64,000 nt of DNA from a virus (Duplodnaviria > Caudoviricetes): positions 1 to 64,000 of the IMG/VR virus record IMGVR_UViG_3300046131_000022, one strand, 5' to 3'. A program made the position numbers and the translations under genes. Of the stretch, positions 1 to 64,000 are shown one piece after another; the stretch's first letter is position 1; each line of letters begins with the position of its first letter. The notes under the pieces were generated by a model. It ran no database searches and was not told the origin of the DNA. It was given only the letters and a program-made list of their open reading frames with translations.

Positions 1-207
1 ACCATTAAGGACTTTCTCAACCATTCCGCTTAAATATGCTGGGGTCATTCTGGCATCTTTATATATTCCACCTGCATTTTTAATTGGTAAAGTATCATTA
101 GCCAAACCTTCAAAAACAGCCAATTGGGTTAGGTCTACTTTATCCCCTAGAAGCGCAACTAATTTTCGTTTCACTTCTGGGTATTTTTCTAAATCAATTC
201 TAAACAT
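1..207 (-). CDS. 5' part of gene after portal, runs off window; probable prohead protease/head maturation protein
   Basis: Open frame from ATG 207 (MFRIDLEKYPEVKRKLVALLGDKVDL...) with AGGA SD, 69 codons with no stop; function from synteny only. Confidence 0.45.
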   Translation of the reverse strand, partial: MFRIDLEKYPEVKRKLVALLGDKVDLTQLAVFEGLANDTLPIKNAGGIYKDARMTPAYLSGMVEKVLNG

Positions 208-216
208 AGTTCAATC

Positions 217-1707
217 CTATTTAACTGCGTTACTTTTTGCTGAAGCATCACTTTTCCGTGACTGTGCTCGTTGTCTGGAATTAGGTTGATCTTTCTGAGG
301 TGTATTTGTCGTCGCCTTGCTCGTTGAATCTGTTTCACTTGCAGTTTCAGTTTTCGCATTGTCAAAGCCTGTACCAGAAAGAAGTGGTGCTGAACTTGGT
401 TTAGGTCGATTATACATTTGCCAATGGTATTCGTCATCGGTAATTAATCCATCGGAAAGATCTTTTCGTAAACGAGCTTGTTTTTGAACTTTGGCAGGTT
501 CAAGTTCATTTGGTGGTCTCATTTCTGGTTGATCAAAATATACTTCAACATAAGAGGTTGAACCTGCCAGTCGTAAAGCAAAAGTTAATAAATTGGACCA
601 TAAAGATGCGAGTGGTTCGTTAATCTCAGACGCTTGCATACTAAAAATTTGAGCTTCTACTGAAGCAGTATTTACCCCAGATTCCCCACGACCTAGTACG
701 GTTGCCACGGATTTTAAAGCTGCTTGATTTTGTGCATTTAACACTTCAATCACAGGTCTAATATCAATGCCAACGGAACCGTTAGGCATATTTAGGGTGT
801 CAACTTCAACAGAGTCAGTATGTACTACTGGTTGGTCTGCTCTGATTTGTGAAAAGCTTCTAATGATAGTTGCGATTTGATTTTGAACATACGTGTTTCT
901 TTTCTTAGTGTCTCTTTTATCATCTTCAGGCATGTGTCGTGTGATAGATTCTTCTAACACCTTAACATCCATCCGTGGGTATCCTGTGATTTGCATAATA
1001 TTATACAAATCATTGATTACCTGCGCTCGTGCGTATACTGTATTAATTACGGCAATAAACACACTTTTTGAATAAGGACTACTTGGATCTTGTCTATGTG
1101 AAGCGTAATAAAATGTTGGGATGTTTAAATCAATTTCATCATTGTCTACACTTTGAACTGGTGTTAAAAAACCGTTGGTCTTTTCATACCATTTGATTGT
1201 TTTTGTATCAATGTTTCTAACGTCCGAAACCCCAAAAGCATCATCTAAAACTAATTCAGCAGAAATAGATCCTCTTTTCAATAACATATATCGAAAAGCT
1301 TGATTTCTTGTTTTAAGTAGTCGATCTGGTGAAAAACCTTTTTCATAATCTACTGTGTAAGAAATTTGAGTTATTAATTGACTGATCTTATCAATTGCAT
1401 CTGAATCAATTTCACCTTCAGGTGTTTTTGCAATAAATCGCATAGGTGTATTACTTAATGTTAAATATGCACCTACGGCTGCGCCAACGTCTGGGTCATA
1501 TTGCATTAATGTGGCAATTAAGTCGTCATCTTCTTCACTACTTCGTTCACTTAATAGATCTCGAAGGTGCATATCTGTTTCTAATGCGCCTATTGCTTGA
1601 TCTGATTGTTGCGGATTGTATGTTGGAGATAATGCTTTACCCCCTGTTTGAGCATTGGTTGGTAAAAGTATTTGCCCAACTTTTCCCCAAATATCTAGTC
1701 CAGCCAT
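217..1707 (-). CDS. Portal protein (probable)
   Basis: ~496 aa directly after terL (TAA-T-ATG coupling at 1711-1705); helical body with low-complexity C-terminal tail. Confidence 0.75.
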   Translation of the reverse strand: MAGLDIWGKVGQILLPTNAQTGGKALSPTYNPQQSDQAIGALETDMHLRDLLSERSSEEDDDLIATLMQYDPDVGAAVGAYLTLSNTPMRFIAKTPEGEIDSDAIDKISQLITQISYTVDYEKGFSPDRLLKTRNQAFRYMLLKRGSISAELVLDDAFGVSDVRNIDTKTIKWYEKTNGFLTPVQSVDNDEIDLNIPTFYYASHRQDPSSPYSKSVFIAVINTVYARAQVINDLYNIMQITGYPRMDVKVLEESITRHMPEDDKRDTKKRNTYVQNQIATIIRSFSQIRADQPVVHTDSVEVDTLNMPNGSVGIDIRPVIEVLNAQNQAALKSVATVLGRGESGVNTASVEAQIFSMQASEINEPLASLWSNLLTFALRLAGSTSYVEVYFDQPEMRPPNELEPAKVQKQARLRKDLSDGLITDDEYHWQMYNRPKPSSAPLLSGTGFDNAKTETASETDSTSKATTNTPQKDQPNSRQRAQSRKSDASAKSNAVK

Positions 1708-1708
1708 A

Positions 1709-3454
1709 TTAGTTTCGTCCAAATAATGTTTGTGTTGGCATCATGAAATTATCCATAGTACCTAAATATATTGTTGAATTATAACTTTGATCAGGTAAAA
1801 AGCTATAACCATTATAATGTTGGTGCACCGCTTGATACATATAACCTGCTGAATGGAAATAGTGATCATTTTTATCTTTTTTAATCCACACAGGGATTTT
1901 TTCTGTCCCTTCTTTTGACTCAACTAAGGTTCTGACCATAGCTCTTAAATGATGGATGATTGTTTCTTTTTGACTACCATATCCTGAGAAGGTCATCCAA
2001 CCATTTTTGATTGCTGAAACCAACAAGTCTAAGTGCATGGTTCTATGTGCTGAGACATAACTCAAATTACCATATTCATCGGTTTTCGGTGTCAACATTG
2101 CACCATTATTTCCTTGCTCATACTGCATCGGCATAATGATATTTTGGGTTTTGCTTCTGATTTTGTCTGAGTCAGTCATTAAAGGAAGTCTATCAATAAA
2201 CCCACCGACTATTTTAAAATCTTTAAAATATTTCTCAATCCGATGTGGTAATTCTTCCGCCTTTACTGTTTCCATAAAGGTTGTTCTAACTTTAGTCACA
2301 TTTTCAGCAGCCCCAATCGTTACATGACAAACTTTACCCATATCAATACCTATGAAATGAGGTATTCCTTCAAATTGATATACAGGATCAAAGTGTGCTG
2401 TAAATAATGTTCTCAACAAACCTTCTGGCAGTCTTTCATCTGAGTTTTCATGAGTATTTCCTAACACCGTGTTTTGGAAACCCTTCATGTTGTCACCACG
2501 GGTATATTTTATCAGTGTGGTAAGGACGTAAGCAGCATCCAGATTGCGAGTAGAGAATGGACTAATACGATAGCCCCGACTATTACTGCGGTGAGGGTGT
2601 CGGGGAACCCACTCATGATTTTCTTCGTCTCCATACGTGACAGGTTTACCACATTTGCAACAAATAGAATAAGCTTCAGAAGTATTGATTCCATATTTAT
2701 CCAACCATTGGGGTTCAAATAAACTGAGGTCGTTGTTCGCTTCAGCAGGTAATTTAGGTATTCGTATAAATTCAGTTGTAAATTTGGGTAATTGATAAAA
2801 ACTACAGTGAGGGCATTTAAATAAATACTCATGTTGATCTGAGTTTTGGTATAAAGCATCAATACCTAAACCACTGTATGTTGGGGTTGAGTAGTTGTGG
2901 TTCATTTTTACATCTGAACCCTGCAGTCGTGAGTTGAAAAGTGCAATGATTTGTGGGTCTGATAAATCAATCTCATCATTGAACACAACGTCTGCAGGTT
3001 GGGATGTTGCTGCCTTCTCATTCGCTGGAAACATAAGCATAAATGAGTTATTTACTTCCGTCATTTCAATAGAACGAATTGGTTTTTTACCTGCTTCATT
3101 CTTATCATGGAAAATTTCATCTTGCGTCAAAATAGGCATTACCCTGTTTTGGTAAACCCTTTTACGCATGTTTTCATCAGGCATCGTGTAAATTAAATTT
3201 CGATGTGGATTTCTCGCCACGTAAGCTAAAGCCTTACGCAACTGTAATTCCGTTAACCCGATTTGTGATGGTTTTATACAATGCAACTCCAACGACATAT
3301 CATTCAAGATTGCTTTTTGAAAAGGGTAACGGTCACAAGTAAAAGGCAGTCCTTGTAGAGTTGTGTTTTGATTCACCCAATCGTAGTAACTTATAGGGTC
3401 AACAAGCTCTTTTAAATAAGAACTCATCCGACCTTTAAAAGAGCCTTTTGACAT
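1709..3454 (-). CDS. Terminase large subunit, lambda GpA-like
   Basis: Walker A IKPSQIGLTE, Walker B VVFNDEID, CPHC..CCKC zinc motif, nuclease FIGIDMG and DHYFHS. Confidence 0.92.
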   Translation of the reverse strand: MSKGSFKGRMSSYLKELVDPISYYDWVNQNTTLQGLPFTCDRYPFQKAILNDMSLELHCIKPSQIGLTELQLRKALAYVARNPHRNLIYTMPDENMRKRVYQNRVMPILTQDEIFHDKNEAGKKPIRSIEMTEVNNSFMLMFPANEKAATSQPADVVFNDEIDLSDPQIIALFNSRLQGSDVKMNHNYSTPTYSGLGIDALYQNSDQHEYLFKCPHCSFYQLPKFTTEFIRIPKLPAEANNDLSLFEPQWLDKYGINTSEAYSICCKCGKPVTYGDEENHEWVPRHPHRSNSRGYRISPFSTRNLDAAYVLTTLIKYTRGDNMKGFQNTVLGNTHENSDERLPEGLLRTLFTAHFDPVYQFEGIPHFIGIDMGKVCHVTIGAAENVTKVRTTFMETVKAEELPHRIEKYFKDFKIVGGFIDRLPLMTDSDKIRSKTQNIIMPMQYEQGNNGAMLTPKTDEYGNLSYVSAHRTMHLDLLVSAIKNGWMTFSGYGSQKETIIHHLRAMVRTLVESKEGTEKIPVWIKKDKNDHYFHSAGYMYQAVHQHYNGYSFLPDQSYNSTIYLGTMDNFMMPTQTLFGRN

Positions 3455-3685
3455 TAAAAAATCCTCTCAAATTAATTTTGTCAGTATATATGGTTTTAAT
3501 TAGTTATAGAAATTTGAACTTTTTAAAAAGTTTGTTTTTTGATTCCTTAAATGGTTATCAAGTTTTTTAATCGGTTTTTCAAATCACCTATTACATATCG
3601 TTGTTTTTTAACGTTTTTTAAACTCTATTTTCTTTATTACTTTTTCTAATTTGTATTATTATCGAAACTTATAGTTTTTACTGCG

Positions 3686-3712
3686 TTGCCCCTGTTCTTT
3701 TTTTACCTATAA
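3686..3712 (+). promoter_or_regulatory. Possible sigma70 promoter for primase operon
   Basis: TTGCCC, 15 nt, TATAAT (spacing short); A/T-tract-rich divergent intergenic region upstream. Confidence 0.35.
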
Positions 3713-3752
3713 TTAAAACCAATACCTCACTCAATGTGAGTTTTTATTTGGG

Positions 3753-4322
3753 ATGATTGTGTTTATGGCTGAAAAATATCCAAAAATTACTCAAGAAGCT
3801 CTCGAAGCTTCTGCAGAAATTCTTTTAAATTGTTTACTTAAACCTAATTATTTAAAAGAAGCTCCATACAGTTCTTTAATGGTTGCCAAAATTGAAGACA
3901 TTCAAGAAGAATTTGAAGAAAATATTCGTGAAGGTTCTTTCTCTGTTTCAGTTTTGAAAGAAGGTGTTAATGTTGATGCTGACATTGCGGAGCGTTTTTC
4001 AGAAATTAATTCTGGTATTGAAACCAGAAATTCGGAATATCAGGATAAATATGGGATTGTTGTTCGTTTAGAAAAGATTATTTTAAACATGGAAACTTTA
4101 GCCACTAAGGGTAGTAGTGATACTGTAAAAATGACAGCCATGACTAAATTTATGGATTTTCAACAAGAACAAATTAAGATCCTGACTCAATTAACCAACG
4201 TGGCTAAAGCTCAAAAAATTGAATCTTTAACACGAAGATTTTTTCAAGAGATTCGCAAATCTGATCAATTAAAAAATGTTGTTGATCGCTATATTAAATT
4301 ATTAAATTCTTTGGATGATTAA
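3753..4322 (+). CDS. Hypothetical helical protein; possible terminase small subunit (start may be 3768)
   Basis: 189 aa ORF divergent from terL, coupled to primase; all-helical, SDTVKMTA segment loosely TerS-like. Confidence 0.5.
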   Translation: MIVFMAEKYPKITQEALEASAEILLNCLLKPNYLKEAPYSSLMVAKIEDIQEEFEENIREGSFSVSVLKEGVNVDADIAERFSEINSGIETRNSEYQDKYGIVVRLEKIILNMETLATKGSSDTVKMTAMTKFMDFQQEQIKILTQLTNVAKAQKIESLTRRFFQEIRKSDQLKNVVDRYIKLLNSLDD

Positions 4323-4325
4323 GAC

Positions 4326-6998
4326 ATGGCTAACAGTATTTTTAAAGATCACGCTCCTTTTTACTATGCTAAAGGTATGTCAGTTATTCCTTTGCAAGTT
4401 AATTCAAAAATTCCTTTAACTACTGCTTGGTCTGATTTCTCTGATCATCCTGTACCAAAGGAAATTCAACAGCAGTGGCTACATCTACCTGCAGATCACA
4501 ATATTGGTTTAGTTCTTGGTAAACAATCAGGTGTTGGTGTTCTTGATATTGACTATGCCGATGAAAAATTAATTGAGAAAATCCTCAGTATTTTGCCTGA
4601 AGGTTACGACACATGGAAACGTGTGGGTAAAAAAGGCATGGTATTGGCTTTTAAATTTAACCCAAAAGTTCCACGAGCTTTTAAATTAATTTCCCCTGAA
4701 TACGGAACTTTGGTTGAGTACCTTTGCACAGGTCAACAGGTTGTTCTACCTCCTTCTATTCACCCAGACACTAAAAAACCATATACCTCAAACTCCAACC
4801 TTTACGAAGTCTTAGACCAGTTGGTTATGGTCCCAGATGATCTTGAAGATCGTTTGCGTAATTTAATTGAGTTGGAAGGTATTAGTTTAAGCAATAAAGG
4901 TATGGGTTCACTTGTTGAATTTGTACCTGCAGGTTTCCGTGACAGTTCTATCACTCAAAAAAATGGTTTGCTTGCCCATGAGGTTGTGGCAGGTAAAATT
5001 AGTATGCGTCAGGCAGTAGAAATGCTTTATGCCATTAATGATGGTTTTACTGAACAGGTCGAAGGCGACCCTATGGACATGGATAAACATGTTCGCAATC
5101 TGGTTAAATTTATTCGTCAAACTTTAAATAAACGTAAAACAAATTTACCCCATGGTTGGGATGAAGGTTTAACAAAGTCGCAAATTAAAGGTTTTGGTTT
5201 AGACGATATTGAAGCTGAGTGGAGTTATGAGCAGATTTTAGAGTTCTATAACACGGAAGCCGATAATACTCCAGAAAACAAAGCTTTAGATCTTGTTGAC
5301 GATATGTTGTTAAAACTTGCTCAGATTAAAAATTCTGATCCTGTTCGTGAAACTTTTGTAACCAATAAGATTGTTTCTAAGTCTGGTTTGGAAATTAAAA
5401 GTTCTGATTTAAAGTCAAAAATCCGTGGTATTCGTGAAAGCATGAAAACAGCCACTTCAATCGGTGGTGATGAGAACGGAAATGGCTCAACTGAGATTAA
5501 TTTAAATACACACACTGAAGTAGCCTTGGCAGTCAAAGATTTATTACAAGCCATGCACCCAATTTGTGTGGACTCAGGGTTGGTTTATAAATTCATGGGT
5601 TCTCATTGGGTTTTATTTCCAGTTGAAAAAGTAAAGCAATTTATTGCTTTAAATTTCACACACTTAGACATAATGAAACGAAATTCTGATATTGAAGGTG
5701 TCTATAAGCAACTTCTTATTTTATGTGAAAGTGAATTAAATAATTTCAATAAAGCTTTTGTCAATGTTGCCAACGGTATTATTGTTGAAAATCAAGGGGC
5801 TAAACTTGCCAAAGATGATCACAGTTTAAATATTGAGATCCAACGTATTCGTGAACAAATTTTAGCTCACCCGAATGCTCAAATGGGTATTTGGACTGCA
5901 GAAGAAATTGCTTCTGCCCAAGATAGTGCAGTTGAACGTTTTAAGAATAATATGAAATCTCTTTTAACCTTCGTACCTCATCAAAGAGATTACGGGGCAA
6001 CCTATGTTTTACCTTACAGATTTCTTCCTGAAAAGGCAGGTAAAATGCCTTTATTTGAGAAATTCTTATTTGATAGTTGGGGACATAATCCTGATTTTGA
6101 AGATATGAAGAAAGCCCTTCAAGAAGCTCTCTATGTGAGTTTTATGGGTCAGGCAACTAAATACCAACGTGCTTTTTTACTTTTTGGTTTGGCTCGTACA
6201 GGTAAATCAGTTCTTCTTGAAATCATCGGTTCTCTTTTTCCTGATGATGCTAAGGCTTCAATCAGCTTCGATAAGATGAGTGAAAACCGTTTGGTGGTTA
6301 GTCTACATCGAAAAAATATTAATATTGTTGGGGAACTTTCAGAACGGAAACGCATTGAAGGGGATATTTTTAAGTCGATGATTGATGGAACACCTACTTC
6401 TGTTTATCAGTTGTATCGTGAATCTTTCATGATGAAACCAACGTGTGCTCATTGGGCTGCTTCAAACCATTTACCAAAAACTTTTGATACCTCTGAAGGT
6501 TTTACTCGTCGTTGGTTGTTTTTTTATTTTGATCAACAAGTAGATGAAAGTAAGGTTGATGTTGATTTAGCCAAAAAGATTATCTCCCAAGAGCGTGAAG
6601 CAATTTTTGCTTGGGCTTTGGACGCTGGTGTTCGTTTAAGCCAAAATGGTAGTTATACTTTACCAAAATCGCATAAACGTTTAATGGCTACTCTGGCTTT
6701 CCAAACTAACCCTGCTTTATATTTCCTTGAAAAAGACCCTAACATTGAGATCAAGAGTAAATTAAATTTACCTGAAAATGATCATAGCATTTTTGAGTGT
6801 ACTGAGTTGGATTTGCACCTTCAATTTAGACAGTTTATGCGATTAGGTATTGGTAGTCGTCGGGTTGTTGAAATGCAAGAATTTCGTGCCATGTTGGATG
6901 AAATTATTAAATCTCGTGGAATTTCTCGCTTTGGTAAAGAAGGTGATTTGAATCAGTGGTATCGTGGGATTCGTTTAAAGAATCCATTAAATATGTAA
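4326..6998 (+). CDS. Bifunctional Prim-Pol primase / D5-like SF3 helicase
   Basis: N-terminal VIPL..KIP, NIGLVLG, VLDID, QQVVLPPSIHP; C-terminal Walker A GLARTGKS, ASNHLP, GFTRRW. Confidence 0.9.
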   Translation: MANSIFKDHAPFYYAKGMSVIPLQVNSKIPLTTAWSDFSDHPVPKEIQQQWLHLPADHNIGLVLGKQSGVGVLDIDYADEKLIEKILSILPEGYDTWKRVGKKGMVLAFKFNPKVPRAFKLISPEYGTLVEYLCTGQQVVLPPSIHPDTKKPYTSNSNLYEVLDQLVMVPDDLEDRLRNLIELEGISLSNKGMGSLVEFVPAGFRDSSITQKNGLLAHEVVAGKISMRQAVEMLYAINDGFTEQVEGDPMDMDKHVRNLVKFIRQTLNKRKTNLPHGWDEGLTKSQIKGFGLDDIEAEWSYEQILEFYNTEADNTPENKALDLVDDMLLKLAQIKNSDPVRETFVTNKIVSKSGLEIKSSDLKSKIRGIRESMKTATSIGGDENGNGSTEINLNTHTEVALAVKDLLQAMHPICVDSGLVYKFMGSHWVLFPVEKVKQFIALNFTHLDIMKRNSDIEGVYKQLLILCESELNNFNKAFVNVANGIIVENQGAKLAKDDHSLNIEIQRIREQILAHPNAQMGIWTAEEIASAQDSAVERFKNNMKSLLTFVPHQRDYGATYVLPYRFLPEKAGKMPLFEKFLFDSWGHNPDFEDMKKALQEALYVSFMGQATKYQRAFLLFGLARTGKSVLLEIIGSLFPDDAKASISFDKMSENRLVVSLHRKNINIVGELSERKRIEGDIFKSMIDGTPTSVYQLYRESFMMKPTCAHWAASNHLPKTFDTSEGFTRRWLFFYFDQQVDESKVDVDLAKKIISQEREAIFAWALDAGVRLSQNGSYTLPKSHKRLMATLAFQTNPALYFLEKDPNIEIKSKLNLPENDHSIFECTELDLHLQFRQFMRLGIGSRRVVEMQEFRAMLDEIIKSRGISRFGKEGDLNQWYRGIRLKNPLNM

Positions 6999-7039
6999 CC
7001 CATTAAATAGATAGATGGTTAACTTTTAGAGATTTTATT

Positions 7040-7366
7040 ATGTTTAATTATTCAAATTTTAACTATAACCATTTTGCTGACTTAATTAATTCCTGTGTTC
7101 TTCGGGCAAAGGAAGCTGCTAAATTGGTTGATGACTCTGGCACAGTCAATAATGATTGTTTGGTTCTAACTTTTTTATACGGTAAACGCCTAGATCTTTT
7201 TTTGGCTACAGGCTTGCCTATGTCTAAGCGTACAGGTGTTACAGGGCATTTTTGGTTGGACATTCAATTTGGGCAAGCAAATAGAAATGCTGAGTTCTGT
7301 CGGCAGCTCACGGAAATGTTAAGGACTGCAGGTATTATGTCTTCTGTTGTTGCTGTCTCGGACTAG
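7040..7366 (+). CDS. Hypothetical phage protein
   Basis: 108 aa ORF following primase. Confidence 0.65.
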   Translation: MFNYSNFNYNHFADLINSCVLRAKEAAKLVDDSGTVNNDCLVLTFLYGKRLDLFLATGLPMSKRTGVTGHFWLDIQFGQANRNAEFCRQLTEMLRTAGIMSSVVAVSD

Positions 7367-7604
7367 GACTAAGATTTGGTTTAATTTTTTGTTTTGTTAT
7401 TTTGTTGTTTTGTTGTTTTGACCCACTGTTTAGTGGGTTTTTATTTGCCTAGATTTTGTTTGTGGTGGTGGTTATTGTTTGTGACGGTTCTTATCACTGA
7501 CTTTTGCCTTGAAAAATTTTTTACGGAGACCTGGACCCCTGTGTACCTCTCCTACGTCATATTGTGTAAAAAAGCACCCCACCCTTCAATTAAAAACATA
7601 ATAA

Positions 7605-7617
7605 AATCAATAACTTA
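7605..7617 (+). promoter_or_regulatory. IHF consensus box
   Basis: AATCAATAACTTA matches WATCAANNNNTTR; ~30 nt upstream of the next promoter. Confidence 0.5.
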
Positions 7618-7648
7618 CAACTATTTTTAACTTATTTTGTGATAAATG

Positions 7649-7676
7649 TTGTAACGTGTTTTCAGGGGGCTATAAT
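7649..7676 (+). promoter_or_regulatory. Sigma70-like promoter of large ncRNA candidate
   Basis: TTGTAA, 16 nt, perfect TATAAT; predicted start ~7683. Confidence 0.6.
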
Positions 7677-7682
7677 GAGTTC

Positions 7683-8240
7683 ATACCAAGTAAGGGAGCA
7701 ATGTTACAGTCTTAGACAGTGACTTGCACTATTGACTATGTTAGTCGCTAGTGCAAGTCAAGGAAAAGTTATAACCAATTTTCGGTGGTTATTTCACGGA
7801 CTGTTATACCCAAAATTTGGGGTTATGGGGGACGACCACGTAACCGACTCTTTGCAAGTCCCTGACTAGGACATAAAACAAAATGTCAATGAGTAATGCC
7901 ACGGCTTACACGGTTTTGATGAAAATTCAAACAAAAGACCTTAGTAATTCACACTTTGAAATTTACGCCTTGTATCGGTACAGACACCAAACAATTGCAG
8001 AAAATTTCGTGATTAAGGCAAGCATAGCGAAATACTAATGAGTATGTAGCGATAGAGATTAAGTGAACGTAACGAGTTTAACTGATTGCGCTATCCAAAG
8101 GTGATCTAGCCACCGAGAAATAAACCTACAGCTAGTCGATAAACGGAAACGGTTTATTAGCTTAAATCATGAATGACAAGTGTCAGTGTATATGATAGAC
8201 GTTATACATAATGTAAAAAATGAATTTTGACTTGCTAAAT
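7683..8240 (+). ncRNA. Large structured ncRNA candidate (~550 nt, class unknown)
   Basis: No ORF of 60 aa or more between 7630 and 8376; many hairpins incl. perfect 12-bp stem 7720-7731/7749-7760 and GAAA-capped stem 8130-8162; ends approximate. Confidence 0.55.
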
Positions 8241-8264
8241 ATCTAAAAGTGTTATCTAAAAATC

Positions 8265-8330
8265 AGATCAAGGGCATTGGCTTAAATTTAAATTTAATCT
8301 TAACCTTATCTTTGACCTTGCCCTTGATCT
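8265..8330. repeat. 12-bp inverted repeat
   Basis: AGATCAAGGGCA 8265-8276 / TGCCCTTGATCT 8319-8330, between RNA candidate and next ORF. Confidence 0.7.
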
Positions 8331-8375
8331 AACCTTATCATCATCTTTATTTAAAAATCAAACCTTTATAGGAAT

Positions 8376-9041
8376 ATGATCATGATTAAATTTACTCGAA
8401 ACAATGCAACATTCAACATTGACAATGCAGCGTTAGCTACTAAAGCATTGCCATTTGTTAATCAAATCGAAAACATTGGAAAAAATGCAACTGTTTTCAA
8501 ACAAATTATTAAAGCAATCAAAGCGAACAAAACCAATGCGGTTTATGACTTTTTCGTAAATGATGGTTTAGAGAATCAAATCTCTAAAATGGCTCTGGCT
8601 TTAGACACTCAAGAAAAAGCTTTGAAAGCTTGTAAGTATGATAACTTACACCAATATCAGGCAGCGTTTAAAAAGTGGGCAAAAACGCCTAACGCTGAAA
8701 TGGTTCAAGATGATAAAGATAACGTGAAAAAAATCGTTGCCAAAGCTCGAATTTTACGTGAGGGTGTATTCTCTAAATATGCCCACGGTGAAATCTCTTT
8801 GAATGATTTAAAAATCGCTTTTGACTTGACAAGCTCAAAAAATCCAGAAGATGAAAAATCTTTAGTTGAAAATGCGCCTGAAGTTGAAACGGTTGAAGTT
8901 GAAAAAAATCCTGAAATTGACCTTTCAGAATTAACCGCAACTTTGCAAAAATTGGATTTGGATCAAGCTCGTTTGATGATGGAAGTGTTGCAAGGGCATA
9001 TCAATAGCCTTGTGCCAAGCGAGTTGGCAAATGCAAGTTAA
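8376..9041 (+). CDS. Hypothetical protein
   Basis: 221 aa ORF, AGGA SD. Confidence 0.75.
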   Translation: MIMIKFTRNNATFNIDNAALATKALPFVNQIENIGKNATVFKQIIKAIKANKTNAVYDFFVNDGLENQISKMALALDTQEKALKACKYDNLHQYQAAFKKWAKTPNAEMVQDDKDNVKKIVAKARILREGVFSKYAHGEISLNDLKIAFDLTSSKNPEDEKSLVENAPEVETVEVEKNPEIDLSELTATLQKLDLDQARLMMEVLQGHINSLVPSELANAS

Positions 9042-9048
9042 TCGAAAC

Positions 9049-9141
9049 AATCCTAGATCAGCAATTGATCTAGGATTTCCCTTGACCTAGACCTAGACAA
9101 AATAAAAATTAGATCCTAATCAGTTCTAATTTTTATTTTGT
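9049..9141 (+). terminator. Two adjacent long hairpins (terminator-like)
   Basis: 12-bp stem 9049-9077 and 17-bp stem 9097-9141 followed by T run. Confidence 0.7.
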
Positions 9142-9241
9142 TTTAATGCGCCCATTTAGGGCGTTTTTTCCGACCATAAAAAGCTTAATCCGCTTTTTTG
9201 CTTAAATTCAAAATCTCAAACCATTTTTGGAGTGTAATTCT

Positions 9242-9685
9242 ATGTCTACCAATACTTATCAACTTTCTGAAATTCCACAAGTTTTGAAATTTGTTCGTCC
9301 TGAAACAAAACCTAACACCAGTTTAACCAAAGAAGTTTTTGAGAAATCTAAAATCTCGGTCAATTCTTGGAAACGTGTTCCTTATTCTGCTGAAGATCAT
9401 GCTCGTAACGTTGGCTTAGTCCTAGACAATGTCATTTTCCTTTACGGTGTTTTGGACAAATTCCACGATCATACTGGGTGTGATTATTGGATCAATTTAG
9501 CTAAGAAATCTTTAGCTATTTTAGATCGTGCTGAACAATATTTTACAGAAAATCAAGTCTATATCTGGGACACATGCCTTGACTTAATCAAGATTCGCCG
9601 TGAGCAATTGTTGTGGATTTTGGCTGAATTTGAACGCCTTGAAAAAATCCAAGTTCAAGTGAAAAACCCTCAACCTTTTTGTTAA
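9242..9685 (+). CDS. Hypothetical protein
   Basis: ORF 9227-9685; ATG 9242 follows GGAG SD. Confidence 0.7.
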   Translation: MSTNTYQLSEIPQVLKFVRPETKPNTSLTKEVFEKSKISVNSWKRVPYSAEDHARNVGLVLDNVIFLYGVLDKFHDHTGCDYWINLAKKSLAILDRAEQYFTENQVYIWDTCLDLIKIRREQLLWILAEFERLEKIQVQVKNPQPFC

Positions 9686-9698
9686 GTTGAGTTTAACA

Positions 9699-9860
9699 AT
9701 GACAATAATTTTGTTTGTTACAGTCATGTTTTCAGGTGTGAAAGCACCTGTTTATGATCTTAGTTTTAACAGTGTTGTTTCTTGTGAAAGCTACAAAAAA
9801 CGACAAGGTTTTACCAGTAATAGTAGTTTTAAATACACATGTGAAGGAATTAAAAAATGA
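9699..9860 (+). CDS. Small exported/membrane protein (53 aa, below ORF-track cut-off)
   Basis: MTIILFVTVMFSGVKAPVYDLSFNSVVSCESYKKRQGFTSNSSFKYTCEGIKK; hydrophobic N-terminus, two Cys, ATGA overlap with next gene. Confidence 0.6.
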   Translation: MTIILFVTVMFSGVKAPVYDLSFNSVVSCESYKKRQGFTSNSSFKYTCEGIKK

Positions 9861-10177
9861 TCGACAATATCAAAAAAGCATTAAATTCAGGCAAGGTCTA
9901 TGACATTTTCCCTGTCGGGGACTCGGTTTCGTGGTCAAATTTTGGGCGTAATGGTGTGGTTATTGGCTTTGATTTGCCTAAAACTCAAGCCAAACGAGTT
10001 GATTTAGGTAATGGTGAGTTCAAAATTGTAGGTAGTGGGCGTGTTTTTGAGGTCACTAAATTTAAGGTTGTGATCGAAAAATTAGATGGAAAATTGAATT
10101 TCAAGTGGTTAAAACAATTAAAACCGATTGGGTTTTTAGAAATCGAGAAAAAATTGGAGAAAGTCGCAGGTTATTGA
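9857..10177 (+). CDS. Hypothetical protein
   Basis: 106 aa ORF, GAAGGA SD. Confidence 0.7.
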   Translation: MIDNIKKALNSGKVYDIFPVGDSVSWSNFGRNGVVIGFDLPKTQAKRVDLGNGEFKIVGSGRVFEVTKFKVVIEKLDGKLNFKWLKQLKPIGFLEIEKKLEKVAGY

Positions 10178-10192
10178 GAAATATTCTCGTAT

Positions 10193-10668
10193 CCCAAACA
10201 AGTTACACCTTTAAAATCAATAGGTTGTAATGTAATTTGGGTTGTAGAAATTGACCTTTCTGACAATCTATATTCAAAAAAGTGCTAAAGAAGTAATTTT
10301 TTAGCACTAAAATAGATTTATTGGTTAAAAAATGATCAATTTTTCGTGGGAAGTGGCTCTAAATAAGAAAGTTTCCTATATCCAAAAGAGTTACACCAAT
10401 AAAATCAATACGTTGGGAAGTGGTTTAAGGTGGATGAATTGACCATTCTGACAGAAAGTGAAGGCGAAACGGATCTAAAACTTGACTGAGACCAGTTTTT
10501 GAAGATTTTGTAAGTGCTTGATTTTCCTAACTGTAACTCTTTTGGGAGGAGAAAAATAAAAAATTTTTTTTAGATGCGAGGTTGATATAAATTGGTTAAA
10601 AAATATACAAATATATAAATACTATATATAAAAAGAAAAATGAAAACTTTCTACCCAAACAAGTTACA
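10193..10668. repeat. Array of four 15-bp CCCAAA(CA/AG)AGTTACA-type repeats, three paired with IHF boxes (origin or packaging-site candidate)
   Basis: Copies at 10193, 10381, 10532 (inverted), 10654; IHF boxes 10215, 10403, 10511 (inverted); AT-only tract ~10595-10645. Confidence 0.75.
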
Positions 10669-10892
10669 GTATTGAAAAATAACGAAAAGTCCATTTTTGA
10701 CTTCTCAAAACCTGGTCTTTTTCCCCGTCTTTGACCCCATTTTTGACCTTATTTTTGGCTCCGTCTAGGTCAATTTCTCCGAAAAAACGCCTTTCCCAAA
10801 AAGTCAAGCGTTATTTTCAAGAAAAAGCACCTTTGACTCAGTTGTTTTCGTTCCAACCAAAACGTAAACCAACTTTCAAGAACCAGACCACA

Positions 10893-10974
10893 GGACTGAA
10901 TTCAAAACTTAGGACTTAATCCAAAGCAAGGAATTAATCCAAAACACAGATCACAGGACTTAATCCAAAACTTA
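10893..10974 (+). repeat. Degenerate tandem repeat GGACTTAATCCAAAA, 4 copies
   Basis: Copies start 10893, 10912, 10930, 10956. Confidence 0.7.
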
Positions 10975-11152
10975 GAATTTTCTCCAAGATTTGAATTAAA
11001 CCTAAAACCCAAACTTAAACATAGCGTAGAACACGCCTAACAGCTCGAAATAACCACCTTTAAACCCAAACTGGTACAAAGGTAGCACCCAACACCCAAA
11101 ACCCCCTTAAATCGCCTTACAATGCGTTTTAGGAAAAACAGAGGAACTTAAT

Positions 11153-11422
11153 ATGTTTTTCAAGAAAACGACCTATGTAGCAATCATCGCAATTCACTTC
11201 ACAGGAATCTTGTTCCTTGTATTTATCGTTGTCCAAGTCTTCCAAATCATCGTCCGAAACCACAACTGGTTAGAAATCCACATTGGTTATTACAAAACAA
11301 CCATGTTGGTTTTATTCCTGATTGGTTTTGGTCTGATTTACGCAGCCGTAGTTTTGGAAAAAGCTTGGCAGAATCTTTATGGTGAGAAACCAAAAATGGG
11401 AGTGACCTATTTTGAAAACTGA
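11153..11422 (+). CDS. Small membrane protein (2 TM)
   Basis: 89 aa, two hydrophobic helices, GAGGA SD. Confidence 0.7.
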   Translation: MFFKKTTYVAIIAIHFTGILFLVFIVVQVFQIIVRNHNWLEIHIGYYKTTMLVLFLIGFGLIYAAVVLEKAWQNLYGEKPKMGVTYFEN

Positions 11423-11636
11423 GTATCAAATTACAGACGATTTAATCGAAGGATCTGTTGTTCGATTCAACTTAATGAATCGTGAATATTACCAACCCTA
11501 TTGTGGTGTAAGCCGTTGTTTTAACAGAGCAACATTCAACAAAAATAAGAAACAATTTGAATGTACTTGCGGTTGGATCAGCCAATATCCTGAAAGCTTT
11601 ATTGAAAAATATTTAGAACGCTGGGGTTTTAAGTAA
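11412..11636 (+). CDS. Small Cys-rich hypothetical protein
   Basis: 74 aa, CGVSRC and CTCGW motifs. Confidence 0.7.
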   Translation: MKTEYQITDDLIEGSVVRFNLMNREYYQPYCGVSRCFNRATFNKNKKQFECTCGWISQYPESFIEKYLERWGFK

Positions 11637-11682
11637 ATTTCAAAACAGCAGTAAATAACCCAAATTCCAAAGGTAATCGAAA

Positions 11683-12498
11683 ATGAAACTCCAAGTAATG
11701 GGAAATAAGAGTAAGAACATACTCTCTTTGCAAACCTACGACCCACACAGCAACGAAATCGCTTATTTCGACTTAGGGTACGTCCCCAACAACAAAAGCC
11801 CTCTAACGAGCTTACAGACGCAAGAAATAAACGACGTATTCACCCAACTGGGTATTTCTGAAATCTACAAAGTGACTGAAACAACTTTGCAAGAATTTTC
11901 AGGAAACCGTCTAGTTCAAGAACTGATCTGTTTCGGTAGCAAGTCCAACAGCTTTGGCTTAATAATTTTCCGAAAACCGAGCACAAATGGCTTCGACCCC
12001 TTCGATTGGAGCGTTGAAAACTTAACAATCCAAAGTATCAAAGCATCCCTTTACATGAATTGGATTCCTTCAGGATCACGTAATAAACCTGAAAAACCAA
12101 CTTCTGAGTTTACCAACGTGAAAACGCAAGGGAAAAACAAAATTGTGACTTGTACTGTCTGTGGAAAACAAACTTGGGTAAGTCCGCAGCAAGCAACAAA
12201 AGCGAAGAAAAACCCAAATGGTTATCGTCATCCAGGTTGCGCCAAGTTCAAGGACAAGGACGACATGGAGAAACAGACTAAAATTCAATACATTAAACAA
12301 TACCCCCACTCATGGAAAAGTCGAGATTATGAAGTCCACCCAGAATGGTTGGAAGACACAAACAACTTCCTATTGTGGGTTGAGGAACAGGAAAAAGCCC
12401 AAGGCAAACCATTTGTCAAAGGCAGCACTCGTTTTAGACGTAAAAATTTCAAAGAACCTTTCTGTCCTAAAAATTTACGAATGTGTTCTGAAATTTAA
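11683..12498 (+). CDS. Hypothetical protein with C-terminal degenerate HNH-endonuclease-like domain
   Basis: CTVCG motif then EWLEDTNNFLLWV...RFRRKN...PKNLR, resembling the VC.EW..F..F..W...DRID...P.NCRW family. Confidence 0.55.
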   Translation: MKLQVMGNKSKNILSLQTYDPHSNEIAYFDLGYVPNNKSPLTSLQTQEINDVFTQLGISEIYKVTETTLQEFSGNRLVQELICFGSKSNSFGLIIFRKPSTNGFDPFDWSVENLTIQSIKASLYMNWIPSGSRNKPEKPTSEFTNVKTQGKNKIVTCTVCGKQTWVSPQQATKAKKNPNGYRHPGCAKFKDKDDMEKQTKIQYIKQYPHSWKSRDYEVHPEWLEDTNNFLLWVEEQEKAQGKPFVKGSTRFRRKNFKEPFCPKNLRMCSEI

Positions 12499-12528
12499 AC
12501 CCAAAAACAAGACTTAGGGAGAAACAAA

Positions 12529-12768
12529 ATGGTTTCAATAGCAAATGGTTTAACCACGCAAGAATTTGTTCGTGAAATGAACAATGAACGTCTGCAAAAT
12601 AAAAACCGTTGGGTTGCTTGGTTTGGCAAAGTCAACGGCAAAGAAGTTTCTTTGAAATCCCACAACAATTGGGTACAAGTAATTGTCGTAGACGGTGTAA
12701 AGAAGACTGGAAATATGTATTCCAATATTTCTGAATTTAAACAATTTTTAAAGGAATCAGTAGCATGA
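12529..12768 (+). CDS. Hypothetical protein
   Basis: 79 aa, GGGAGA SD. Confidence 0.7.
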   Translation: MVSIANGLTTQEFVREMNNERLQNKNRWVAWFGKVNGKEVSLKSHNNWVQVIVVDGVKKTGNMYSNISEFKQFLKESVA

Positions 12769-13382
12769 AAAAATTATTTATTTTGGAATTTCCAAAAGAT
12801 CATCCTGAATTACAGCAATACACTTTAATGGAACCACAATCACAACTAGATAGTGTAATTTTCTTTGAACGTTTGGAGTCAAAAACAATTAAAGAACTCA
12901 ACCTTTGGGTGATGGAGTTAAATAAAAAATATCCTAAACTGACTGACGTTTTCCTACACGATTTTGACGAAAATTTCTTCAAAAAATTGTCGGACATTGT
13001 GAGTGATAAAAAAGTTTTCCAAGTGGTTAAATTGGATAAGTCTTTGACTTTGCGAGATTTAATTGTGGACAAAAGCTATTACGTTCACACAATTAACGGC
13101 GGTGTCGTAGACAGTTGCTTTGAACAGGACTATTGGTTGAAAGGTGAATCTTCAACCGAAATTGATCCGATCTCAGCAATGTTTTTTGAAGTCGATTTAT
13201 ACGAACAAGGTTTAACTCAAATAGGCTTTGACTTAGACGCAGCCATAGATTATGACGAGAACTGTAAAGATTTTAAAATGAAAAACCTAAACGGTGGGTT
13301 TAATTACCTCCGAATTGGTTATTTCCAAGACATAACACCGCAAGATTTGGAAGGGTGTCAAACAATCGACCATTTGTTTTGA
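12765..13382 (+). CDS. Hypothetical protein
   Basis: 205 aa, ATGA overlap; N-terminus paralogous to 14500 ORF. Confidence 0.75.
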   Translation: MKKLFILEFPKDHPELQQYTLMEPQSQLDSVIFFERLESKTIKELNLWVMELNKKYPKLTDVFLHDFDENFFKKLSDIVSDKKVFQVVKLDKSLTLRDLIVDKSYYVHTINGGVVDSCFEQDYWLKGESSTEIDPISAMFFEVDLYEQGLTQIGFDLDAAIDYDENCKDFKMKNLNGGFNYLRIGYFQDITPQDLEGCQTIDHLF

Positions 13383-13411
13383 TTGGGAAATAAAGCGAGA
13401 TCAGGATATTT

Positions 13412-13660
13412 ATGGTAAGTAAACGCTACGCCCCACAATTCCAAGTCAAGATCTTGGAAAATGCCGACAGCCGATCTGTCGGCTACCTCATCGGCAGAAA
13501 CCACAACACGATCATGTCCCATATCAATGATTTGGGACTTGAATACAGTGCAAGTTTTCACCGATGCACACGTTTAAATTCAGGTAAAGTTTTTGTGTCG
13601 CCTTGTATACTTATGACCAAAGAAAATTGGCTTAAATATTTTGAGAAGACAAATAAATGA
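13412..13660 (+). CDS. Hypothetical protein
   Basis: 82 aa, AGGA SD. Confidence 0.65.
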   Translation: MVSKRYAPQFQVKILENADSRSVGYLIGRNHNTIMSHINDLGLEYSASFHRCTRLNSGKVFVSPCILMTKENWLKYFEKTNK

Positions 13661-13695
13661 TGTTTATACCTGAAAATTTGAAGTAAAAATTTAAG

Positions 13696-14165
13696 TTAAA
13701 TCAATAACTTAAATAAATTTGGAAGTTAAACGATATGTTAACACCTAAAAAACTGCAAAATCAAATAGATAAACTATACAACGATGTTTATCTCAAAGAA
13801 TTTGAAAACACAGCAAAAAATTACTTTGATGAAAAAATCAAACCTTATTGTGTAAAGAACAAACTATCTTTCTCAGTAATGAATGGAATACCACGCATGG
13901 TTAATCAGGAAAATCAATACGTTAGAATACCAAAAATAATAGAAAACATATTAGATATTTCTGATCCAGAAGGCATTAGAATAATTTGGTATTTACCAAA
14001 TTATAAATATTCAGAAAAAGCTGACTTTAATGAGGCAGATACTAATTATTGGACAAATAGAGCCAAAGCAAGATTAAAAACCTGCGGTGGTGATGAACTT
14101 AAAGCAAGTTTGTCTTTAGCTTTTTCCATATAAAATTTAAATCAATAACTTAAACCAATTTGGAA
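13696..14165 (+). repeat. 29-bp direct repeats flanking one ORF
   Basis: TTAAATCAATAACTTAAA(TA/CC)AATTTGGAA at 13696-13724 and 14137-14165, 27/29 identical, each containing an IHF box. Confidence 0.85.
13735..14133 (+). CDS. Hypothetical protein (cassette between direct repeats)
   Basis: 132 aa ORF. Confidence 0.7.
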   Translation: MLTPKKLQNQIDKLYNDVYLKEFENTAKNYFDEKIKPYCVKNKLSFSVMNGIPRMVNQENQYVRIPKIIENILDISDPEGIRIIWYLPNYKYSEKADFNEADTNYWTNRAKARLKTCGGDELKASLSLAFSI

Positions 14166-14172
14166 AAAATCT

Positions 14173-14463
14173 ATGGGTCAAGGTGCTGAAAGTTGTCCAG
14201 GGTATGAACTTGAATATGATCCTGAAGACGATTTAGATTGGGTGTTTGAACAAATAAGGAAAAAGAAGGTTACACCGAAAATTTCTCCAAATGAACAACC
14301 AATAACACAACCAACAACACCTCAAAAAACACGAGGTAGAAAGGTTGAAAAACCCTGTAAAGAATGTGGTGAAAAACACACCGTAAGAGTCGCAGACCTC
14401 AACCGTGGTTGGGGTTTGTTTTGTTCAAAATCATGTAAAGCAACCTATCAAGTTAAACACTAA
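14173..14463 (+). CDS. Small zinc-binding protein
   Basis: CKECG...RGWGLFCSKSC motif. Confidence 0.7.
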   Translation: MGQGAESCPGYELEYDPEDDLDWVFEQIRKKKVTPKISPNEQPITQPTTPQKTRGRKVEKPCKECGEKHTVRVADLNRGWGLFCSKSCKATYQVKH

Positions 14464-14499
14464 ATACGCTAAATATATTTTATTTAAAAGGAAAACGAA

Positions 14500-15297
14500 A
14501 TGAAACAAGTAATCCTAGAATTTGGAAAAGATCACCCTATTTTTGACAATATTGAAAATGTTGAAAATCTACGAATATACTTAAATAAAAGGCTTAAAAC
14601 TGAAACGTTTGAAGAACTTCAAAAAAGTATTCAAGAAGAATTCTTCGTGGATGTTAAGCAATTGAAAAATCAAGGTAATCCCTACAATGTCAGCACGAAT
14701 GTATCTGCTTACGACGGACCTCAAACTTGGTTTAAAGAGTTCAACCAATTGGACCGAGAATATTACCCTATTCTTTTAGATTTACCTGAACGGATGGTTA
14801 ATGAAGAAACAAGTCAACCAGATATTGCTATAGAAGAAACAAAAAATTTAAGTTTTGAACAGCAAATTCAAAATTTCCCAAAAATAGATGCTCATATTTA
14901 TGACTTTATTTGGTTGTTAAAAGAAAAAATAAAAATTCACCTAACATTTGAAGTGGTGAACACCTTATGGGCTGTTTTCAACACTGGAGGATGGAATGAC
15001 CCAACAGAAGATCTTTATTTTTGTATGGTTGAGTTCATGAATAAATATGAACCAAAGGTGGCTTTAGAAAAGCGAATGAAAATAGGATCTAAAATTTTAC
15101 TTTTAAATGGCGACGAATATGAAGTGGCGTTTTTCACAAAAATAACAGGGGACAAGTTGAAACACCCTGAAGCCAATTGGTTTGTTGGAGTCAAAGGACG
15201 TCGAGAAGGTTTTTTCTTCAACGATAAAGGACAACAATCCGCAAACTATAAATATGATCCACAAAATATTGTGAGTATTGATGGAGGTACTGACTAA
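14500..15297 (+). CDS. Hypothetical protein
   Basis: 265 aa, AAGGA SD. Confidence 0.75.
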   Translation: MKQVILEFGKDHPIFDNIENVENLRIYLNKRLKTETFEELQKSIQEEFFVDVKQLKNQGNPYNVSTNVSAYDGPQTWFKEFNQLDREYYPILLDLPERMVNEETSQPDIAIEETKNLSFEQQIQNFPKIDAHIYDFIWLLKEKIKIHLTFEVVNTLWAVFNTGGWNDPTEDLYFCMVEFMNKYEPKVALEKRMKIGSKILLLNGDEYEVAFFTKITGDKLKHPEANWFVGVKGRREGFFFNDKGQQSANYKYDPQNIVSIDGGTD

Positions 15298-15530
15298 TGC
15301 AAGAACAAGTACGAAACAAAACTAAACATCCAGCAGCACAAGCCCTACATGGTTGGAAAAGTCGGAAACAACCCATTTGCCAAGAATGGTTAAATGATCA
15401 TAACGCATTTTTCAAATGGGTAGATACTCGAAAAATCCCATTTATAAAAGGGCTTTCACGCTTTTCTCGCAAGGACAAAACCAAAGAGTGGAGTCCTGAG
15501 AATACACGTTTTTACACTCATTACGGTTGA
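15297..15530 (+). CDS. Stand-alone degenerate HNH-endonuclease-like domain
   Basis: ICQEWLNDHNAFFKWV...RFSRKD...SPENTRF; paralog of 11683 C-terminus. Confidence 0.55.
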   Translation: MQEQVRNKTKHPAAQALHGWKSRKQPICQEWLNDHNAFFKWVDTRKIPFIKGLSRFSRKDKTKEWSPENTRFYTHYG

Positions 15531-15540
15531 GGACTATATC

Positions 15541-15717
15541 ATGTTTAAAAAAGGTGACATTGCCGAGGTCGTTGTCTTGGACATAAGCACAGCCAAAATA
15601 GGGGAATATGCTCACGTTAAGGTTTTGAAAGTAGAAGGTAAAGATATTCTAATTTCGGATGCCAAAGGTGAACAAGCGTGGGTCACTGAGCAGCACTTAG
15701 AGCTTAGTGAAGATTAA
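15541..15717 (+). CDS. Small beta-rich (SH3-like) protein, 58 aa, below ORF-track cut-off
   Basis: MFKKGDIAEVVVLD...AWVTEQHLELSED; GAGG SD. Confidence 0.65.
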   Translation: MFKKGDIAEVVVLDISTAKIGEYAHVKVLKVEGKDILISDAKGEQAWVTEQHLELSED

Positions 15718-15737
15718 TCAAAATTAAGGAAATCGAA

Positions 15738-16103
15738 ATGAATTTAGAACTTGCAATCATTGAAAGTTTAGATGTTGAAATCTTTGAATTTTCAAATAGA
15801 CAAGAACTCACCTTAAATTTTAAATGTCTATCAGATGGTGTTTTTGTAAGAACAGGTTTAGCACACTTATCAGCAATGGAGTCTCTTTTAAATTACTCAG
15901 GGGATGACGATGTTTCTGACGTTATTCTTAAACAAACTAAAAACATTGAGGAAATCAATAAACTTTGGAAAGCTAAAAATTTGAATAGTTACCGAGAGTT
16001 GAAAGGACATACCATTTTCGTAAAAATGTCGGGGAACACAGTTCAGGAAATCGACTGGAACCCAAAGATCGAAGGGGGTTTTGTTATATATAAATTCAAG
16101 TAA
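15738..16103 (+). CDS. Hypothetical protein
   Basis: 121 aa, AAGGA SD. Confidence 0.7.
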   Translation: MNLELAIIESLDVEIFEFSNRQELTLNFKCLSDGVFVRTGLAHLSAMESLLNYSGDDDVSDVILKQTKNIEEINKLWKAKNLNSYRELKGHTIFVKMSGNTVQEIDWNPKIEGGFVIYKFK

Positions 16104-16119
16104 GCGAGGAATTTTAGTT

Positions 16120-16278
16120 GTGAATTGTTTTCAAATCCAAGCACAAAACACCAAAAATAGAAAACTTTATGGTGTTAAAACATACTTCGATTATTCATTG
16201 AAAGAAGCAATCAAAAAGTACAGACAGGATTTAGATTTAAAAGGGAAACACAATATAGTTTTCCGAGTAACTCAATAA
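16120..16278 (+). CDS. Small hypothetical protein
   Basis: GTG start after GAGGA, within track ORF 16081-16278. Confidence 0.5.
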   Translation: MNCFQIQAQNTKNRKLYGVKTYFDYSLKEAIKKYRQDLDLKGKHNIVFRVTQ

Positions 16279-16302
16279 CTATTGGTTTGAAGGAGATCCA
16301 AA

Positions 16303-16701
16303 ATGCAAACCCTGAACAAACCCAAAAAAGAAAAGTGGGTGTCAAAAAACTTCACCCCTAAACCCGATTGGCGTTTACCTGAGTTCCAACACTATTGCGC
16401 TGATAGAATCCATTCAGCAATGAACGCTTGGGCTAAGTCTTGTTCTCAGCCAAGACTTGTGCTGATTACAAAATTCAAAGATGGTTCAGAACTCACAGAA
16501 TTTTTCGACCCTGCCACAGTCGAAGTCGGGTACAAACATCAAAACGAGTGGTATTACCAAACAGTTGATGTGGTGGACAAGTGGTTGACCCGAACCAAAG
16601 AGGAAGTCACCTTGAAGCAGCTACTTAAAAAAGAAGCTGACTTTTGTAAAGAAAAAGGTATTGAGGTTGACAGTTTTCACCACTTTCGGGAAGGGATGTA
16701 A
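16303..16701 (+). CDS. Hypothetical protein
   Basis: 132 aa, AAGGAG SD. Confidence 0.7.
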   Translation: MQTLNKPKKEKWVSKNFTPKPDWRLPEFQHYCADRIHSAMNAWAKSCSQPRLVLITKFKDGSELTEFFDPATVEVGYKHQNEWYYQTVDVVDKWLTRTKEEVTLKQLLKKEADFCKEKGIEVDSFHHFREGM

Positions 16702-16702
16702 C

Positions 16703-17014
16703 ATGCCAGAAGTAAATTATATGCAAAGAAAACTGTGTAAAGGTTGCGACATTATTGCTGAGCATAAAACAACATGCGCCAGATGTGGTCATAATCAATT
16801 TCTAACTTCAGATCAACTCCCCGATGGGTGGGTGACACACCAAAAAAACCAACAACTAATTGAAGAATTGGAAACAACTTTAAATCAAGTTAAAGAGACA
16901 AATGATAAATTTGAAAAAACTTGGTTTAAAAATTGGAACAATTCAAAAGCAGTTCAAAGGGAATTTGAAGAACCCGAACCTTTTTCGCAACTTTGGATCT
17001 TTTTTGGGATTTAA
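16703..17014 (+). CDS. Zinc-ribbon hypothetical protein
   Basis: CKGC...CARC; ATG 16703 just after the upstream stop. Confidence 0.7.
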   Translation: MPEVNYMQRKLCKGCDIIAEHKTTCARCGHNQFLTSDQLPDGWVTHQKNQQLIEELETTLNQVKETNDKFEKTWFKNWNNSKAVQREFEEPEPFSQLWIFFGI

Positions 17015-17053
17015 ATCAAAATCAATCAACTAATTGAAATTAAAGGAAATTTT

Positions 17054-17902
17054 ATGAAAAATCAATTTGAATATCGAGTTTATCGAAACCTTAATAACCA
17101 AAAATGGTCTATTAAGCACAAAAACAACCCAATTAAACATTCAGAAGAAGTCTTACTACAAAATGTCAGCTTCTATTCTCGCCCTGCAGGTCGTGAAAAA
17201 GTGATTGAAACAGGTGTTAAAAATGTCCATGCTTACATGTGTTCAAATCAAAAACCAGACTACCATGCAGATTTAACCCAATGGCATGTTTACCCTTTAG
17301 AGTTGAGCAGTTTAGTTCAAATCAGTTACAACCCAAAACTAGATCCACGATTCTTTTTCAAATTAGGATCTGAAAAAATATTCATCGAACCCAATTGGGT
17401 TTTGGATGAAGTAGTGTCCGAAAAAGGAAAAATTTGGACAAGAAAAATAACTACGCATAAGCTACTTAAAAGTGAAAAGGTGTCTGTTCCAAATCTAAAC
17501 TTAAAATTATTCTTCGACGGTGATTTAGATCTAGTCAACAACTTGAAAAAACACCTAAGTTGGATTATTGACAACAAAGAAAAAATAGAAAAATTATCTG
17601 AGTCGGATTCAATCCGAGATATTGAAGATGATTCCTTAGTTTTAATCACAGACTATGGTTTATGCGATAATTTAAAATTGAAATATTCAAGTGTTAGCAG
17701 TGAACGAAACAAAATTAGCCTTTGGCTTCAGACCACTTGCAAAGATTGGCAGCATTTTTCAGGAAGCCCAACTTTCCCCATACCTGACCCAAGTAAAAAT
17801 GAAGTCCCAGATGTTATTTATCATAAACAACCATTATATAAAGGTTCTTATGGGAACTTACGTTTCGATTTAGCTAAATTTTTACTTGAAAGTCTAAACT
17901 AA
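17054..17902 (+). CDS. Two-domain hypothetical phage protein
   Basis: N-terminal VYRNL...AGREKV...KNVHAY and C-terminal WQHFSG..FPIP...YG.LR motifs recall common phage hypothetical families. Confidence 0.7.
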   Translation: MKNQFEYRVYRNLNNQKWSIKHKNNPIKHSEEVLLQNVSFYSRPAGREKVIETGVKNVHAYMCSNQKPDYHADLTQWHVYPLELSSLVQISYNPKLDPRFFFKLGSEKIFIEPNWVLDEVVSEKGKIWTRKITTHKLLKSEKVSVPNLNLKLFFDGDLDLVNNLKKHLSWIIDNKEKIEKLSESDSIRDIEDDSLVLITDYGLCDNLKLKYSSVSSERNKISLWLQTTCKDWQHFSGSPTFPIPDPSKNEVPDVIYHKQPLYKGSYGNLRFDLAKFLLESLN

Positions 17903-17910
17903 AACCCCTT

Positions 17911-17954
17911 AAAGCCTTCGAGTAGGTTTGAGAAAGTATTTACTCAAAGGCTTT
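17911..17954 (+). terminator. Long irregular hairpin (terminator or RNase III-type site)
   Basis: AAAGCCTT-C-GAGTA...TACTC-A-AAGGCTTT. Confidence 0.5.
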
Positions 17955-18010
17955 TAAATTAAATTAAACCAAACCAAACCTAAACACAGGTTAAACAAAG
18001 GAAACAAAAC

Positions 18011-18328
18011 ATGAACTCACTTAAATTAAGACAAAAGTACAAAAAATTTAACCCTCAAGGGTATTTTTTTGAAGCTGAAACAATGCGCTTTTGGAAATCT
18101 AAAGTTGAACATATTCTCACTGAACGCCACGATGGATGTATTTTCTTCATGACAAGTGAAGACTCTTGGGCAAAAGAACCAGTAAGTAAATTTACGCTTC
18201 GTGTATTAATTCCTAAAGAAAATGGTGGAATCACTACATTAGCTGCACAAGCTTTTGAAAAAGAATTTCGTGAAGAAGCGATTGAAGCTTTGAAAGAATA
18301 TAAGAAAACATTTGTTTTGGAGAAATAA
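18011..18328 (+). CDS. Hypothetical phage protein
   Basis: 105 aa, FFEAETMRFWKSKV motif. Confidence 0.7.
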   Translation: MNSLKLRQKYKKFNPQGYFFEAETMRFWKSKVEHILTERHDGCIFFMTSEDSWAKEPVSKFTLRVLIPKENGGITTLAAQAFEKEFREEAIEALKEYKKTFVLEK

Positions 18329-18329
18329 T

Positions 18330-18839
18330 ATGTTGACCGAAGATCAAAAATTTAAGGGAAATCTCCGTGATTCACGTAAAGCAATTGAAATGTTCAATCG
18401 CTTAAAAAACGATGGACGTATTCGAGCAATCAATCACCGTAAAGATCCAATAGATAGTAACTTCTACGTTGACTTAGCTTTTGAACACATCAAAAATGGT
18501 AAAACAGAATTTACCATTTATGCTGATAAAGTCATGTTGTGCGATTGGTTCGATGTAGGTGAAGCTTTGTTTTATGCTTATAAAGATCACCCACTTTCAA
18601 CTCGTAAAGGGGAACCACCAAGTTTTTATCTACGCAAAAACACGCTCAACAAATTAAAAACGTTCACGATTGCGGAACAAAGCAAACACACATGGACACG
18701 ATTCCCTTTTAAATTTGCCGAAGCATTGCTTTCTTCAGAATATGTTAAAGTGAACTATTCTAATCGTGAAGCTGAAAACACAACCTTTCAATACTGTGAC
18801 TATTTTGAAATTAGTATTGTAGATCCTGACCAGGAATAA
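18330..18839 (+). CDS. Hypothetical protein
   Basis: ATG 18330 after GGAG, in track ORF 18312-18839. Confidence 0.7.
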   Translation: MLTEDQKFKGNLRDSRKAIEMFNRLKNDGRIRAINHRKDPIDSNFYVDLAFEHIKNGKTEFTIYADKVMLCDWFDVGEALFYAYKDHPLSTRKGEPPSFYLRKNTLNKLKTFTIAEQSKHTWTRFPFKFAEALLSSEYVKVNYSNREAENTTFQYCDYFEISIVDPDQE

Positions 18840-18864
18840 CCTTAAACCAGATAGAGGAATTGAA

Positions 18865-19218
18865 ATGTTTTCTGAACCAGAATATGACCACCGAGGATGG
18901 ATTACACCAGAATCGAGAACAAAGCTTACTGCTGAAGCTGACAAAATTGATTTAACCAATAAGTGGGTTTTAATTATTGATGGAAGCTCTTACACTTATT
19001 TCCAAGTGGGTAAAGAAACAAACAAAAAAGTATTTTCTAAAGGTAGAAACATTCCAACGGAGCGTTTAAAAAAATACGTTTACATGGTGTTTGATACCGA
19101 AGAAGAATGTTCAAAACAATACAAATGGTTCCGTGAAAATAAAGAGCGACAACGAGCTTTACAGGAACAGTTTATAGCATACAGTAATCATTACAGAAAC
19201 TATTTCCACTTTGGGTAA
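18865..19218 (+). CDS. Hypothetical protein
   Basis: 117 aa, GAGGA SD. Confidence 0.7.
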   Translation: MFSEPEYDHRGWITPESRTKLTAEADKIDLTNKWVLIIDGSSYTYFQVGKETNKKVFSKGRNIPTERLKKYVYMVFDTEEECSKQYKWFRENKERQRALQEQFIAYSNHYRNYFHFG

Positions 19219-19221
19219 AGT

Positions 19222-19914
19222 ATGAATTTCTTCGATAAACCAATGTCCTTAATGCCTGTCAACCCTGACAGCATTAAGGAACAAACAGTGTATCGGGCAA
19301 GGCAAGCACTAGATTGGGATGGAAATCAAAATCCCAGTCTTTCTTTTAGCATTTATTGGTTGAGTCTTGTACGAGAATCTTATCGACAAGCTCAAAAAAA
19401 GCACCCAAAAAGCACTGTTAAAAGAGCAATATATTTGAATAAGCAATATCCTTATGGTCAAAGCCTGTATCGAAATGCAAGTCGCTTTTTCCGATGGTAT
19501 TTACAAAGAACAGAAGGTTTACTGATTGGCGATCCAACAGGAAATTATTTCCAACCAATCAATACAAAGGATGATGATTTAATAAGCCCACATCCCCAAC
19601 CAAACGCTCTTGCTGACGCATTTACACTAACCTTGCTACGATACTACATGAAGCCACCTGCTATTCGTTTAACGAGAAAAGAGACAGGTTACGGCTTCAT
19701 TAAAATGACTGTTCCAAGTTATGTAACACTATCGCAAATAGAGAAACATAAATGGAATAAAAACAAACAAACCCAAATCTCAGGTTATTTAACTGATGAA
19801 ATAATTAAAGAATTTATTCGCTCAGAAATCGGGATTTATCTTAAACAATATGAAAACTCAATGGATGAACGATATGTTCGTTTATTAAAGGAAAAAATAG
19901 GAATTTATTTATGA
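19222..19914 (+). CDS. Hypothetical protein
   Basis: 230 aa. Confidence 0.7.
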   Translation: MNFFDKPMSLMPVNPDSIKEQTVYRARQALDWDGNQNPSLSFSIYWLSLVRESYRQAQKKHPKSTVKRAIYLNKQYPYGQSLYRNASRFFRWYLQRTEGLLIGDPTGNYFQPINTKDDDLISPHPQPNALADAFTLTLLRYYMKPPAIRLTRKETGYGFIKMTVPSYVTLSQIEKHKWNKNKQTQISGYLTDEIIKEFIRSEIGIYLKQYENSMDERYVRLLKEKIGIYL

Positions 19915-20504
19915 ACTTTTTTGAAGAAAACGTTACAAAAAGACTTTTTGATACTCGCCCTGAAGCAGTAATCGTGAAACAGTTGAATGATGAAACTGTA
20001 GGTCGATATAAATATATCACACTAGCAAATGGACTAAATTTCCAAGTCACTTCTGTAGAAGTAAGCGAAAATGGTTTAACACTAATAAACTTAATGCGTT
20101 TTAATAAGTTAAGAAATGAAACAACCTATTCATCAATTATTACAGATGAGGAAGGTTTTTATCTACCAAATAAAGAAGCCTCAAGCAATGACATTGTTAA
20201 ATTTTCAACAGAAAACGAAGCTTGGAAAACACAAGCAGGTTTAAAAAATGAAGCTCGAACAGATTTTGACTTAACCAAGTTAAACCCCAACAAAATTATC
20301 AAAATCCAAGTCAGAAGCGGTAACTGGTTCACTTTAAAAGGTGTTTATCAACACAATAACAGTGACAAAATTACATTAAACCTATTCTTTTTAGGTGCAG
20401 AGTCCCGACCACGTAATCGAGATTATTACTTAAATGGTAAAGATTATTCAGAAAACAAAAAACAATTCAGTCCTTATGACATTATGCGAATTGTTGAACA
20501 GTAA
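19911..20504 (+). CDS. Hypothetical protein
   Basis: 197 aa, AGGA SD. Confidence 0.7.
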   Translation: MNFFEENVTKRLFDTRPEAVIVKQLNDETVGRYKYITLANGLNFQVTSVEVSENGLTLINLMRFNKLRNETTYSSIITDEEGFYLPNKEASSNDIVKFSTENEAWKTQAGLKNEARTDFDLTKLNPNKIIKIQVRSGNWFTLKGVYQHNNSDKITLNLFFLGAESRPRNRDYYLNGKDYSENKKQFSPYDIMRIVEQ

Positions 20505-20515
20505 AGGATAAAATT

Positions 20516-20770
20516 TTGAACCAAATTCAAAAACAGAACCAACAACAATATCCATACACCGAAGCTGCCAAAATGCTTCGGGAGGGTGTTATTCAAACCT
20601 TCGCCTGGTGTTTTGAAGATAAGGAGGAAGCGGAAAAGGCTCGTAAAGCTATCAATATGGCTTTATTGAGACAAGAATTAAATACAGAATTTACTGTGTC
20701 CGTTGTGTCTGCAGTAAAAAATAACCTAACTCAAATCATTCATTTTGTTTACGTCGAAAAAACGATTTAA
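20516..20770 (+). CDS. Hypothetical protein
   Basis: 84 aa, TTG start after AAGGA. Confidence 0.65.
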   Translation: MNQIQKQNQQQYPYTEAAKMLREGVIQTFAWCFEDKEEAEKARKAINMALLRQELNTEFTVSVVSAVKNNLTQIIHFVYVEKTI

Positions 20771-20860
20771 AAATAAACAAAAGCTGAATGTAAGTGTAAG
20801 TTAAGTTTAAGTTAAGTGTAAGTAAATCGAACATAAATCCAGTTAAATTAGGAATTAAAT

Positions 20861-21973
20861 ATGAACAGTAACATCCATTATTTTGAAAAAACAAACTATG
20901 CAATTTTAATTGAAGAAGATGAAAGACCCTACAGCAATTTGCGAGAATATTCTGATTTTGATGATGACTCAATATCACATGTAGGTTTTAAAAACGTTGG
21001 TATTGACCCAACAGTGTTTACAGGTGAAACACAACTGTTTTCAAAAATGGACACAGTAATGGAAGAACCTTATGAATTATTAGACGGTGGTTTCCAAGAA
21101 TGGGTCAACCTTTGGGAAAAAACTAAAGTTCTTTTGAAAGATACACATGATTTTTCAGAGCAACATGTAGATTATGATACTGCAGCAGTCACAGTTTTTG
21201 AAAATTATTGGCAAGAATTATTAAATTCACATGTTGAATTTATTGAGCAAGGTACTGAACAAGATTTTAAAGAACTTTGCACTAATGTAGAAAATTCCTT
21301 ATATTTGAAAGAGTTAAAATTCTTCTATGGTTTTGAGTATGGATTATTTCAAAAGTATCTCGAAGATGAGTTAAACGAAAAACAAATTGAAGAATTTAAG
21401 AAACAATATTGCGAACATGTTAAAAACTTTAAAGTTAAAAACGTAACTGATTTAGATAATGTTTGTGATTACTTCCTACGAGGTGACTTCGACACTTGGG
21501 GTTTTGAAAATTCTTTTATGCTTCCTGATCCAGACATTTTAAACAAAGCACTGAACAGTTACCAAGATTTCTGTGTGAACCTAAATCCATATTTAGAATG
21601 GGGTTATTTAGGGGATTCATGGAAAAATTTTAGAATCATAGACGCTGATGACTTCGATAACTCAAACTGTATCATTATTGCAACAAAACCAAATGGTTAT
21701 AGAAACGTATTAAGTGGTGTAAACCAATACTTAGAAGGTGAATGGTTCTGGGGCGAGGTCTATTACGCTGTCCCAAAAAATGACTTGTGGAAGTATTCAG
21801 ATCAAGCCGAATACGATGCTCGTTTTGAAGCATTCGTCATTAACACCAACGAAAGTTGTGGAGGTTTTGAAGCAGAAGAAGCTGTTAAAGAGCATTTTGA
21901 ATACTACAAAACAGCAGAAGCTCCAAAATTTAAATTAAATTATCAACGTTTAGGAACAGTAAAAACTGTTTAA
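20861..21973 (+). CDS. Acidic hypothetical protein
   Basis: 370 aa, D/E-rich, AGGA SD. Confidence 0.75.
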   Translation: MNSNIHYFEKTNYAILIEEDERPYSNLREYSDFDDDSISHVGFKNVGIDPTVFTGETQLFSKMDTVMEEPYELLDGGFQEWVNLWEKTKVLLKDTHDFSEQHVDYDTAAVTVFENYWQELLNSHVEFIEQGTEQDFKELCTNVENSLYLKELKFFYGFEYGLFQKYLEDELNEKQIEEFKKQYCEHVKNFKVKNVTDLDNVCDYFLRGDFDTWGFENSFMLPDPDILNKALNSYQDFCVNLNPYLEWGYLGDSWKNFRIIDADDFDNSNCIIIATKPNGYRNVLSGVNQYLEGEWFWGEVYYAVPKNDLWKYSDQAEYDARFEAFVINTNESCGGFEAEEAVKEHFEYYKTAEAPKFKLNYQRLGTVKTV

Positions 21974-22041
21974 ACGTTAAAGTAACAAACCAAAGTAACA
22001 AACTCATTTAATTAAACACCTAAACAGGTAAAGAGGAAATC

Positions 22042-22722
22042 ATGAAAAAATCAAACTTGAAAATGACTGCAGAAACTTTCAATAACCTACCAAACTATTT
22101 TGAACTTGCGCTTAACTATGGTGTAAGCCGAGGGCAAGACACCTATGGATGGAATACTGTAACCCTGACAGAAGTGGTCGGAAACTCCAAAAAATACCGT
22201 GAATGTGGTGGAGGTTACGACATGATTGGTTCAGTATTCGGGCAATTTATTCAACATAACTTCACCGAAGCCTTGGAACAAGTTGTGGACCACGGACAGG
22301 ATTATTACGGTTTAACAAGCCCACAAGGAAAATTACGAATTGATGGTGCATGTGGTTTTGAATGTATGGAAAAAATTGTTAAAAATTTACTTGGTTATGA
22401 AGTTTCTTATGAATATAAGCGAGACCGTAAAGGGCGACCACAACATAAAACAGCGATCAAATTAACCAAGAAAAATTTACCTGAAGGTGTTCGTTTATTA
22501 ACAGAAAAACAAGTTTTAAATAAACCAGTTTTTAACGTTAATAAAATTTACGGTTATGTTTCAGAACTATTTTTTCGAGGAGACATTACTGCTGCAGCAG
22601 TAGGTTACTACATTAAGAAAAATCCAGAAGGTAAATATATTGCCTTACTGGGACATTCAAACATGTGGTATCTACAAAAAGTACCTGCCAAAATGATTAA
22701 GGAAGCTTTAGGGAGTGATTAA
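22042..22722 (+). CDS. Hypothetical phage protein
   Basis: 226 aa, SRGQDTYG...CGGGYDMIG motif, GAGGA SD. Confidence 0.75.
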   Translation: MKKSNLKMTAETFNNLPNYFELALNYGVSRGQDTYGWNTVTLTEVVGNSKKYRECGGGYDMIGSVFGQFIQHNFTEALEQVVDHGQDYYGLTSPQGKLRIDGACGFECMEKIVKNLLGYEVSYEYKRDRKGRPQHKTAIKLTKKNLPEGVRLLTEKQVLNKPVFNVNKIYGYVSELFFRGDITAAAVGYYIKKNPEGKYIALLGHSNMWYLQKVPAKMIKEALGSD

Positions 22723-22723
22723 T

Positions 22724-22915
22724 ATGTCAAAAGTAGAGGATAAATTAACCAACTTTGGAACCAAAGTTGATTTTTCTGAGTTAAGAAAAAACTTAATTGT
22801 TAGTAAAGAAGCAGGTATAGGTTTTAGGAAACACTTTTTAAAACTGAATTTAGAAAAAACAAACCAAAAAGGTTTGGAAATTAACAAAAGCTCAACGATA
22901 TATTTAATAGAGTAA
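22724..22915 (+). CDS. Small hypothetical protein
   Basis: ATG 22724 after GGGAG. Confidence 0.55.
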   Translation: MSKVEDKLTNFGTKVDFSELRKNLIVSKEAGIGFRKHFLKLNLEKTNQKGLEINKSSTIYLIE

Positions 22916-22940
22916 AGCAAACACTAAATAGGTAGAGTAT

Positions 22941-23420
22941 ATGCGTGTAACCTTAATGACCGATGCTTCTGTTTGTTCACAAACAGGGGCAGGGGGTTTC
23001 GGAATGTGGGTGGTGTCGGAAAGAGGTAAAATGCCTTACGGTGGTTCTTTCCAACAACTCACCTCAGATAGTTTAATCGGAGAATTAAGAGCTGCAGTCA
23101 ACTCTTTGGCTGTTTCTTTAAATCATAAGATGATTCAAAATAATGATTTCGTCTTGATCCAATTAGACAACACTTCTGTAGTTGATTTACTGAATGGTAA
23201 AGTAGCAAAACGACTCGACACAATCGAAGCAATGGAAAAATTCCATTTGTTGGTGAAAGCCTATAATTTGAAGATAAAAGCTCGACATGTTAAAGGGCAC
23301 AGCAGTAAAAAAGATAATAGATATGTATCTAACAATTGCTGTGATTTTCGAGCCAAACAAGGTATGCGACAACGCAGAGCCGAATTATTGGCAGGTGTCA
23401 ACGCCTTCACTAAAGAATAG
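22941..23420 (+). CDS. rnhA: Ribonuclease H (RNase HI-like)
   Basis: TDAS..G.G, ELRAAV, QLDN, RHVKGH, N..CD..AK catalytic pattern. Confidence 0.88.
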   Translation: MRVTLMTDASVCSQTGAGGFGMWVVSERGKMPYGGSFQQLTSDSLIGELRAAVNSLAVSLNHKMIQNNDFVLIQLDNTSVVDLLNGKVAKRLDTIEAMEKFHLLVKAYNLKIKARHVKGHSSKKDNRYVSNNCCDFRAKQGMRQRRAELLAGVNAFTKE

Positions 23421-23478
23421 TAACTACTAAAGTGTTTACTGAAGAACATTAGTTAACAAATAAATTGAGGAAATTCAA

Positions 23479-23877
23479 ATGATTAACGTAGATATTTTAG
23501 ATGTATATACGTCAAACATGGAACTACACCCACAAGTTTTAATTAAATTAAAACAACATGCTTTAGGAAATCACATATCTAATGGTTTGAATTTTTCAGA
23601 GGAAAACACCACAGAGGATTACTACGAGGATGCAGCATTAATATTTAACCACATGTTGCAGAAAGTAGATCACCTTACAAGTGAAGAACAATTTGAAGAA
23701 CTTTGGATGAATTTCACAGGAACCGAACCTGTAAAATGGCAACCTTTTGAAAATTACACATGGGCAAAACTTTGGGCTATGATTGTTGAAGAATATCACA
23801 ACCTAAAAAATTTAGCTGAATCAGTAATTGCCCTCCAAAATTTAGGACCAGTACAAGGACTTTTAAAAGATGTCTAA
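23479..23877 (+). CDS. Hypothetical protein
   Basis: 132 aa, GAGGA SD. Confidence 0.7.
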   Translation: MINVDILDVYTSNMELHPQVLIKLKQHALGNHISNGLNFSEENTTEDYYEDAALIFNHMLQKVDHLTSEEQFEELWMNFTGTEPVKWQPFENYTWAKLWAMIVEEYHNLKNLAESVIALQNLGPVQGLLKDV

Positions 23878-24211
23878 ACGAAAAACAAATGTTTTAAGTG
23901 TTTTAGATGTTAAAAAAGTAAAACTCTTTAACAAAACACCATTAGGTTTAAAACCAATAAATGAACACCCAGAAGGTTTTCAATTTGTTAGAAAACTCAT
24001 GGGTTATGCCTTAAATTCAGCCAGACATGGAGGTGTGAACTTAACTGAGTGGAGCCACTTAGAAATAGATTTTTACACCGAAAATGGTTTAGATATGGCT
24101 GACGTTCATTTTATGCTGAATGATGAAAAGGTTAATTTTTCGGTATTAGGAATTATATTCCACAACCAAAAAATCTTTTCATTTGAGTGTATCGGGATTC
24201 AACCAAAATAG
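23870..24211 (+). CDS. Hypothetical protein
   Basis: 113 aa, overlapping start. Confidence 0.7.
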   Translation: MSKRKTNVLSVLDVKKVKLFNKTPLGLKPINEHPEGFQFVRKLMGYALNSARHGGVNLTEWSHLEIDFYTENGLDMADVHFMLNDEKVNFSVLGIIFHNQKIFSFECIGIQPK

Positions 24212-24213
24212 AG

Positions 24214-24242
24214 TTGACAAAATAAACAAAGATCAGTAATTT
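24214..24242 (+). promoter_or_regulatory. Sigma70-like promoter
   Basis: TTGACA, 17 nt, TAATTT; followed by 13-bp leader hairpin 24251-24306. Confidence 0.7.
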
Positions 24243-24361
24243 AAAACCCTAAAGCCCCAAAGTTTAAATCAAAGCAACCACAAGCGGAAATTTACTTTGG
24301 GGCTTTCATTAACCAAAGCAAAAGCTTAATATTTAAGCTCAACCCAAAAAGGAAACTCAAA

Positions 24362-24742
24362 ATGAGTAAACCAACAAGTATTCCAGATTTCATGTCCTCT
24401 TTAGGTGCAGGTGTTACTGAACAAATCATGGCTAAGGTCTTAACGGACACAGCAATGGCAGTATTGGTACACGGTGGAAAGCGCAACGGTAAAGTTACAT
24501 TAGAACTTACTTTAGATAAAATGTCTGAAGATTCAGACGTAGGTGTTAAAGTAAACGCTAAGTTGGCTTATAAAATGCCAACGGCTAAAGGTTCTAAACA
24601 GGAAGATGAAGTTCGTGAAAGCGTATTCTTTATCGACCCACAAAAAGGGTTAGTGGATACACCACCTAAAACTAAAAAAGATGATGTTCACCCAAGCTTA
24701 GATTCAGCAATGCCAGCAGGTGTTGGGTTCCATAGCAGCTAA
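24362..24742 (+). CDS. YfdP-like phage protein
   Basis: DF..L.AG......L...A..V......GKVTLEL pattern; sits upstream of a DUF2303 gene as in lambdoid prophages. Confidence 0.65.
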   Translation: MSKPTSIPDFMSSLGAGVTEQIMAKVLTDTAMAVLVHGGKRNGKVTLELTLDKMSEDSDVGVKVNAKLAYKMPTAKGSKQEDEVRESVFFIDPQKGLVDTPPKTKKDDVHPSLDSAMPAGVGFHSS

Positions 24743-24760
24743 ATAAACCAAACAAAATAA

Positions 24761-24784
24761 ATAAAACCTCACAAGAGGTTTTAT
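24761..24784 (+). terminator. Intrinsic terminator
   Basis: ATAAAACCTC-acaa-GAGGTTTTAT. Confidence 0.7.
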
Positions 24785-24833
24785 TTATACTCAAACTTTA
24801 ACAATCAAATTTTTAACCAAATGGATATAAATC

Positions 24834-25703
24834 ATGTCTTATACTGAAGCAACAGCAAGTTTAGAAGCATTAGCAAACAACAATTATGAGTTTGCAAACA
24901 ATTACAATGATCTTGAATTACAAGGTGGCGTAGTTTTACACAAAGATTTTGAAATTGTTCACCCTATGGAAGAACTAGAAGCAGTACGAAATCGCTTCCG
25001 TGGAAAATTCCACACACAAGACATTCCATCATATTTTAAATATGTAAAAGATCGTCAAAGTGAAACAGGTTCAGAAATTGATCGTACATTCGTAAATGCT
25101 GAAAACGCTAATCGTGAACTTATCGCAAAAACAATCTTAAACTTTGGTGAATATGCTCAACCAGGTCATGGTGATGATCAAGCAATTTTAAGTCTACGCA
25201 AAGATCCTATTTTTGAAGCTTTCTTAGACAATACCGCAGGTCGTTTAAAAGCAACTGACTTTGCCGAAGTGCTTGAAGATTTCTTAGGATCAGTAAAAGT
25301 TGAAGCCTTCAACAATGGTTCAGAAATTGGTTTTACTAAGGCGATTCAAGCAATTCGTAATGCTAAAATTGACAAAAACAGCAGCTCAACACTAAACACT
25401 GGTGCGTTGAATTACGAAGCTTCCGACATGGAAAAAATTGCAATTAAAGCACAAGAACACACACTACCTACTGAATTTGTGTTAGATACTCCAATTTATT
25501 TAGGCTTAGATGTTCAAAAAGTATCCTTCCGTGTGGCGACAGTGTTTAAAGAAAAAGAAAACAATGGTGGTATGGAAGCATTTTATCATTTAAAACCAAT
25601 TGGTCTTCTTTCACATTATTTAGAAGCTGCAGAAGACTTCCGTGAAAAAATTTCAGCAGTGCTGGATAATGTTTCTATTGGGCAGTATATTCAAGGTAAA
25701 TAA
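24834..25703 (+). CDS. yfdQ: DUF2303 / YfdQ family protein
   Basis: RFRG.F.T, PGHGD..A.L.L, FAE.LED motifs. Confidence 0.8.
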   Translation: MSYTEATASLEALANNNYEFANNYNDLELQGGVVLHKDFEIVHPMEELEAVRNRFRGKFHTQDIPSYFKYVKDRQSETGSEIDRTFVNAENANRELIAKTILNFGEYAQPGHGDDQAILSLRKDPIFEAFLDNTAGRLKATDFAEVLEDFLGSVKVEAFNNGSEIGFTKAIQAIRNAKIDKNSSSTLNTGALNYEASDMEKIAIKAQEHTLPTEFVLDTPIYLGLDVQKVSFRVATVFKEKENNGGMEAFYHLKPIGLLSHYLEAAEDFREKISAVLDNVSIGQYIQGK

Positions 25704-25760
25704 TTTAATTAAACAATTTAATTAATTAAATAATTATTTAAATTATTAACAAAGTAATTA

Positions 25761-25796
25761 AAGTAAAAACCCAATCAAGAGATTGGGTTTTTACTT
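25761..25796 (+). terminator. Intrinsic terminator
   Basis: Perfect 16-bp inverted repeat AAGTAAAAACCCAATC-aaga-GATTGGGTTTTTACTT. Confidence 0.75.
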
Positions 25797-25807
25797 ATAG
25801 GTGAAAA

Positions 25808-26263
25808 ATGATTGAGATAAATAAACCACCAACATTAGTGCAAATATTATATCGAAAACTTTTTCATATAACAGAATTTGCACACAATCAAGTTTATAAA
25901 GGTTCTCGAAATAAAAACCGTTATAAACTAACTGAAAATATTTTTATTAAGTGGGATGGAGGTTTAATAGATGCCGTTTATGACATAAATAAAAATATAG
26001 GTTTAGAAGTTCATTACGATCTGGAAAACACTATGTTGGTGAAAACAGATTTAACCAATATGGGACCTAAAGGGTTTTATAACGACGTTACTTATTTAAT
26101 GGAAGCAGCTATTAAACAGGTAACTGCACCAATAGTTCTAAAGTCATATTCTTTATGTAATCAAAACATATTAGATGAAATTCAAATCACTTTTGATACT
26201 TTATATCAAAATATTGAAATTAGTAAAAGCAGTAAAAGCAGTAAAAGCAGTAAAAACAAATAA
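25808..26263 (+). CDS. Hypothetical protein
   Basis: 151 aa; ends in 9-bp tandem AGTAAAAGC x3 (26222-26248). Confidence 0.65.
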   Translation: MIEINKPPTLVQILYRKLFHITEFAHNQVYKGSRNKNRYKLTENIFIKWDGGLIDAVYDINKNIGLEVHYDLENTMLVKTDLTNMGPKGFYNDVTYLMEAAIKQVTAPIVLKSYSLCNQNILDEIQITFDTLYQNIEISKSSKSSKSSKNK

Positions 26264-26320
26264 TTCATTCAGTAAAATATTAACTAAATGAATTACTAAA
26301 CCAACCATGAGGAAATTAAA

Positions 26321-26767
26321 ATGTCAAACATCAATATTGAAACTGTTAAAAATGAAGTTTTTGAGTTAATTCAAAAAGCAGGTTTAAATAAACCAATTAG
26401 TTTTGAAAACCAGAACATGAATTTCAATAAAGCCATAGCTGATTTAGTTGAGGTACGAGCAAAACTAATAAACGAGTTTTCACCTGTGTTGAATTTATTA
26501 GAAACCATTGAAAATCAAATAAAAGACTTAAATCCAGATAAAGGCGAATATGGATTTAATCGAAAACTTAAAATCACAGAAACACGTTCAAAAATTGTGG
26601 ACGAACCAAAAGTTTATAATATCTTAACCAACATGGGTGAAGATCCACTAAATTATTTTAAATTAAAAGTTTCTGATAAGTTGATTTCAGCTTTATTGGA
26701 TAAAAATAAAGACTTATATCAATTATCAGATAACCCAAGTAAGCGTTATTCTTACTCATCAAAATAG
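26321..26767 (+). CDS. Hypothetical coiled-coil protein
   Basis: 148 aa, GAGGA SD. Confidence 0.7.
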   Translation: MSNINIETVKNEVFELIQKAGLNKPISFENQNMNFNKAIADLVEVRAKLINEFSPVLNLLETIENQIKDLNPDKGEYGFNRKLKITETRSKIVDEPKVYNILTNMGEDPLNYFKLKVSDKLISALLDKNKDLYQLSDNPSKRYSYSSK

Positions 26768-26775
26768 GTGTTATT

Positions 26776-26991
26776 ATGATCCCCTTAACAATGGATGATT
26801 TACAGACCATTGAAAGTTGGATTCATTTAGTGGTGGAACCAATTAAGGTTCCATTCACTAACACATACACCAACTATGCAGAAGCCAGAAATGGTCGGGT
26901 AAGCTACACAACGAAAGGTTTTTTAATTAATATTTCACCAGAAACCTTGGCTAAAATAAGTTCAGGTGAACTTTTGGAGTTAACAATATGA
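26776..26991 (+). CDS. Hypothetical protein
   Basis: 71 aa, AGGTG SD. Confidence 0.65.
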   Translation: MIPLTMDDLQTIESWIHLVVEPIKVPFTNTYTNYAEARNGRVSYTTKGFLINISPETLAKISSGELLELTI

Positions 26992-27275
26992 TCACAGTGG
27001 AAATTTCTCAGGAAATAATAACTTTAGCTTTAATCTTGCTAGTGTGGTTTCTTGCACCCATATTGATGCAAGTAAATAAATTAATGGTTGGAAAAAATAA
27101 ACATGACAATGCTTTTTTAATCACTGTTGTTTTAGTTTTATCCAGTTTATTTATTTTAATTGCAATTATTTTTCGGATTACAGGAAATATATTTGAAAAA
27201 TTGAGTTTATGGTCGAATAAACTTTATTTAACCATGATGGAGAGTCTTTTCTCAAATGAACAGAAAAAATCTTGA
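26988..27275 (+). CDS. Small membrane protein (2 TM)
   Basis: 95 aa, two hydrophobic segments. Confidence 0.65.
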   Translation: MITVEISQEIITLALILLVWFLAPILMQVNKLMVGKNKHDNAFLITVVLVLSSLFILIAIIFRITGNIFEKLSLWSNKLYLTMMESLFSNEQKKS

Positions 27276-27762
27276 TACTATTTTCGCTTTGGAGTTCGGG
27301 CAACTATTGGAGAATTTTTTATATTCTTCAATTGATCGTGACGAACAAACAAAAATAATTTGTAGTAGTTTGGGTTTAAAAAACCAAAACCAATTAGCTC
27401 AAATCTTTGCAGGTTACGATGTACCAACAACAGCAAGTATATTCGAGCTAATTAGAACGTTAAACGATCAACGTTTAACTGATCGTTTTCTAAACCTACA
27501 AACAACACTAATGGGAGTAAAACCAAGTGGCGAATATGTTGAAAGAGAAACAAATTCTCACATTCCAAAAATTGATAGCCAATCCGAGATTTCTGGATCG
27601 GAGTCAGGCAGGGACAGGGAAAACACCAACGGAATGTTGTTTAACAGGGTACATCATGAGGATTCAACCGAATCAAATCCTCAAACTACTGCCAAAAACG
27701 AACAGACACAATCAATCCACCACGATTGGGGTGACGAAGAAATCGACTTCAACTTACTTTAA
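27256..27762 (+). CDS. Possible HTH protein with C-terminal tail overlapping the helicase gene
   Basis: Helical N-terminal ~90 aa (SLGLK..NQLAQIF.G..VP) resembles XRE-type HTH; GGAG SD. Confidence 0.5.
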   Translation: MNRKNLDTIFALEFGQLLENFLYSSIDRDEQTKIICSSLGLKNQNQLAQIFAGYDVPTTASIFELIRTLNDQRLTDRFLNLQTTLMGVKPSGEYVERETNSHIPKIDSQSEISGSESGRDRENTNGMLFNRVHHEDSTESNPQTTAKNEQTQSIHHDWGDEEIDFNLL

Positions 27763-29188
27763 CCCTTCGTGGACAAATATTGATGAGCAAAACTTCCTAC
27801 AACCTACATCGGCTCGAATAGTTACTGCAGGGAAATATAACTGTCGGGTGATTTGGGTTCAACCATCTTCTTTAATGAGAAAAAATCAAGAGGAAATTTT
27901 AAAATGGAATCCAGATCTAAAGCCAGAACAAGTCCAACTTATTAAAGGAACCCAAAGTCAAAAGAAAAAAATATCTTTAGACCCAAATGTTCTCGTCTGG
28001 ATTATGACTGCAGAAGCTTATGCCAAACATATCTTAGACATGCGAAATAAGTTCTTTGATATTGTTCAAATTATTTGTGACGAACCACATTTATACTACC
28101 GTGGTTGGACAAGTAAAAGGACTCAAGCATTTGTTCAAGGAACCCCCGATTGGTCAAGAATTAGTTTCATGACAGCAACACCAACACCACGAGGGAAACT
28201 ACAATCGGCTTACATTTACTGCCACATGATCCAAAGAAGTTATTATCAAAGCTTTGATTTTTTCATGAAGCAACACGCTATTGTCGATGATTATGGAACA
28301 CCTTCTGAATGGATTAACCATGAGGTTTTGCAGAAATTCCTTTTACATTATTCCATTTGTTGGACGACCAAAGACATGTATGGTGATGTGGAAGAAATAA
28401 TTCTTCGTGACGTTGTTAGTATGGAGAAAAGTGTTGAAGACGTTTACCGAACATTCGAGCAAGCTGGAATTGCTGAAATTAAAGATGCGGTCTTGGAATC
28501 CAAAACAGGGGGAGTCAACAGTCTTCGAGTACGCCAAATACTGGCACATCCCCAAAAAATCTCTTTACCCAACAATTGGGACTCTAAAGGAAATCCAACA
28601 AGCTATGCTGAAGTTTCCATCTACGAAGGTGACACACCCAAAATGGAGCGAATCTTGGAGTATGCAGAAGAAGGTGAACCACTAATTATTTTTGGAACTT
28701 TTATAGCTGAAATTGAAGCCATAGCTCGATTTTTAGCTAAGAAAGGTTTCAAAGTAGGGTTAATACATGGGCAAGTTCTTCGCAGTAGACGAGACAAAAT
28801 TGACGAAGAATTTAGAGCTGGAAACCTAGATATTATCGTTGCTTCTGCAGCTACAGCAGGGGTTGGGTATAATTGGGGACATGTGAATACGGTGATTTTC
28901 CACAGTTTAAACTATGGAGACGATGAATTTTTACAGGCTGTTGCAAGAGCCAAACGAGGTGTCCGAACCGAAGTATTGAAGGTAATTTTAATTGAATACG
29001 AAAATAGTGTAGACCAATACGTTATGTGGGCAGTACATCACAACTCAAAAAGTAGTAATGCTGCAAACCCAGATAACCCTAAAATTTATTTCCCTAAAAT
29101 GGAAACAAAAAATAATTCTAATGATCTCAATGAGTTATTAAAAGAGTTCATGGAATTTAAAGAAGTTGGTGAAAAAATGATCGCTTGA
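27527..29188 (+). CDS. SF2 (SNF2-like) DNA helicase
   Basis: Motif I DRSQAGTGKT, II ICDEPH, III MTATP, V AGVGYN, VI QAVARAKR; GTG start with GGGAG SD. Confidence 0.88.
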   Translation: MANMLKEKQILTFQKLIANPRFLDRSQAGTGKTPTECCLTGYIMRIQPNQILKLLPKTNRHNQSTTIGVTKKSTSTYFNPSWTNIDEQNFLQPTSARIVTAGKYNCRVIWVQPSSLMRKNQEEILKWNPDLKPEQVQLIKGTQSQKKKISLDPNVLVWIMTAEAYAKHILDMRNKFFDIVQIICDEPHLYYRGWTSKRTQAFVQGTPDWSRISFMTATPTPRGKLQSAYIYCHMIQRSYYQSFDFFMKQHAIVDDYGTPSEWINHEVLQKFLLHYSICWTTKDMYGDVEEIILRDVVSMEKSVEDVYRTFEQAGIAEIKDAVLESKTGGVNSLRVRQILAHPQKISLPNNWDSKGNPTSYAEVSIYEGDTPKMERILEYAEEGEPLIIFGTFIAEIEAIARFLAKKGFKVGLIHGQVLRSRRDKIDEEFRAGNLDIIVASAATAGVGYNWGHVNTVIFHSLNYGDDEFLQAVARAKRGVRTEVLKVILIEYENSVDQYVMWAVHHNSKSSNAANPDNPKIYFPKMETKNNSNDLNELLKEFMEFKEVGEKMIA

Positions 29189-29208
29189 AATTGTTTTAAA
29201 TAAAGTAG

Positions 29209-29311
29209 TTGACAAGATTATCATTTTAAACCAATATGTACCACATCACTTGATAAATTGTTTTAGCGTAGTAGGTTTAGACCGAAAGACCTTAAACTAA
29301 TATCAAGTGAT
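29209..29311 (+). promoter_or_regulatory. TTGACA promoter (weak -10) and structured leader
   Basis: TTGACA 29209; 11-bp stem ATCACTTGATA 29245-29255 / TATCAAGTGAT 29301-29311 followed by T run. Confidence 0.5.
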
Positions 29312-29354
29312 TTTTTACCTAAACAGAAACCTAAATCGAAACAGAGAAAATATC

Positions 29355-30098
29355 ATGATTGATCCAGTTCAAGCAGCATTAGACGCAGCAGCAAACCAAG
29401 CGACACAAGCAGCAACTACCGAAACAGTTGAAGTAATTCAACAAGAAGCAGTAGCTCAAAATCAACAAGTCAATCAAAACACTGGCTTACAAACCGTAAA
29501 TACTTCAGTTGCTACTCACCAAGCACCTGCTTCACCATTAACAATGGATGACAGTGCGGTAACTGCAGTTTCAGGCGTAAGCAACTTCGTAAAATTACGC
29601 GACGGTGGTTTAGAACTTGACGGTGAAAAATTTGGACCAACCAAATTTAAACTAAAAATGGATGGTGTAGATAAAGGTGGTGCATACCAACCATGTTTTG
29701 CATGTAACTACAATAGTCCAGCAGGTCAAGTTTATACTCGTTCATACGATGGGGTTAAGACTGTAAGTTTAAATCCTTCACACGATGGTTTAGACTGGAA
29801 TCAAAACGTAGCTTTATGTCAAGCGAAAGATCCAAAAGCATTTACTTATACTGCTTTTGAATTAACGCTAGAGTTGGCAGAAGACACTGTTTCGGCAGAT
29901 GGAAAAACAACAATTCCTGCAGGAACAAAAATGGGGTACACCACACCATATACTGCAGCTAAAACCTTAAAAGCCCTTTGGGATAAAGCTCTTTCAGAAG
30001 GTAAACGTGGTGAAACTTTTGTCGTAGAACTTTCTGGTGAAGAAGTTAAAAACGACAAAGGTAGTTACAAAAAATTAATTTTAAAACAAGTAGATTAA
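29355..30098 (+). CDS. Abundant-type replication protein, possible ssDNA-binding protein
   Basis: Q/A/T-rich N-terminus, beta-rich core, own promoter and terminator, lies between helicase and exonuclease; function by context only. Confidence 0.45.
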   Translation: MIDPVQAALDAAANQATQAATTETVEVIQQEAVAQNQQVNQNTGLQTVNTSVATHQAPASPLTMDDSAVTAVSGVSNFVKLRDGGLELDGEKFGPTKFKLKMDGVDKGGAYQPCFACNYNSPAGQVYTRSYDGVKTVSLNPSHDGLDWNQNVALCQAKDPKAFTYTAFELTLELAEDTVSADGKTTIPAGTKMGYTTPYTAAKTLKALWDKALSEGKRGETFVVELSGEEVKNDKGSYKKLILKQVD

Positions 30099-30117
30099 TT
30101 TGTTTTAGAATAAGAAC

Positions 30118-30148
30118 AAATCCTCAGTCGAAAGACTGAGGATTTTTT
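30118..30148 (+). terminator. Intrinsic terminator
   Basis: AAATCCTCAGTC-gaaa-GACTGAGGATTT plus T run. Confidence 0.85.
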
Positions 30149-30168
30149 AATTAAATAGGAAAAAGCAA

Positions 30169-30624
30169 ATGATAGAAAAAATTAAAGTGAACCACCTTCA
30201 AGATATAAAACCCACCACAGATAGTTTGGAAACTTTAGTTTTTGCACATTATAGGGTTTTAGATCGTAAAAGTCCAAGACCAAGTATAATTTTTATAGAT
30301 TTTCAAGGGAAAATAATCCAAACTTGGTCTTTAAGATCCGAAAGTCTTATAGATAGATTAATCCCATCAATAATTTTAAGATTAAGTAAATTAAGACAAG
30401 AAGAAAATTTAAAGAAACAATGGGTTTGTGATAATAAACAGGCAGATAAACTAAATAAAATTTATACTGAAAGTGATATAGATTGGGCAGCAAAATGTAC
30501 TGAAAGTGATATAGATTGGGAAGCAAAATATGTTGGATTAGTAACGGAAATCTTGGAAAAGCAACATAATTTGAAAGGTTTGTATCAACTAATTGAACGA
30601 TTAGAAAACGAAAGAGGGTGTTAA
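30169..30624 (+). CDS. Hypothetical protein with internal 33-bp tandem duplication
   Basis: YTESDIDWAAK / CTESDIDWEAK at 30463-30528. Confidence 0.7.
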   Translation: MIEKIKVNHLQDIKPTTDSLETLVFAHYRVLDRKSPRPSIIFIDFQGKIIQTWSLRSESLIDRLIPSIILRLSKLRQEENLKKQWVCDNKQADKLNKIYTESDIDWAAKCTESDIDWEAKYVGLVTEILEKQHNLKGLYQLIERLENERGC

Positions 30625-30627
30625 AAT

Positions 30628-31440
30628 ATGAAACCTATTAAAGTTCGCTTAATCGACGGAAACAATCAATTCCTCATCAATTATGCTAAAGCCACAAGTT
30701 ACCAAGACCTAGTTAGACGCTGTGAGCAACTACACTTTGGTTTTGATGCCGTATACTGGACATGGGATGGTTTCGATTCTCGTGCTAAAAGACGAGAAAT
30801 CTTCCTTGGGTATAAGAATACAAAATCTCGTGAAAAGAGTAAGCAAGACACAACTAAATATGATTTGATGAATCAGTTTAAAAAACAAGATTTACCAAAC
30901 ATCGGTGGGGTCTACTCAATAGATATTCCAAAAACAGAAGCAGATGATATTATTCGATCATTAGTTCGTCTTTTAAAAGAAACTAATGGAGACAATATCT
31001 TAATAGAAATTGCATCTAATGATGCTGATTTATTCGACTTAACCAGTATTAGCGGTGTCAGTCAACCACAAAGTAAACTGCCAAAAAACTGTGGTAAGCC
31101 CGAAGATATTCCATTATATAAAACACTTGTGGGTGATTCTGGGGATAACATTAAAGGATTACCAGGTTTTGGTGAATCAACATGGTCTAAACTAACACCG
31201 TTGGAAAAGGAATGGATTCAACATGCTTTAGAAATTGAAAAAACTGGTTTCGCAATTCCTGAAGCTGTTTTCAATCAAAACCCAAAATTATTCCAAAAAA
31301 TATTGGATAATTGGGCAACCATAAAAATGTGTTATTCTCTAGTCAACCCTATTTGGGTGACTAACCAAGAATTGTTTATGAACCTAAAAAAGTACCCTAA
31401 AGTTTTAAAAACCAACGGTACTAAAATGACGATGGATTAA
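30628..31440 (+). CDS. 5'-3' exonuclease / flap endonuclease (T5 D15 / PolI N-domain-like)
   Basis: LIDGNN, EADDII, SNDADL, LVGDSGDNIKGLPGFG. Confidence 0.9.
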   Translation: MKPIKVRLIDGNNQFLINYAKATSYQDLVRRCEQLHFGFDAVYWTWDGFDSRAKRREIFLGYKNTKSREKSKQDTTKYDLMNQFKKQDLPNIGGVYSIDIPKTEADDIIRSLVRLLKETNGDNILIEIASNDADLFDLTSISGVSQPQSKLPKNCGKPEDIPLYKTLVGDSGDNIKGLPGFGESTWSKLTPLEKEWIQHALEIEKTGFAIPEAVFNQNPKLFQKILDNWATIKMCYSLVNPIWVTNQELFMNLKKYPKVLKTNGTKMTMD

Positions 31441-31443
31441 GTT

Positions 31444-31851
31444 ATGACTGTTACCTACAATGGCTCAAATAAAAAAGAGTTAAAAATTGATGGTGTTTTA
31501 GCTTTAAAAGCAGCAAATGGTGAAGGTGAATCAATCATTACTGAAATATATAAATTCAGTAAGGGTGAAAAAACAACCACACCGAAACACATGTTTTTAG
31601 TTGAAAAACAAAAAGCATGGTTGAGCACAAGTAAAAACACTGTTGTTATTTTTGATGTTTCTAATGATCAAAAAACTTCTTTGGCAGCTACCAAATTGGT
31701 GAAAGATTATTTAGCTCAAGAAAATGCTAAAGAATTCAGCACCACAACAGGTGGAATCACAACAACAGATTCAGGCGTAGCCTTAGCCACAGACACAGGC
31801 AAGGCTTTACAATTACATGAATCGAAAGAGAAGAATGTAAGTAAAAAGTAA
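31444..31851 (+). CDS. Hypothetical protein
   Basis: 135 aa. Confidence 0.65.
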   Translation: MTVTYNGSNKKELKIDGVLALKAANGEGESIITEIYKFSKGEKTTTPKHMFLVEKQKAWLSTSKNTVVIFDVSNDQKTSLAATKLVKDYLAQENAKEFSTTTGGITTTDSGVALATDTGKALQLHESKEKNVSKK

Positions 31852-31872
31852 ATAGCTTGAAGCACTTAAAAT

Positions 31873-31902
31873 TGATAAGATACCTCACAAACAGTGAGGT
31901 AT
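31873..31902 (+). promoter_or_regulatory. Extended -10 promoter overlapping an SD-sequestering hairpin
   Basis: TG-A-TAAGAT 31873-31881; stem ATACCTCAC/GTGAGGTAT contains GAGG SD. Confidence 0.6.
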
Positions 31903-31906
31903 TTTT

Positions 31907-34900
31907 ATGTCTGAACAACAAGTAGAAATTTTCGCAAGAAAATTAAAGGATTTAAACGTACCAATGGATATTGGTGCTGACCCAAACGCTTTTTCACAAG
32001 TGAAAATAGCAACAGGAAATATGCCAGAAGGGTTTTCAACTTTTGAAGGTTTATATTTAATTCACATTATTCAAATTCTATCTAAAATTTCAGATAAGTA
32101 TTTCGAACCAATGCAGCAAGAAGAATTTGAATTACGATTAGCTGAATTAATGGCAGATTTTCAAGCTAAAGCTGACGATATTGTGGCTCAAGGTTTCTAT
32201 AAAACTTATGCAAAAGAGGTTGATCTTTTAGCACAAAAACCAACGGTTGAAAATTTATATGCCAAAGCTATAGATACAGCAAAGGTTTGGTTCTGGCAAA
32301 GAACAAGTGCTGCAGAAGTTACGCCAGTAACAGGTACTTGGACTGACACTGGTTTATCCGAATTGGACCAAGCAAAAATCTATGCTGATCAAGGCATCAA
32401 AGAATATGTGACTTATCAAAATTATATTGGTCCAGTTCAAGTTCTGAGAAATGGTACAATTTGGGAATTACCTGCAGGTCAAACCGCGAATGGCACAGAA
32501 CCTGAAGCACCAGGTGTAGATGCACGTTGGATCAATAAACTTGTACCTCGACTTTATAAAAATTTAGATGAGACGTTCAATACTTATGCGACTTTAGATA
32601 GTGTGAATCAGTTTGATATTAATCGTGTGTACTCTCGACTACTTGATGACTCAATTAAAAAAATCTCATTAGTAGGCAAAGACGTTGATAAATATACTTT
32701 TGCTCATTTACGACAGTTTTATTTGAAAAAGACAAGCACGGGTGTCACTGTAAATATCATTATTGCTTTGACAAACAATACATCTGACTCAGATACAGCA
32801 AATGACATTGAATTTAAGTTATACGGGAATCCTGAACATGTACCTGATTCATCTGGTCACATCAAAGTTTACAGTAATTCATCTATTCAACAGCTTGAAT
32901 TAGTACTTGATGTCTCTAAATATCAAGCAGATATTCAGTATGGTTTTGTGCAAGGCTCTAAGAAAAACGGTTTAATGAATATTTCTGCTTTTAACTATGT
33001 TGAGCAAAAATATTGTTATGCAAATATCACTGATGAAGTATCTCCGCAACGTGGAAACCCTTTTGCTTTAGCTCGTTCACTGCAAAATGTGACGATTCTG
33101 GGTGATTTCACAAATAAAAAATTACAGTTCACTCGACTTGAAAAAACAGCAAGTGCAGTAATTTTAGATTTAACAGTCAATGATTATGTGCTGAATACAA
33201 ATGTCGTCCTACGAAAATCGTACACTCATGCAGAATTTACAGGTCTTTTAAATGTAAGTGCATGGGCGGTAAGCGGAGCGAATAGTACACGATTAAACTA
33301 TGGCGTAGCTGCAACAATAGATGCAGCATACTTAAATCAGCATTTTAAAAATCGTGCGACATGGAAAATACTTCCGATCGTTGCAACACAACCAATTTCT
33401 AACATTTCGTATGTGACTGAAATCCGCTTGCTTGATCAGTACGATTTTCCGAGCGGCGGTTACTGTGACTATCGCGGTTTTTATTCAGAGACGGCAGGCT
33501 ACAGACGCATGAGCGCAGGTGTGAAAATCCCAGAAGGTGCTGTATCAATCAAAGCGACAGGTGGTTTTGATAAAAATGCAAACATACTTTTTGGCGACTC
33601 GACAGGGCGCCTAATTCAGTACGGTTATGCTTGGAAAGATGCTGATGGGTTAACGAAGTATAGCGGTGATGAAATCAAAACTTCACTAGAAGTTGCGATT
33701 CCTGCGGGCGCACACTATCTTCATATGGCTACGCTTTCTGCAAACTTAGCAACAACAACATTGAATGTCATTGGTGATTTCAAGTACACGAAAAAGACTG
33801 ATTTCAAAAGCATTCAGGAGGTCTTGGTTGATAAAACCAAACCCGATGGACTATATACAGCTCAAAAGTACATGTTCCGCAAAAACGGTAATTTAATCAA
33901 CAATGTGCAAGTCATTGATGGTACAGATTTAGCAAAAGCCGACACATACTCTGCAAGCGCATTAATTAAAGGTAGCGGTTTTGGTCAATTGGTGTTTTAT
34001 AAAAATGGTAAATACTACTTTTATAACGGCAGCACACGTGAAATCTACATCGAAGAAAACGGCGTAAAAACTGTTTTAACAAACCCATCTATGCATCCTG
34101 TCGCTTGGGAATTTGGTATTAATCAAGGTCAAGGTCGAACAGTGCTTGAAGTGCTAGATGATGATTCAATTCTGTTTTGTATGCTTGAAAGCATTGTTGG
34201 TGATCAGCGTTATTCGCTTTGGAAAATGAAAGTCGGTCAAGTCCCAAAACGTTGCTTTATTTATTCACATGATACTTACACTGATACAACTTCTGCTGTG
34301 AAATTTGCAAATGGCTGTCCGCTGGGCGAGTGGTCTTTTAGCTATGCACGTGGGTTAATTTTTGCGACAGAATACGGGGCAGGGACGTCAAAATGGTGGT
34401 ACGAGTACGGTGAAAGCGGTGGTAATGGTCGTGGTGTATCTTCAAAAATGTGGGTGTCGAAAGACCAAGGTGAAACTTGGTATTTGTGCTTAAATTTGAA
34501 TGAGTTGAAAGACGCAGCGCAGGGCGAAGCTGATACAAACTGGAAGTATTTCGATAGCACATACAACAAGAATATGAGTCATATTCATTGTGTTAAGTAT
34601 GATAGTTATGCTGATCGTATCTATGTCACGAATGGCGATAGTGTTGGAATGCTTATTTCATTGTCAGTTGATGAAATTAAGAACTGGTTGACTACTGCAA
34701 CACCTGTTGTTGCTGATGCAGTGCTAAATCCAAATATTGCAACAGGTTTGAATTGGAACGCAGTGAAGCTCAATAGCTGGCAATGGCATTCAAACATTAA
34801 CTATCACTGTATGCGCCAGCAACACACCGCACTTTATCCGATCGAGAAATGCTTACTTATGGGTCATGATGCAGCACGAGAGTTCATGTACATTGCTCAT

Positions 34901-35272
34901 CGGGATGGCATTTTAAGTGAAAGCACACTGAATATTGAGCCATCGTATAACTGGGAGTTCAGATCTGACTTTAACGCTCAGTGGGAATTTTTCGACAGTC
35001 AGACGCGCACAGATGGTTTCGTCATGTCGATGACTCGTCGTAATAAGACCGAGCCGATCTTAATATTTCACTCAGCATCAGGCAAAAACTGTCGAGTGTG
35101 GGCAACGTACAACGGTGTCAATCATCGTAAAGTCTTTGAGAGTGAGCTAAAAGAAATTCAGTTTGGATGTCGAGTGTTTTTCGATGAAAGTGGCAATATT
35201 TTGCTATCAAGCGGAGCGAGTGCAAGCTCAAATGAAAGCGGATATTTCAAGCTAAGCATTGATCGAATTTAA
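31907..35272 (+). CDS. Tail spike / receptor-binding protein with C-terminal beta-propeller
   Basis: 1121 aa; N-terminal virion-anchor-like segment (WTDTGLSELDQAK); Asp-box-like SKDQGETW and HIHCVKYD..ADRIYVTNGD propeller blades. Confidence 0.65.
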   Translation: MSEQQVEIFARKLKDLNVPMDIGADPNAFSQVKIATGNMPEGFSTFEGLYLIHIIQILSKISDKYFEPMQQEEFELRLAELMADFQAKADDIVAQGFYKTYAKEVDLLAQKPTVENLYAKAIDTAKVWFWQRTSAAEVTPVTGTWTDTGLSELDQAKIYADQGIKEYVTYQNYIGPVQVLRNGTIWELPAGQTANGTEPEAPGVDARWINKLVPRLYKNLDETFNTYATLDSVNQFDINRVYSRLLDDSIKKISLVGKDVDKYTFAHLRQFYLKKTSTGVTVNIIIALTNNTSDSDTANDIEFKLYGNPEHVPDSSGHIKVYSNSSIQQLELVLDVSKYQADIQYGFVQGSKKNGLMNISAFNYVEQKYCYANITDEVSPQRGNPFALARSLQNVTILGDFTNKKLQFTRLEKTASAVILDLTVNDYVLNTNVVLRKSYTHAEFTGLLNVSAWAVSGANSTRLNYGVAATIDAAYLNQHFKNRATWKILPIVATQPISNISYVTEIRLLDQYDFPSGGYCDYRGFYSETAGYRRMSAGVKIPEGAVSIKATGGFDKNANILFGDSTGRLIQYGYAWKDADGLTKYSGDEIKTSLEVAIPAGAHYLHMATLSANLATTTLNVIGDFKYTKKTDFKSIQEVLVDKTKPDGLYTAQKYMFRKNGNLINNVQVIDGTDLAKADTYSASALIKGSGFGQLVFYKNGKYYFYNGSTREIYIEENGVKTVLTNPSMHPVAWEFGINQGQGRTVLEVLDDDSILFCMLESIVGDQRYSLWKMKVGQVPKRCFIYSHDTYTDTTSAVKFANGCPLGEWSFSYARGLIFATEYGAGTSKWWYEYGESGGNGRGVSSKMWVSKDQGETWYLCLNLNELKDAAQGEADTNWKYFDSTYNKNMSHIHCVKYDSYADRIYVTNGDSVGMLISLSVDEIKNWLTTATPVVADAVLNPNIATGLNWNAVKLNSWQWHSNINYHCMRQQHTALYPIEKCLLMGHDAAREFMYIAHRDGILSESTLNIEPSYNWEFRSDFNAQWEFFDSQTRTDGFVMSMTRRNKTEPILIFHSASGKNCRVWATYNGVNHRKVFESELKEIQFGCRVFFDESGNILLSSGASASSNESGYFKLSIDRI

Positions 35273-35300
35273 ACAAGAAGCCCCAACATCAACACTAAAT

Positions 35301-35340
35301 TTATTAAAAATCAAAATTATTAAAAAACAGAATTATTAAA
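35301..35340 (+). repeat. Three TTATTAAA boxes at 16-bp period
   Basis: 35301, 35317, 35333, directly upstream of the holin promoter. Confidence 0.7.
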
Positions 35341-35356
35341 CTAAAAGCATATTAAA

Positions 35357-35390
35357 TGTTATTATTCCCCTGAACAATCAGGGGAATAAT
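35357..35390 (+). promoter_or_regulatory. Extended -10 promoter overlapping an SD-sequestering hairpin
   Basis: TG-T-TATTAT 35357-35365; 13-bp stem 35361-35373/35378-35390 contains GGGGA SD. Confidence 0.6.
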
Positions 35391-35393
35391 TTT

Positions 35394-35831
35394 ATGAAGT
35401 TTTTAGAAAAAATAAAAACTTTTAAATATACTTTTATTGGTTTTATCATCACTTATCTAAGTATAGTGTTGTTTTCACACACAGCTTTTGCTCAAACAAG
35501 TACACAATCAACTGAATTTGTTTTGTTTTATAAAAATGAGTTTACATTTTTATTGTGCGTAATAACTCTAATATTAGGATCATGGTTGGGTGTTAAATTA
35601 CCAACCATAAGTGGGGAACAAGAACTAGATAAAAGTATAAAGTTTGTAACAGCTCTATTAGGTGGAGTTTTAGCGTTTATTTATTGTTTACAAAAAGATA
35701 AAGCTTTAACCCTAATGAACCCATTTTGGATCGCAGTGGCTAGTGTTACGCTACCACTAACAATCTTAACTTTACGTGATAAAGTTTTAGCGTATGCTAA
35801 AAGTATAAAGTTCACAAAAAATGGTGAATAA
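35394..35831 (+). CDS. Holin-like membrane protein
   Basis: Signal-peptide-like N-terminus (TAFA-Q) plus 3 TM and basic C-terminus, upstream of endolysin. Confidence 0.65.
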   Translation: MKFLEKIKTFKYTFIGFIITYLSIVLFSHTAFAQTSTQSTEFVLFYKNEFTFLLCVITLILGSWLGVKLPTISGEQELDKSIKFVTALLGGVLAFIYCLQKDKALTLMNPFWIAVASVTLPLTILTLRDKVLAYAKSIKFTKNGE

Positions 35832-36105
35832 TATGCAAATAACTTTTTATACTATTCTTTGGGCATTGTTAGCTCTTTGTAGTGTTACAGGAATTTATTT
35901 CTTCAATAAAAAAAGAACATTTATGACTTTCTTAACTTCCAGAAAGTATTTGCTTCTTTTCATTGTTGCATCCCTATTCGGTATGCGCCAAAGTTATTGG
36001 GTAGCCTTCATATTTATGGGTATAGCCTTGTTCTTAATGTGCTTGGACTACAAACCATATATAGAAACTTGTAGGAGATTGAAGAAATTTCAAGAGAATA
36101 AATAA
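35821..36105 (+). CDS. Second lysis membrane protein (holin/antiholin candidate)
   Basis: 94 aa, 3 hydrophobic segments, basic tail, between holin and endolysin. Confidence 0.6.
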   Translation: MVNNMQITFYTILWALLALCSVTGIYFFNKKRTFMTFLTSRKYLLLFIVASLFGMRQSYWVAFIFMGIALFLMCLDYKPYIETCRRLKKFQENK

Positions 36106-36125
36106 AAGATATTTGTATATTAAAC

Positions 36126-36159
36126 TGCTAAGATAATCCTCAACATTGTTGAGGATTAT
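36126..36159 (+). promoter_or_regulatory. Extended -10 promoter overlapping an SD-sequestering hairpin
   Basis: TG-C-TAAGAT 36126-36134; 12-bp stem 36133-36144/36148-36159 contains GAGGA SD. Confidence 0.6.
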
Positions 36160-36163
36160 TTTT

Positions 36164-36904
36164 ATGTCTAAAAAAACACGTATTGACTTCCAAAAATGGT
36201 TAATAGCTAAAGGTTGTTTTATAGGTAACTCTGGAGCAGACGGAACCATTGGTAAAGAAACTAAACAAGCTACATACAATATTTTTTTTGAATTGAAAGC
36301 AAAAGCAATCACAAACCAAGAATTGGAAAAAATTGCACAAACCATCGGTGACACAACAGGAACAGCTCGTATTCGTGCTGTTGCAGAAGTGGAGTCAAAC
36401 GGTGGCGGTTGGTTAAATTCAGGACATGTAAAAATATTGTATGAACGTCACAAGTTTTGGAAATACAATGATGATAGTTCAGCCCCAAAATCTACTTTCT
36501 TTAATTACCCAGAAGGGGGGAATTACACTATAGATGCCAACAACAACGATATAAACGATTCATGGGAAAAGTTATTAAGAGCCTGTGAATATGATCCTAT
36601 GGGTGCATTTATGTCCGTTTCTATGGGTAAATTTCAAGTAATGGGTTTCCATTATAAGGATATGGGTTTTGAAACACCTTGGGACATGATGTTTTCTCTA
36701 GTTTCTAATGAGTTTAATCACTACCAATTATTGGCTAAATTTATTCAAAATAACAATTTAAAAAATGCTTTCTTGAAAATAAATGCAGACTCAGAAAATT
36801 GTCGGGCTTTCGCTAAAGGTTATAATGGTAGCGGTTATACCAGAAATCATTATCATATTAAAATCGCCTTGGCATTTTTAAAATTTAAAAAGGCAGGTTA
36901 CTAA
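36164..36904 (+). CDS. Endolysin, N-acetylmuramidase (DUF3380) with N-terminal peptidoglycan-binding segment
   Basis: AVAEVESNG, ILYERHKF, SMGKFQVMGFHY, FAKGYNG; ADG..GKET in N-terminus. Confidence 0.9.
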   Translation: MSKKTRIDFQKWLIAKGCFIGNSGADGTIGKETKQATYNIFFELKAKAITNQELEKIAQTIGDTTGTARIRAVAEVESNGGGWLNSGHVKILYERHKFWKYNDDSSAPKSTFFNYPEGGNYTIDANNNDINDSWEKLLRACEYDPMGAFMSVSMGKFQVMGFHYKDMGFETPWDMMFSLVSNEFNHYQLLAKFIQNNNLKNAFLKINADSENCRAFAKGYNGSGYTRNHYHIKIALAFLKFKKAGY

Positions 36905-36952
36905 ATGAAAAGTATTTTTTACTTTGAACTGGAAGGTTGGGACGATTAAATT

Positions 36953-37063
36953 ATGAACAAACGAGAGGTTTTAGTTGATGTAGCTAAGGCTTTGATTCAA
37001 TTAAGTATTTATTTGATTGATAAGCGACAAAAACGCAAAGAGGAAAAAGAAAATGAAAAGTAG
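36953..37063 (+). CDS. 36-aa amphipathic peptide (below ORF-track cut-off)
   Basis: MNKREVLVDVAKALIQLSIYLIDKRQKRKEEKENEK; follows endolysin; SD weak. Confidence 0.4.
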   Translation: MNKREVLVDVAKALIQLSIYLIDKRQKRKEEKENEK

Positions 37064-37104
37064 TGTTGACGAACGTTGGGACTTATAATAATCTTAGTCT
37101 CATG

Positions 37105-37142
37105 AAGTCGAACTACTGAGAAATCAGTAGTTCGATTTTCTT
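37105..37142 (+). terminator. Terminator-like hairpin after lysis cassette
   Basis: TCGAACTACTGA-gaaa-TCAGTAGTTCGA then TTTTCTT. Confidence 0.7.
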
Positions 37143-37182
37143 AGCCAAAGTTTAATTATCCCTCAGAAATTGAATTTTGGAC

Positions 37183-37342
37183 TAAGAAAATCACCAATGA
37201 GTAGAAAAGCCCGAATCCCTATATGGTTAAGACTTTCTACAATAGTCTGTGGATACCAGCTTGGTAACAAGTAACGCCTGTTTGGGGACTGCATACAAAC
37301 CAAATCAGCAAGTAAGTGAAAAGCTTACAAGTGATTTTCTTA
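37183..37342 (+). ncRNA. Structured RNA candidate A (~160 nt)
   Basis: 12-bp closing stem TAAGAAAATCAC/GTGATTTTCTTA enclosing at least three hairpins. Confidence 0.45.
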
Positions 37343-37493
37343 TAACTTTGAAACACCTACTGACCGAGTAAAAGTAAAGTCAAATCTTTATTGTTGAATG
37401 GAGGTAGGTGTGGATAAGAAAGTTTATTTAGGGAAGCAAACAAAGTGGCGCAAACCACACAACATTGGTCATGAACAAGTTGTGCAGGGAGCA

Positions 37494-37567
37494 AAATGGC
37501 GGTAGCTAAATTGGTTAAAGCAGCCGAGCCATTCGGAAGATTATTGGTTCAAATCCAATCTGCACCG
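37494..37567 (+). pseudogene. Degenerate tRNA-like sequence (CAT in loop)
   Basis: TAGCTAAATTGGTTAAAGC D-arm and ATTGG-TTCAAAT-CCAAT T-arm; acceptor only 4 bp, no U33, no CCA. Confidence 0.6.
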
Positions 37568-37842
37568 TTTGTTTCACCTAAGTAATTTGATTATTTAATA
37601 AATTAATTTAAAAATAATTAATTTAACTGATTCAAGTAGCTTAAATAAACAATCAAAAGTTGTTTATTCAAAGTGAAGAATGACAATAACCTAATAAGTC
37701 GTTAAAAGGTAGTTGGTGACTTAATCACTGTCGCAGAACTGGACCCAAATAAAAGTCTGACTTTTATTTCTGTTGACAAGCTTTGAACCGAGCTTTGATT
37801 GCGTAATACAATCAGAAAGTTTCCTAATCAGTTACTAGGTTC

Positions 37843-37971
37843 AAACATAAGCTTGTAATTTATTGGCAAAATAACTTGGGTAAGACCAAGGGGTACAAAC
37901 GAGTTGCAACTCGCTTGGAGCAGAAAAATCTACAACCATGCCAAGGTTGGTAAATTACAAGACTTATGTTT
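37843..37971 (+). ncRNA. Structured RNA candidate B (~130 nt, pseudoknot)
   Basis: 20-bp closing stem with one bulge; three internal hairpins; TTGGCA pairs with loop TGCCAA. Confidence 0.55.
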
Positions 37972-37973
37972 AT

Positions 37974-38049
37974 TGCTTCATAGCTCAGTTGGTAGAGCAA
38001 CGGACTGTTAATCCGTGGGTCACACGTTCGAACCGTGTTGAAGCAGCCA
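37974..38049 (+). tRNA. tRNA-Asn(GTT)
   Basis: Full cloverleaf, ACGGA-CT-GTT-AA-TCCGT, encoded CCA, 76 nt. Confidence 0.95.
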
Positions 38050-38208
38050 TTTACTTAGAGAAGAAATCTGGAAAGTACGACGGTACGTTAAACAACATAA
38101 ACTAGGACATGAGCGAGGTTCAAACCCTCAACATTTGGTTATGGCGTTCCGAAAACTGCAGATTGTTTGTGTTGAATATTTATTCTCAGATTTCTTCGTC
38201 TAAGTAAA
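38050..38208 (+). ncRNA. Structured RNA candidate C (159-nt rod with T-loop)
   Basis: 21-bp closing stem with one bulge, 10-bp inner stem, GAGG-TTCAAAC-CCTC T-arm; exactly fills the spacer between two tRNAs. Confidence 0.6.
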
Positions 38209-38285
38209 TTTCCTATAGCTCAGTTGGTCAGAGCAGCGGACTCATAATTCGTTGGTCACAGGTTCAAGTCCTGTTGGGGAAACCA
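38209..38285 (+). tRNA. tRNA with CAT anticodon (elongator Met or Ile2)
   Basis: Cloverleaf, GCGGA-CT-CAT-AA-TTCGT, encoded CCA. Confidence 0.9.
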
Positions 38286-38292
38286 CTTAAAA

Positions 38293-38369
38293 GGCTCTGT
38301 AGCTCAGTTGGATAGAGCATCCGCCTTCTAAGCGGATGGTCACAGGTTCAAGTCCTGTCAGGGTCGCCA
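38293..38369 (+). tRNA. tRNA-Arg(TCT)
   Basis: Cloverleaf, TCCGC-CT-TCT-AA-GCGGA, encoded CCA. Confidence 0.95.
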
Positions 38370-38380
38370 TTTTTACTTTT

Positions 38381-38456
38381 GCTCGAATAGCTCAGTTGGT
38401 AGAGCAGTAACCCGATAAGTTATTGGTCACAGGTTCAAGTCCTGTAGGTAGTACCA
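38381..38456 (+). pseudogene. Defective tRNA-Ile(GAT)-like gene
   Basis: Intact D, anticodon and T arms and CCA, but acceptor GCTCGAA/AGGTAGT pairs at only 3 of 7 positions and position 33 is C. Confidence 0.75.
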
Positions 38457-38508
38457 AATTTTAGAAGTCCGTTAATTCGGGCTTATTTTTTAACTGAAGG
38501 AAACCAAA

Positions 38509-38985
38509 ATGAAAGAGAACTCTAATCTAACTGTAGTATTTTCACCAGAAGCTATTGCCAATCAAATAGCCAACCACTTAATACAATTTGAGGAAAATAT
38601 AAAAAAGTTTGGTGTTTCTAAAATATTGGAACCAACGAGAAAATTGTTTGAGCAAAGAACAGCACCCCTATTTGCTGAAACAGTAATTGAGAATATGGAA
38701 GAAAATATGTGGGACCCTGAAAGCCCAGATTCCGAACAAGTGAAAAAGTTACAAAACTCAGCCATTTTCTCAGCCCTGTCAAACAACAACTTAGTGTTAG
38801 CCGAGCACTTAGAAAAGAATGTTTGCTTCATTACTGTTCAACAAGAACTTAAAAAATATTTGGAACAATGTAATTTCAACAAACAAATTTATGGTGAATA
38901 CTTAAATGAGTTGAAAAAAATCATTCAAGAAGTTAAACTGCGATTTAACTTAGTTCAAGATCAAGGCAATTTTTTCTTGAATTAA
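38509..38985 (+). CDS. Hypothetical helical protein inside RNA island
   Basis: 158 aa, AAGGA SD. Confidence 0.7.
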   Translation: MKENSNLTVVFSPEAIANQIANHLIQFEENIKKFGVSKILEPTRKLFEQRTAPLFAETVIENMEENMWDPESPDSEQVKKLQNSAIFSALSNNNLVLAEHLEKNVCFITVQQELKKYLEQCNFNKQIYGEYLNELKKIIQEVKLRFNLVQDQGNFFLN

Positions 38986-38992
38986 TTGTGAG

Positions 38993-39117
38993 TCACATAT
39001 CTCAAATCCTGTTGTGTTCTACTCCTTAGCTCAAAAGTGAACACATGGTTATTAAGACATTTGAGCAGGGCTTGTTTATTAGTTTGAGAGTGCTTTTAAA
39101 CAAAGAATAATATGTGA
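38993..39117 (+). ncRNA. Structured RNA candidate D (~125 nt, H-type pseudoknot)
   Basis: Closing TCACATAT/ATATGTGA; stem TGTGTTC/GAACACA whose loop GCTCAAA pairs with TTTGAGC. Confidence 0.5.
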
Positions 39118-39258
39118 GTTGTGGAATAAGTCGGACTTGAGCAAGTGTTATTGAATTATCTCTGACTAATTTAATAACAAACTTATTTCAGTAGTTTTAA
39201 AATTGCAGTTTTAAAAGCTACCAAGAGGGTCTATCCTTGCAATAAGAATATAGACATA

Positions 39259-39335
39259 AATCCATCGTTGCCTAGATGGATTTTTTAGTTTAAGCTGAAC
39301 CAAAAGTGGACAATGTTAAAACATTGTCCTTTTTG
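39259..39335 (+). terminator. Two terminator-like hairpins closing the RNA island
   Basis: AAATCCATC...GATGGATTT+T run; GGACAATGTT...AACATTGTCC+T run. Confidence 0.7.
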
Positions 39336-39370
39336 TTTACCTAAACACATGGAAAAGAGGAAACTAAATT

Positions 39371-41953
39371 ATGGGTTTTTCTTACACTAACCCGATACAA
39401 AACATTCTCGTTGACAGATCTAACATTGATGAATGGGATTCTTTTTTTGTTGAGCAGTTTAAAATCAATCAAAACTTCTGTGGTTATGATATTGAAACAA
39501 GCCAACGTGACGCTCATGAAGGGATTAAGAAACTCTTAAAAATTGACAACGACGGTTTCAGCCATGGTAAAAAATTAATTTTCGATTTTAAAAGAAGCAA
39601 AATCACAGGGGCTTCTTTTTACTTTGGGCATCAAGCAGGTGACAAAGCTTTTTATGTTAACTTCGGACATGCCGATGAGGAAAACACCATCAGCACATCC
39701 TACCTTTGGAAATGGATGGATTTAGCGAAACAGAATAATGTGAATTTAATTATTCACAATAGACAGTACGAGCATTCGGTTCATTTAGGCTCTTATGGTT
39801 ACACGCTGCCAAACGCTTTTTGCTCAATGCAATTGGCTGTTACAGCATATAACCCAGATGAGTATAAAAAATCACACTTAATTAATGCTGTACTGCAAGG
39901 TGTTCGACCACTTATTCCAGAAATTGAACGATTATTTACCAACGTTGAAAAAGGTTCTTTAACCTTTAAACAAGACGAACTATTAGGTAAATTTTGTGCA
40001 AAGTCTGGGACAGCGACTCATTCTTATGAAGGTATTGTTAAATCAATCTCTTATGGTTACGGTTTGAAAAAAGCAACCAAATCTTGGTTTGGTCATCAAA
40101 TGCTTGAGTTCAAAGACACATTAGGTGATGAACCAGATATGGAAGCCCTTACAGGGGCACAAGTTCTTGCCTACGGTGCTGACGATGCTGTTTGGGCTTA
40201 CAGATTGTTTTTTAGATTATACAGCCACCTTCAATCAGTGAACCCAAAAGCACTACAAACCTACTTAGCTGTTGAAAACCCAATCACAAAGATCTTTTCT
40301 GAAACAACTGTAGGTGGGATGAAGGTAAATAAACCCGAAATCCTGAAGCGACAAACAACCATGCGAGGAACCGTCGCTGAGAACTTGATTGAATTTAAAA
40401 AAGAGCTGCGTAAGATTTTTCCGTCTGAACTGCCACCGATGCACGAAAAACTGTTGAAATACGAAAAATGGTATAAAGAAGCATCCCATTTGAAATATTT
40501 TAACCAAGTAAAAAATTGGTTAGAAACACCCGATGATTTGAGTGAGTATCAAACATGTATTCAAGTGAAAAACTCAACAGGTAATGCATGGTATCAGGAA
40601 AATACAGGGTCAACCAAACATCCACCAATGGCTCAATTATCCATAAACCATTACATGGCTATGCGATTCATTTTATTTGTGATTTGCGATTTACCATGTA
40701 AAGCTAACGGAGGGAAGATCCAGTCGGATAAAGATGCCAGAGCTGAAATGCTTTCTGAAATCCCCGAAGATCATAAAGGTCGAAGAATTGTGGAGCTATA
40801 TGCCAAATTAGGTTCTGCAGAACAAGCCTTTAAACTATATATTACACCTTATTTATTTTTGGTTGACCCCGAATCTGGTTTGATGCACCCAATCATGACA
40901 AGTATGTTGGCAACCCGAAGAACAAGTTGTTCCAACCCCAACGGACAACAACTTGCCAAACGTGGTGAATCTGTCTTCGTCCGTGGCTTTTTCCAAGCCG
41001 ATGACCCCGACAGTTTAATTGTCTCAGCCGATTGGTCTGCTATTGAACTTGTAGCGATTGCTGCAAACAGTCAAGATCCAGAGTTTTTGGAAGCTTATAA
41101 ACAACGACCACATGCTGATTTACATAGTAAGGCTGCAGCAGGTGTTATGGGTTTATCAGTGGAAGATTTCTCCCAACTGGAAGATAAGAAAACACACCGT
41201 ACCGTTCTAGGTAAAGGTGCTAACTTTGAATACTGGTACTCAGGTTGGTTAATGAACACAGCTAAACGAATGGGTTGGTCAATGGAACAAACTGCAGAAG
41301 CGGTAAAAGGCTACGCCAACACATTTAAAGTTGCTGAACAGTGGCGACAAAATGTTATTAATGAGATTCAACAACGAGGGGTTATTCAACTCCCAGATGG
41401 TTTGACTCGTGTTCGTTTTGAAGCGACAGAAGAATGGTCTGAAATGATGTGGGAAGCTTTTTCAAGCTTTGGCTCAGATGCAGTGTTGAATTTTGCAAGA
41501 GAAGCTATGCGGAGGATTCAGCGAAGATCCTTCAACCAAGCGGTGAATTTCGCCATTCAGGGTCTTTGTGCAGGTTTGGCAAAGAGAACTATTTTGAGAA
41601 CGGTAGAAGAATCTAAAAAAGCTGAATTTAAAGCTCGTTTTATGTTGCTTATTCACGACGAGTTATTATTCTCTGTACCTAGAAAGGAAGTCGCTGCTTT
41701 CTGTGATTTCTTATATGAGCAAATGATTCAAGATACTGATTTATTACCAGGTGTGGCTATTGATAGTTCTGTTGCTATCGGCTATACCTTCCAACCTTTT
41801 GATAAAGACTCAGCCCCTTATGGTCAAATTGAGTTGATGGAAATCCAAAAAGGGGTTCCTTGTGTACCTAAAGAAGCTTGGGAGACTAAGGCTACACCAG
41901 TATTGCGAGATAATATTATCAATTATCTAACAATTTGTAGAATGGCTGCTTAA
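39371..41953 (+). CDS. polA: DNA polymerase family A with 3'-5' exonuclease
   Basis: ExoI YDIETS, ExoIII YGADDA, motif A ADWSAIEL, motif B R...K.ANF, motif C IHDELL. Confidence 0.93.
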   Translation: MGFSYTNPIQNILVDRSNIDEWDSFFVEQFKINQNFCGYDIETSQRDAHEGIKKLLKIDNDGFSHGKKLIFDFKRSKITGASFYFGHQAGDKAFYVNFGHADEENTISTSYLWKWMDLAKQNNVNLIIHNRQYEHSVHLGSYGYTLPNAFCSMQLAVTAYNPDEYKKSHLINAVLQGVRPLIPEIERLFTNVEKGSLTFKQDELLGKFCAKSGTATHSYEGIVKSISYGYGLKKATKSWFGHQMLEFKDTLGDEPDMEALTGAQVLAYGADDAVWAYRLFFRLYSHLQSVNPKALQTYLAVENPITKIFSETTVGGMKVNKPEILKRQTTMRGTVAENLIEFKKELRKIFPSELPPMHEKLLKYEKWYKEASHLKYFNQVKNWLETPDDLSEYQTCIQVKNSTGNAWYQENTGSTKHPPMAQLSINHYMAMRFILFVICDLPCKANGGKIQSDKDARAEMLSEIPEDHKGRRIVELYAKLGSAEQAFKLYITPYLFLVDPESGLMHPIMTSMLATRRTSCSNPNGQQLAKRGESVFVRGFFQADDPDSLIVSADWSAIELVAIAANSQDPEFLEAYKQRPHADLHSKAAAGVMGLSVEDFSQLEDKKTHRTVLGKGANFEYWYSGWLMNTAKRMGWSMEQTAEAVKGYANTFKVAEQWRQNVINEIQQRGVIQLPDGLTRVRFEATEEWSEMMWEAFSSFGSDAVLNFAREAMRRIQRRSFNQAVNFAIQGLCAGLAKRTILRTVEESKKAEFKARFMLLIHDELLFSVPRKEVAAFCDFLYEQMIQDTDLLPGVAIDSSVAIGYTFQPFDKDSAPYGQIELMEIQKGVPCVPKEAWETKATPVLRDNIINYLTICRMAA

Positions 41954-41958
41954 TAAAC

Positions 41959-41987
41959 TTGTCAAATTCTATAGGTTGTGTTAATTT
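41959..41987 (+). promoter_or_regulatory. Sigma70-like promoter
   Basis: TTGTCA, 17 nt, TAATTT with TG extension; followed by hairpin 42005-42026 and T run. Confidence 0.6.
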
Positions 41988-42058
41988 TATTTCAGCCCTT
42001 AAAACCCACGTTTAAATTAACGTGGGATTTTTTATAGTTAAATTTTATTAGGTGTTTT

Positions 42059-42274
42059 ATGTCTGAACGTGAAGATGAGCTTGAACAGCAAGCGATAGAG
42101 ATTAATTTTCAACAAGCAATGAATAATGTAAAAAAACAAAATTTACGTTTACAATCAAATGGGTTTTGCCACAATTGCGAAGAAAATGTTGATGCAGGTC
42201 AAGTTTTTTGCGACATAGATTGTCGTGACGATTACGAAAAACGTAAAAAAGCAGAATCACAAAGACTCTATTGA
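42059..42274 (+). CDS. TraR/DksA C4 zinc-finger protein
   Basis: GFCHNCEE...FCDIDCRDDYE after an N-terminal helix. Confidence 0.8.
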   Translation: MSEREDELEQQAIEINFQQAMNNVKKQNLRLQSNGFCHNCEENVDAGQVFCDIDCRDDYEKRKKAESQRLY

Positions 42275-42283
42275 GGAACCAAA

Positions 42284-42742
42284 ATGGCTTCGGGAAAGGC
42301 AACCGAATTAAAAACCTGCCAGATGTTGAGGGAATACTATAAAACAGCAGCTTCAATTCAGCGACTACCTGATAAATTTGACACAGGTAAATTTGAAGAT
42401 GTTAGACCAAGTGATTTTTTGATTGTTTTAAACAGAACTTCAGTCAAAGTAGGTGAAGCAACTACTTATTTTGTTGAGTGTAAAGAGTCAGAAAAACCCA
42501 AGACAAGCTACTCTATCTCTGGAACTTTTCGTAAAGGTCAAGTTCAAGGCATGATTAGAGCTGTGCAGTTGAAAATACCTTATTTTGTTGTGTTTAATAT
42601 TTTAAGCACACAAGAAATTTTCTTAGTTCCAAGTATTGAAATTTTAAAGTGTTTGAACGAAGGAAAAAAGTCGATCTCGATGGAGATCATTAAAAACCAC
42701 ACATGGCTACAAGGAAATCTTTATGACTACTATCTCAAATGA
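42284..42742 (+). CDS. Holliday junction resolvase, PD-(D/E)xK (RecU-like)
   Basis: RPSDFLI...FVECKES, PYFVVF. Confidence 0.75.
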   Translation: MASGKATELKTCQMLREYYKTAASIQRLPDKFDTGKFEDVRPSDFLIVLNRTSVKVGEATTYFVECKESEKPKTSYSISGTFRKGQVQGMIRAVQLKIPYFVVFNILSTQEIFLVPSIEILKCLNEGKKSISMEIIKNHTWLQGNLYDYYLK

Positions 42743-43433
42743 AAAACAATATCGCCATTTTATGGTTGACTGTGAAACTTTAGGAACACTACCAAACAGA
42801 AATCCTGTTTTACAAATAGCTGTTGTGCATTTCAATCCAGAAAGTTTTGATGCTTTAGAATCTTTTGAATGTTTTCTACCTTTGGCTGAGCAGTTAAAAA
42901 TGCAGCGTATACCAGACCAAGGCACGGTCAATTGGTGGAAAAAGCAAGATCCGAAAGTGTCAGAAGTAATTTTCGGTGGTGTAGCAAAAGCTCCACCTTT
43001 GAAAAATCAATTAGAAGAATTATCTAATTGGATTGCAAGCAGTTGTAAACTAGACAATGGTTTTGCAGAATCAGTTTTCTGGGCTAAACCTGCAGCATTC
43101 GACTACCCTTTTATTGATGGATTATTTGTGGAGTCAGGCATTCCAAGTCCTTTTCACTTCCGTAAAGTTGTCGATATACAATCTTATATTATTGGTGCAT
43201 TCAAACAAACGCATTATGTTTTAAACCATTATCAGGCGACACATCATGCTTGTGTAGAATCTTATTGGGCTTGCTTTGAAGAAACTAAGAGAAAGTTGAA
43301 AGGTCGAGATAACGCACATAACGCTGCTGCAGACTGCTTATTTCAACTTGAATGGTTAAAGGAAGCTATTGTGAACTGCACTCAGTATATGAGTGAGGAA
43401 GGTCTTAAAAAGACTTTGAATCGCAAAAATTAA
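42723..43433 (+). CDS. DEDDh 3'-5' exonuclease
   Basis: VDCETLG, FWAKPAAFD, HNAAADC. Confidence 0.85.
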   Translation: MTTISNEKQYRHFMVDCETLGTLPNRNPVLQIAVVHFNPESFDALESFECFLPLAEQLKMQRIPDQGTVNWWKKQDPKVSEVIFGGVAKAPPLKNQLEELSNWIASSCKLDNGFAESVFWAKPAAFDYPFIDGLFVESGIPSPFHFRKVVDIQSYIIGAFKQTHYVLNHYQATHHACVESYWACFEETKRKLKGRDNAHNAAADCLFQLEWLKEAIVNCTQYMSEEGLKKTLNRKN

Positions 43434-43495
43434 TTTAAATAAAATCAACCATTTGTTTTGGAAGTTAACCTAACACAAACTAAGGAAAATAAACC

Positions 43496-43783
43496 ATGCA
43501 AGAAGTTAAACAAACACAACTGAAACCTACAGGTTCACGAGTTCTTGTTAAAATTAAAGACGTTGAATCAGCAACCAAAGGTGGTATCGTTTTAGTTGAA
43601 TCAGCTCAAGACAAACCACAAACAGGGGAAGTTTTAGCTTTAGGTTCAGATCAACACAATTTCGTAGTCCAAGTTGGGGACTTAATCACCTTTGGTCAAT
43701 TTGCAGGTATGAAAATTGAACACCAAGGGGAGGAATTTTTACTTATCAAAGAACAGGATATTTTAGCAATTATTGAAAAATAA
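43496..43783 (+). CDS. groES: Co-chaperonin GroES
   Basis: LKPTGSRVLVK, TKGGIVL mobile loop, VGD...FGQFAG, LIKEQDILAII. Confidence 0.95.
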   Translation: MQEVKQTQLKPTGSRVLVKIKDVESATKGGIVLVESAQDKPQTGEVLALGSDQHNFVVQVGDLITFGQFAGMKIEHQGEEFLLIKEQDILAIIEK

Positions 43784-43787
43784 ATTG

Positions 43788-43879
43788 TTGACGTATTAAT
43801 TCTTGTCCTGTACTTTATTAAATAAGAATTTACCCGACAAGAAAATTCTACGAGTGACTTTAAAAGTCACTCGTTTTTT
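43788..43879 (+). promoter_or_regulatory. Promoter followed within ~60 nt by a strong terminator (short RNA or attenuator)
   Basis: TTGACG, 17 nt, TACTTT; 11-bp stem 43850-43874 plus T run. Confidence 0.55.
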
Positions 43880-43903
43880 ATACCCTAAATTAAGGAAGCA
43901 AAA

Positions 43904-44134
43904 ATGATTAACCAATTAAGCAATCAGCAAATTCGAGAAATTCTTGAAAAAGAGTTACAGAACGACGCTGTAAAAAATGTATTCCAGTTAGCAAACCCAT
44001 ACAATTTTAGCGTAAACCCAGACACAGATAATTATGTGGATATGTATAACGAAATTGTTTTTGATGTTTTCGCTTTAGGACTAAAACATGGTTTAACCTT
44101 AGCCAATGAAGATCACTTAGAGGATTCAAAATAA
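43904..44134 (+). CDS. Hypothetical protein
   Basis: 76 aa, AAGGA SD. Confidence 0.65.
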   Translation: MINQLSNQQIREILEKELQNDAVKNVFQLANPYNFSVNPDTDNYVDMYNEIVFDVFALGLKHGLTLANEDHLEDSK

Positions 44135-45165
44135 TGTTAAAAAGAAATCCAACAGTGGTTATAGGGACTACAGCAATGAAAACTGTGGGTGATGCTCATT
44201 TAGGAAAAGTGTTTAAAAACAATATCTTACTACATCGTAGAGGAGAATTTGAAAAAACCCAAGTTGAAAAACTAAAGGAAGAAATTTCAGATATTACGAT
44301 GTTCGGGATGGAAAATATTAATGAGTATTTACGATGCCAAGTAGGCGATTGGTTCGATAAATCTGTTGTTTCAAATCAAGCTGTATTAACATCATACGAA
44401 ATCCTAAAAACGTATGAAGAAAATGATTCAACACCCTTATTCATCATTTCTGGCAACCATGATGACAGTAAATCTCTTTCTGAACCCACATCATGGGATA
44501 TTTTATCCAAATTTTTTATTGATTCAAACACAATTAAGTTTGTTAAAGATTGGCACGTACATACAACCAATTGTGGAAAACAGATTTTATTTGTTGGATG
44601 GAATATATCTAATGGTGTTGCCTTATCTTTCCTACAAGCAGTGGAAGCAGGGTTTAACAATATCCGAATGGTTGTGTGTCATCTTGATCGTATTAGCTAT
44701 GGTGACGAAACCAATGTAATACCTTACGATTTTTTGAAAGAAAAAGGTGTTGAATGTGTTGTTTCTGGGCATGAACATAAACCTTATTTTTTCAATGAAG
44801 GGAATATGAAAATCATCGGTACTGGATCACTTTTACCTTATAACCATGCCGAGGATCCAGAGGATGAACACTTTATCACCTTCAAAAGTTTAGAAGGTTT
44901 ACTTGATTTTGGTATAGCCAATTTGGTTGATAAACATGTTCGGATCTACACAGATCAAGTTGAGTATATTCCAGAATTAGATTGTTTAAGTTTGCAAGTG
45001 CACAAAATGGAAGCTCTAACTTCTGAAGAAGATTTCAAAGAAGTAATTATAGAATCTTATAATGCTAAAAGTGTTTTTGAAGCTGCAGCAAAAGAAACTG
45101 GTTTAAATATTGAATCCACTAAAATATTGTGGGATGAGATTAGTATTCAAGGATGTGATGAATGA
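44134..45165 (+). CDS. sbcD: SbcD/Mre11-like metallophosphoesterase nuclease
   Basis: GDAHLG, GDWFD, SGNHD, SGHEH; upstream of SMC-like ATPase. Confidence 0.85.
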   Translation: MLKRNPTVVIGTTAMKTVGDAHLGKVFKNNILLHRRGEFEKTQVEKLKEEISDITMFGMENINEYLRCQVGDWFDKSVVSNQAVLTSYEILKTYEENDSTPLFIISGNHDDSKSLSEPTSWDILSKFFIDSNTIKFVKDWHVHTTNCGKQILFVGWNISNGVALSFLQAVEAGFNNIRMVVCHLDRISYGDETNVIPYDFLKEKGVECVVSGHEHKPYFFNEGNMKIIGTGSLLPYNHAEDPEDEHFITFKSLEGLLDFGIANLVDKHVRIYTDQVEYIPELDCLSLQVHKMEALTSEEDFKEVIIESYNAKSVFEAAAKETGLNIESTKILWDEISIQGCDE

Positions 45166-45377
45166 ATAAATCAACAGAATTACTCATCAAAAGCTCAACA
45201 AGCGGTTTCATTCTAGCCTTAATGGTTATTCTTGTTGGATCTATGCAACTACTTATGAAACAACCAGAGGACAGCGCAATTTATATTTGTTGCTGTTTCG
45301 CTTTAGGTTGGAATATCTACAGTGTTATCAGTGACAACATTAAAACATACATTCAACTAAATAAGGAATCTAAATAA
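45162..45377 (+). CDS. Small membrane protein
   Basis: 71 aa, two hydrophobic helices, inserted between sbcD and sbcC. Confidence 0.6.
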   Translation: MNKSTELLIKSSTSGFILALMVILVGSMQLLMKQPEDSAIYICCCFALGWNIYSVISDNIKTYIQLNKESK

Positions 45378-47528
45378 ATGATTCATCAAATAGCCCTAAA
45401 AAACTGGCATAAACATCATAATAAGACTTTCAAATTTACTGAAGGTCTTAATCTTATACGAGGTGAAAATGAAGCTGGAAAATCTCTTATTTTGGAAGCT
45501 ATTGACTTTGCTTTACACGGCAGCGATGCTTTGCGTCTACCTGTCAGCTTTTACCCTAATAATCTTAATGTGGTTTTGCATCTTTCCATTAATGGTGTTG
45601 AGTATATTATTAACAGAACCCCTAAAAAAGCGGAGCTTTTTATTTCGGGTTCTGAATCTCCGATTGCGTCTGGAACTAAGCCAGTTAATGCTGAGATCAG
45701 AAAAGTGCTAGGTTATAGCCGAAACGTTTTCTTGGTATCAAATTACAGCTCACAAGACTCAATTAATTACATTTCCACTTTAAAACCTGCAGAAAGAAAA
45801 CGCACCATCGACAACGTGGTAGGTTTAACTGCAGTGGAAACAGTTATTGCTGAACATAAGACAGAACTAACTTTTCTAAATAGACAACAAGGCATGGTTC
45901 AAGCACAAGAAGTTTTAGAACCAAATAAACCAAAAGGGTTTAAACAAACAAACACTGCAGACTTAATTGATTCTTGCAATAAGCAGATCCTTACCTACCA
46001 AAATGAGGTTGCTGTTCAAGAAAGCCTTAAAGAGCAACACATTAACTTAGAAAAGAATAAACCTGTAAAATTGATAGGTTTAGACCTCTCTGGTTTTATC
46101 GAAGGTTTAACAGAGCAAAAAATAGCTGAGACAAACAGCCAAATTGCTTCTTTAAGCAGACAACTCATTTCTGTTAAGCAAGAACTTAACTCTTTAAAAG
46201 AGGTCGTCAAACCTCAAGAACCTTCTAAAGCCAAAATAATTCCTAATCTTACGGATGATTATGTTTTTAAACTTAGACGTAAAAGACAAGAATTAACCAC
46301 CGCTTGGGATTTTGTGACTAAAGAACTTTTAAACACTATACAAATAAAACACAGCTATAGTATTTCTCACATTGAAGAAACCAAAAAACAGGAAAATCTT
46401 TACCAAGATTGGTTAGCTTTAAAAAAATTAAAAGCGTCTGGTTCAGTGGATTGCAACCATTGTGGGAATACTGTTTTCTTAGCTCAGGAATCTATCTCAA
46501 CACATTACGCTCACGTTCCAGAGGTGGTTGAGCCTGTCGTTAAATCTTCTACAGAAATGGAAAAACACAACGCTTTTGTTATTGAACAAACAGAGAAACG
46601 TAACAAATTAAAAGGGGAGAAATATCTACTCGAAGTAGAACTGGCTTCATTTAATCAAGAACACCCTACTGAAAATCAGATAGTTGAACATCTTGAAGCG
46701 GTTTCAGCTTGCACTATATTTGAAAAAGCAGATGTAGAATACAAGCACTATTTAGAACGTAAGAAAAACTTAGAGAACCAGTGTGTTGAGTTAGAAAAAG
46801 CTCTAAACCCATATAGATCTTGGTATTCAAACGATCAAATAGAACATCACCGATTGGCTTGCAAAAATATGGAGCTACAGCAAAAAAATGAACAAAGTAT
46901 CCAACAGTGGCAAACCACCAAGGATTCTTTGAAAGAATATATTGGTGAAGATTTAGTTAATCAGAAAAGAAACTATATTCTGAAATTACAACAGGATGTA
47001 AAAGGTTACATAGAAAATCAGGATTCTTGGATTACTTATGAACAAGATTTAAATAAGTTTAATTCTTGGAAAACCCAACTGGATGAGGTTAAAAAAGAAG
47101 TTGATTCTGAAAAGCTTCAAATCGAAACGTTGAATCTTTATAAACAAAAGATAAAAACAGCTATCTTACCAAGTGTGAACGCTGTTGCAAGCCAATGGTT
47201 AAACCGAATGTCGGATGGGAAACATAGCAAGATTGAATTAACCGATTCAATGGATATTTTAGTTAGTGGTGAACCTATCGAAGCCTTATCCATTTCAGGT
47301 AGAGCTTTAGGTCATTTAAGTTTGAGAATGGCTTTAGGTCAAGTATTAACTAACCATGTTTTTCCTGTTTTTATGGCTGACGAAGTGGATGCTTCTATGC
47401 GTAATGAACGAGGTCAAAAGGTTTTAGATGCTTTATACGATACGTTAAAAGGATCTATGAAACAAATTATTATGATTAGTCACCGTGAACTTGAAGTTGA
47501 ACGTGTGAGCAATTTTATTGAGGTTTAA
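45378..47528 (+). CDS. sbcC: SbcC/Rad50-like ATPase
   Basis: Walker A GENEAGKS, coiled coil with CNHC zinc hook, Walker B FMADEVD, IIMISH. Confidence 0.88.
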   Translation: MIHQIALKNWHKHHNKTFKFTEGLNLIRGENEAGKSLILEAIDFALHGSDALRLPVSFYPNNLNVVLHLSINGVEYIINRTPKKAELFISGSESPIASGTKPVNAEIRKVLGYSRNVFLVSNYSSQDSINYISTLKPAERKRTIDNVVGLTAVETVIAEHKTELTFLNRQQGMVQAQEVLEPNKPKGFKQTNTADLIDSCNKQILTYQNEVAVQESLKEQHINLEKNKPVKLIGLDLSGFIEGLTEQKIAETNSQIASLSRQLISVKQELNSLKEVVKPQEPSKAKIIPNLTDDYVFKLRRKRQELTTAWDFVTKELLNTIQIKHSYSISHIEETKKQENLYQDWLALKKLKASGSVDCNHCGNTVFLAQESISTHYAHVPEVVEPVVKSSTEMEKHNAFVIEQTEKRNKLKGEKYLLEVELASFNQEHPTENQIVEHLEAVSACTIFEKADVEYKHYLERKKNLENQCVELEKALNPYRSWYSNDQIEHHRLACKNMELQQKNEQSIQQWQTTKDSLKEYIGEDLVNQKRNYILKLQQDVKGYIENQDSWITYEQDLNKFNSWKTQLDEVKKEVDSEKLQIETLNLYKQKIKTAILPSVNAVASQWLNRMSDGKHSKIELTDSMDILVSGEPIEALSISGRALGHLSLRMALGQVLTNHVFPVFMADEVDASMRNERGQKVLDALYDTLKGSMKQIIMISHRELEVERVSNFIEV

Positions 47529-47566
47529 TTACTCTAAATTAACCTAATAATTTATTAAACAACCGA

Positions 47567-47626
47567 TTGACAAAATAGAACTTACTGATTAATCTTAAAT
47601 CCAAACACCACCATAGCGTGGTGTTT
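47567..47626 (+). promoter_or_regulatory. Sigma70 promoter with hairpin at the start site
   Basis: TTGACA, 17 nt, TAATCT; AAACACCAC/GTGGTGTTT 47603-47626. Confidence 0.7.
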
Positions 47627-47656
47627 TCTTTACCCTAACTTTTTGAGGACAAATAA

Positions 47657-48388
47657 ATGTCTAAATCTCCACCAGAAAATGTTGCTTTAAACCTAGATTT
47701 AATCAAACCATTGGGTGCTGCACAACTCTCTAAATTTATTAACCTTCGTGCAGGTCGAACACCACTGGTACTTGCAAGTGCTCAAAGTGTTATTAATCAA
47801 TTCAACTTGATTGAATCTGAATTAGAAGAAGGAAAAATGGCTGCAGCAGCAGGTGATTTAGATGGTGTTCGTGACGCTGTTTGCGACATTGTTCTACTCG
47901 CCTTTGGTCAAGAAGGACACATAGATGGTCTTAACTTAGACGCTGATTTTAAAACCATGTGTGCGTACAACATGACTCGTATTCCGCAAACGATTGAAGA
48001 AGCGGAAGAAACTAAAGAAAAGTATAAAAAACTTGGTATTGAAACTGAAGCAAAAACAATTTATTTAAACCTACCTCAATTTGAGGGTTATTTATACCCT
48101 GTAGTTTGCGTAAATAAGGATCAATGGGATTCTAAAGGAAACCACTATCCACCAAATAAATTTGTAAAATCTGTTAAATTTCAAGATGCTGCTTTTGAAA
48201 CCATTGAAGGTGTAGCGATTGAAGTTGAAGAAAACCTAACTGGTTTAGGCAACTTAATCACAGAACCAATGGTTGATTTATTTTTAAAAGAATTAAGTTC
48301 TTGGGAACAAGATGATGCTACCGATGGTTCTAGTTATGAAGAATTTATTGTTGACATGAAAACTCGCTTGGTTGGGAAACGTGCATAA
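47657..48388 (+). CDS. All-alpha NTP pyrophosphohydrolase (MazG/HisE-like)
   Basis: LIESELEE...VRDAVCDI acidic motif; lies in the nucleotide-metabolism cluster. Confidence 0.75.
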   Translation: MSKSPPENVALNLDLIKPLGAAQLSKFINLRAGRTPLVLASAQSVINQFNLIESELEEGKMAAAAGDLDGVRDAVCDIVLLAFGQEGHIDGLNLDADFKTMCAYNMTRIPQTIEEAEETKEKYKKLGIETEAKTIYLNLPQFEGYLYPVVCVNKDQWDSKGNHYPPNKFVKSVKFQDAAFETIEGVAIEVEENLTGLGNLITEPMVDLFLKELSSWEQDDATDGSSYEEFIVDMKTRLVGKRA

Positions 48389-49302
48389 TGAAAAATAATC
48401 AAATCAATGTAGAAAGAATTAAAGAGCATGTTGACGAAATGGGTTCTGACCTTCCGATGTATGCCAAAATTATTGAAGCTTCAAAGTGCATCGAAACAGG
48501 CGCAAAATTAGTTACCTTTGAACTATTTTTCCCACGTTGGATTTTAGCTGAACAAAATACACACCGTATTTTTTCACGTAACACTGGATCAAGTCGAGCA
48601 ATCCCATTGGTTCGTATGCTTCGCTCTTTGTGGAATACCCCTGCAGTACCTTTCTTTTGGGGTGCAAATAAAGCTGGAATGCAATCTGCAGAGGATCTAC
48701 CATTCTGGAAGGCTAAGTTATGCAACTTGGCTTGGTCAGTTCATCGTTTAGTAACTTTCGGAACAGTTTATTTTTTAAATAAAATGGGGTTACACAAGCA
48801 ATGGGCTAATCGACTTCTTGAACCTCACACGTATATTCGCCAAGTGGTGACTTCTTCAGATTGGGACAATTATTTGAATCTTCGTTTACACGATGACGCT
48901 CAACCTGAAATTATTGCTCTTGCTTATTTAATGAAGAAAGCACTTGACAATTGTGTTTTTAGATCAGTGTCTAATACACACAAAGAGAACGCACTGCGTT
49001 GGCATTTACCGTATGTAACTTTTGAAGAAAGAACACAGAATCAAGGTGAACCATATTACCTAGTAAGGTTATCTGCTGCTCGTTGTGCTAGAACCAGTTA
49101 TTTAAATCAGGAAGGTATGATTCCAAATCCTGAAAAAGAACTACTTACGTTCAACAAACTGGTTGGTTCTGAACCAATCCATGCTTCAACACTTGAACAT
49201 CAGGCTTACGCTGCAAAAAGTAAAGATTATCAATCACGAAACTTTAAAGGTTTTCATCAATTTAGAAAATTTTTTGAAGAAAACCGAAACCAATTTATTT
49301 AA
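48388..49302 (+). CDS. thyX: Flavin-dependent thymidylate synthase
   Basis: AEQNTHRIFSRNTGSSRAIP ThyX motif, LRLHDDAQPEI. Confidence 0.9.
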   Translation: MKNNQINVERIKEHVDEMGSDLPMYAKIIEASKCIETGAKLVTFELFFPRWILAEQNTHRIFSRNTGSSRAIPLVRMLRSLWNTPAVPFFWGANKAGMQSAEDLPFWKAKLCNLAWSVHRLVTFGTVYFLNKMGLHKQWANRLLEPHTYIRQVVTSSDWDNYLNLRLHDDAQPEIIALAYLMKKALDNCVFRSVSNTHKENALRWHLPYVTFEERTQNQGEPYYLVRLSAARCARTSYLNQEGMIPNPEKELLTFNKLVGSEPIHASTLEHQAYAAKSKDYQSRNFKGFHQFRKFFEENRNQFI

Positions 49303-49322
49303 TCTCAATCAGGAAGACCCTT

Positions 49323-49682
49323 ATGACGGAAATACACGTAAAGACAACAGTTGATGTCCCAACTAAAAAGCAAGAGGTTAAAGCAGAAATGCTTAATGTA
49401 ATTTATGGTTATGAAAAACTTGCAGGTATTTTAGAAAAAGCCCTTGACCAAGCGCAGAATGGTAAAGGAAATGAACGTCATCAAGTTGGCGGTGCTCCTT
49501 TTCATAAGCAACCTATTTGCGAACTGGGTCGTTTATACGGTACTGGCTATAACTTTGGTCAAGCTGCTAAAAAAGCCCATGAAACAGGTCAGTTAGCGAC
49601 TAAAGAAGCTAAATTAAATGAGCTGTATGGAGCTATTAATTATTTAGCTGCTGCAGCAATCTTAATTGCAGAAGAAGAATAA
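49323..49682 (+). CDS. Conserved-looking phage hypothetical protein (GKGNERH motif)
   Basis: 119 aa, helical, QA..GKG.ERH...GQA.KK...EL.GAINY pattern. Confidence 0.65.
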   Translation: MTEIHVKTTVDVPTKKQEVKAEMLNVIYGYEKLAGILEKALDQAQNGKGNERHQVGGAPFHKQPICELGRLYGTGYNFGQAAKKAHETGQLATKEAKLNELYGAINYLAAAAILIAEEE

Positions 49683-49744
49683 ACTTAAAGTCAAGACTGT
49701 TTTTTACCTTAAATTTCCATTAAATTAGAGGTTATAAGTCTACA

Positions 49745-49770
49745 AAACGGACGCTATATTGCGTCCGTTT
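49745..49770 (+). terminator. Hairpin upstream of nrdA
   Basis: AAACGGACGC-tatatt-GCGTCCGTTT. Confidence 0.6.
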
Positions 49771-49789
49771 CTTCTATGGGTAAATAATT

Positions 49790-51811
49790 ATGTTATTAGA
49801 ACAGCATATAGATCTTTCACGAGATCAATTGCTCACACACTTCGGCACAGAAACCTTAAAAGATCGCTACCTAAAACCAAATGAAACAAGTCCTCAACAT
49901 GCTTTTATGCGTACAGCCTTAGCTTTTTCTTCAAATGAAGAACATGCTTTGCGTATGTACGATTATGCCAGCAAGCAATGGATTGGTTTTGCTTCACCAG
50001 TATTGTCAAATGCTCCAGTAAGGACCAAGTTTTCAAAGGAATGGTCAAAAAACTTTTCTGCAGCTTGTTATGAATCAGTCCTTGGTGCTTTACCAATTTC
50101 GTGCTTCGTTGGTTATGTTGGTGATTCTCGTGAACAAATTGGTTTCCATTATTATGAACAACTTTGGTTAGCTTCGGGCGGTGGCGGTTACAAGGCTTAT
50201 TGGGGAGATCTTCGCCCTGTAAACTCAACAACTTCTACAGGTTCAAAAACAGGCGGTTTAATTCCCTTCTTTCATGTAACTGACGGCATGATCGTATCCA
50301 CGCACCAAGGTAATAATCGTAGAGGTGTTTACGGTGGATCTATTCGAGATAATCATCCAGAAATTATGGAGTTTATAGATTCAAGAAAAATGTCTGGTGA
50401 CAACAATAAAAGATCCAGAAACGTGTTCCAAACAGTAAACATTTCTGACTCTTTCATGTACGCTGTTTTACAGGATGCTAACTGGGCTTTAGTGGATCAT
50501 GAAGGTAATACTGTTGAAGTCATTAAAGCCAGAAGCTTATGGGAAAAAATTCTTGACAATCCGTTCGAAATTGGTTGCCCATTCATCCATTGGATTGATA
50601 ACTCCAACGACATGATGCCAAGTGTTCAAAAAGCATTAGGTTTACGTGTTAATACTGTTAATATCTGCACAGAAATTACACTTGCTACAGATGAATTTAG
50701 AACAGCCGTTTGTTGTTTATCGTCTCTAAATCATTTAAAACGTGACGAATGGTTCAACAATAAACAATTTATTGCTGACTGTGTTGAGTTCTTGGACAAC
50801 GTGCTTGAATATTTTATTCAAAACGCTATTTATGCTTGCACAAAAGATTTCCATTGGGCAGAACTCAAAGATACAATTCGTGTAGATTTGGCTGAAGCAA
50901 TTTTCGGCAAGAGCGAAGACTCGGAAAATTCTCTTTCTAAAGCAATAAAATCCGAAGTAAATAAAGAATTTATTGATTTAGAACCAATTGTAGAACGTAT
51001 GGCTCACAACATTGTTGAAAAACATATTATGGGTTATAAAAAAGCAGTTTATTCTGCCAAACGTGAAAGAGCGATTGGTTTAGGTATGATGGGTCTTGAT
51101 TCATACTTCATGGCAAACCAGATTGCTTATGAATCTCAAGAAGCTGTTGCGATCACACACAACACTTTTAAATGGGTAAAAGAGTCTGCTGTTGAAGCGT
51201 CATTAAAGTTGGGTTCTTTACGTGGTGAAGCTCCAGATATGCAAGGCACAGGACGAAGAAATTCCCATTTGCTTGCCGTAGCCCCAACCGCAACAAACTC
51301 TACAATTGCAGGTGGTATTTCTCCAGCTTTGGAAAAGCGATACAAAAACATATTTCCACAAAAAACCAAGTCGGGTACTTTCCAAGTCATCGAACCTGCA
51401 GCTATGGCGTTATTGGACAAATATAATATAAATAACCCTGAAACAATTAAGTTGATAAAAGATAGCGGTGGTTCGGTTCAAGCTATTAAAGAATTTACAG
51501 ATCATGAACGTAAATATTTAAAAACAGCTTTTGAAATTGATCAGATGTGGGTCGTAGAACACGCTGCTGCTGCTCAACCTCACGTATGTCAAGCAATATC
51601 TGTAAATTTATTTATTTTACCAGGTACGCCTAGAAAATATGTAAATGCCTTACATTTCAAAATGTGGGAAAAAGGTTTGAAATCTCGTTACTATTGCAGA
51701 ACAGAAGCGTTAAATAATAATGATGCTTTCGCTGACTATATAAAAATCACCAACACTATTGATTATGACAGACCAAACCTTTTTGAAGAATGTTTGGCTT
51801 GTGGGGGTTAA
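49790..51811 (+). CDS. nrdA: Ribonucleotide reductase class I alpha subunit (no ATP cone)
   Basis: SPVLSN, ISCF, NICTEI active site, APTATNS, SRYYCR, C-terminal CLAC. Confidence 0.95.
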   Translation: MLLEQHIDLSRDQLLTHFGTETLKDRYLKPNETSPQHAFMRTALAFSSNEEHALRMYDYASKQWIGFASPVLSNAPVRTKFSKEWSKNFSAACYESVLGALPISCFVGYVGDSREQIGFHYYEQLWLASGGGGYKAYWGDLRPVNSTTSTGSKTGGLIPFFHVTDGMIVSTHQGNNRRGVYGGSIRDNHPEIMEFIDSRKMSGDNNKRSRNVFQTVNISDSFMYAVLQDANWALVDHEGNTVEVIKARSLWEKILDNPFEIGCPFIHWIDNSNDMMPSVQKALGLRVNTVNICTEITLATDEFRTAVCCLSSLNHLKRDEWFNNKQFIADCVEFLDNVLEYFIQNAIYACTKDFHWAELKDTIRVDLAEAIFGKSEDSENSLSKAIKSEVNKEFIDLEPIVERMAHNIVEKHIMGYKKAVYSAKRERAIGLGMMGLDSYFMANQIAYESQEAVAITHNTFKWVKESAVEASLKLGSLRGEAPDMQGTGRRNSHLLAVAPTATNSTIAGGISPALEKRYKNIFPQKTKSGTFQVIEPAAMALLDKYNINNPETIKLIKDSGGSVQAIKEFTDHERKYLKTAFEIDQMWVVEHAAAAQPHVCQAISVNLFILPGTPRKYVNALHFKMWEKGLKSRYYCRTEALNNNDAFADYIKITNTIDYDRPNLFEECLACGG

Positions 51812-51815
51812 TTGA

Positions 51816-52862
51816 ATGCCACATATTAAACATGAAGATCTTACCTTAACTTCAACAAGACCATACTATCAACCATTTAAATATCAATGGGCTTATGATT
51901 TTGCTGAAGAACATCGTCGCATGAACTGGACAAAAGAAGAAGTCAGAACACTACATGAAGATATTGCAGATTGGAAAGCAATGTCTGAAACAGAACGTGC
52001 ACCAAGGCAATTCCTGTTAAATTACTTTGTTCAAGCCGATGTAGACGTTGGTGCTTCTTATTTTGATAATTTAGCCAGATGGTATAAGCAAACCGAACTT
52101 AGAATGGCAATTGGTCGAATTATTGATCGTGAAATGACTCATGTAGATAATTATGCCTTACTTCCTGATCAGTTTTGCATTCCATTAACAGAATACGCTG
52201 AAATGTTGAAGATTGATGAAGTTGCCGAACAGCACGACTTCATGATTCAGCAAGCCCAAAGTGACGATATTTATCAACGCTTAGCCACTATCTGCCGACA
52301 TATTTGTGGTGAAGGTATCGGGTTGTATGGTATTTTTCTAATGCTTTTGAATGATCAACGCTTTGGTCGAATGAAATCATTAGGTCAAGAAATTGTTTCT
52401 TGGTCTTCTCGTGATGAAAACCACCATTGTTTTTTCCTGACCAAATTGTTCAATACTGAAATCGAAGAAAACACAGACTATATTAAACGAAATATTGATT
52501 TGTTAGAAAATATGGTTGTGCAAATGTTTAAAAACTCAGTTACTCGTGGTGTAAATTATGCCAAAGCTGTGTATGAGCGTGGGGAACTTCCAGATTTAAC
52601 TATTGATCAAATCGAAATGTTTTTAAAACAATTAGCCGATGTTCGGGTTAAGAAATTAAACTTGGGTATTGAAACTATCTATGGTACTTCTAATATTTTA
52701 GAGTTAGATTGGGCTACTATGTTGTTCTCTGGTTCTTTAGATAATTTCTTTGAAACTGCAGGGACTAATTATCAGATAGGTGCTTTAACTGGAGAATGGG
52801 AATACCCTCCAGTAAGTTTTAAAAAAGATTCACACAAATATTTAGATCTTATGAACACCTAA
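51816..52862 (+). CDS. nrdB: Ribonucleotide reductase class I beta subunit
   Basis: W...E, FVQAD, REMTH...Y, GEGI.LYG.F, RDENHH di-metal ligands. Confidence 0.93.
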   Translation: MPHIKHEDLTLTSTRPYYQPFKYQWAYDFAEEHRRMNWTKEEVRTLHEDIADWKAMSETERAPRQFLLNYFVQADVDVGASYFDNLARWYKQTELRMAIGRIIDREMTHVDNYALLPDQFCIPLTEYAEMLKIDEVAEQHDFMIQQAQSDDIYQRLATICRHICGEGIGLYGIFLMLLNDQRFGRMKSLGQEIVSWSSRDENHHCFFLTKLFNTEIEENTDYIKRNIDLLENMVVQMFKNSVTRGVNYAKAVYERGELPDLTIDQIEMFLKQLADVRVKKLNLGIETIYGTSNILELDWATMLFSGSLDNFFETAGTNYQIGALTGEWEYPPVSFKKDSHKYLDLMNT

Positions 52863-52872
52863 AGAAAGCATT

Positions 52873-52898
52873 AAAAAGCCCTCAATTGAGGGCTTTTT
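52873..52898. terminator. Bidirectional terminator
   Basis: AAAAAGCCCTC-aatt-GAGGGCTTTTT between convergent nrdB and tail tip gene. Confidence 0.85.
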
Positions 52899-55800
52899 TC
52901 AGTTTGGATTATAGTTAATATTCTCACTACCTAAAGGTGGTACAGTTATTTCAGACCAAGGGGAGAATGTTGTCCCCCACTGATTTTGTGCTCTTACTTG
53001 GATTTTAGTTCCTACGATTCTAGGGTTGGTCACAATGATTCTAGCAGTTGTTTTGGATTCTCTAACCACATAAAAACTATTTTGGATAAACTCAAAATTA
53101 TTTGATCCAACGGCGGTTTCAAAACGAACACCAAAAGGATTTGTTAAACTATTGAGATCAATGTTAGTTTCCCAATCGGGTTGGGTTACATTGATTTGAA
53201 CATAGCCCTTCACAACTGGTTCTGTAGCTGGAGGTACGATAGGTTCTGGAGGTAGAACTTGTCCTGAAGAATCTTTATTACTAGAAATAATTTTAGTGAG
53301 CTGTGGTTGAATGTAGTTTGCTTCAATATTTGAAGTGTAATTCCACACCTCAGAAGAAGCCCTAACACCAGAGCCGTCTCTATCATAAACCAGTTGGAAT
53401 AGATACTTCCCTTTACCGTGGTTGGGTACGAAGAATTGATTTGTGTCAGGTGTTAATTTGATATTGTTGACATTCTCTACAGGTGTACTATACGAAAAAT
53501 ATTTAAATTTGTACTCGAACATATCAGATGTTTCTGCTGACCAAGAAACCTTAATATTTCCTCCTTCGGAAGTTATTCCTTGAAGGATTGGTAGTTTAGA
53601 GTCGGCTTCATTATAAGGAACAATATCTCGAATATACTTGGTTTCACCTGCTTCACCTTTACGATTATATGGTGTAATAAATAAAGAGATTTTTTTAGTT
53701 TCACGATCAAAAGCAGGGAAAAGTTCACCACCTAAACTAAATAGTCTTTTATTTCTTTGTTCACCAGTTGAGTCGTCTTGCCAAACAACATCGTAGTAAT
53801 AAGCTTCAACATTGGCTGTGAAATTGAGTTGATAAACCAGTTGACCATTGTAGGATGCCCAATCTTTATATCTTAGACGAACATTCTCAACAGAGCTTGG
53901 AGCAGGTTCTCTTTTGTATAAAACATCTTCAATATTGTATTGTAAGTTAACCAATTCTGGGTTGTTGATGTTGTCTACAGCTTCAAATTTTTTCTCTGAA
54001 ACAATTGCTGCTTTAAACTCAAAAACTTCACCCCCAGAAGGTCCTGTGGTGTCATCTTGAACCATACCTAAAACACGAAAAACTTTAGGTTGCCCATAAA
54101 CACCGCCTTTAATAACGATAGGAGTGTTATTCACTAAATATTCAATAAATTCAGTAACTTGTGTTATATTTAAAGTATATTCGTCTTCAGAATAAACACC
54201 CACTTCGGCTATTCCAAAAGGTGTGTGAAACATAACAATGTAATTTTGCTCTTTAAAAACTTGATCCCTCAAATGAATTTTATTTAAAACAGAATCAAAA
54301 GATTTTATTCTGGCATGGTTGCCCCAACCATTTTCTTTGTGTGCAATATAAAAATGGTCATAAATATTAACTAAATGCCCAAGGCGAGGGCATTGAAAAG
54401 TTGTAAAAATATCTTCATCCCTATTGGTTAATAGATTATAAACGCCTTGCCTAATTGCTTCAGAAACATTGGTACAACCTATTGCTTGAAACTCGTAAGG
54501 GATAACTCCATATTTATTAATGGACTCATTATCCACAATGGTTCTACGATCCTGATCATAATTATTTTCAGAATTGAGAAACGTAACACTAACCTGATTA
54601 TATTTAGATTCTAAGTCTGCAGAACTATATTGGAAGTTAGGTTGCGTAATCATTTCTGGAGTTACAAAAAAGTATGGTGTGTTTGGTTTATCCATAAAGC
54701 CAAAGTAAACACCATTGATTTCCCTTAATGTGGTATGCGCTGCCCCTGCAACATAATTAATATAGTCCTTGATTTTTTGTTTTTGTTGAACAACCTCATT
54801 AAAAGTGTATCTTGGAGAAACTTCACCTGTTTTCACAGTAGGTACTTTCTCATCACAATACTTTGCCAACTTGTAAAAATTGGAATTATCTATTTGAACC
54901 CTTCTTTCAACTGAGCGTAAACCCCAATCTTGATTCATGATTAATTCACGAAGAATCCAAAAAGGGTTATTAGTCCACCCTTTTTTATAGGTTCCATCCC
55001 AAGGGGTAGTTTCATCGTAGGTGTGCTCGAAAGGATTGTAATTTGAAGGTATTTCACAAATTAAACCATAAAACTCCCCTGAAAAATCTGGGATATTATC
55101 AAAACGGTCTGTATGTTGTGCCACAATATGGCATAGAGCTGTCTTTCTGTACGTTTTTTCGTTGTCGGTGATTAATGCCAAAGACTCTAAAGTTATTTCT
55201 TTGTTAGAGAATTTTTTTTCTTCGGACGTTAATTCTTTAGATAAACGCATAATTTGGATTTCCCAATCGTGGGTATCTCCTTCTTTATCAAAAATAGGTA
55301 TTGTTAATTCATACAAATACCCTGCTGTTGTTTTACCTTCAATTCGCAAAGCACCTGCATTATAAGCGTCTTGAATTTCTTGGTTTTGAGATAGTTGATC
55401 TTTAACCGCTTGGGCGTATTTTTGAGCTGCTACGTGTTGAACACTCATACCTTGCAAACCACTCAAACCATATCCGCTTCCTGTGTAAGAAGGAATATAG
55501 TTGTTTGTTAATTGGTCAGCACTTGAAATGATTTGACTATCAGTTAAAACTTCTTCTGCAAAAGATTTTTTATCTACTTCCGACATAGAATCAAAATCCA
55601 AACCCCTTCTGAAAGCTTCCTGTCTAAGTGTTTCTAATAGAGCTTTATTCCTGTAAAGGGATGCTGTTGTTTCATTAACAACAATCCAATCTGTCGTACC
55701 TACTTTTCTATATTTAACCGATAAAAGTAAAGATGATGTACTTGAATTTCCTTTAGAATCCCCTGCATAAAGTAAACTAACTAAAAGACGAATATCTATT

Positions 55801-56144
55801 TGTTTAATTCTTCCTCTATGTGTTGCAGGTGTTATGAAAGTTCTGGCAACCTCCCCTGGTAAAGATGTGCTGACAGAACCATTCATAATTGATGCTTCAC
55901 CACCCATAACGTATTTTATTGGTAGATCATCAAAATAACCTTGTCTGAAACTAACACATAAATCTTGAAAATTTAGATCGCCTGTTTCAGATTGAAAAGG
56001 GACTTGACCAACGTTGAAGGATTCTAAACCATCTTTTAAACCGTAAATGGTTCCTTCACCAATCGCTGCAACTAATTCAACCATGTCTTGACTATATAAA
56101 TTATCTGCAGCAATCTTAGGACTTTTTTTACTACTTCCACCCAT
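52899..56144 (-). CDS. Tail tip / central fibre protein (lambda J-like)
   Basis: 1081 aa; GEG.I.GL, YKKGWTNNPFWIL, Y..A.YCDE.V, PRYTFN, FN3-like C-terminal region. Confidence 0.88.
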   Translation of the reverse strand: MGGSSKKSPKIAADNLYSQDMVELVAAIGEGTIYGLKDGLESFNVGQVPFQSETGDLNFQDLCVSFRQGYFDDLPIKYVMGGEASIMNGSVSTSLPGEVARTFITPATHRGRIKQIDIRLLVSLLYAGDSKGNSSTSSLLLSVKYRKVGTTDWIVVNETTASLYRNKALLETLRQEAFRRGLDFDSMSEVDKKSFAEEVLTDSQIISSADQLTNNYIPSYTGSGYGLSGLQGMSVQHVAAQKYAQAVKDQLSQNQEIQDAYNAGALRIEGKTTAGYLYELTIPIFDKEGDTHDWEIQIMRLSKELTSEEKKFSNKEITLESLALITDNEKTYRKTALCHIVAQHTDRFDNIPDFSGEFYGLICEIPSNYNPFEHTYDETTPWDGTYKKGWTNNPFWILRELIMNQDWGLRSVERRVQIDNSNFYKLAKYCDEKVPTVKTGEVSPRYTFNEVVQQKQKIKDYINYVAGAAHTTLREINGVYFGFMDKPNTPYFFVTPEMITQPNFQYSSADLESKYNQVSVTFLNSENNYDQDRRTIVDNESINKYGVIPYEFQAIGCTNVSEAIRQGVYNLLTNRDEDIFTTFQCPRLGHLVNIYDHFYIAHKENGWGNHARIKSFDSVLNKIHLRDQVFKEQNYIVMFHTPFGIAEVGVYSEDEYTLNITQVTEFIEYLVNNTPIVIKGGVYGQPKVFRVLGMVQDDTTGPSGGEVFEFKAAIVSEKKFEAVDNINNPELVNLQYNIEDVLYKREPAPSSVENVRLRYKDWASYNGQLVYQLNFTANVEAYYYDVVWQDDSTGEQRNKRLFSLGGELFPAFDRETKKISLFITPYNRKGEAGETKYIRDIVPYNEADSKLPILQGITSEGGNIKVSWSAETSDMFEYKFKYFSYSTPVENVNNIKLTPDTNQFFVPNHGKGKYLFQLVYDRDGSGVRASSEVWNYTSNIEANYIQPQLTKIISSNKDSSGQVLPPEPIVPPATEPVVKGYVQINVTQPDWETNIDLNSLTNPFGVRFETAVGSNNFEFIQNSFYVVRESKTTARIIVTNPRIVGTKIQVRAQNQWGTTFSPWSEITVPPLGSENINYNPN

Positions 56145-56145
56145 T

Positions 56146-56949
56146 TTAAAACTCCAAACCTGTTCTGTTTAATTCATTATCTACCTGCAGCAATTTAGTC
56201 TCATCACCTGCCTGATAAACACCATAAAACTTTTTCAAATTAACACTTGGCATGTGTTCATCGACTTTTTCTTTGAAATATGGTGATGTGTCTGGTTGAT
56301 CTACACCATCGTAATTTCTAGCGTCAACATTAAAACTCACTAAATGGAAATAAGCTTTGTGAAGTCCAAAGATCATTTGAATAGGTGTGCCCAATTCAGT
56401 TGTGGTATTTGTGCCGAACTTTCTTGAACTCTTATTTCCTTCAGCATCCTTTGGTTTTGGAGCCAACAATTGCATTAAACCTGTGAGCACTAAAGAAACA
56501 CCTATGGACATAGCCATTTGTGCAGCAAAAGCACCATAAGAGAAGCTACCTGCTGTTGCTGCTGCTCCACCTGCTGCTGCTCCACCTGCTACGGCTGCAC
56601 CTTGACCTGCTAAATAGTATTGTTGTGTGATTACTGCAGCAACAATGATAACAACACCGATGACGACATTGACAAGACCGTTGTCGCTGCCACTGCCTGA
56701 ATAAACACTTTGCTGTAGATCAATTTTATCTGCAGGGATGATTTCAAAAGTTTTATTTCTTACAGTGGTATCACCTAATAAAGACAAACTTTTTGATTGC
56801 TTGATTCTCACAGCTATGGGTTTAATTTTACCTACCAATGGATGGTTTTCAGCCAATAATTTTAAAGCGTCTAGTGGAGTAGACGCTTTAATCTGATATT
56901 CTTTTTGAGGGAATAAATCCAACAATGAATCATCAAAAACGATTTTCAT
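56146..56949 (-). CDS. Tail assembly protein (lambda I-like)
   Basis: Gly/Ala-rich hydrophobic segment, G.PI..IFG, directly upstream of J. Confidence 0.75.
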   Translation of the reverse strand: MKIVFDDSLLDLFPQKEYQIKASTPLDALKLLAENHPLVGKIKPIAVRIKQSKSLSLLGDTTVRNKTFEIIPADKIDLQQSVYSGSGSDNGLVNVVIGVVIIVAAVITQQYYLAGQGAAVAGGAAAGGAAATAGSFSYGAFAAQMAMSIGVSLVLTGLMQLLAPKPKDAEGNKSSRKFGTNTTTELGTPIQMIFGLHKAYFHLVSFNVDARNYDGVDQPDTSPYFKEKVDEHMPSVNLKKFYGVYQAGDETKLLQVDNELNRTGLEF

Positions 56950-56951
56950 AT

Positions 56952-57257
56952 TTACTCTCGTTTAAATACTAAATTTTCTCGAACATAATATTCTGAGAAA
57001 GAGTCCTTGATATATATTCTATGAATAAAATCTGGAAATTGTAAGAACTTAATATAATCTTCCGTACTTAAATTTTCATCGTTGTTGGGGTGACTGTGCC
57101 AGAAACCTACCACGTTGTTTGGTAGATTTTCTATGTTGAAAGAAAAATCTCTTTTTGGATCTGCAGCTAAATTTTCAACCTCAACAGTTGAACCGTCGTT
57201 AAGAATAAAACCACAAAGTTCTTTATGGGGATGCCAATTATTCAACATATTTTTCAA
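56952..57257 (-). CDS. JAB/Mov34 domain tail protein (lambda K N-domain-like)
   Basis: ELCGFI...WHSHP...S.ED. Confidence 0.8.
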   Translation of the reverse strand: MKNMLNNWHPHKELCGFILNDGSTVEVENLAADPKRDFSFNIENLPNNVVGFWHSHPNNDENLSTEDYIKFLQFPDFIHRIYIKDSFSEYYVRENLVFKRE

Positions 57258-57711
57258 CCTTTAAATAATCAGGAATAACATCTAAAATATTGAGCTTTTC
57301 CTTGGTCACAGGAACATCAACATGGTAAACAGCCATATATAATCGTCTCAACCATCTTTGATCTAAATTTTCCTCTCTTGGTTGAGCGTCAAACATCTGG
57401 TGCAAAAATAAGTTGTTTCCTAAATAAACCCCAACATGGTTGACTAACTCAGCTCCAGCAACTCGAAAAGCTAAAATATCCCCTTCCTTAAAATCAGTAG
57501 GACATAAACCACGTTCTTTAAATTCAGGTTGAGCCACTATTCGAGCATACAAATTAATCCTTGGATCATAAAAATTTCGAGGTCTTGCATAATTTGGTAA
57601 AAGAATACCAAAAGCGTTTTTATACAGGTCCCGAACTAAGCCAAAGCAATCGTCAGAACCCATTTTGTAATTTCTGGCAAGCAAATCTTTGTATAGTTGG
57701 TAATTAATCAT
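57238..57711 (-). CDS. NlpC/P60 tail protein (lambda K C-domain-like)
   Basis: DCFGLVRD...HVGVYLG..LFLH. Confidence 0.85.
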   Translation of the reverse strand: MINYQLYKDLLARNYKMGSDDCFGLVRDLYKNAFGILLPNYARPRNFYDPRINLYARIVAQPEFKERGLCPTDFKEGDILAFRVAGAELVNHVGVYLGNNLFLHQMFDAQPREENLDQRWLRRLYMAVYHVDVPVTKEKLNILDVIPDYLKVEKYVE

Positions 57712-58187
57712 GAGTTCACGCTCGAAAATTCTGGAGCATAATAAGCTCTAGGTGGTATTGTTGTGTTTGGGCAATCTGAAATAGCTCGTAACCTTAAAGT
57801 TATTTTAGTGCTAATTCCACTGACTTGATAAACTTGCCAAACAGAGGTTGCCAAAAGTAAACCATCTAAACCATTTTCTGTTTCAAATTGCATTTCATAG
57901 TGTGTGATTAAAGCGTAATCTAGGTTTTTCCCTAATAAGTATTGATTAAACATAAAATTAGGGTTCTCAAACTCAAACATAGGTCTGACATATTCATTGT
58001 TAAATGTTTGAGAATTCCCTGAAATGGCACAAGACATGAAAGTGTATTCATCACCTAAAAAGTCCTGAACGGTGAAGGAATCACACATGTAAATTTCTTT
58101 TTGATCGACTGTAACAATCTTGAATAGATTAACTTTTCTAATCTGTTCAAGATCCGTTACGTTGACTAAATCAAGCTTTTGGCTCAT
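57708..58187 (-). CDS. Minor tail protein (lambda L-like)
   Basis: IP.R.Y..PEF C-terminus; position between Dit and K; likely start ATG 58187 (track start 58226). Confidence 0.7.
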   Translation of the reverse strand: MSQKLDLVNVTDLEQIRKVNLFKIVTVDQKEIYMCDSFTVQDFLGDEYTFMSCAISGNSQTFNNEYVRPMFEFENPNFMFNQYLLGKNLDYALITHYEMQFETENGLDGLLLATSVWQVYQVSGISTKITLRLRAISDCPNTTIPPRAYYAPEFSSVNS

Positions 58188-59079
58188 AAACTGTTTCATC
58201 CTCATGAGTTTTGTATGGTGTTTCAACCAAAACTAATTCTATTTTAGAAATTATACCTGTATTACCCTCCACCTTGGAAATACCTATAGGTTCTTTAAAA
58301 CGAACAGGAATAATTTCCCCCAAATAATCAAAATCAAATTTTTTACTTAGTCTATGTTTTAAGTAGAACAATTCCAATAAAGCCATATTCTGCTCTGGAC
58401 AATGGCTTATAACTATTTTATCTTTAGAATCAAAGACATATTTCAAACCACTACAAGTTAATTTGAATGTTCGTATGTCCCTACCTATTTTTTTAAATGA
58501 TAAAGTATAGTTATTTCCCAAAGGGATTAGATTTGAGCTGTCAGGATAATCAATTTCAACGTCAAAATATTCCAATGGGAAAGGCAAATCCCCATCCAGA
58601 TTTTCACCTTTTTGAAAAGTAAAATCAGTAGTAACCACTTCTTGAAGTTCCAAGGTGAACCCTTCAACGATTCCTTTCCCTCCCTGTTTTTTCAAAGGCA
58701 AGGTCAAGGCTTTTGCAAATCTAACAACTAAATCACCATAAATAGGGTGTTCGTAAATAAAAGGTTTGTGACTTTTATGTTTTAAATAAAATTTCTGCAG
58801 TTCCCTAAAATCAAGCTCTGGTCTATAAGCTAAACCAGTGTATTTTGCATAATCTGTTTCCTGTAACATCAACATGGGAAATTCCAAGCTGAATAATCTG
58901 ACAGGTTTTATAGTTTTGTAAGGTACATAGGTTTGAGTTCCTTCTAAACCTACGGAAGCATGAACAAATGGTTCAATATATTTAGTACCAAAGTTGTGAT
59001 AGTTCCATATAAAACGATCCATAGAAGGGTCTGTAATGACCCTTCTTGTGAAACGTTGAGTGTAGTCGAAAGCACTCAT
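58171..59079 (-). CDS. Distal tail protein (two M/Dit-like repeats)
   Basis: 302 aa after tape measure; repeated FY..H...K.F...VRF..P unit. Confidence 0.7.
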   Translation of the reverse strand: MSAFDYTQRFTRRVITDPSMDRFIWNYHNFGTKYIEPFVHASVGLEGTQTYVPYKTIKPVRLFSLEFPMLMLQETDYAKYTGLAYRPELDFRELQKFYLKHKSHKPFIYEHPIYGDLVVRFAKALTLPLKKQGGKGIVEGFTLELQEVVTTDFTFQKGENLDGDLPFPLEYFDVEIDYPDSSNLIPLGNNYTLSFKKIGRDIRTFKLTCSGLKYVFDSKDKIVISHCPEQNMALLELFYLKHRLSKKFDFDYLGEIIPVRFKEPIGISKVEGNTGIISKIELVLVETPYKTHEDETVYEPKA

Positions 59080-62000
59080 TCAGCATTCACCTGTTTAATT
59101 AATTGTTTGAGTTCACCATTTCTAGCAATATTATCAGAAACAGCAACAACAATGTCGTTTGCCCCAATAGTGCTTGGAACTGCCGACGGTGCAACCATAT
59201 AAATGTTACTTTGAACTGATTTGTTAATTTGAGGTCTATTCCCTAAATTAGTTCCTTTGATTGCATCCATTACACCATTAGGGTCGTCTTTCAATTTATT
59301 CAAGAAACTTCTACCCACAACCTCAGTAGATTTAGTTGGTAAATAATATTCACCAGGCATGGACATAATAGGTACAGAGTCTTTGTTTGGAATACCTCCA
59401 ATAACTTCACCACCTTCTGCCATAGGAATAAACCCTCCTTGGTTATTTATTACAGACTGAGAAGTTATTCCTGAATCATTCCAACCTGCACCAAGTCCTT
59501 GTGTAGTTGCACCAGAACTTTGAACCCCTGCAGCTTGAGCACCACCTGAACCTAAACCACCGTACCATCCTGTGAAAGCTCCAACACCTGCTTGAACAAG
59601 AGCAGACAAACCAACGTTCCACCACTGGGAACCATTGTTGGCTGACGAAGCGTTCTGTCCCATCATTTGACCACTTAAAGCAGCACTACTTGAAGTTGGT
59701 GCACCTCCAAATATAAACCCAACCATCATATCAACAAATTTATTCACCATTCTATTTTGAACAACTTTAGCAATGGTTGAGATAATGTCGTAACCAAAAG
59801 CTTTGAAGGCTTCACGAGATTCACTTGAACCGCCTGTGATAATTTTAAAGAAGTCATCCACATTATCACTGGCTGAAATCGCTGTGTTGATTAGGTTATT
59901 GAATGCTGAGTTAATTCCGCCAATTGTTGTTTGAATATCCCGTTCATATCCTGCAGCCGACTTATCCATTCTCACAGCTTCACCACTGATACTTTTAAAG
60001 GTATCTGCCATGTTATAGCGATCAGCCGTATTGTCTGCAGCTTTAGCACTTAACTCATTATCAAGGTTTCTAGCTGTTTCCTGAAGTTTTAACAAATCAG
60101 TTTTGTGCTTCTGAATATCTCGACTCACTTTATCCATTTCTTTTTGTTGAGCTGTTTTCATCATTGAAAGTTCATCAGCAGAAAGATTTGAATCTAAATT
60201 TAAATTTTGTTGAAGTTCAAATTCTTTAAATTTAATTTCTGATTCAGAAATTTTATCTTGAATTTTTTGAATTTGCTGTAGGGTAATATCTCTCTCAGCC
60301 ATGATATAGTTTTGATTAACTTCATCCACTCGGCTGCTTTGAGTTTGAATAGCTAAATCTAAATCTTTACGCTCAGCATCCGTAAACTGATTTTTAAATC
60401 TAGGATCGTCCATAGCTGTTCTGCGATTTCGCATATCCGTAATGCCTAACTCATCTTCAATTTTCCAAGTTGACTGTTGTTTATTGAAGGCATTAATTGT
60501 TAAAGCATCTTGGAAAGGCTCATCCAAAGCTTGCATTTCAGACTTAAAATCATCAACGAATTGTTTATTTTGATCTTTAACCATATCTGCGAAAGCTTTG
60601 GCAGACTCCTTCAATCTAGCTTTTCTCTTTGTATCTAAATCCTTGTTTATGCTTGACAACTCTCTGTCTAAACGAATTTGAGCTACAGCAGCAATGGATT
60701 TTGAAATAACAAAATCTGTAGAGTTAGCCCCATAATCGGCAGCTTGGAGTTGTTCCATTTCCACCTTTATTCTTGCTTGGTCTTGTTTAAGTTGTTTTGA
60801 TTTAGCACTAAGTTCATCTTGTTTTTTATTAAAAGCTTTTAAATTCCCATCGGTTTGTGGGTCAAACTTATCTTTTAATTGTGCGTCAACTTCAACAATT
60901 TGGTTTTGAAGTAACTCACTCTGTAGGGTCAATCTTTCTAGGCTTTCTTTACGAACCTGATCTTGTTCCGCACGAGCAGACCTTAATGTATTGTTGACAG
61001 AAGCACTTACATCAGCCATTTTTTTTGAAATTGCTTTTTCATGTGCGATTAATTCTTTATATTTCTCCTTTTGATCATCAGTCATTTTATTTACGTCTTT
61101 AGGAAGCTGATTCAATTGAGCCACAACCTCATCATGATAAGACTTCAAAATTTGGCTTTGTGTCACATTTTCAGCAACCTGCTCTGGTAATTTATTTTGT
61201 TGAAGAACAACATTACCGAAGCTACCTTTCTGTATAGCATTAACTGTAGAAAAGATTCCTTTTGTGTAAGAATTAGCTTCACCAGATCTTTTGTTTGAAC
61301 CATTTTTTTGTTCTTTTTGCCAATTACCTAGTCCCATATAGTATGCTCTTGAAGCACTGTATAAAGTACCATCGGTTGAATCCATCATTTTTTTTAAATA
61401 TTTAGCACCTGCTAAAATATTATCTTTGTAACTACTTGATATTGTTGAGTAATTTGAACCAACATCTAGTGCTGCCCCTCTAGTGACCTGCATTAAACCT
61501 ACTGCACTTGTGGTTGAGCCGTCGGGGTTTTTTCCTAATAAGCCTTTATCCTTACTTATTCCTGATTCTTGAGCCATGTGTGCAATAATATATTCAGGCG
61601 GTAAACCTGTTTGTGCTGCAGCTTCATTCACAAAACCCATTAGGTCTTCACGTAAAAAACGTAAATTTTCAGAGCTTACAGCTTTAGCTTTTGTTGGATC
61701 AACAACAGATAAAGCTTTACCCCATTTAACCTTATATTGTTGTTGTAAAGAACCATCTAATAATTGTTGGTTTAAAGTGTTTTCATAACCTTGTGATCTC
61801 GCTTGATTATCCGTACTTTCCGCTTGAAGCAATGGTCCAGAGATTGAGTTTAGATATGTTTGAATATCTTGAACAGTTTTAGCCAAGTTGGTTACGCTGT
61901 CTGCAGAAACCCTAGCGTTCGCTCTGGCATCTAAAGCAACTTTTGTATTGTTGGCTGCTTTTAAATAACCGTCACGAGCTTTATTCAAATTAGTCAACAA

Positions 62001-64000
62001 TAGGTTGGCTGTTTTAAGCCACTCTGGGGCTTTACGCATAACCTCATCAGAAGCTTGTGGGGTCATTAAATCAGCGTGTAAATTTTCCAACATTTTATTC
62101 ATGTCGGTTCCAGACGCACCACCTTTGTTAAATTTAGCTACTTCATTAAAAACATCTAAACTTGTTGCTTGATTGTTGAAAGCACCCATTAAAGTAAAAA
62201 ACTCTGTAGCAGCATCCCCACTGGGGTTTTGTGGGGCTAAACCACTTTGTTTTTTTAAATTATAAGCATCATAAATTAAACCATAACCGCCTTTGTTTGC
62301 CCCACTGATAGAGGTTGGTAAATTTTTTCGTGCTTCTTCAGCCCTCATTTGAGCTGTTAAAGCTGATAAATTTCTTAGTTCAGAAACTTGGCGATCCAGA
62401 TTCATTTCTAACTCTTTACCAAGTTCTACTCTAAGTTCTTGCCAACCTTTTTTAACAGAGTCGATGCTTCCTGTTAGGTCTGTTTCGAGGGTTACGCCAA
62501 GTTCCATTGCTTTCGTTCTGAGATTACTCATTTCAACGGCTAACGCTGCTGGATCATCTTTGATATTTTCAAAACGAGATTCTAAAGAAGTTAACTTGTT
62601 GGTTACTTCGGTAATTGCTCCCTGCAAACTTGTTGACCCATCTTTTAAATTATTTAAAGAGGTTTTACTGTCTTCAACAGCTATTTTTAAATCTTGATTA
62701 GATTTTTTAAATAATTGGAATCCTAAAATAGCTGCAGAAATAACAACTGATAGACCCATAATAATTGGGTTCGTTAAAGCTATGGCTGCTGAACCTGCTC
62801 GTATGGCTGTTACTAAACCTGCAATAGCCCCAACCATACCTCTGACAAGTATAGTTGCTCCCCCTAATGCAACACCCATTGTTGTTGTTTGAATAGTGAA
62901 CCGAACAACACCATTGTTTGTTGCGTCAACTAAAATGGTTGTAACATCACCTACAACATTGAATAAGTCAGTTAGTGATTGTCTAACACCACCCCCTGCT
63001 ACTTCTGCCAGAGCTTTAAATTGGTTAAACATTCGGTCAGTTTGAGCACCTAACGAGTTCATTTGAATCTCATTGGCTTCCATAGCTGCAGTGTTATTGT
63101 CCAAGTTAGCTGATAAGTTATCGTAGGTATCTAAATTATTTGCCAAGGCGGTGTAGAAAGCCACTGATCGAACTTCAAAGGATTCATAAGCGTCTGCGGT
63201 GCTAAATCCAGCTTCTTTTAATTTTTTAAGCGATCCAACTAAACCATTTGTTCTAACATCAATATCAGCCGTGGTTAAACCTAAACGAGATAGAATTTTT
63301 TCAAATTTAGCCGACGGTGCAATTAAATCAGTTAATAATTGTCTAAAGCCAGTACCTAATGTTGAACCTGAACGGACACCTGCGTTTGCCACTGTTGACA
63401 CAGAAGCCAATAATTCTTCAAAATTTAAACCTGCGTCTGAAGCTGCGTTACCTGCATATTGAACAGCTAATTGGAATTTTTGAATATCCAATTTAGATAA
63501 GTTCATTGCTTGTGTAATTTGGTTCACAATTCTCGGCATATTGTCTGCAGATAATTGGAATGCCCCCAAAGAAGCTGTCGCAATATCTACAGTTTCTTTT
63601 AAAGAAGATCCTGTCGCTGTAGCCAATAAGGTTACTGATTCCAAGGTCTTCTGAATTTCAGCTAAAGAGAAACCTGCCTGAGCTAAAGTGGTTGCTGCTT
63701 CAGTAATTTCAATCGCTGTAAATCTTGAGTTTTCACCCACCTCTAAAATAGAATTTTTCAAACCTTGCATTTGAGTATCTGTGGCTTGAGAAATGGCTTG
63801 GGTTTGTTTTAAAGCAACCTCAAAATCACGCAAAAAAGCATAACTTCCAGTGATGGAACCCATGAATGCGCCCCACAACATGTAGTTACGCATTAACAAA
63901 CCCTGCATACCTAATAATGCACCACTTGATTCACCAGTGTTCATTTGATTTAAGCGATCAACGAAACTATTTGGTCTGTTTGCTCTATTTAATTCGTTAT
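59076..64000 (-). CDS. Tape measure protein with lytic transglycosylase (SLT) domain; 5' end outside window
   Basis: More than 1622 aa; TP901-type core (E..TTLAQAGFS...LATATG); SLT motifs QESG, VGLMQV, NILAGAKYL, AYYMG. Confidence 0.92.
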   Translation of the reverse strand, partial: NELNRANRPNSFVDRLNQMNTGESSGALLGMQGLLMRNYMLWGAFMGSITGSYAFLRDFEVALKQTQAISQATDTQMQGLKNSILEVGENSRFTAIEITEAATTLAQAGFSLAEIQKTLESVTLLATATGSSLKETVDIATASLGAFQLSADNMPRIVNQITQAMNLSKLDIQKFQLAVQYAGNAASDAGLNFEELLASVSTVANAGVRSGSTLGTGFRQLLTDLIAPSAKFEKILSRLGLTTADIDVRTNGLVGSLKKLKEAGFSTADAYESFEVRSVAFYTALANNLDTYDNLSANLDNNTAAMEANEIQMNSLGAQTDRMFNQFKALAEVAGGGVRQSLTDLFNVVGDVTTILVDATNNGVVRFTIQTTTMGVALGGATILVRGMVGAIAGLVTAIRAGSAAIALTNPIIMGLSVVISAAILGFQLFKKSNQDLKIAVEDSKTSLNNLKDGSTSLQGAITEVTNKLTSLESRFENIKDDPAALAVEMSNLRTKAMELGVTLETDLTGSIDSVKKGWQELRVELGKELEMNLDRQVSELRNLSALTAQMRAEEARKNLPTSISGANKGGYGLIYDAYNLKKQSGLAPQNPSGDAATEFFTLMGAFNNQATSLDVFNEVAKFNKGGASGTDMNKMLENLHADLMTPQASDEVMRKAPEWLKTANLLLTNLNKARDGYLKAANNTKVALDARANARVSADSVTNLAKTVQDIQTYLNSISGPLLQAESTDNQARSQGYENTLNQQLLDGSLQQQYKVKWGKALSVVDPTKAKAVSSENLRFLREDLMGFVNEAAAQTGLPPEYIIAHMAQESGISKDKGLLGKNPDGSTTSAVGLMQVTRGAALDVGSNYSTISSSYKDNILAGAKYLKKMMDSTDGTLYSASRAYYMGLGNWQKEQKNGSNKRSGEANSYTKGIFSTVNAIQKGSFGNVVLQQNKLPEQVAENVTQSQILKSYHDEVVAQLNQLPKDVNKMTDDQKEKYKELIAHEKAISKKMADVSASVNNTLRSARAEQDQVRKESLERLTLQSELLQNQIVEVDAQLKDKFDPQTDGNLKAFNKKQDELSAKSKQLKQDQARIKVEMEQLQAADYGANSTDFVISKSIAAVAQIRLDRELSSINKDLDTKRKARLKESAKAFADMVKDQNKQFVDDFKSEMQALDEPFQDALTINAFNKQQSTWKIEDELGITDMRNRRTAMDDPRFKNQFTDAERKDLDLAIQTQSSRVDEVNQNYIMAERDITLQQIQKIQDKISESEIKFKEFELQQNLNLDSNLSADELSMMKTAQQKEMDKVSRDIQKHKTDLLKLQETARNLDNELSAKAADNTADRYNMADTFKSISGEAVRMDKSAAGYERDIQTTIGGINSAFNNLINTAISASDNVDDFFKIITGGSSESREAFKAFGYDIISTIAKVVQNRMVNKFVDMMVGFIFGGAPTSSSAALSGQMMGQNASSANNGSQWWNVGLSALVQAGVGAFTGWYGGLGSGGAQAAGVQSSGATTQGLGAGWNDSGITSQSVINNQGGFIPMAEGGEVIGGIPNKDSVPIMSMPGEYYLPTKSTEVVGRSFLNKLKDDPNGVMDAIKGTNLGNRPQINKSVQSNIYMVAPSAVPSTIGANDIVVAVSDNIARNGELKQLIKQVNAE

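Follow-up and report, generated by a model that had tools for sequence, protein, structure and literature searches.

The window, a 64,000-nt stretch of an IMG/VR virus record, comes from a siphophage that is kin to Acinetobacter phages EAb13, Mystique and fJoAci. The cultured relatives EAb13, Mystique and fJoAci01/04 are therapy-candidate phages that grow on Acinetobacter baumannii. The segment described here, 7683 to approximately 8241 on the plus strand, lies between a primase operon and an ORF of no known family, and its position relative to promoter, ORF and terminator was established by computation. The surrounding features are as follows.

4326-6998 (+): primase; with a 189-aa ORF and a 108-aa ORF (7040-7366) it makes up the primase operon on the ORF map
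7381-7493 (no strand): short tandem repeats between the operon terminator and the predicted genome end, a 16-nt unit twice at 7381-7412 and a 19-nt unit twice at 7456-7493 (families D12 and D17)
7420-7439 (+): intrinsic terminator ending the primase operon, 8-bp stem and T run
7513-7640 (+): conserved terminus block, in which the left edge of the direct terminal repeat is predicted between 7540 and 7541; 73% identity to homologous locus L008 over 7513-7714
7649-7676 (+): sigma-70-type promoter, -35 TTGTAA at 7649-7654, 16-nt spacer, -10 TATAAT at 7671-7676; 10 of 12 positions match
8242-8375 (+): AT-rich 3' tail of the leader, about 135 nt, with hairpin arms 8266-8276/8319-8329; GC 0.26 at 8200-8399
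8376-9041 (+): 221-aa ORF, first of the predicted terminal repeat, all-helical, no known family
9148-9164 (+): intrinsic terminator closing the leader-plus-ORF unit, 6-bp GC-rich stem and T6

For the window phage itself no termini have been mapped (the record is a metagenome assembly), and placement of the terminal repeat comes from relatives mapped with PhageTerm. In one alignment (A10), the direct terminal repeat (DTR) starts of EAb13, fJoAci04 and fJoAci01 share a single column, and in another (A16) those of EAb13 and fJoAci01 share the column of window position 7541. Because the DTR starts of the three cultured relatives align to 7541, an RNA started at the promoter would begin about 142 nt in from the physical end of the genome, and the promoter itself would lie about 110 nt from that end. 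The RNA locus is accordingly predicted, by inference from these relatives, to lie inside the direct terminal repeat. A short-repeat array occupies the equivalent place in every relative, and each array is different. A 78-aa TTG frame (7394-7630) runs over the repeats, upstream of the promoter.

A first-pass annotation of the window had described an ORF-free gap that follows an IHF box and a perfect TATAAT, and these elements are present: no ORF of at least 60 aa lies between 7631 and 8375, and the TATAAT is the -10 element of the promoter listed above. The promoter recurs at the equivalent position in L008 and L050 and, by eye, in all homologues; the transcript start at A7683 is inferred, not measured. 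The IHF-like box was read as a match to WATCAANNNNTTR at 7604-7616, and its conservation is only partial: homologue group C keeps it, group B has an imperfect version and EAb13 lacks it. Downstream, the 3' tail contains two weak promoter-like sites (8312-8341 and 8351-8380) and a Shine-Dalgarno sequence (AGGAA, 8370-8374). A hairpin stands right before the ribosome-binding site in every group, with unlike sequences; a T run comes after it in group C and in EAb13.

The true start of the 221-aa ORF is probably the ATG at 8382, on the basis of Shine-Dalgarno spacing and the MLKFTR starts of its homologues. These number 109, all from metagenomes, and 12 of the 109 were looked up. The protein evolves very fast, with 25-70% identity across relatives versus 70-81% for the primase. 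It has no Pfam or PHROG match, and its AF2 model (pLDDT 73) gave no convincing fold match: the best Foldseek hit in the PDB had an E value of 2.4, with scattered sigma-factor chains at a probability of only 0.02-0.04, the best VIA-align Z was 4.0, and BFVD returned only the protein's own homologue.

About 15 distinct homologous leaders, from approximately 380 to 700 nt in length, were gathered from metagenomes. EAb13, Mystique and fJoAci01/04 carry a shorter leader at the equivalent genomic address; its homology to the window RNA, judged by eye, is only suggested. We treat the group B and EAb13 leaders as homologous on the basis of position, a shared 5' motif (CAUACCAAG) and hairpins that look similar by eye. 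While the primase protein is 70-81% identical across relatives, the leader sequence turns over fast and its structure is kept. A "distant" blastn search of 7367-8375 against 50,697 phage records gave zero matches, and local blastn against the relatives aligned only 7513-7714 and the ORF, with no alignment inside 7720-8356 at E 0.01. Other searches extended the set little: IMG/VR searches with the 221-aa or the 108-aa protein alone had no matches, alignment-based protein searches returned only three contigs that were already known, a metagenome scan for relatives yielded two extra contigs, both too short to contain the leader, and a DNA pattern of the domain-4 core (below) matched the L006 contig plus one chance site within a gene. 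The more distant JWF-like loci (L012-L021) are high in GC and their ORF maps are uninformative. Our literature searches turned up no RNA described at this locus; the 10,006 candidates of the IMG/VR csRNA catalogue (PMC10690425) were not compared for sub-motifs of up to 151 nt.

The plus strand of 7683-8241 has a minimum free energy (MFE) of -139.5 kcal/mol versus -117.8 ± 6.2 for shuffled sequences (z -3.5), and none of 100 shuffles was as good, so the comparison with shuffled controls proposed along with the first-pass candidate came out in its favor. The minus strand gives z -2.8. Homologues L006, L008 and L050 have z values of -4.4, -7.7 and -4.0, respectively. Combining folds and alignments gives the following architecture.

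7684-7822 (+): tentative helix P0, a 5' purine-rich tract (about 7684-7696) pairing with 7809-7822, just 3' of domain 1
7706-7804 (+): domain 1, a three-way junction of P1 (7706-7712/7798-7804), P2 (7720-7731/7749-7760, inner stem 7733-7738/7742-7747) and P3 (7771-7777/7786-7792, outer pair 7768/7795)
7805-7952 (+): domain 2, closing helices 7805-7808/7949-7952 and 7811-7814/7941-7944; hairpins 7828-7836/7842-7850, 7863-7867/7884-7888, 7890-7899/7905-7911 and 7915-7919/7927-7931
7960-8007 (+): domain 3, helices 7960-7963/8003-8007, 7967-7974/7990-7998 and 7977-7979/7986-7988, with a conserved ACAGAC loop
8012-8241 (+): domain 4, closed by a 14-bp long-range helix (8012-8026/8226-8241); inner helices 8051-8054/8092-8095, 8058-8068/8076-8086 (loop GUAACGAG), 8100-8103/8111-8114, 8138-8145/8150-8162 (GAAA loop), 8167-8171/8212-8216, 8173-8176/8181-8184 and 8187-8193/8202-8208

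The domain-1 junction is the MFE structure in 11 of 15 homologues folded alone. Domain 2 carries a conserved AAAAGACCUUAG, and its hairpin 7828-7836/7842-7850 is poor in the window itself; domain 4 contains the conserved junction motif GAUUGCRC. Loops and junctions are conserved in sequence while helices drift. P0 appears in the MFE folds of the window, L006 and L008, and its duplex beats shuffles in the window, L049, L031, L035, L043 and L047, but not in group B. It would bury the RNA 5' end, a tentative proposal on weak evidence. In place of an ACCC...GGGG hairpin initially assumed to follow P1, a pairing with the 5' tract probably forms.

Several stems had been read by eye in the first-pass annotation. 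The 12-bp stem 7720-7731/7749-7760, ATAACCA/TGGTTAT (7771-7792) and ACAGTC/GACTGT correspond to P2, P3 and P1, and these, together with the GATAG/CTATC, GGTG/CACC and TGTATA/TATACA stems and the GAAA-capped stem (here 8138-8162), are supported by covariation or homologous position. Others required redrawing. In place of GACAT/ATGTC the conserved pairing is 7863-7867/7884-7888, in place of TGTA-TCGG-TACA it is 7977-7979/7986-7988 around the ACAGAC loop, and the AAGGC once paired with GCCTT belongs to the long-range helix. Positions 8227-8235 do pair over a long range as suggested, although with 8012-8026 and not with 7753-7761 or 7854-7860. The GGGAC/GTCCC stem is common to the window and one relative only (L031) and does not count among the supported stems.

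Three alignments pooled contain 129 pairs, which are 89-95% paired versus 30-42% when the partners are slid. Changes on both sides occur in 61 of the 129; in none of the three alignments did any of 500 shuffles reach the observed number, and slid controls gave 7 at most. The homologue covariation that the first-pass annotation had looked to as a check is thus present. By domain, the 24 pairs of domain 1 (10 sequences) are 91.7% paired versus 33-42% slid, with 11 double changes and 0/500 shuffles; the 50 pairs of domains 2 and 3 are 88.9% paired, with 24 double changes (0/500 shuffles); and the 55 pairs of domain 4 are 95.2% paired versus 30-40% slid, with 26 double changes and no shuffle among 500 reaching the observed value on any of five measures. 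One 4-bp helix varies as GGUG/CACC, GACG/CGUC, GAUG/CAUC and GCUA/UAGC. Groups B and C (four sequences each) have 12 and 14 compensated pairs, and both fold densely. The counts were made on sequence-based MAFFT alignments of 6-10 sequences from few lineages, and the RNAalifold structures were derived from the same alignments used for pair counting. L049 and group B were excluded from the domain-1 counts, as the MAFFT alignment there was judged by eye to be misaligned.

The excess of G.U over A.C cells (55 versus 14) indicates that the structure belongs to the plus strand. Covariance model (CM) R1, built on domain 1, scores 63-105 bits and matches on the plus strand only, and CM R2, which models the domain-4 core (8047-8123), picks up L049, a homologue outside its seed, at E 7.6e-7, again on the plus strand only. 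CM R1 detected nothing in group B, L049, the cultured Acinetobacter phages including EAb13, or the JWF-like loci L012-L021, and CM R2 detected nothing in groups B and C, the cultured Acinetobacter/EAb13 group, or the JWF-like loci. Since both models miss several lineages, the RNA family as modeled is narrow. Domain content differs between lineages.

No reading frame in the leader is conserved between groups. The longest frames are 26-100 aa, and cross-group peptide matches are only 12-26 aa, in mixed frames and on both strands, and so reflect nucleotide conservation. The locus therefore has conserved plus-strand structure without coding capacity. Could this still be a fast-evolving genome-end spacer with no specific function, its hairpins due to chance, or decayed-gene remnants, or small unannotated proteins? 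Similarity between lineages is indeed too low for blastn, and the leader varies in length from about 380 to 700 nt. However, nearly half of the aligned pairs (61/129) are compensated where slid and shuffled controls are far lower, the helices are retained between groups that have nearly no blastn similarity, fold z values run from -3.5 to -7.7, the same architecture recurs in independent single-sequence folds, and a conserved frame is lacking. This explanation is disfavored and we give it very little weight. We are highly confident that the locus encodes a genuine conserved structured RNA. The new class of large structured RNA put forward in the first-pass annotation is borne out by covariation in three independent sub-alignments, the absence of a conserved ORF, and the z values of -3.5 to -7.7 in four lineages. 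As best read, 7683 to about 8241 is a previously undescribed RNA family of approximately 560 nt, with four domains and about 130 conserved base pairs.

A further question is whether the structure serves DNA replication. ColE1 RNA II and the T7 and T4 origin transcripts prime or open DNA, and here a structured transcript might likewise prime or open the AT-rich 8242-8360, or single-stranded hairpins might load primase or helicase. The order of promoter, ~560 nt of structured RNA and then the region's peak in AT content (GC 0.26) would suit an origin, as would the upstream IHF-like box and the large primase-helicase gene immediately upstream on the concatemer map. The conserved G.U pairs are strand-asymmetric, though, so RNA fits better than DNA, and we know of no single-strand initiation signal with long-range helices enclosing 200 nt. 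There is no minus-strand promoter-like site in 6900-8500 and no RNA I match, cumulative GC skew tracks gene direction only and has no feature here, and a repeat array with IHF-like boxes at 10193-10677 looks a better candidate. An origin element is therefore improbable in our judgment.

Our best reading of the transcription unit is that 7683-8241 plus the 135-nt tail forms the 5' leader of the first unit in the direct terminal repeat, although transcription has not been shown. This rests on two observations: the window, L006, L008 and L050 all lack a terminator-like site separating RNA from ORF, and a terminator follows the ORF. The RNA is probably the first thing the phage transcribes. The early transcription claimed previously is consistent with a conserved sigma-70-type promoter and with an RNA start some 142 nt into the predicted terminal repeat, and without RNA data it is still an inference; pre-early timing, specifically, is inferred by analogy with T5 and T7.

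We lean slightly toward the RNA acting in cis on its own transcript, which is a guess, as mechanism and function are unknown. The DNA end predicted at 7541 would enter the cell first, and host sigma-70 RNA polymerase would bind 7649-7676 and initiate near 7683, about 142 nt from that end. The RNA would fold during synthesis, the domain-1 three-way junction first and the long-range closing helix of domain 4 last, while transcription would run on into the 221-aa orphan gene and end at 9148-9164. Acting in cis, the structure could protect an untranslated 700-nt leader against RNases and Rho, alter the polymerase that is transcribing it, or set the level at which the first gene is expressed, and the conserved loops and junctions GUAACGAG, GAUUGCRC, AAAAGACCUUAG and ACAGAC may be contact sites for a host or phage factor. 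Against a cis role, a four-domain RNA with sequence-conserved loops exceeds the needs of anti-Rho or stability duty.

The RNA may instead be a stand-alone, trans-acting pre-early effector, released by termination or processing at the pre-ORF hairpin and acting untranslated as the earliest product of the phage. Its role could be to decoy or inhibit a host defense or nuclease, to serve as a sponge or scaffold for a host protein, or to assemble itself into a particle like those of ROOL and GOLLD. Such an effector would account for the size and ornateness of the RNA (about 130 pairs and a long-range closing helix), for loops and junctions that keep their sequence while helices drift, and for a location 142 nt from the entering DNA end. 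In the window, promoter-like sites precede the ORF, and in group C and the EAb13 group a terminator-like hairpin and T run stand directly before the ribosome-binding site, so the RNA could be a separate molecule. Domains are gained and lost between lineages beside a protein of only 25-70% identity (primase, 70-81%), a pattern expected for arms-race genes. On the other hand, the window, L006 and L050 have no terminator-like site before the ORF, L006 has no promoter-like site between RNA and ORF, a repeated protein-binding motif was not seen by eye, and the RNA has no known partner and resembles no known RNA. We consider release as a trans effector possible but less likely. Somewhat more doubtful is a stronger form, a translation-independent "zeroth gene", in which the multi-domain RNA, made within seconds of DNA entry, would act in trans, ahead of the first phage protein, to disarm a host defense or nuclease or to seize a host machine. 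The RNA might do so as a self-assembling ROOL/GOLLD-like particle. Location in the terminal repeat would supply two copies, and its variable outer domains would in that case act as exchangeable modules against the host.

Few RNAs of bacteria and phages exceed about 400 nt and also have conserved, intricate folds; to our knowledge there are only about a dozen such classes, and all of those found so far have proved to be ribozymes, ribonucleoprotein cores or unexpected RNA assemblies. The window RNA shows unusually clear covariation from few sequences, and its address is meaningful, since it would be the first transcript of the first-entering DNA, inside the terminal repeat. That defined address makes specific questions testable, among them whether RNA, needing no translation, serves phages as their first weapon or controls genome entry and early transcription. 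The cultured A. baumannii relatives with the shorter leader are a possible entry to genetics, probing and cryo-EM, and CM R1 and CM R2 can seed Rfam-style family curation.

The first-pass annotation had left open that the RNA is a diverged ROOL or GOLLD. Neither Rfam model (RF03087 and RF01998) matched anywhere in the window at gathering score, or at E up to 10 in the 1.15-kb region 7300-8450. The whole of Rfam 15 (4227 models, including OLE, raiA, HEARO, 6S, tmRNA, RNase P, pRNA, RNA I and riboswitches) likewise produced no family match; the best scores, from snoRNA and miRNA models, were 13-26 bits, with gathering scores of 55-100. As it matches no Rfam family, the window RNA is not ROOL or GOLLD. 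It resembles them as a phage-borne non-coding RNA in the ~500-800 nt range, with many helices and multi-way junctions, found by comparative genomics and of unknown function. ROOL and GOLLD usually lie next to tRNA genes in phages and prophages of Firmicutes, whereas the window RNA is at a predicted genome end, behind the first early promoter and before an ORF, with the tRNA genes (37498-38445) about 30 kb away. ROOL and GOLLD assemble as homo-oligomeric RNA-only complexes (PMC12286853).

Like phi29 pRNA (RF00044), the window RNA would be early, non-coding and encoded at the far left of a linear phage genome; unlike it, the window has no match to the pRNA model, and pRNA is a 120-174 nt part of the packaging motor in protein-primed podophages. 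ColE1 RNA II and the T7/T4 origin transcripts share with it the arrangement of a promoter-driven, ~550-nt structured RNA followed by AT-rich DNA near replication genes. It differs from them in having no antisense regulator, no Rfam match and no origin evidence, and in running into an ORF.

In T7 the early leader lies between the A1 promoter and R0.3, an RNase III site, and in T5 the pre-early region, with the first-entering and first-expressed genes, is located in the long direct terminal repeat. In both, and by prediction here, the DNA that enters first carries promoters for the host polymerase, and the first gene is preceded by a long untranslated stretch. The pre-ORF hairpin of the window is 11 bp, too short for a classical RNase III site, and we know of neither the T7 early leader nor the T5 pre-early leader as a conserved multi-domain covarying RNA. 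Cis-acting antitermination elements lie just 3' of early promoters in HK022 (the put RNAs) and lambda (the nut leaders). The window RNA would similarly place a folded element within the first ~120 nt of a host-polymerase early transcript: domain 1, the element with the most widely kept architecture, begins 23 nt after the predicted start. This is a fit of position only, with no antitermination shown. A put RNA is about 70 nt with two stem-loops, whereas the window RNA is approximately 560 nt, with a three-way junction and then three further domains.

A 73-kb viral contig from IMG/VR supplies the window, which covers its first 64 kb. The primase encoded there is 70-81% identical to its counterparts on three other IMG/VR contigs and 64-65% identical to the primases of the A. 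baumannii (Acinetobacter) siphophages EAb13, fJoAci01/04, TCUP2199, and Mystique. A stretch of ~1 kb that has no convincing gene separates a 108-aa ORF (7040-7366, after the primase gene) from a 221-aa ORF (8376-9041, + strand), and contains the predicted leader RNA. The 221-aa product is all-helical, evolves much faster than the primase, and returned no match in a family search and fold comparison. Its listed start, ATG 8376, is only 1 nt from the Shine-Dalgarno sequence AGGAA; ATG 8382 is the likelier start, giving MIKFTR (MLKFTR in homologues).

Elements of the gene-free region and of the leader RNA (predicted, + strand).
7381-7412 and 7456-7493: short tandem repeats, between the terminator of the primase operon and the boundary predicted for the terminal repeat
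7420-7439: intrinsic terminator
7513-7714: block conserved with relatives
7649-7676: sigma-70-type promoter TTGTAA-16-TATAAT, 5' of the ~560-nt stretch
Purine-rich 5' tract with 7809-7822: tentative helix P0, a pairing that may form
7706-7804: domain 1, three-way junction
7805-7952: domain 2, two short closing helices, conserved AAAAGACCUUAG
7960-8007: domain 3, conserved ACAGAC loop
8012-8241: domain 4, 14-bp long-range closing helix, seven inner helices, conserved loop GUAACGAG, junction motif GAUUGCRC
8266-8276/8319-8329: 11-bp hairpin in the AT-rich tail after domain 4, followed by the Shine-Dalgarno sequence (8370-8374) and the ORF

Other genes were also noted. The 189-aa ORF directly 5' of the primase (3753-4322) exceeds, at 27.7 bits, the 25-bit Pfam threshold for CBF_beta (core binding factor beta, PF02312), a surprising assignment for a protein from a phage. 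Locus L008 encodes, between primase operon and genome end, a 69-aa zinc-ribbon-like ORF with two CxxC pairs (7310-7519, minus strand) that is absent from the window. In a 74-kb relative (the one encoding protein P0055), an N6/N4 DNA methyltransferase gene directly follows the primase, which shows that genes come and go in the right-end module.

Relatives of the 221-aa protein number 109, every one of them metagenomic, and 12 look-ups among them gave wastewater contigs that include upstream DNA. Counting the IMG/VR loci as well, 15 different leaders are available: the window, L049, group A (L006, L029, L031, L032, L035), group B (L007, L037, L038, L050), and group C (L008, L040, L043, L047). 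All 15 have 0.8-1.3 kb without a called gene ahead of the ORF, excepting a 50-aa ORF called in L038/L039. The promoter position and start motif CAUACCAAG (or near it) are common to every leader whose contig extends there, and between groups the leader is too diverged to align by blastn. Cultured relatives have a shorter leader (~380 nt), and only visual comparison suggests that it is homologous to domains 1 and 4. The available sequences are few and cluster phylogenetically.

The ~560-nt stretch, flagged in a first-pass annotation as a hairpin-dense RNA candidate, folds better than chance (-139.5 kcal/mol vs -117.8 +/- 6.2 for dinucleotide shuffles, z -3.5; opposite strand, z -2.8). Most stems read in that annotation are correct, three being replaced by conserved alternatives; the long-range pairing it proposed for 8227-8235 exists, with 8012-8026 as partner instead of the sites suggested. 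Covariation, which it had named as a check, was borne out, as pairs changed on both sides exceed shuffles in three alignments. Sequences were aligned with MAFFT on sequence alone and structures taken from RNAalifold, except that domain 1 is our own reading, so some circularity remains; the slid controls, in which pairing partners are displaced, and the pair-count measure are least prone to it.

Covariation by alignment.
Domain 1 (7703-7806): 10 sequences, 24 pairs; 91.7% paired vs 33-42% slid; 11 pairs changed on both sides, shuffled mean 7.0; observed value reached by 0/500 shuffles
Domains 2-3 (7804-8008): 6 sequences, 50 pairs; 88.9% vs 29-42% slid; 24 pairs changed, shuffled mean 9.4; 0/500
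Domain 4 (8009-8242): 6 sequences, 55 pairs; 95.2% vs 30-40% slid; 26 pairs changed, shuffled mean 12.0; 0/500, on all five measures

When each leader was folded alone, a common three-way junction formed right behind the start in 11/15, with helix P1 (ACAGUCU/GGACUGU) closing two hairpins. Compensation is illustrated by one 4-bp helix (GGUG/CACC, GACG/CGUC, GAUG/CAUC, GCUA/UAGC) and by helix P3 (AACCA/UGGUU, AAUCG/CGAUU, AAUCA/UGAUU). A domain-4 core covariance model built without L049 found that locus at E 7.6e-7. Separate analyses of four close sequences each gave 118 predicted pairs, 12 compensated, for group B (z -4.0) and 113 pairs, 14 compensated, for group C (z -7.7). In three of the four group C leaders (L008, 7896-7904 and 7953-7961; L040; L043; not L047), ACAGUCUUA occurs twice, as the P1 5' strand and at the P3 base. 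These leaders carry a second GACUGU ~260 nt downstream, and RNAalifold pairs the P1 5' strand with this distant copy, a modeled pairing that hints at alternative conformations.

No conserved reading frame was found in the leaders, where the longest frames are 26-100 aa, and cross-group peptide matches were limited to 12-26 aa, in mixed frames and on both strands. Chance structure or decayed coding sequence is essentially excluded. Paired columns contain 55 G.U cells vs 14 A.C cells, several G.U pairs are invariant, and covariance-model matches are confined to the + strand; this sequence evidence is consistent with a leader RNA of + strand sense, the promoter being on that strand as well. What computation establishes is a conserved multi-domain fold that is non-coding, belongs to the + strand, and lies downstream of a host-type promoter, itself conserved.

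Phages EAb13, fJoAci04, and fJoAci01 have direct terminal repeats of 2.18-2.24 kb, mapped by their authors with PhageTerm (PMC10508131). Their repeat starts share one alignment column, corresponding to window position 7541 inside the motif CGGAGACCTGGACCCCT|GTG. Because these mapped starts align there, we place the left physical terminus of the packaged molecule at ~7541; this is an inference by homology, as the termini of the window phage have not been mapped. From this end the promoter is 108 nt inward and A7683, where the RNA is predicted to start, 142 nt inward; if the relatives' termini are a guide, virion DNA would carry the leader element at each of its two ends. Cultured Acinetobacter phages share with the window a conserved terminus block (7513-7590) comprising an A5T6 run, GGAG, the cut position 7540|7541 (mapped in relatives), and, further downstream, a AAAAAGCNCCCTACCCTT box; the block is a candidate for the site recognized when the terminal repeat is made. 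Every relative has a short tandem-repeat array (6-30 nt units, lineage-specific in sequence) between primase-operon terminator and predicted repeat boundary (L006 ~7838-7935; L007 ~7665-7770; L050 ~1695-1830; L008 ~7595-7705), and these arrays may be terminase-binding or concatemer-junction signals. Another array in the window (10193-10677), 2.65-3.1 kb from the predicted left end, consists of a pair of 72-nt units, 76% alike, plus a 24-nt box in three copies. Given the length of the relatives' repeats, it may be the right repeat boundary; it may otherwise be an injection-stop site or origin. That the leader itself is an origin-priming RNA or DNA-level signal is very improbable, considering the G.U asymmetry, the absence of an antisense partner, and this array, a better origin-like candidate.

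The leader RNA is inferred, without expression evidence, to be the first transcript of the first-entering DNA. No terminator-like site was found between leader and ORF in the window, L006, L008, or L050, and a good terminator follows the ORF (9148-9164), so a single leader-plus-ORF transcription unit is favored, again without expression data; no promoter-like site intervenes in L006. Against a single unit are two weak promoter-like sites ahead of the ORF in the window, and a T run after the last hairpin in group C and EAb13; the leader RNA may thus also exist on its own. We lean modestly toward a role in cis, since the leader is physically continuous with the first gene and its most widely kept part is promoter-proximal. 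Such an RNA could keep Rho and RNases off a long untranslated transcript, modify the transcribing polymerase, or control the first gene. Its ornateness, sequence-conserved loops, lineage-specific domains, and, in some lineages, terminator-like ends would suit a trans-acting early effector, which we consider possible but doubtful.

A search of Rfam 15 gave nothing above noise in the leader region, even at E up to 10, which rules out ROOL, GOLLD, or any other curated family. Over the window it matched only five tRNAs, all outside the leader region, clustered at 37498-38445; of these, the hit at 38388-38445 is truncated (model positions 8-63) and that at 37498-37567 is weak (36 bits). Papers on EAb13 or its relatives, as far as we found, describe no RNA at this locus, and the motifs reported by a large-scale screen of IMG/VR span only 29-151 nt (PMC10690425). 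ROOL and GOLLD, which self-assemble (PMC12286853), are nearest in kind, being likewise large, ornate, phage-borne, and of unknown function. The leader RNA does not qualify as a member of either family, and its genomic address differs, being reminiscent of the T7 early leader, the T5 pre-early terminal repeat, phi29 pRNA, and put/nut leaders. To our knowledge, none of the latter is a 560-nt covarying four-domain RNA. Pending expression evidence, we rate the leader RNA as a new family of large structured phage RNA and, with termini inferred by homology, its position as a new, defined genomic role for such a family, that of a terminal-repeat leader.
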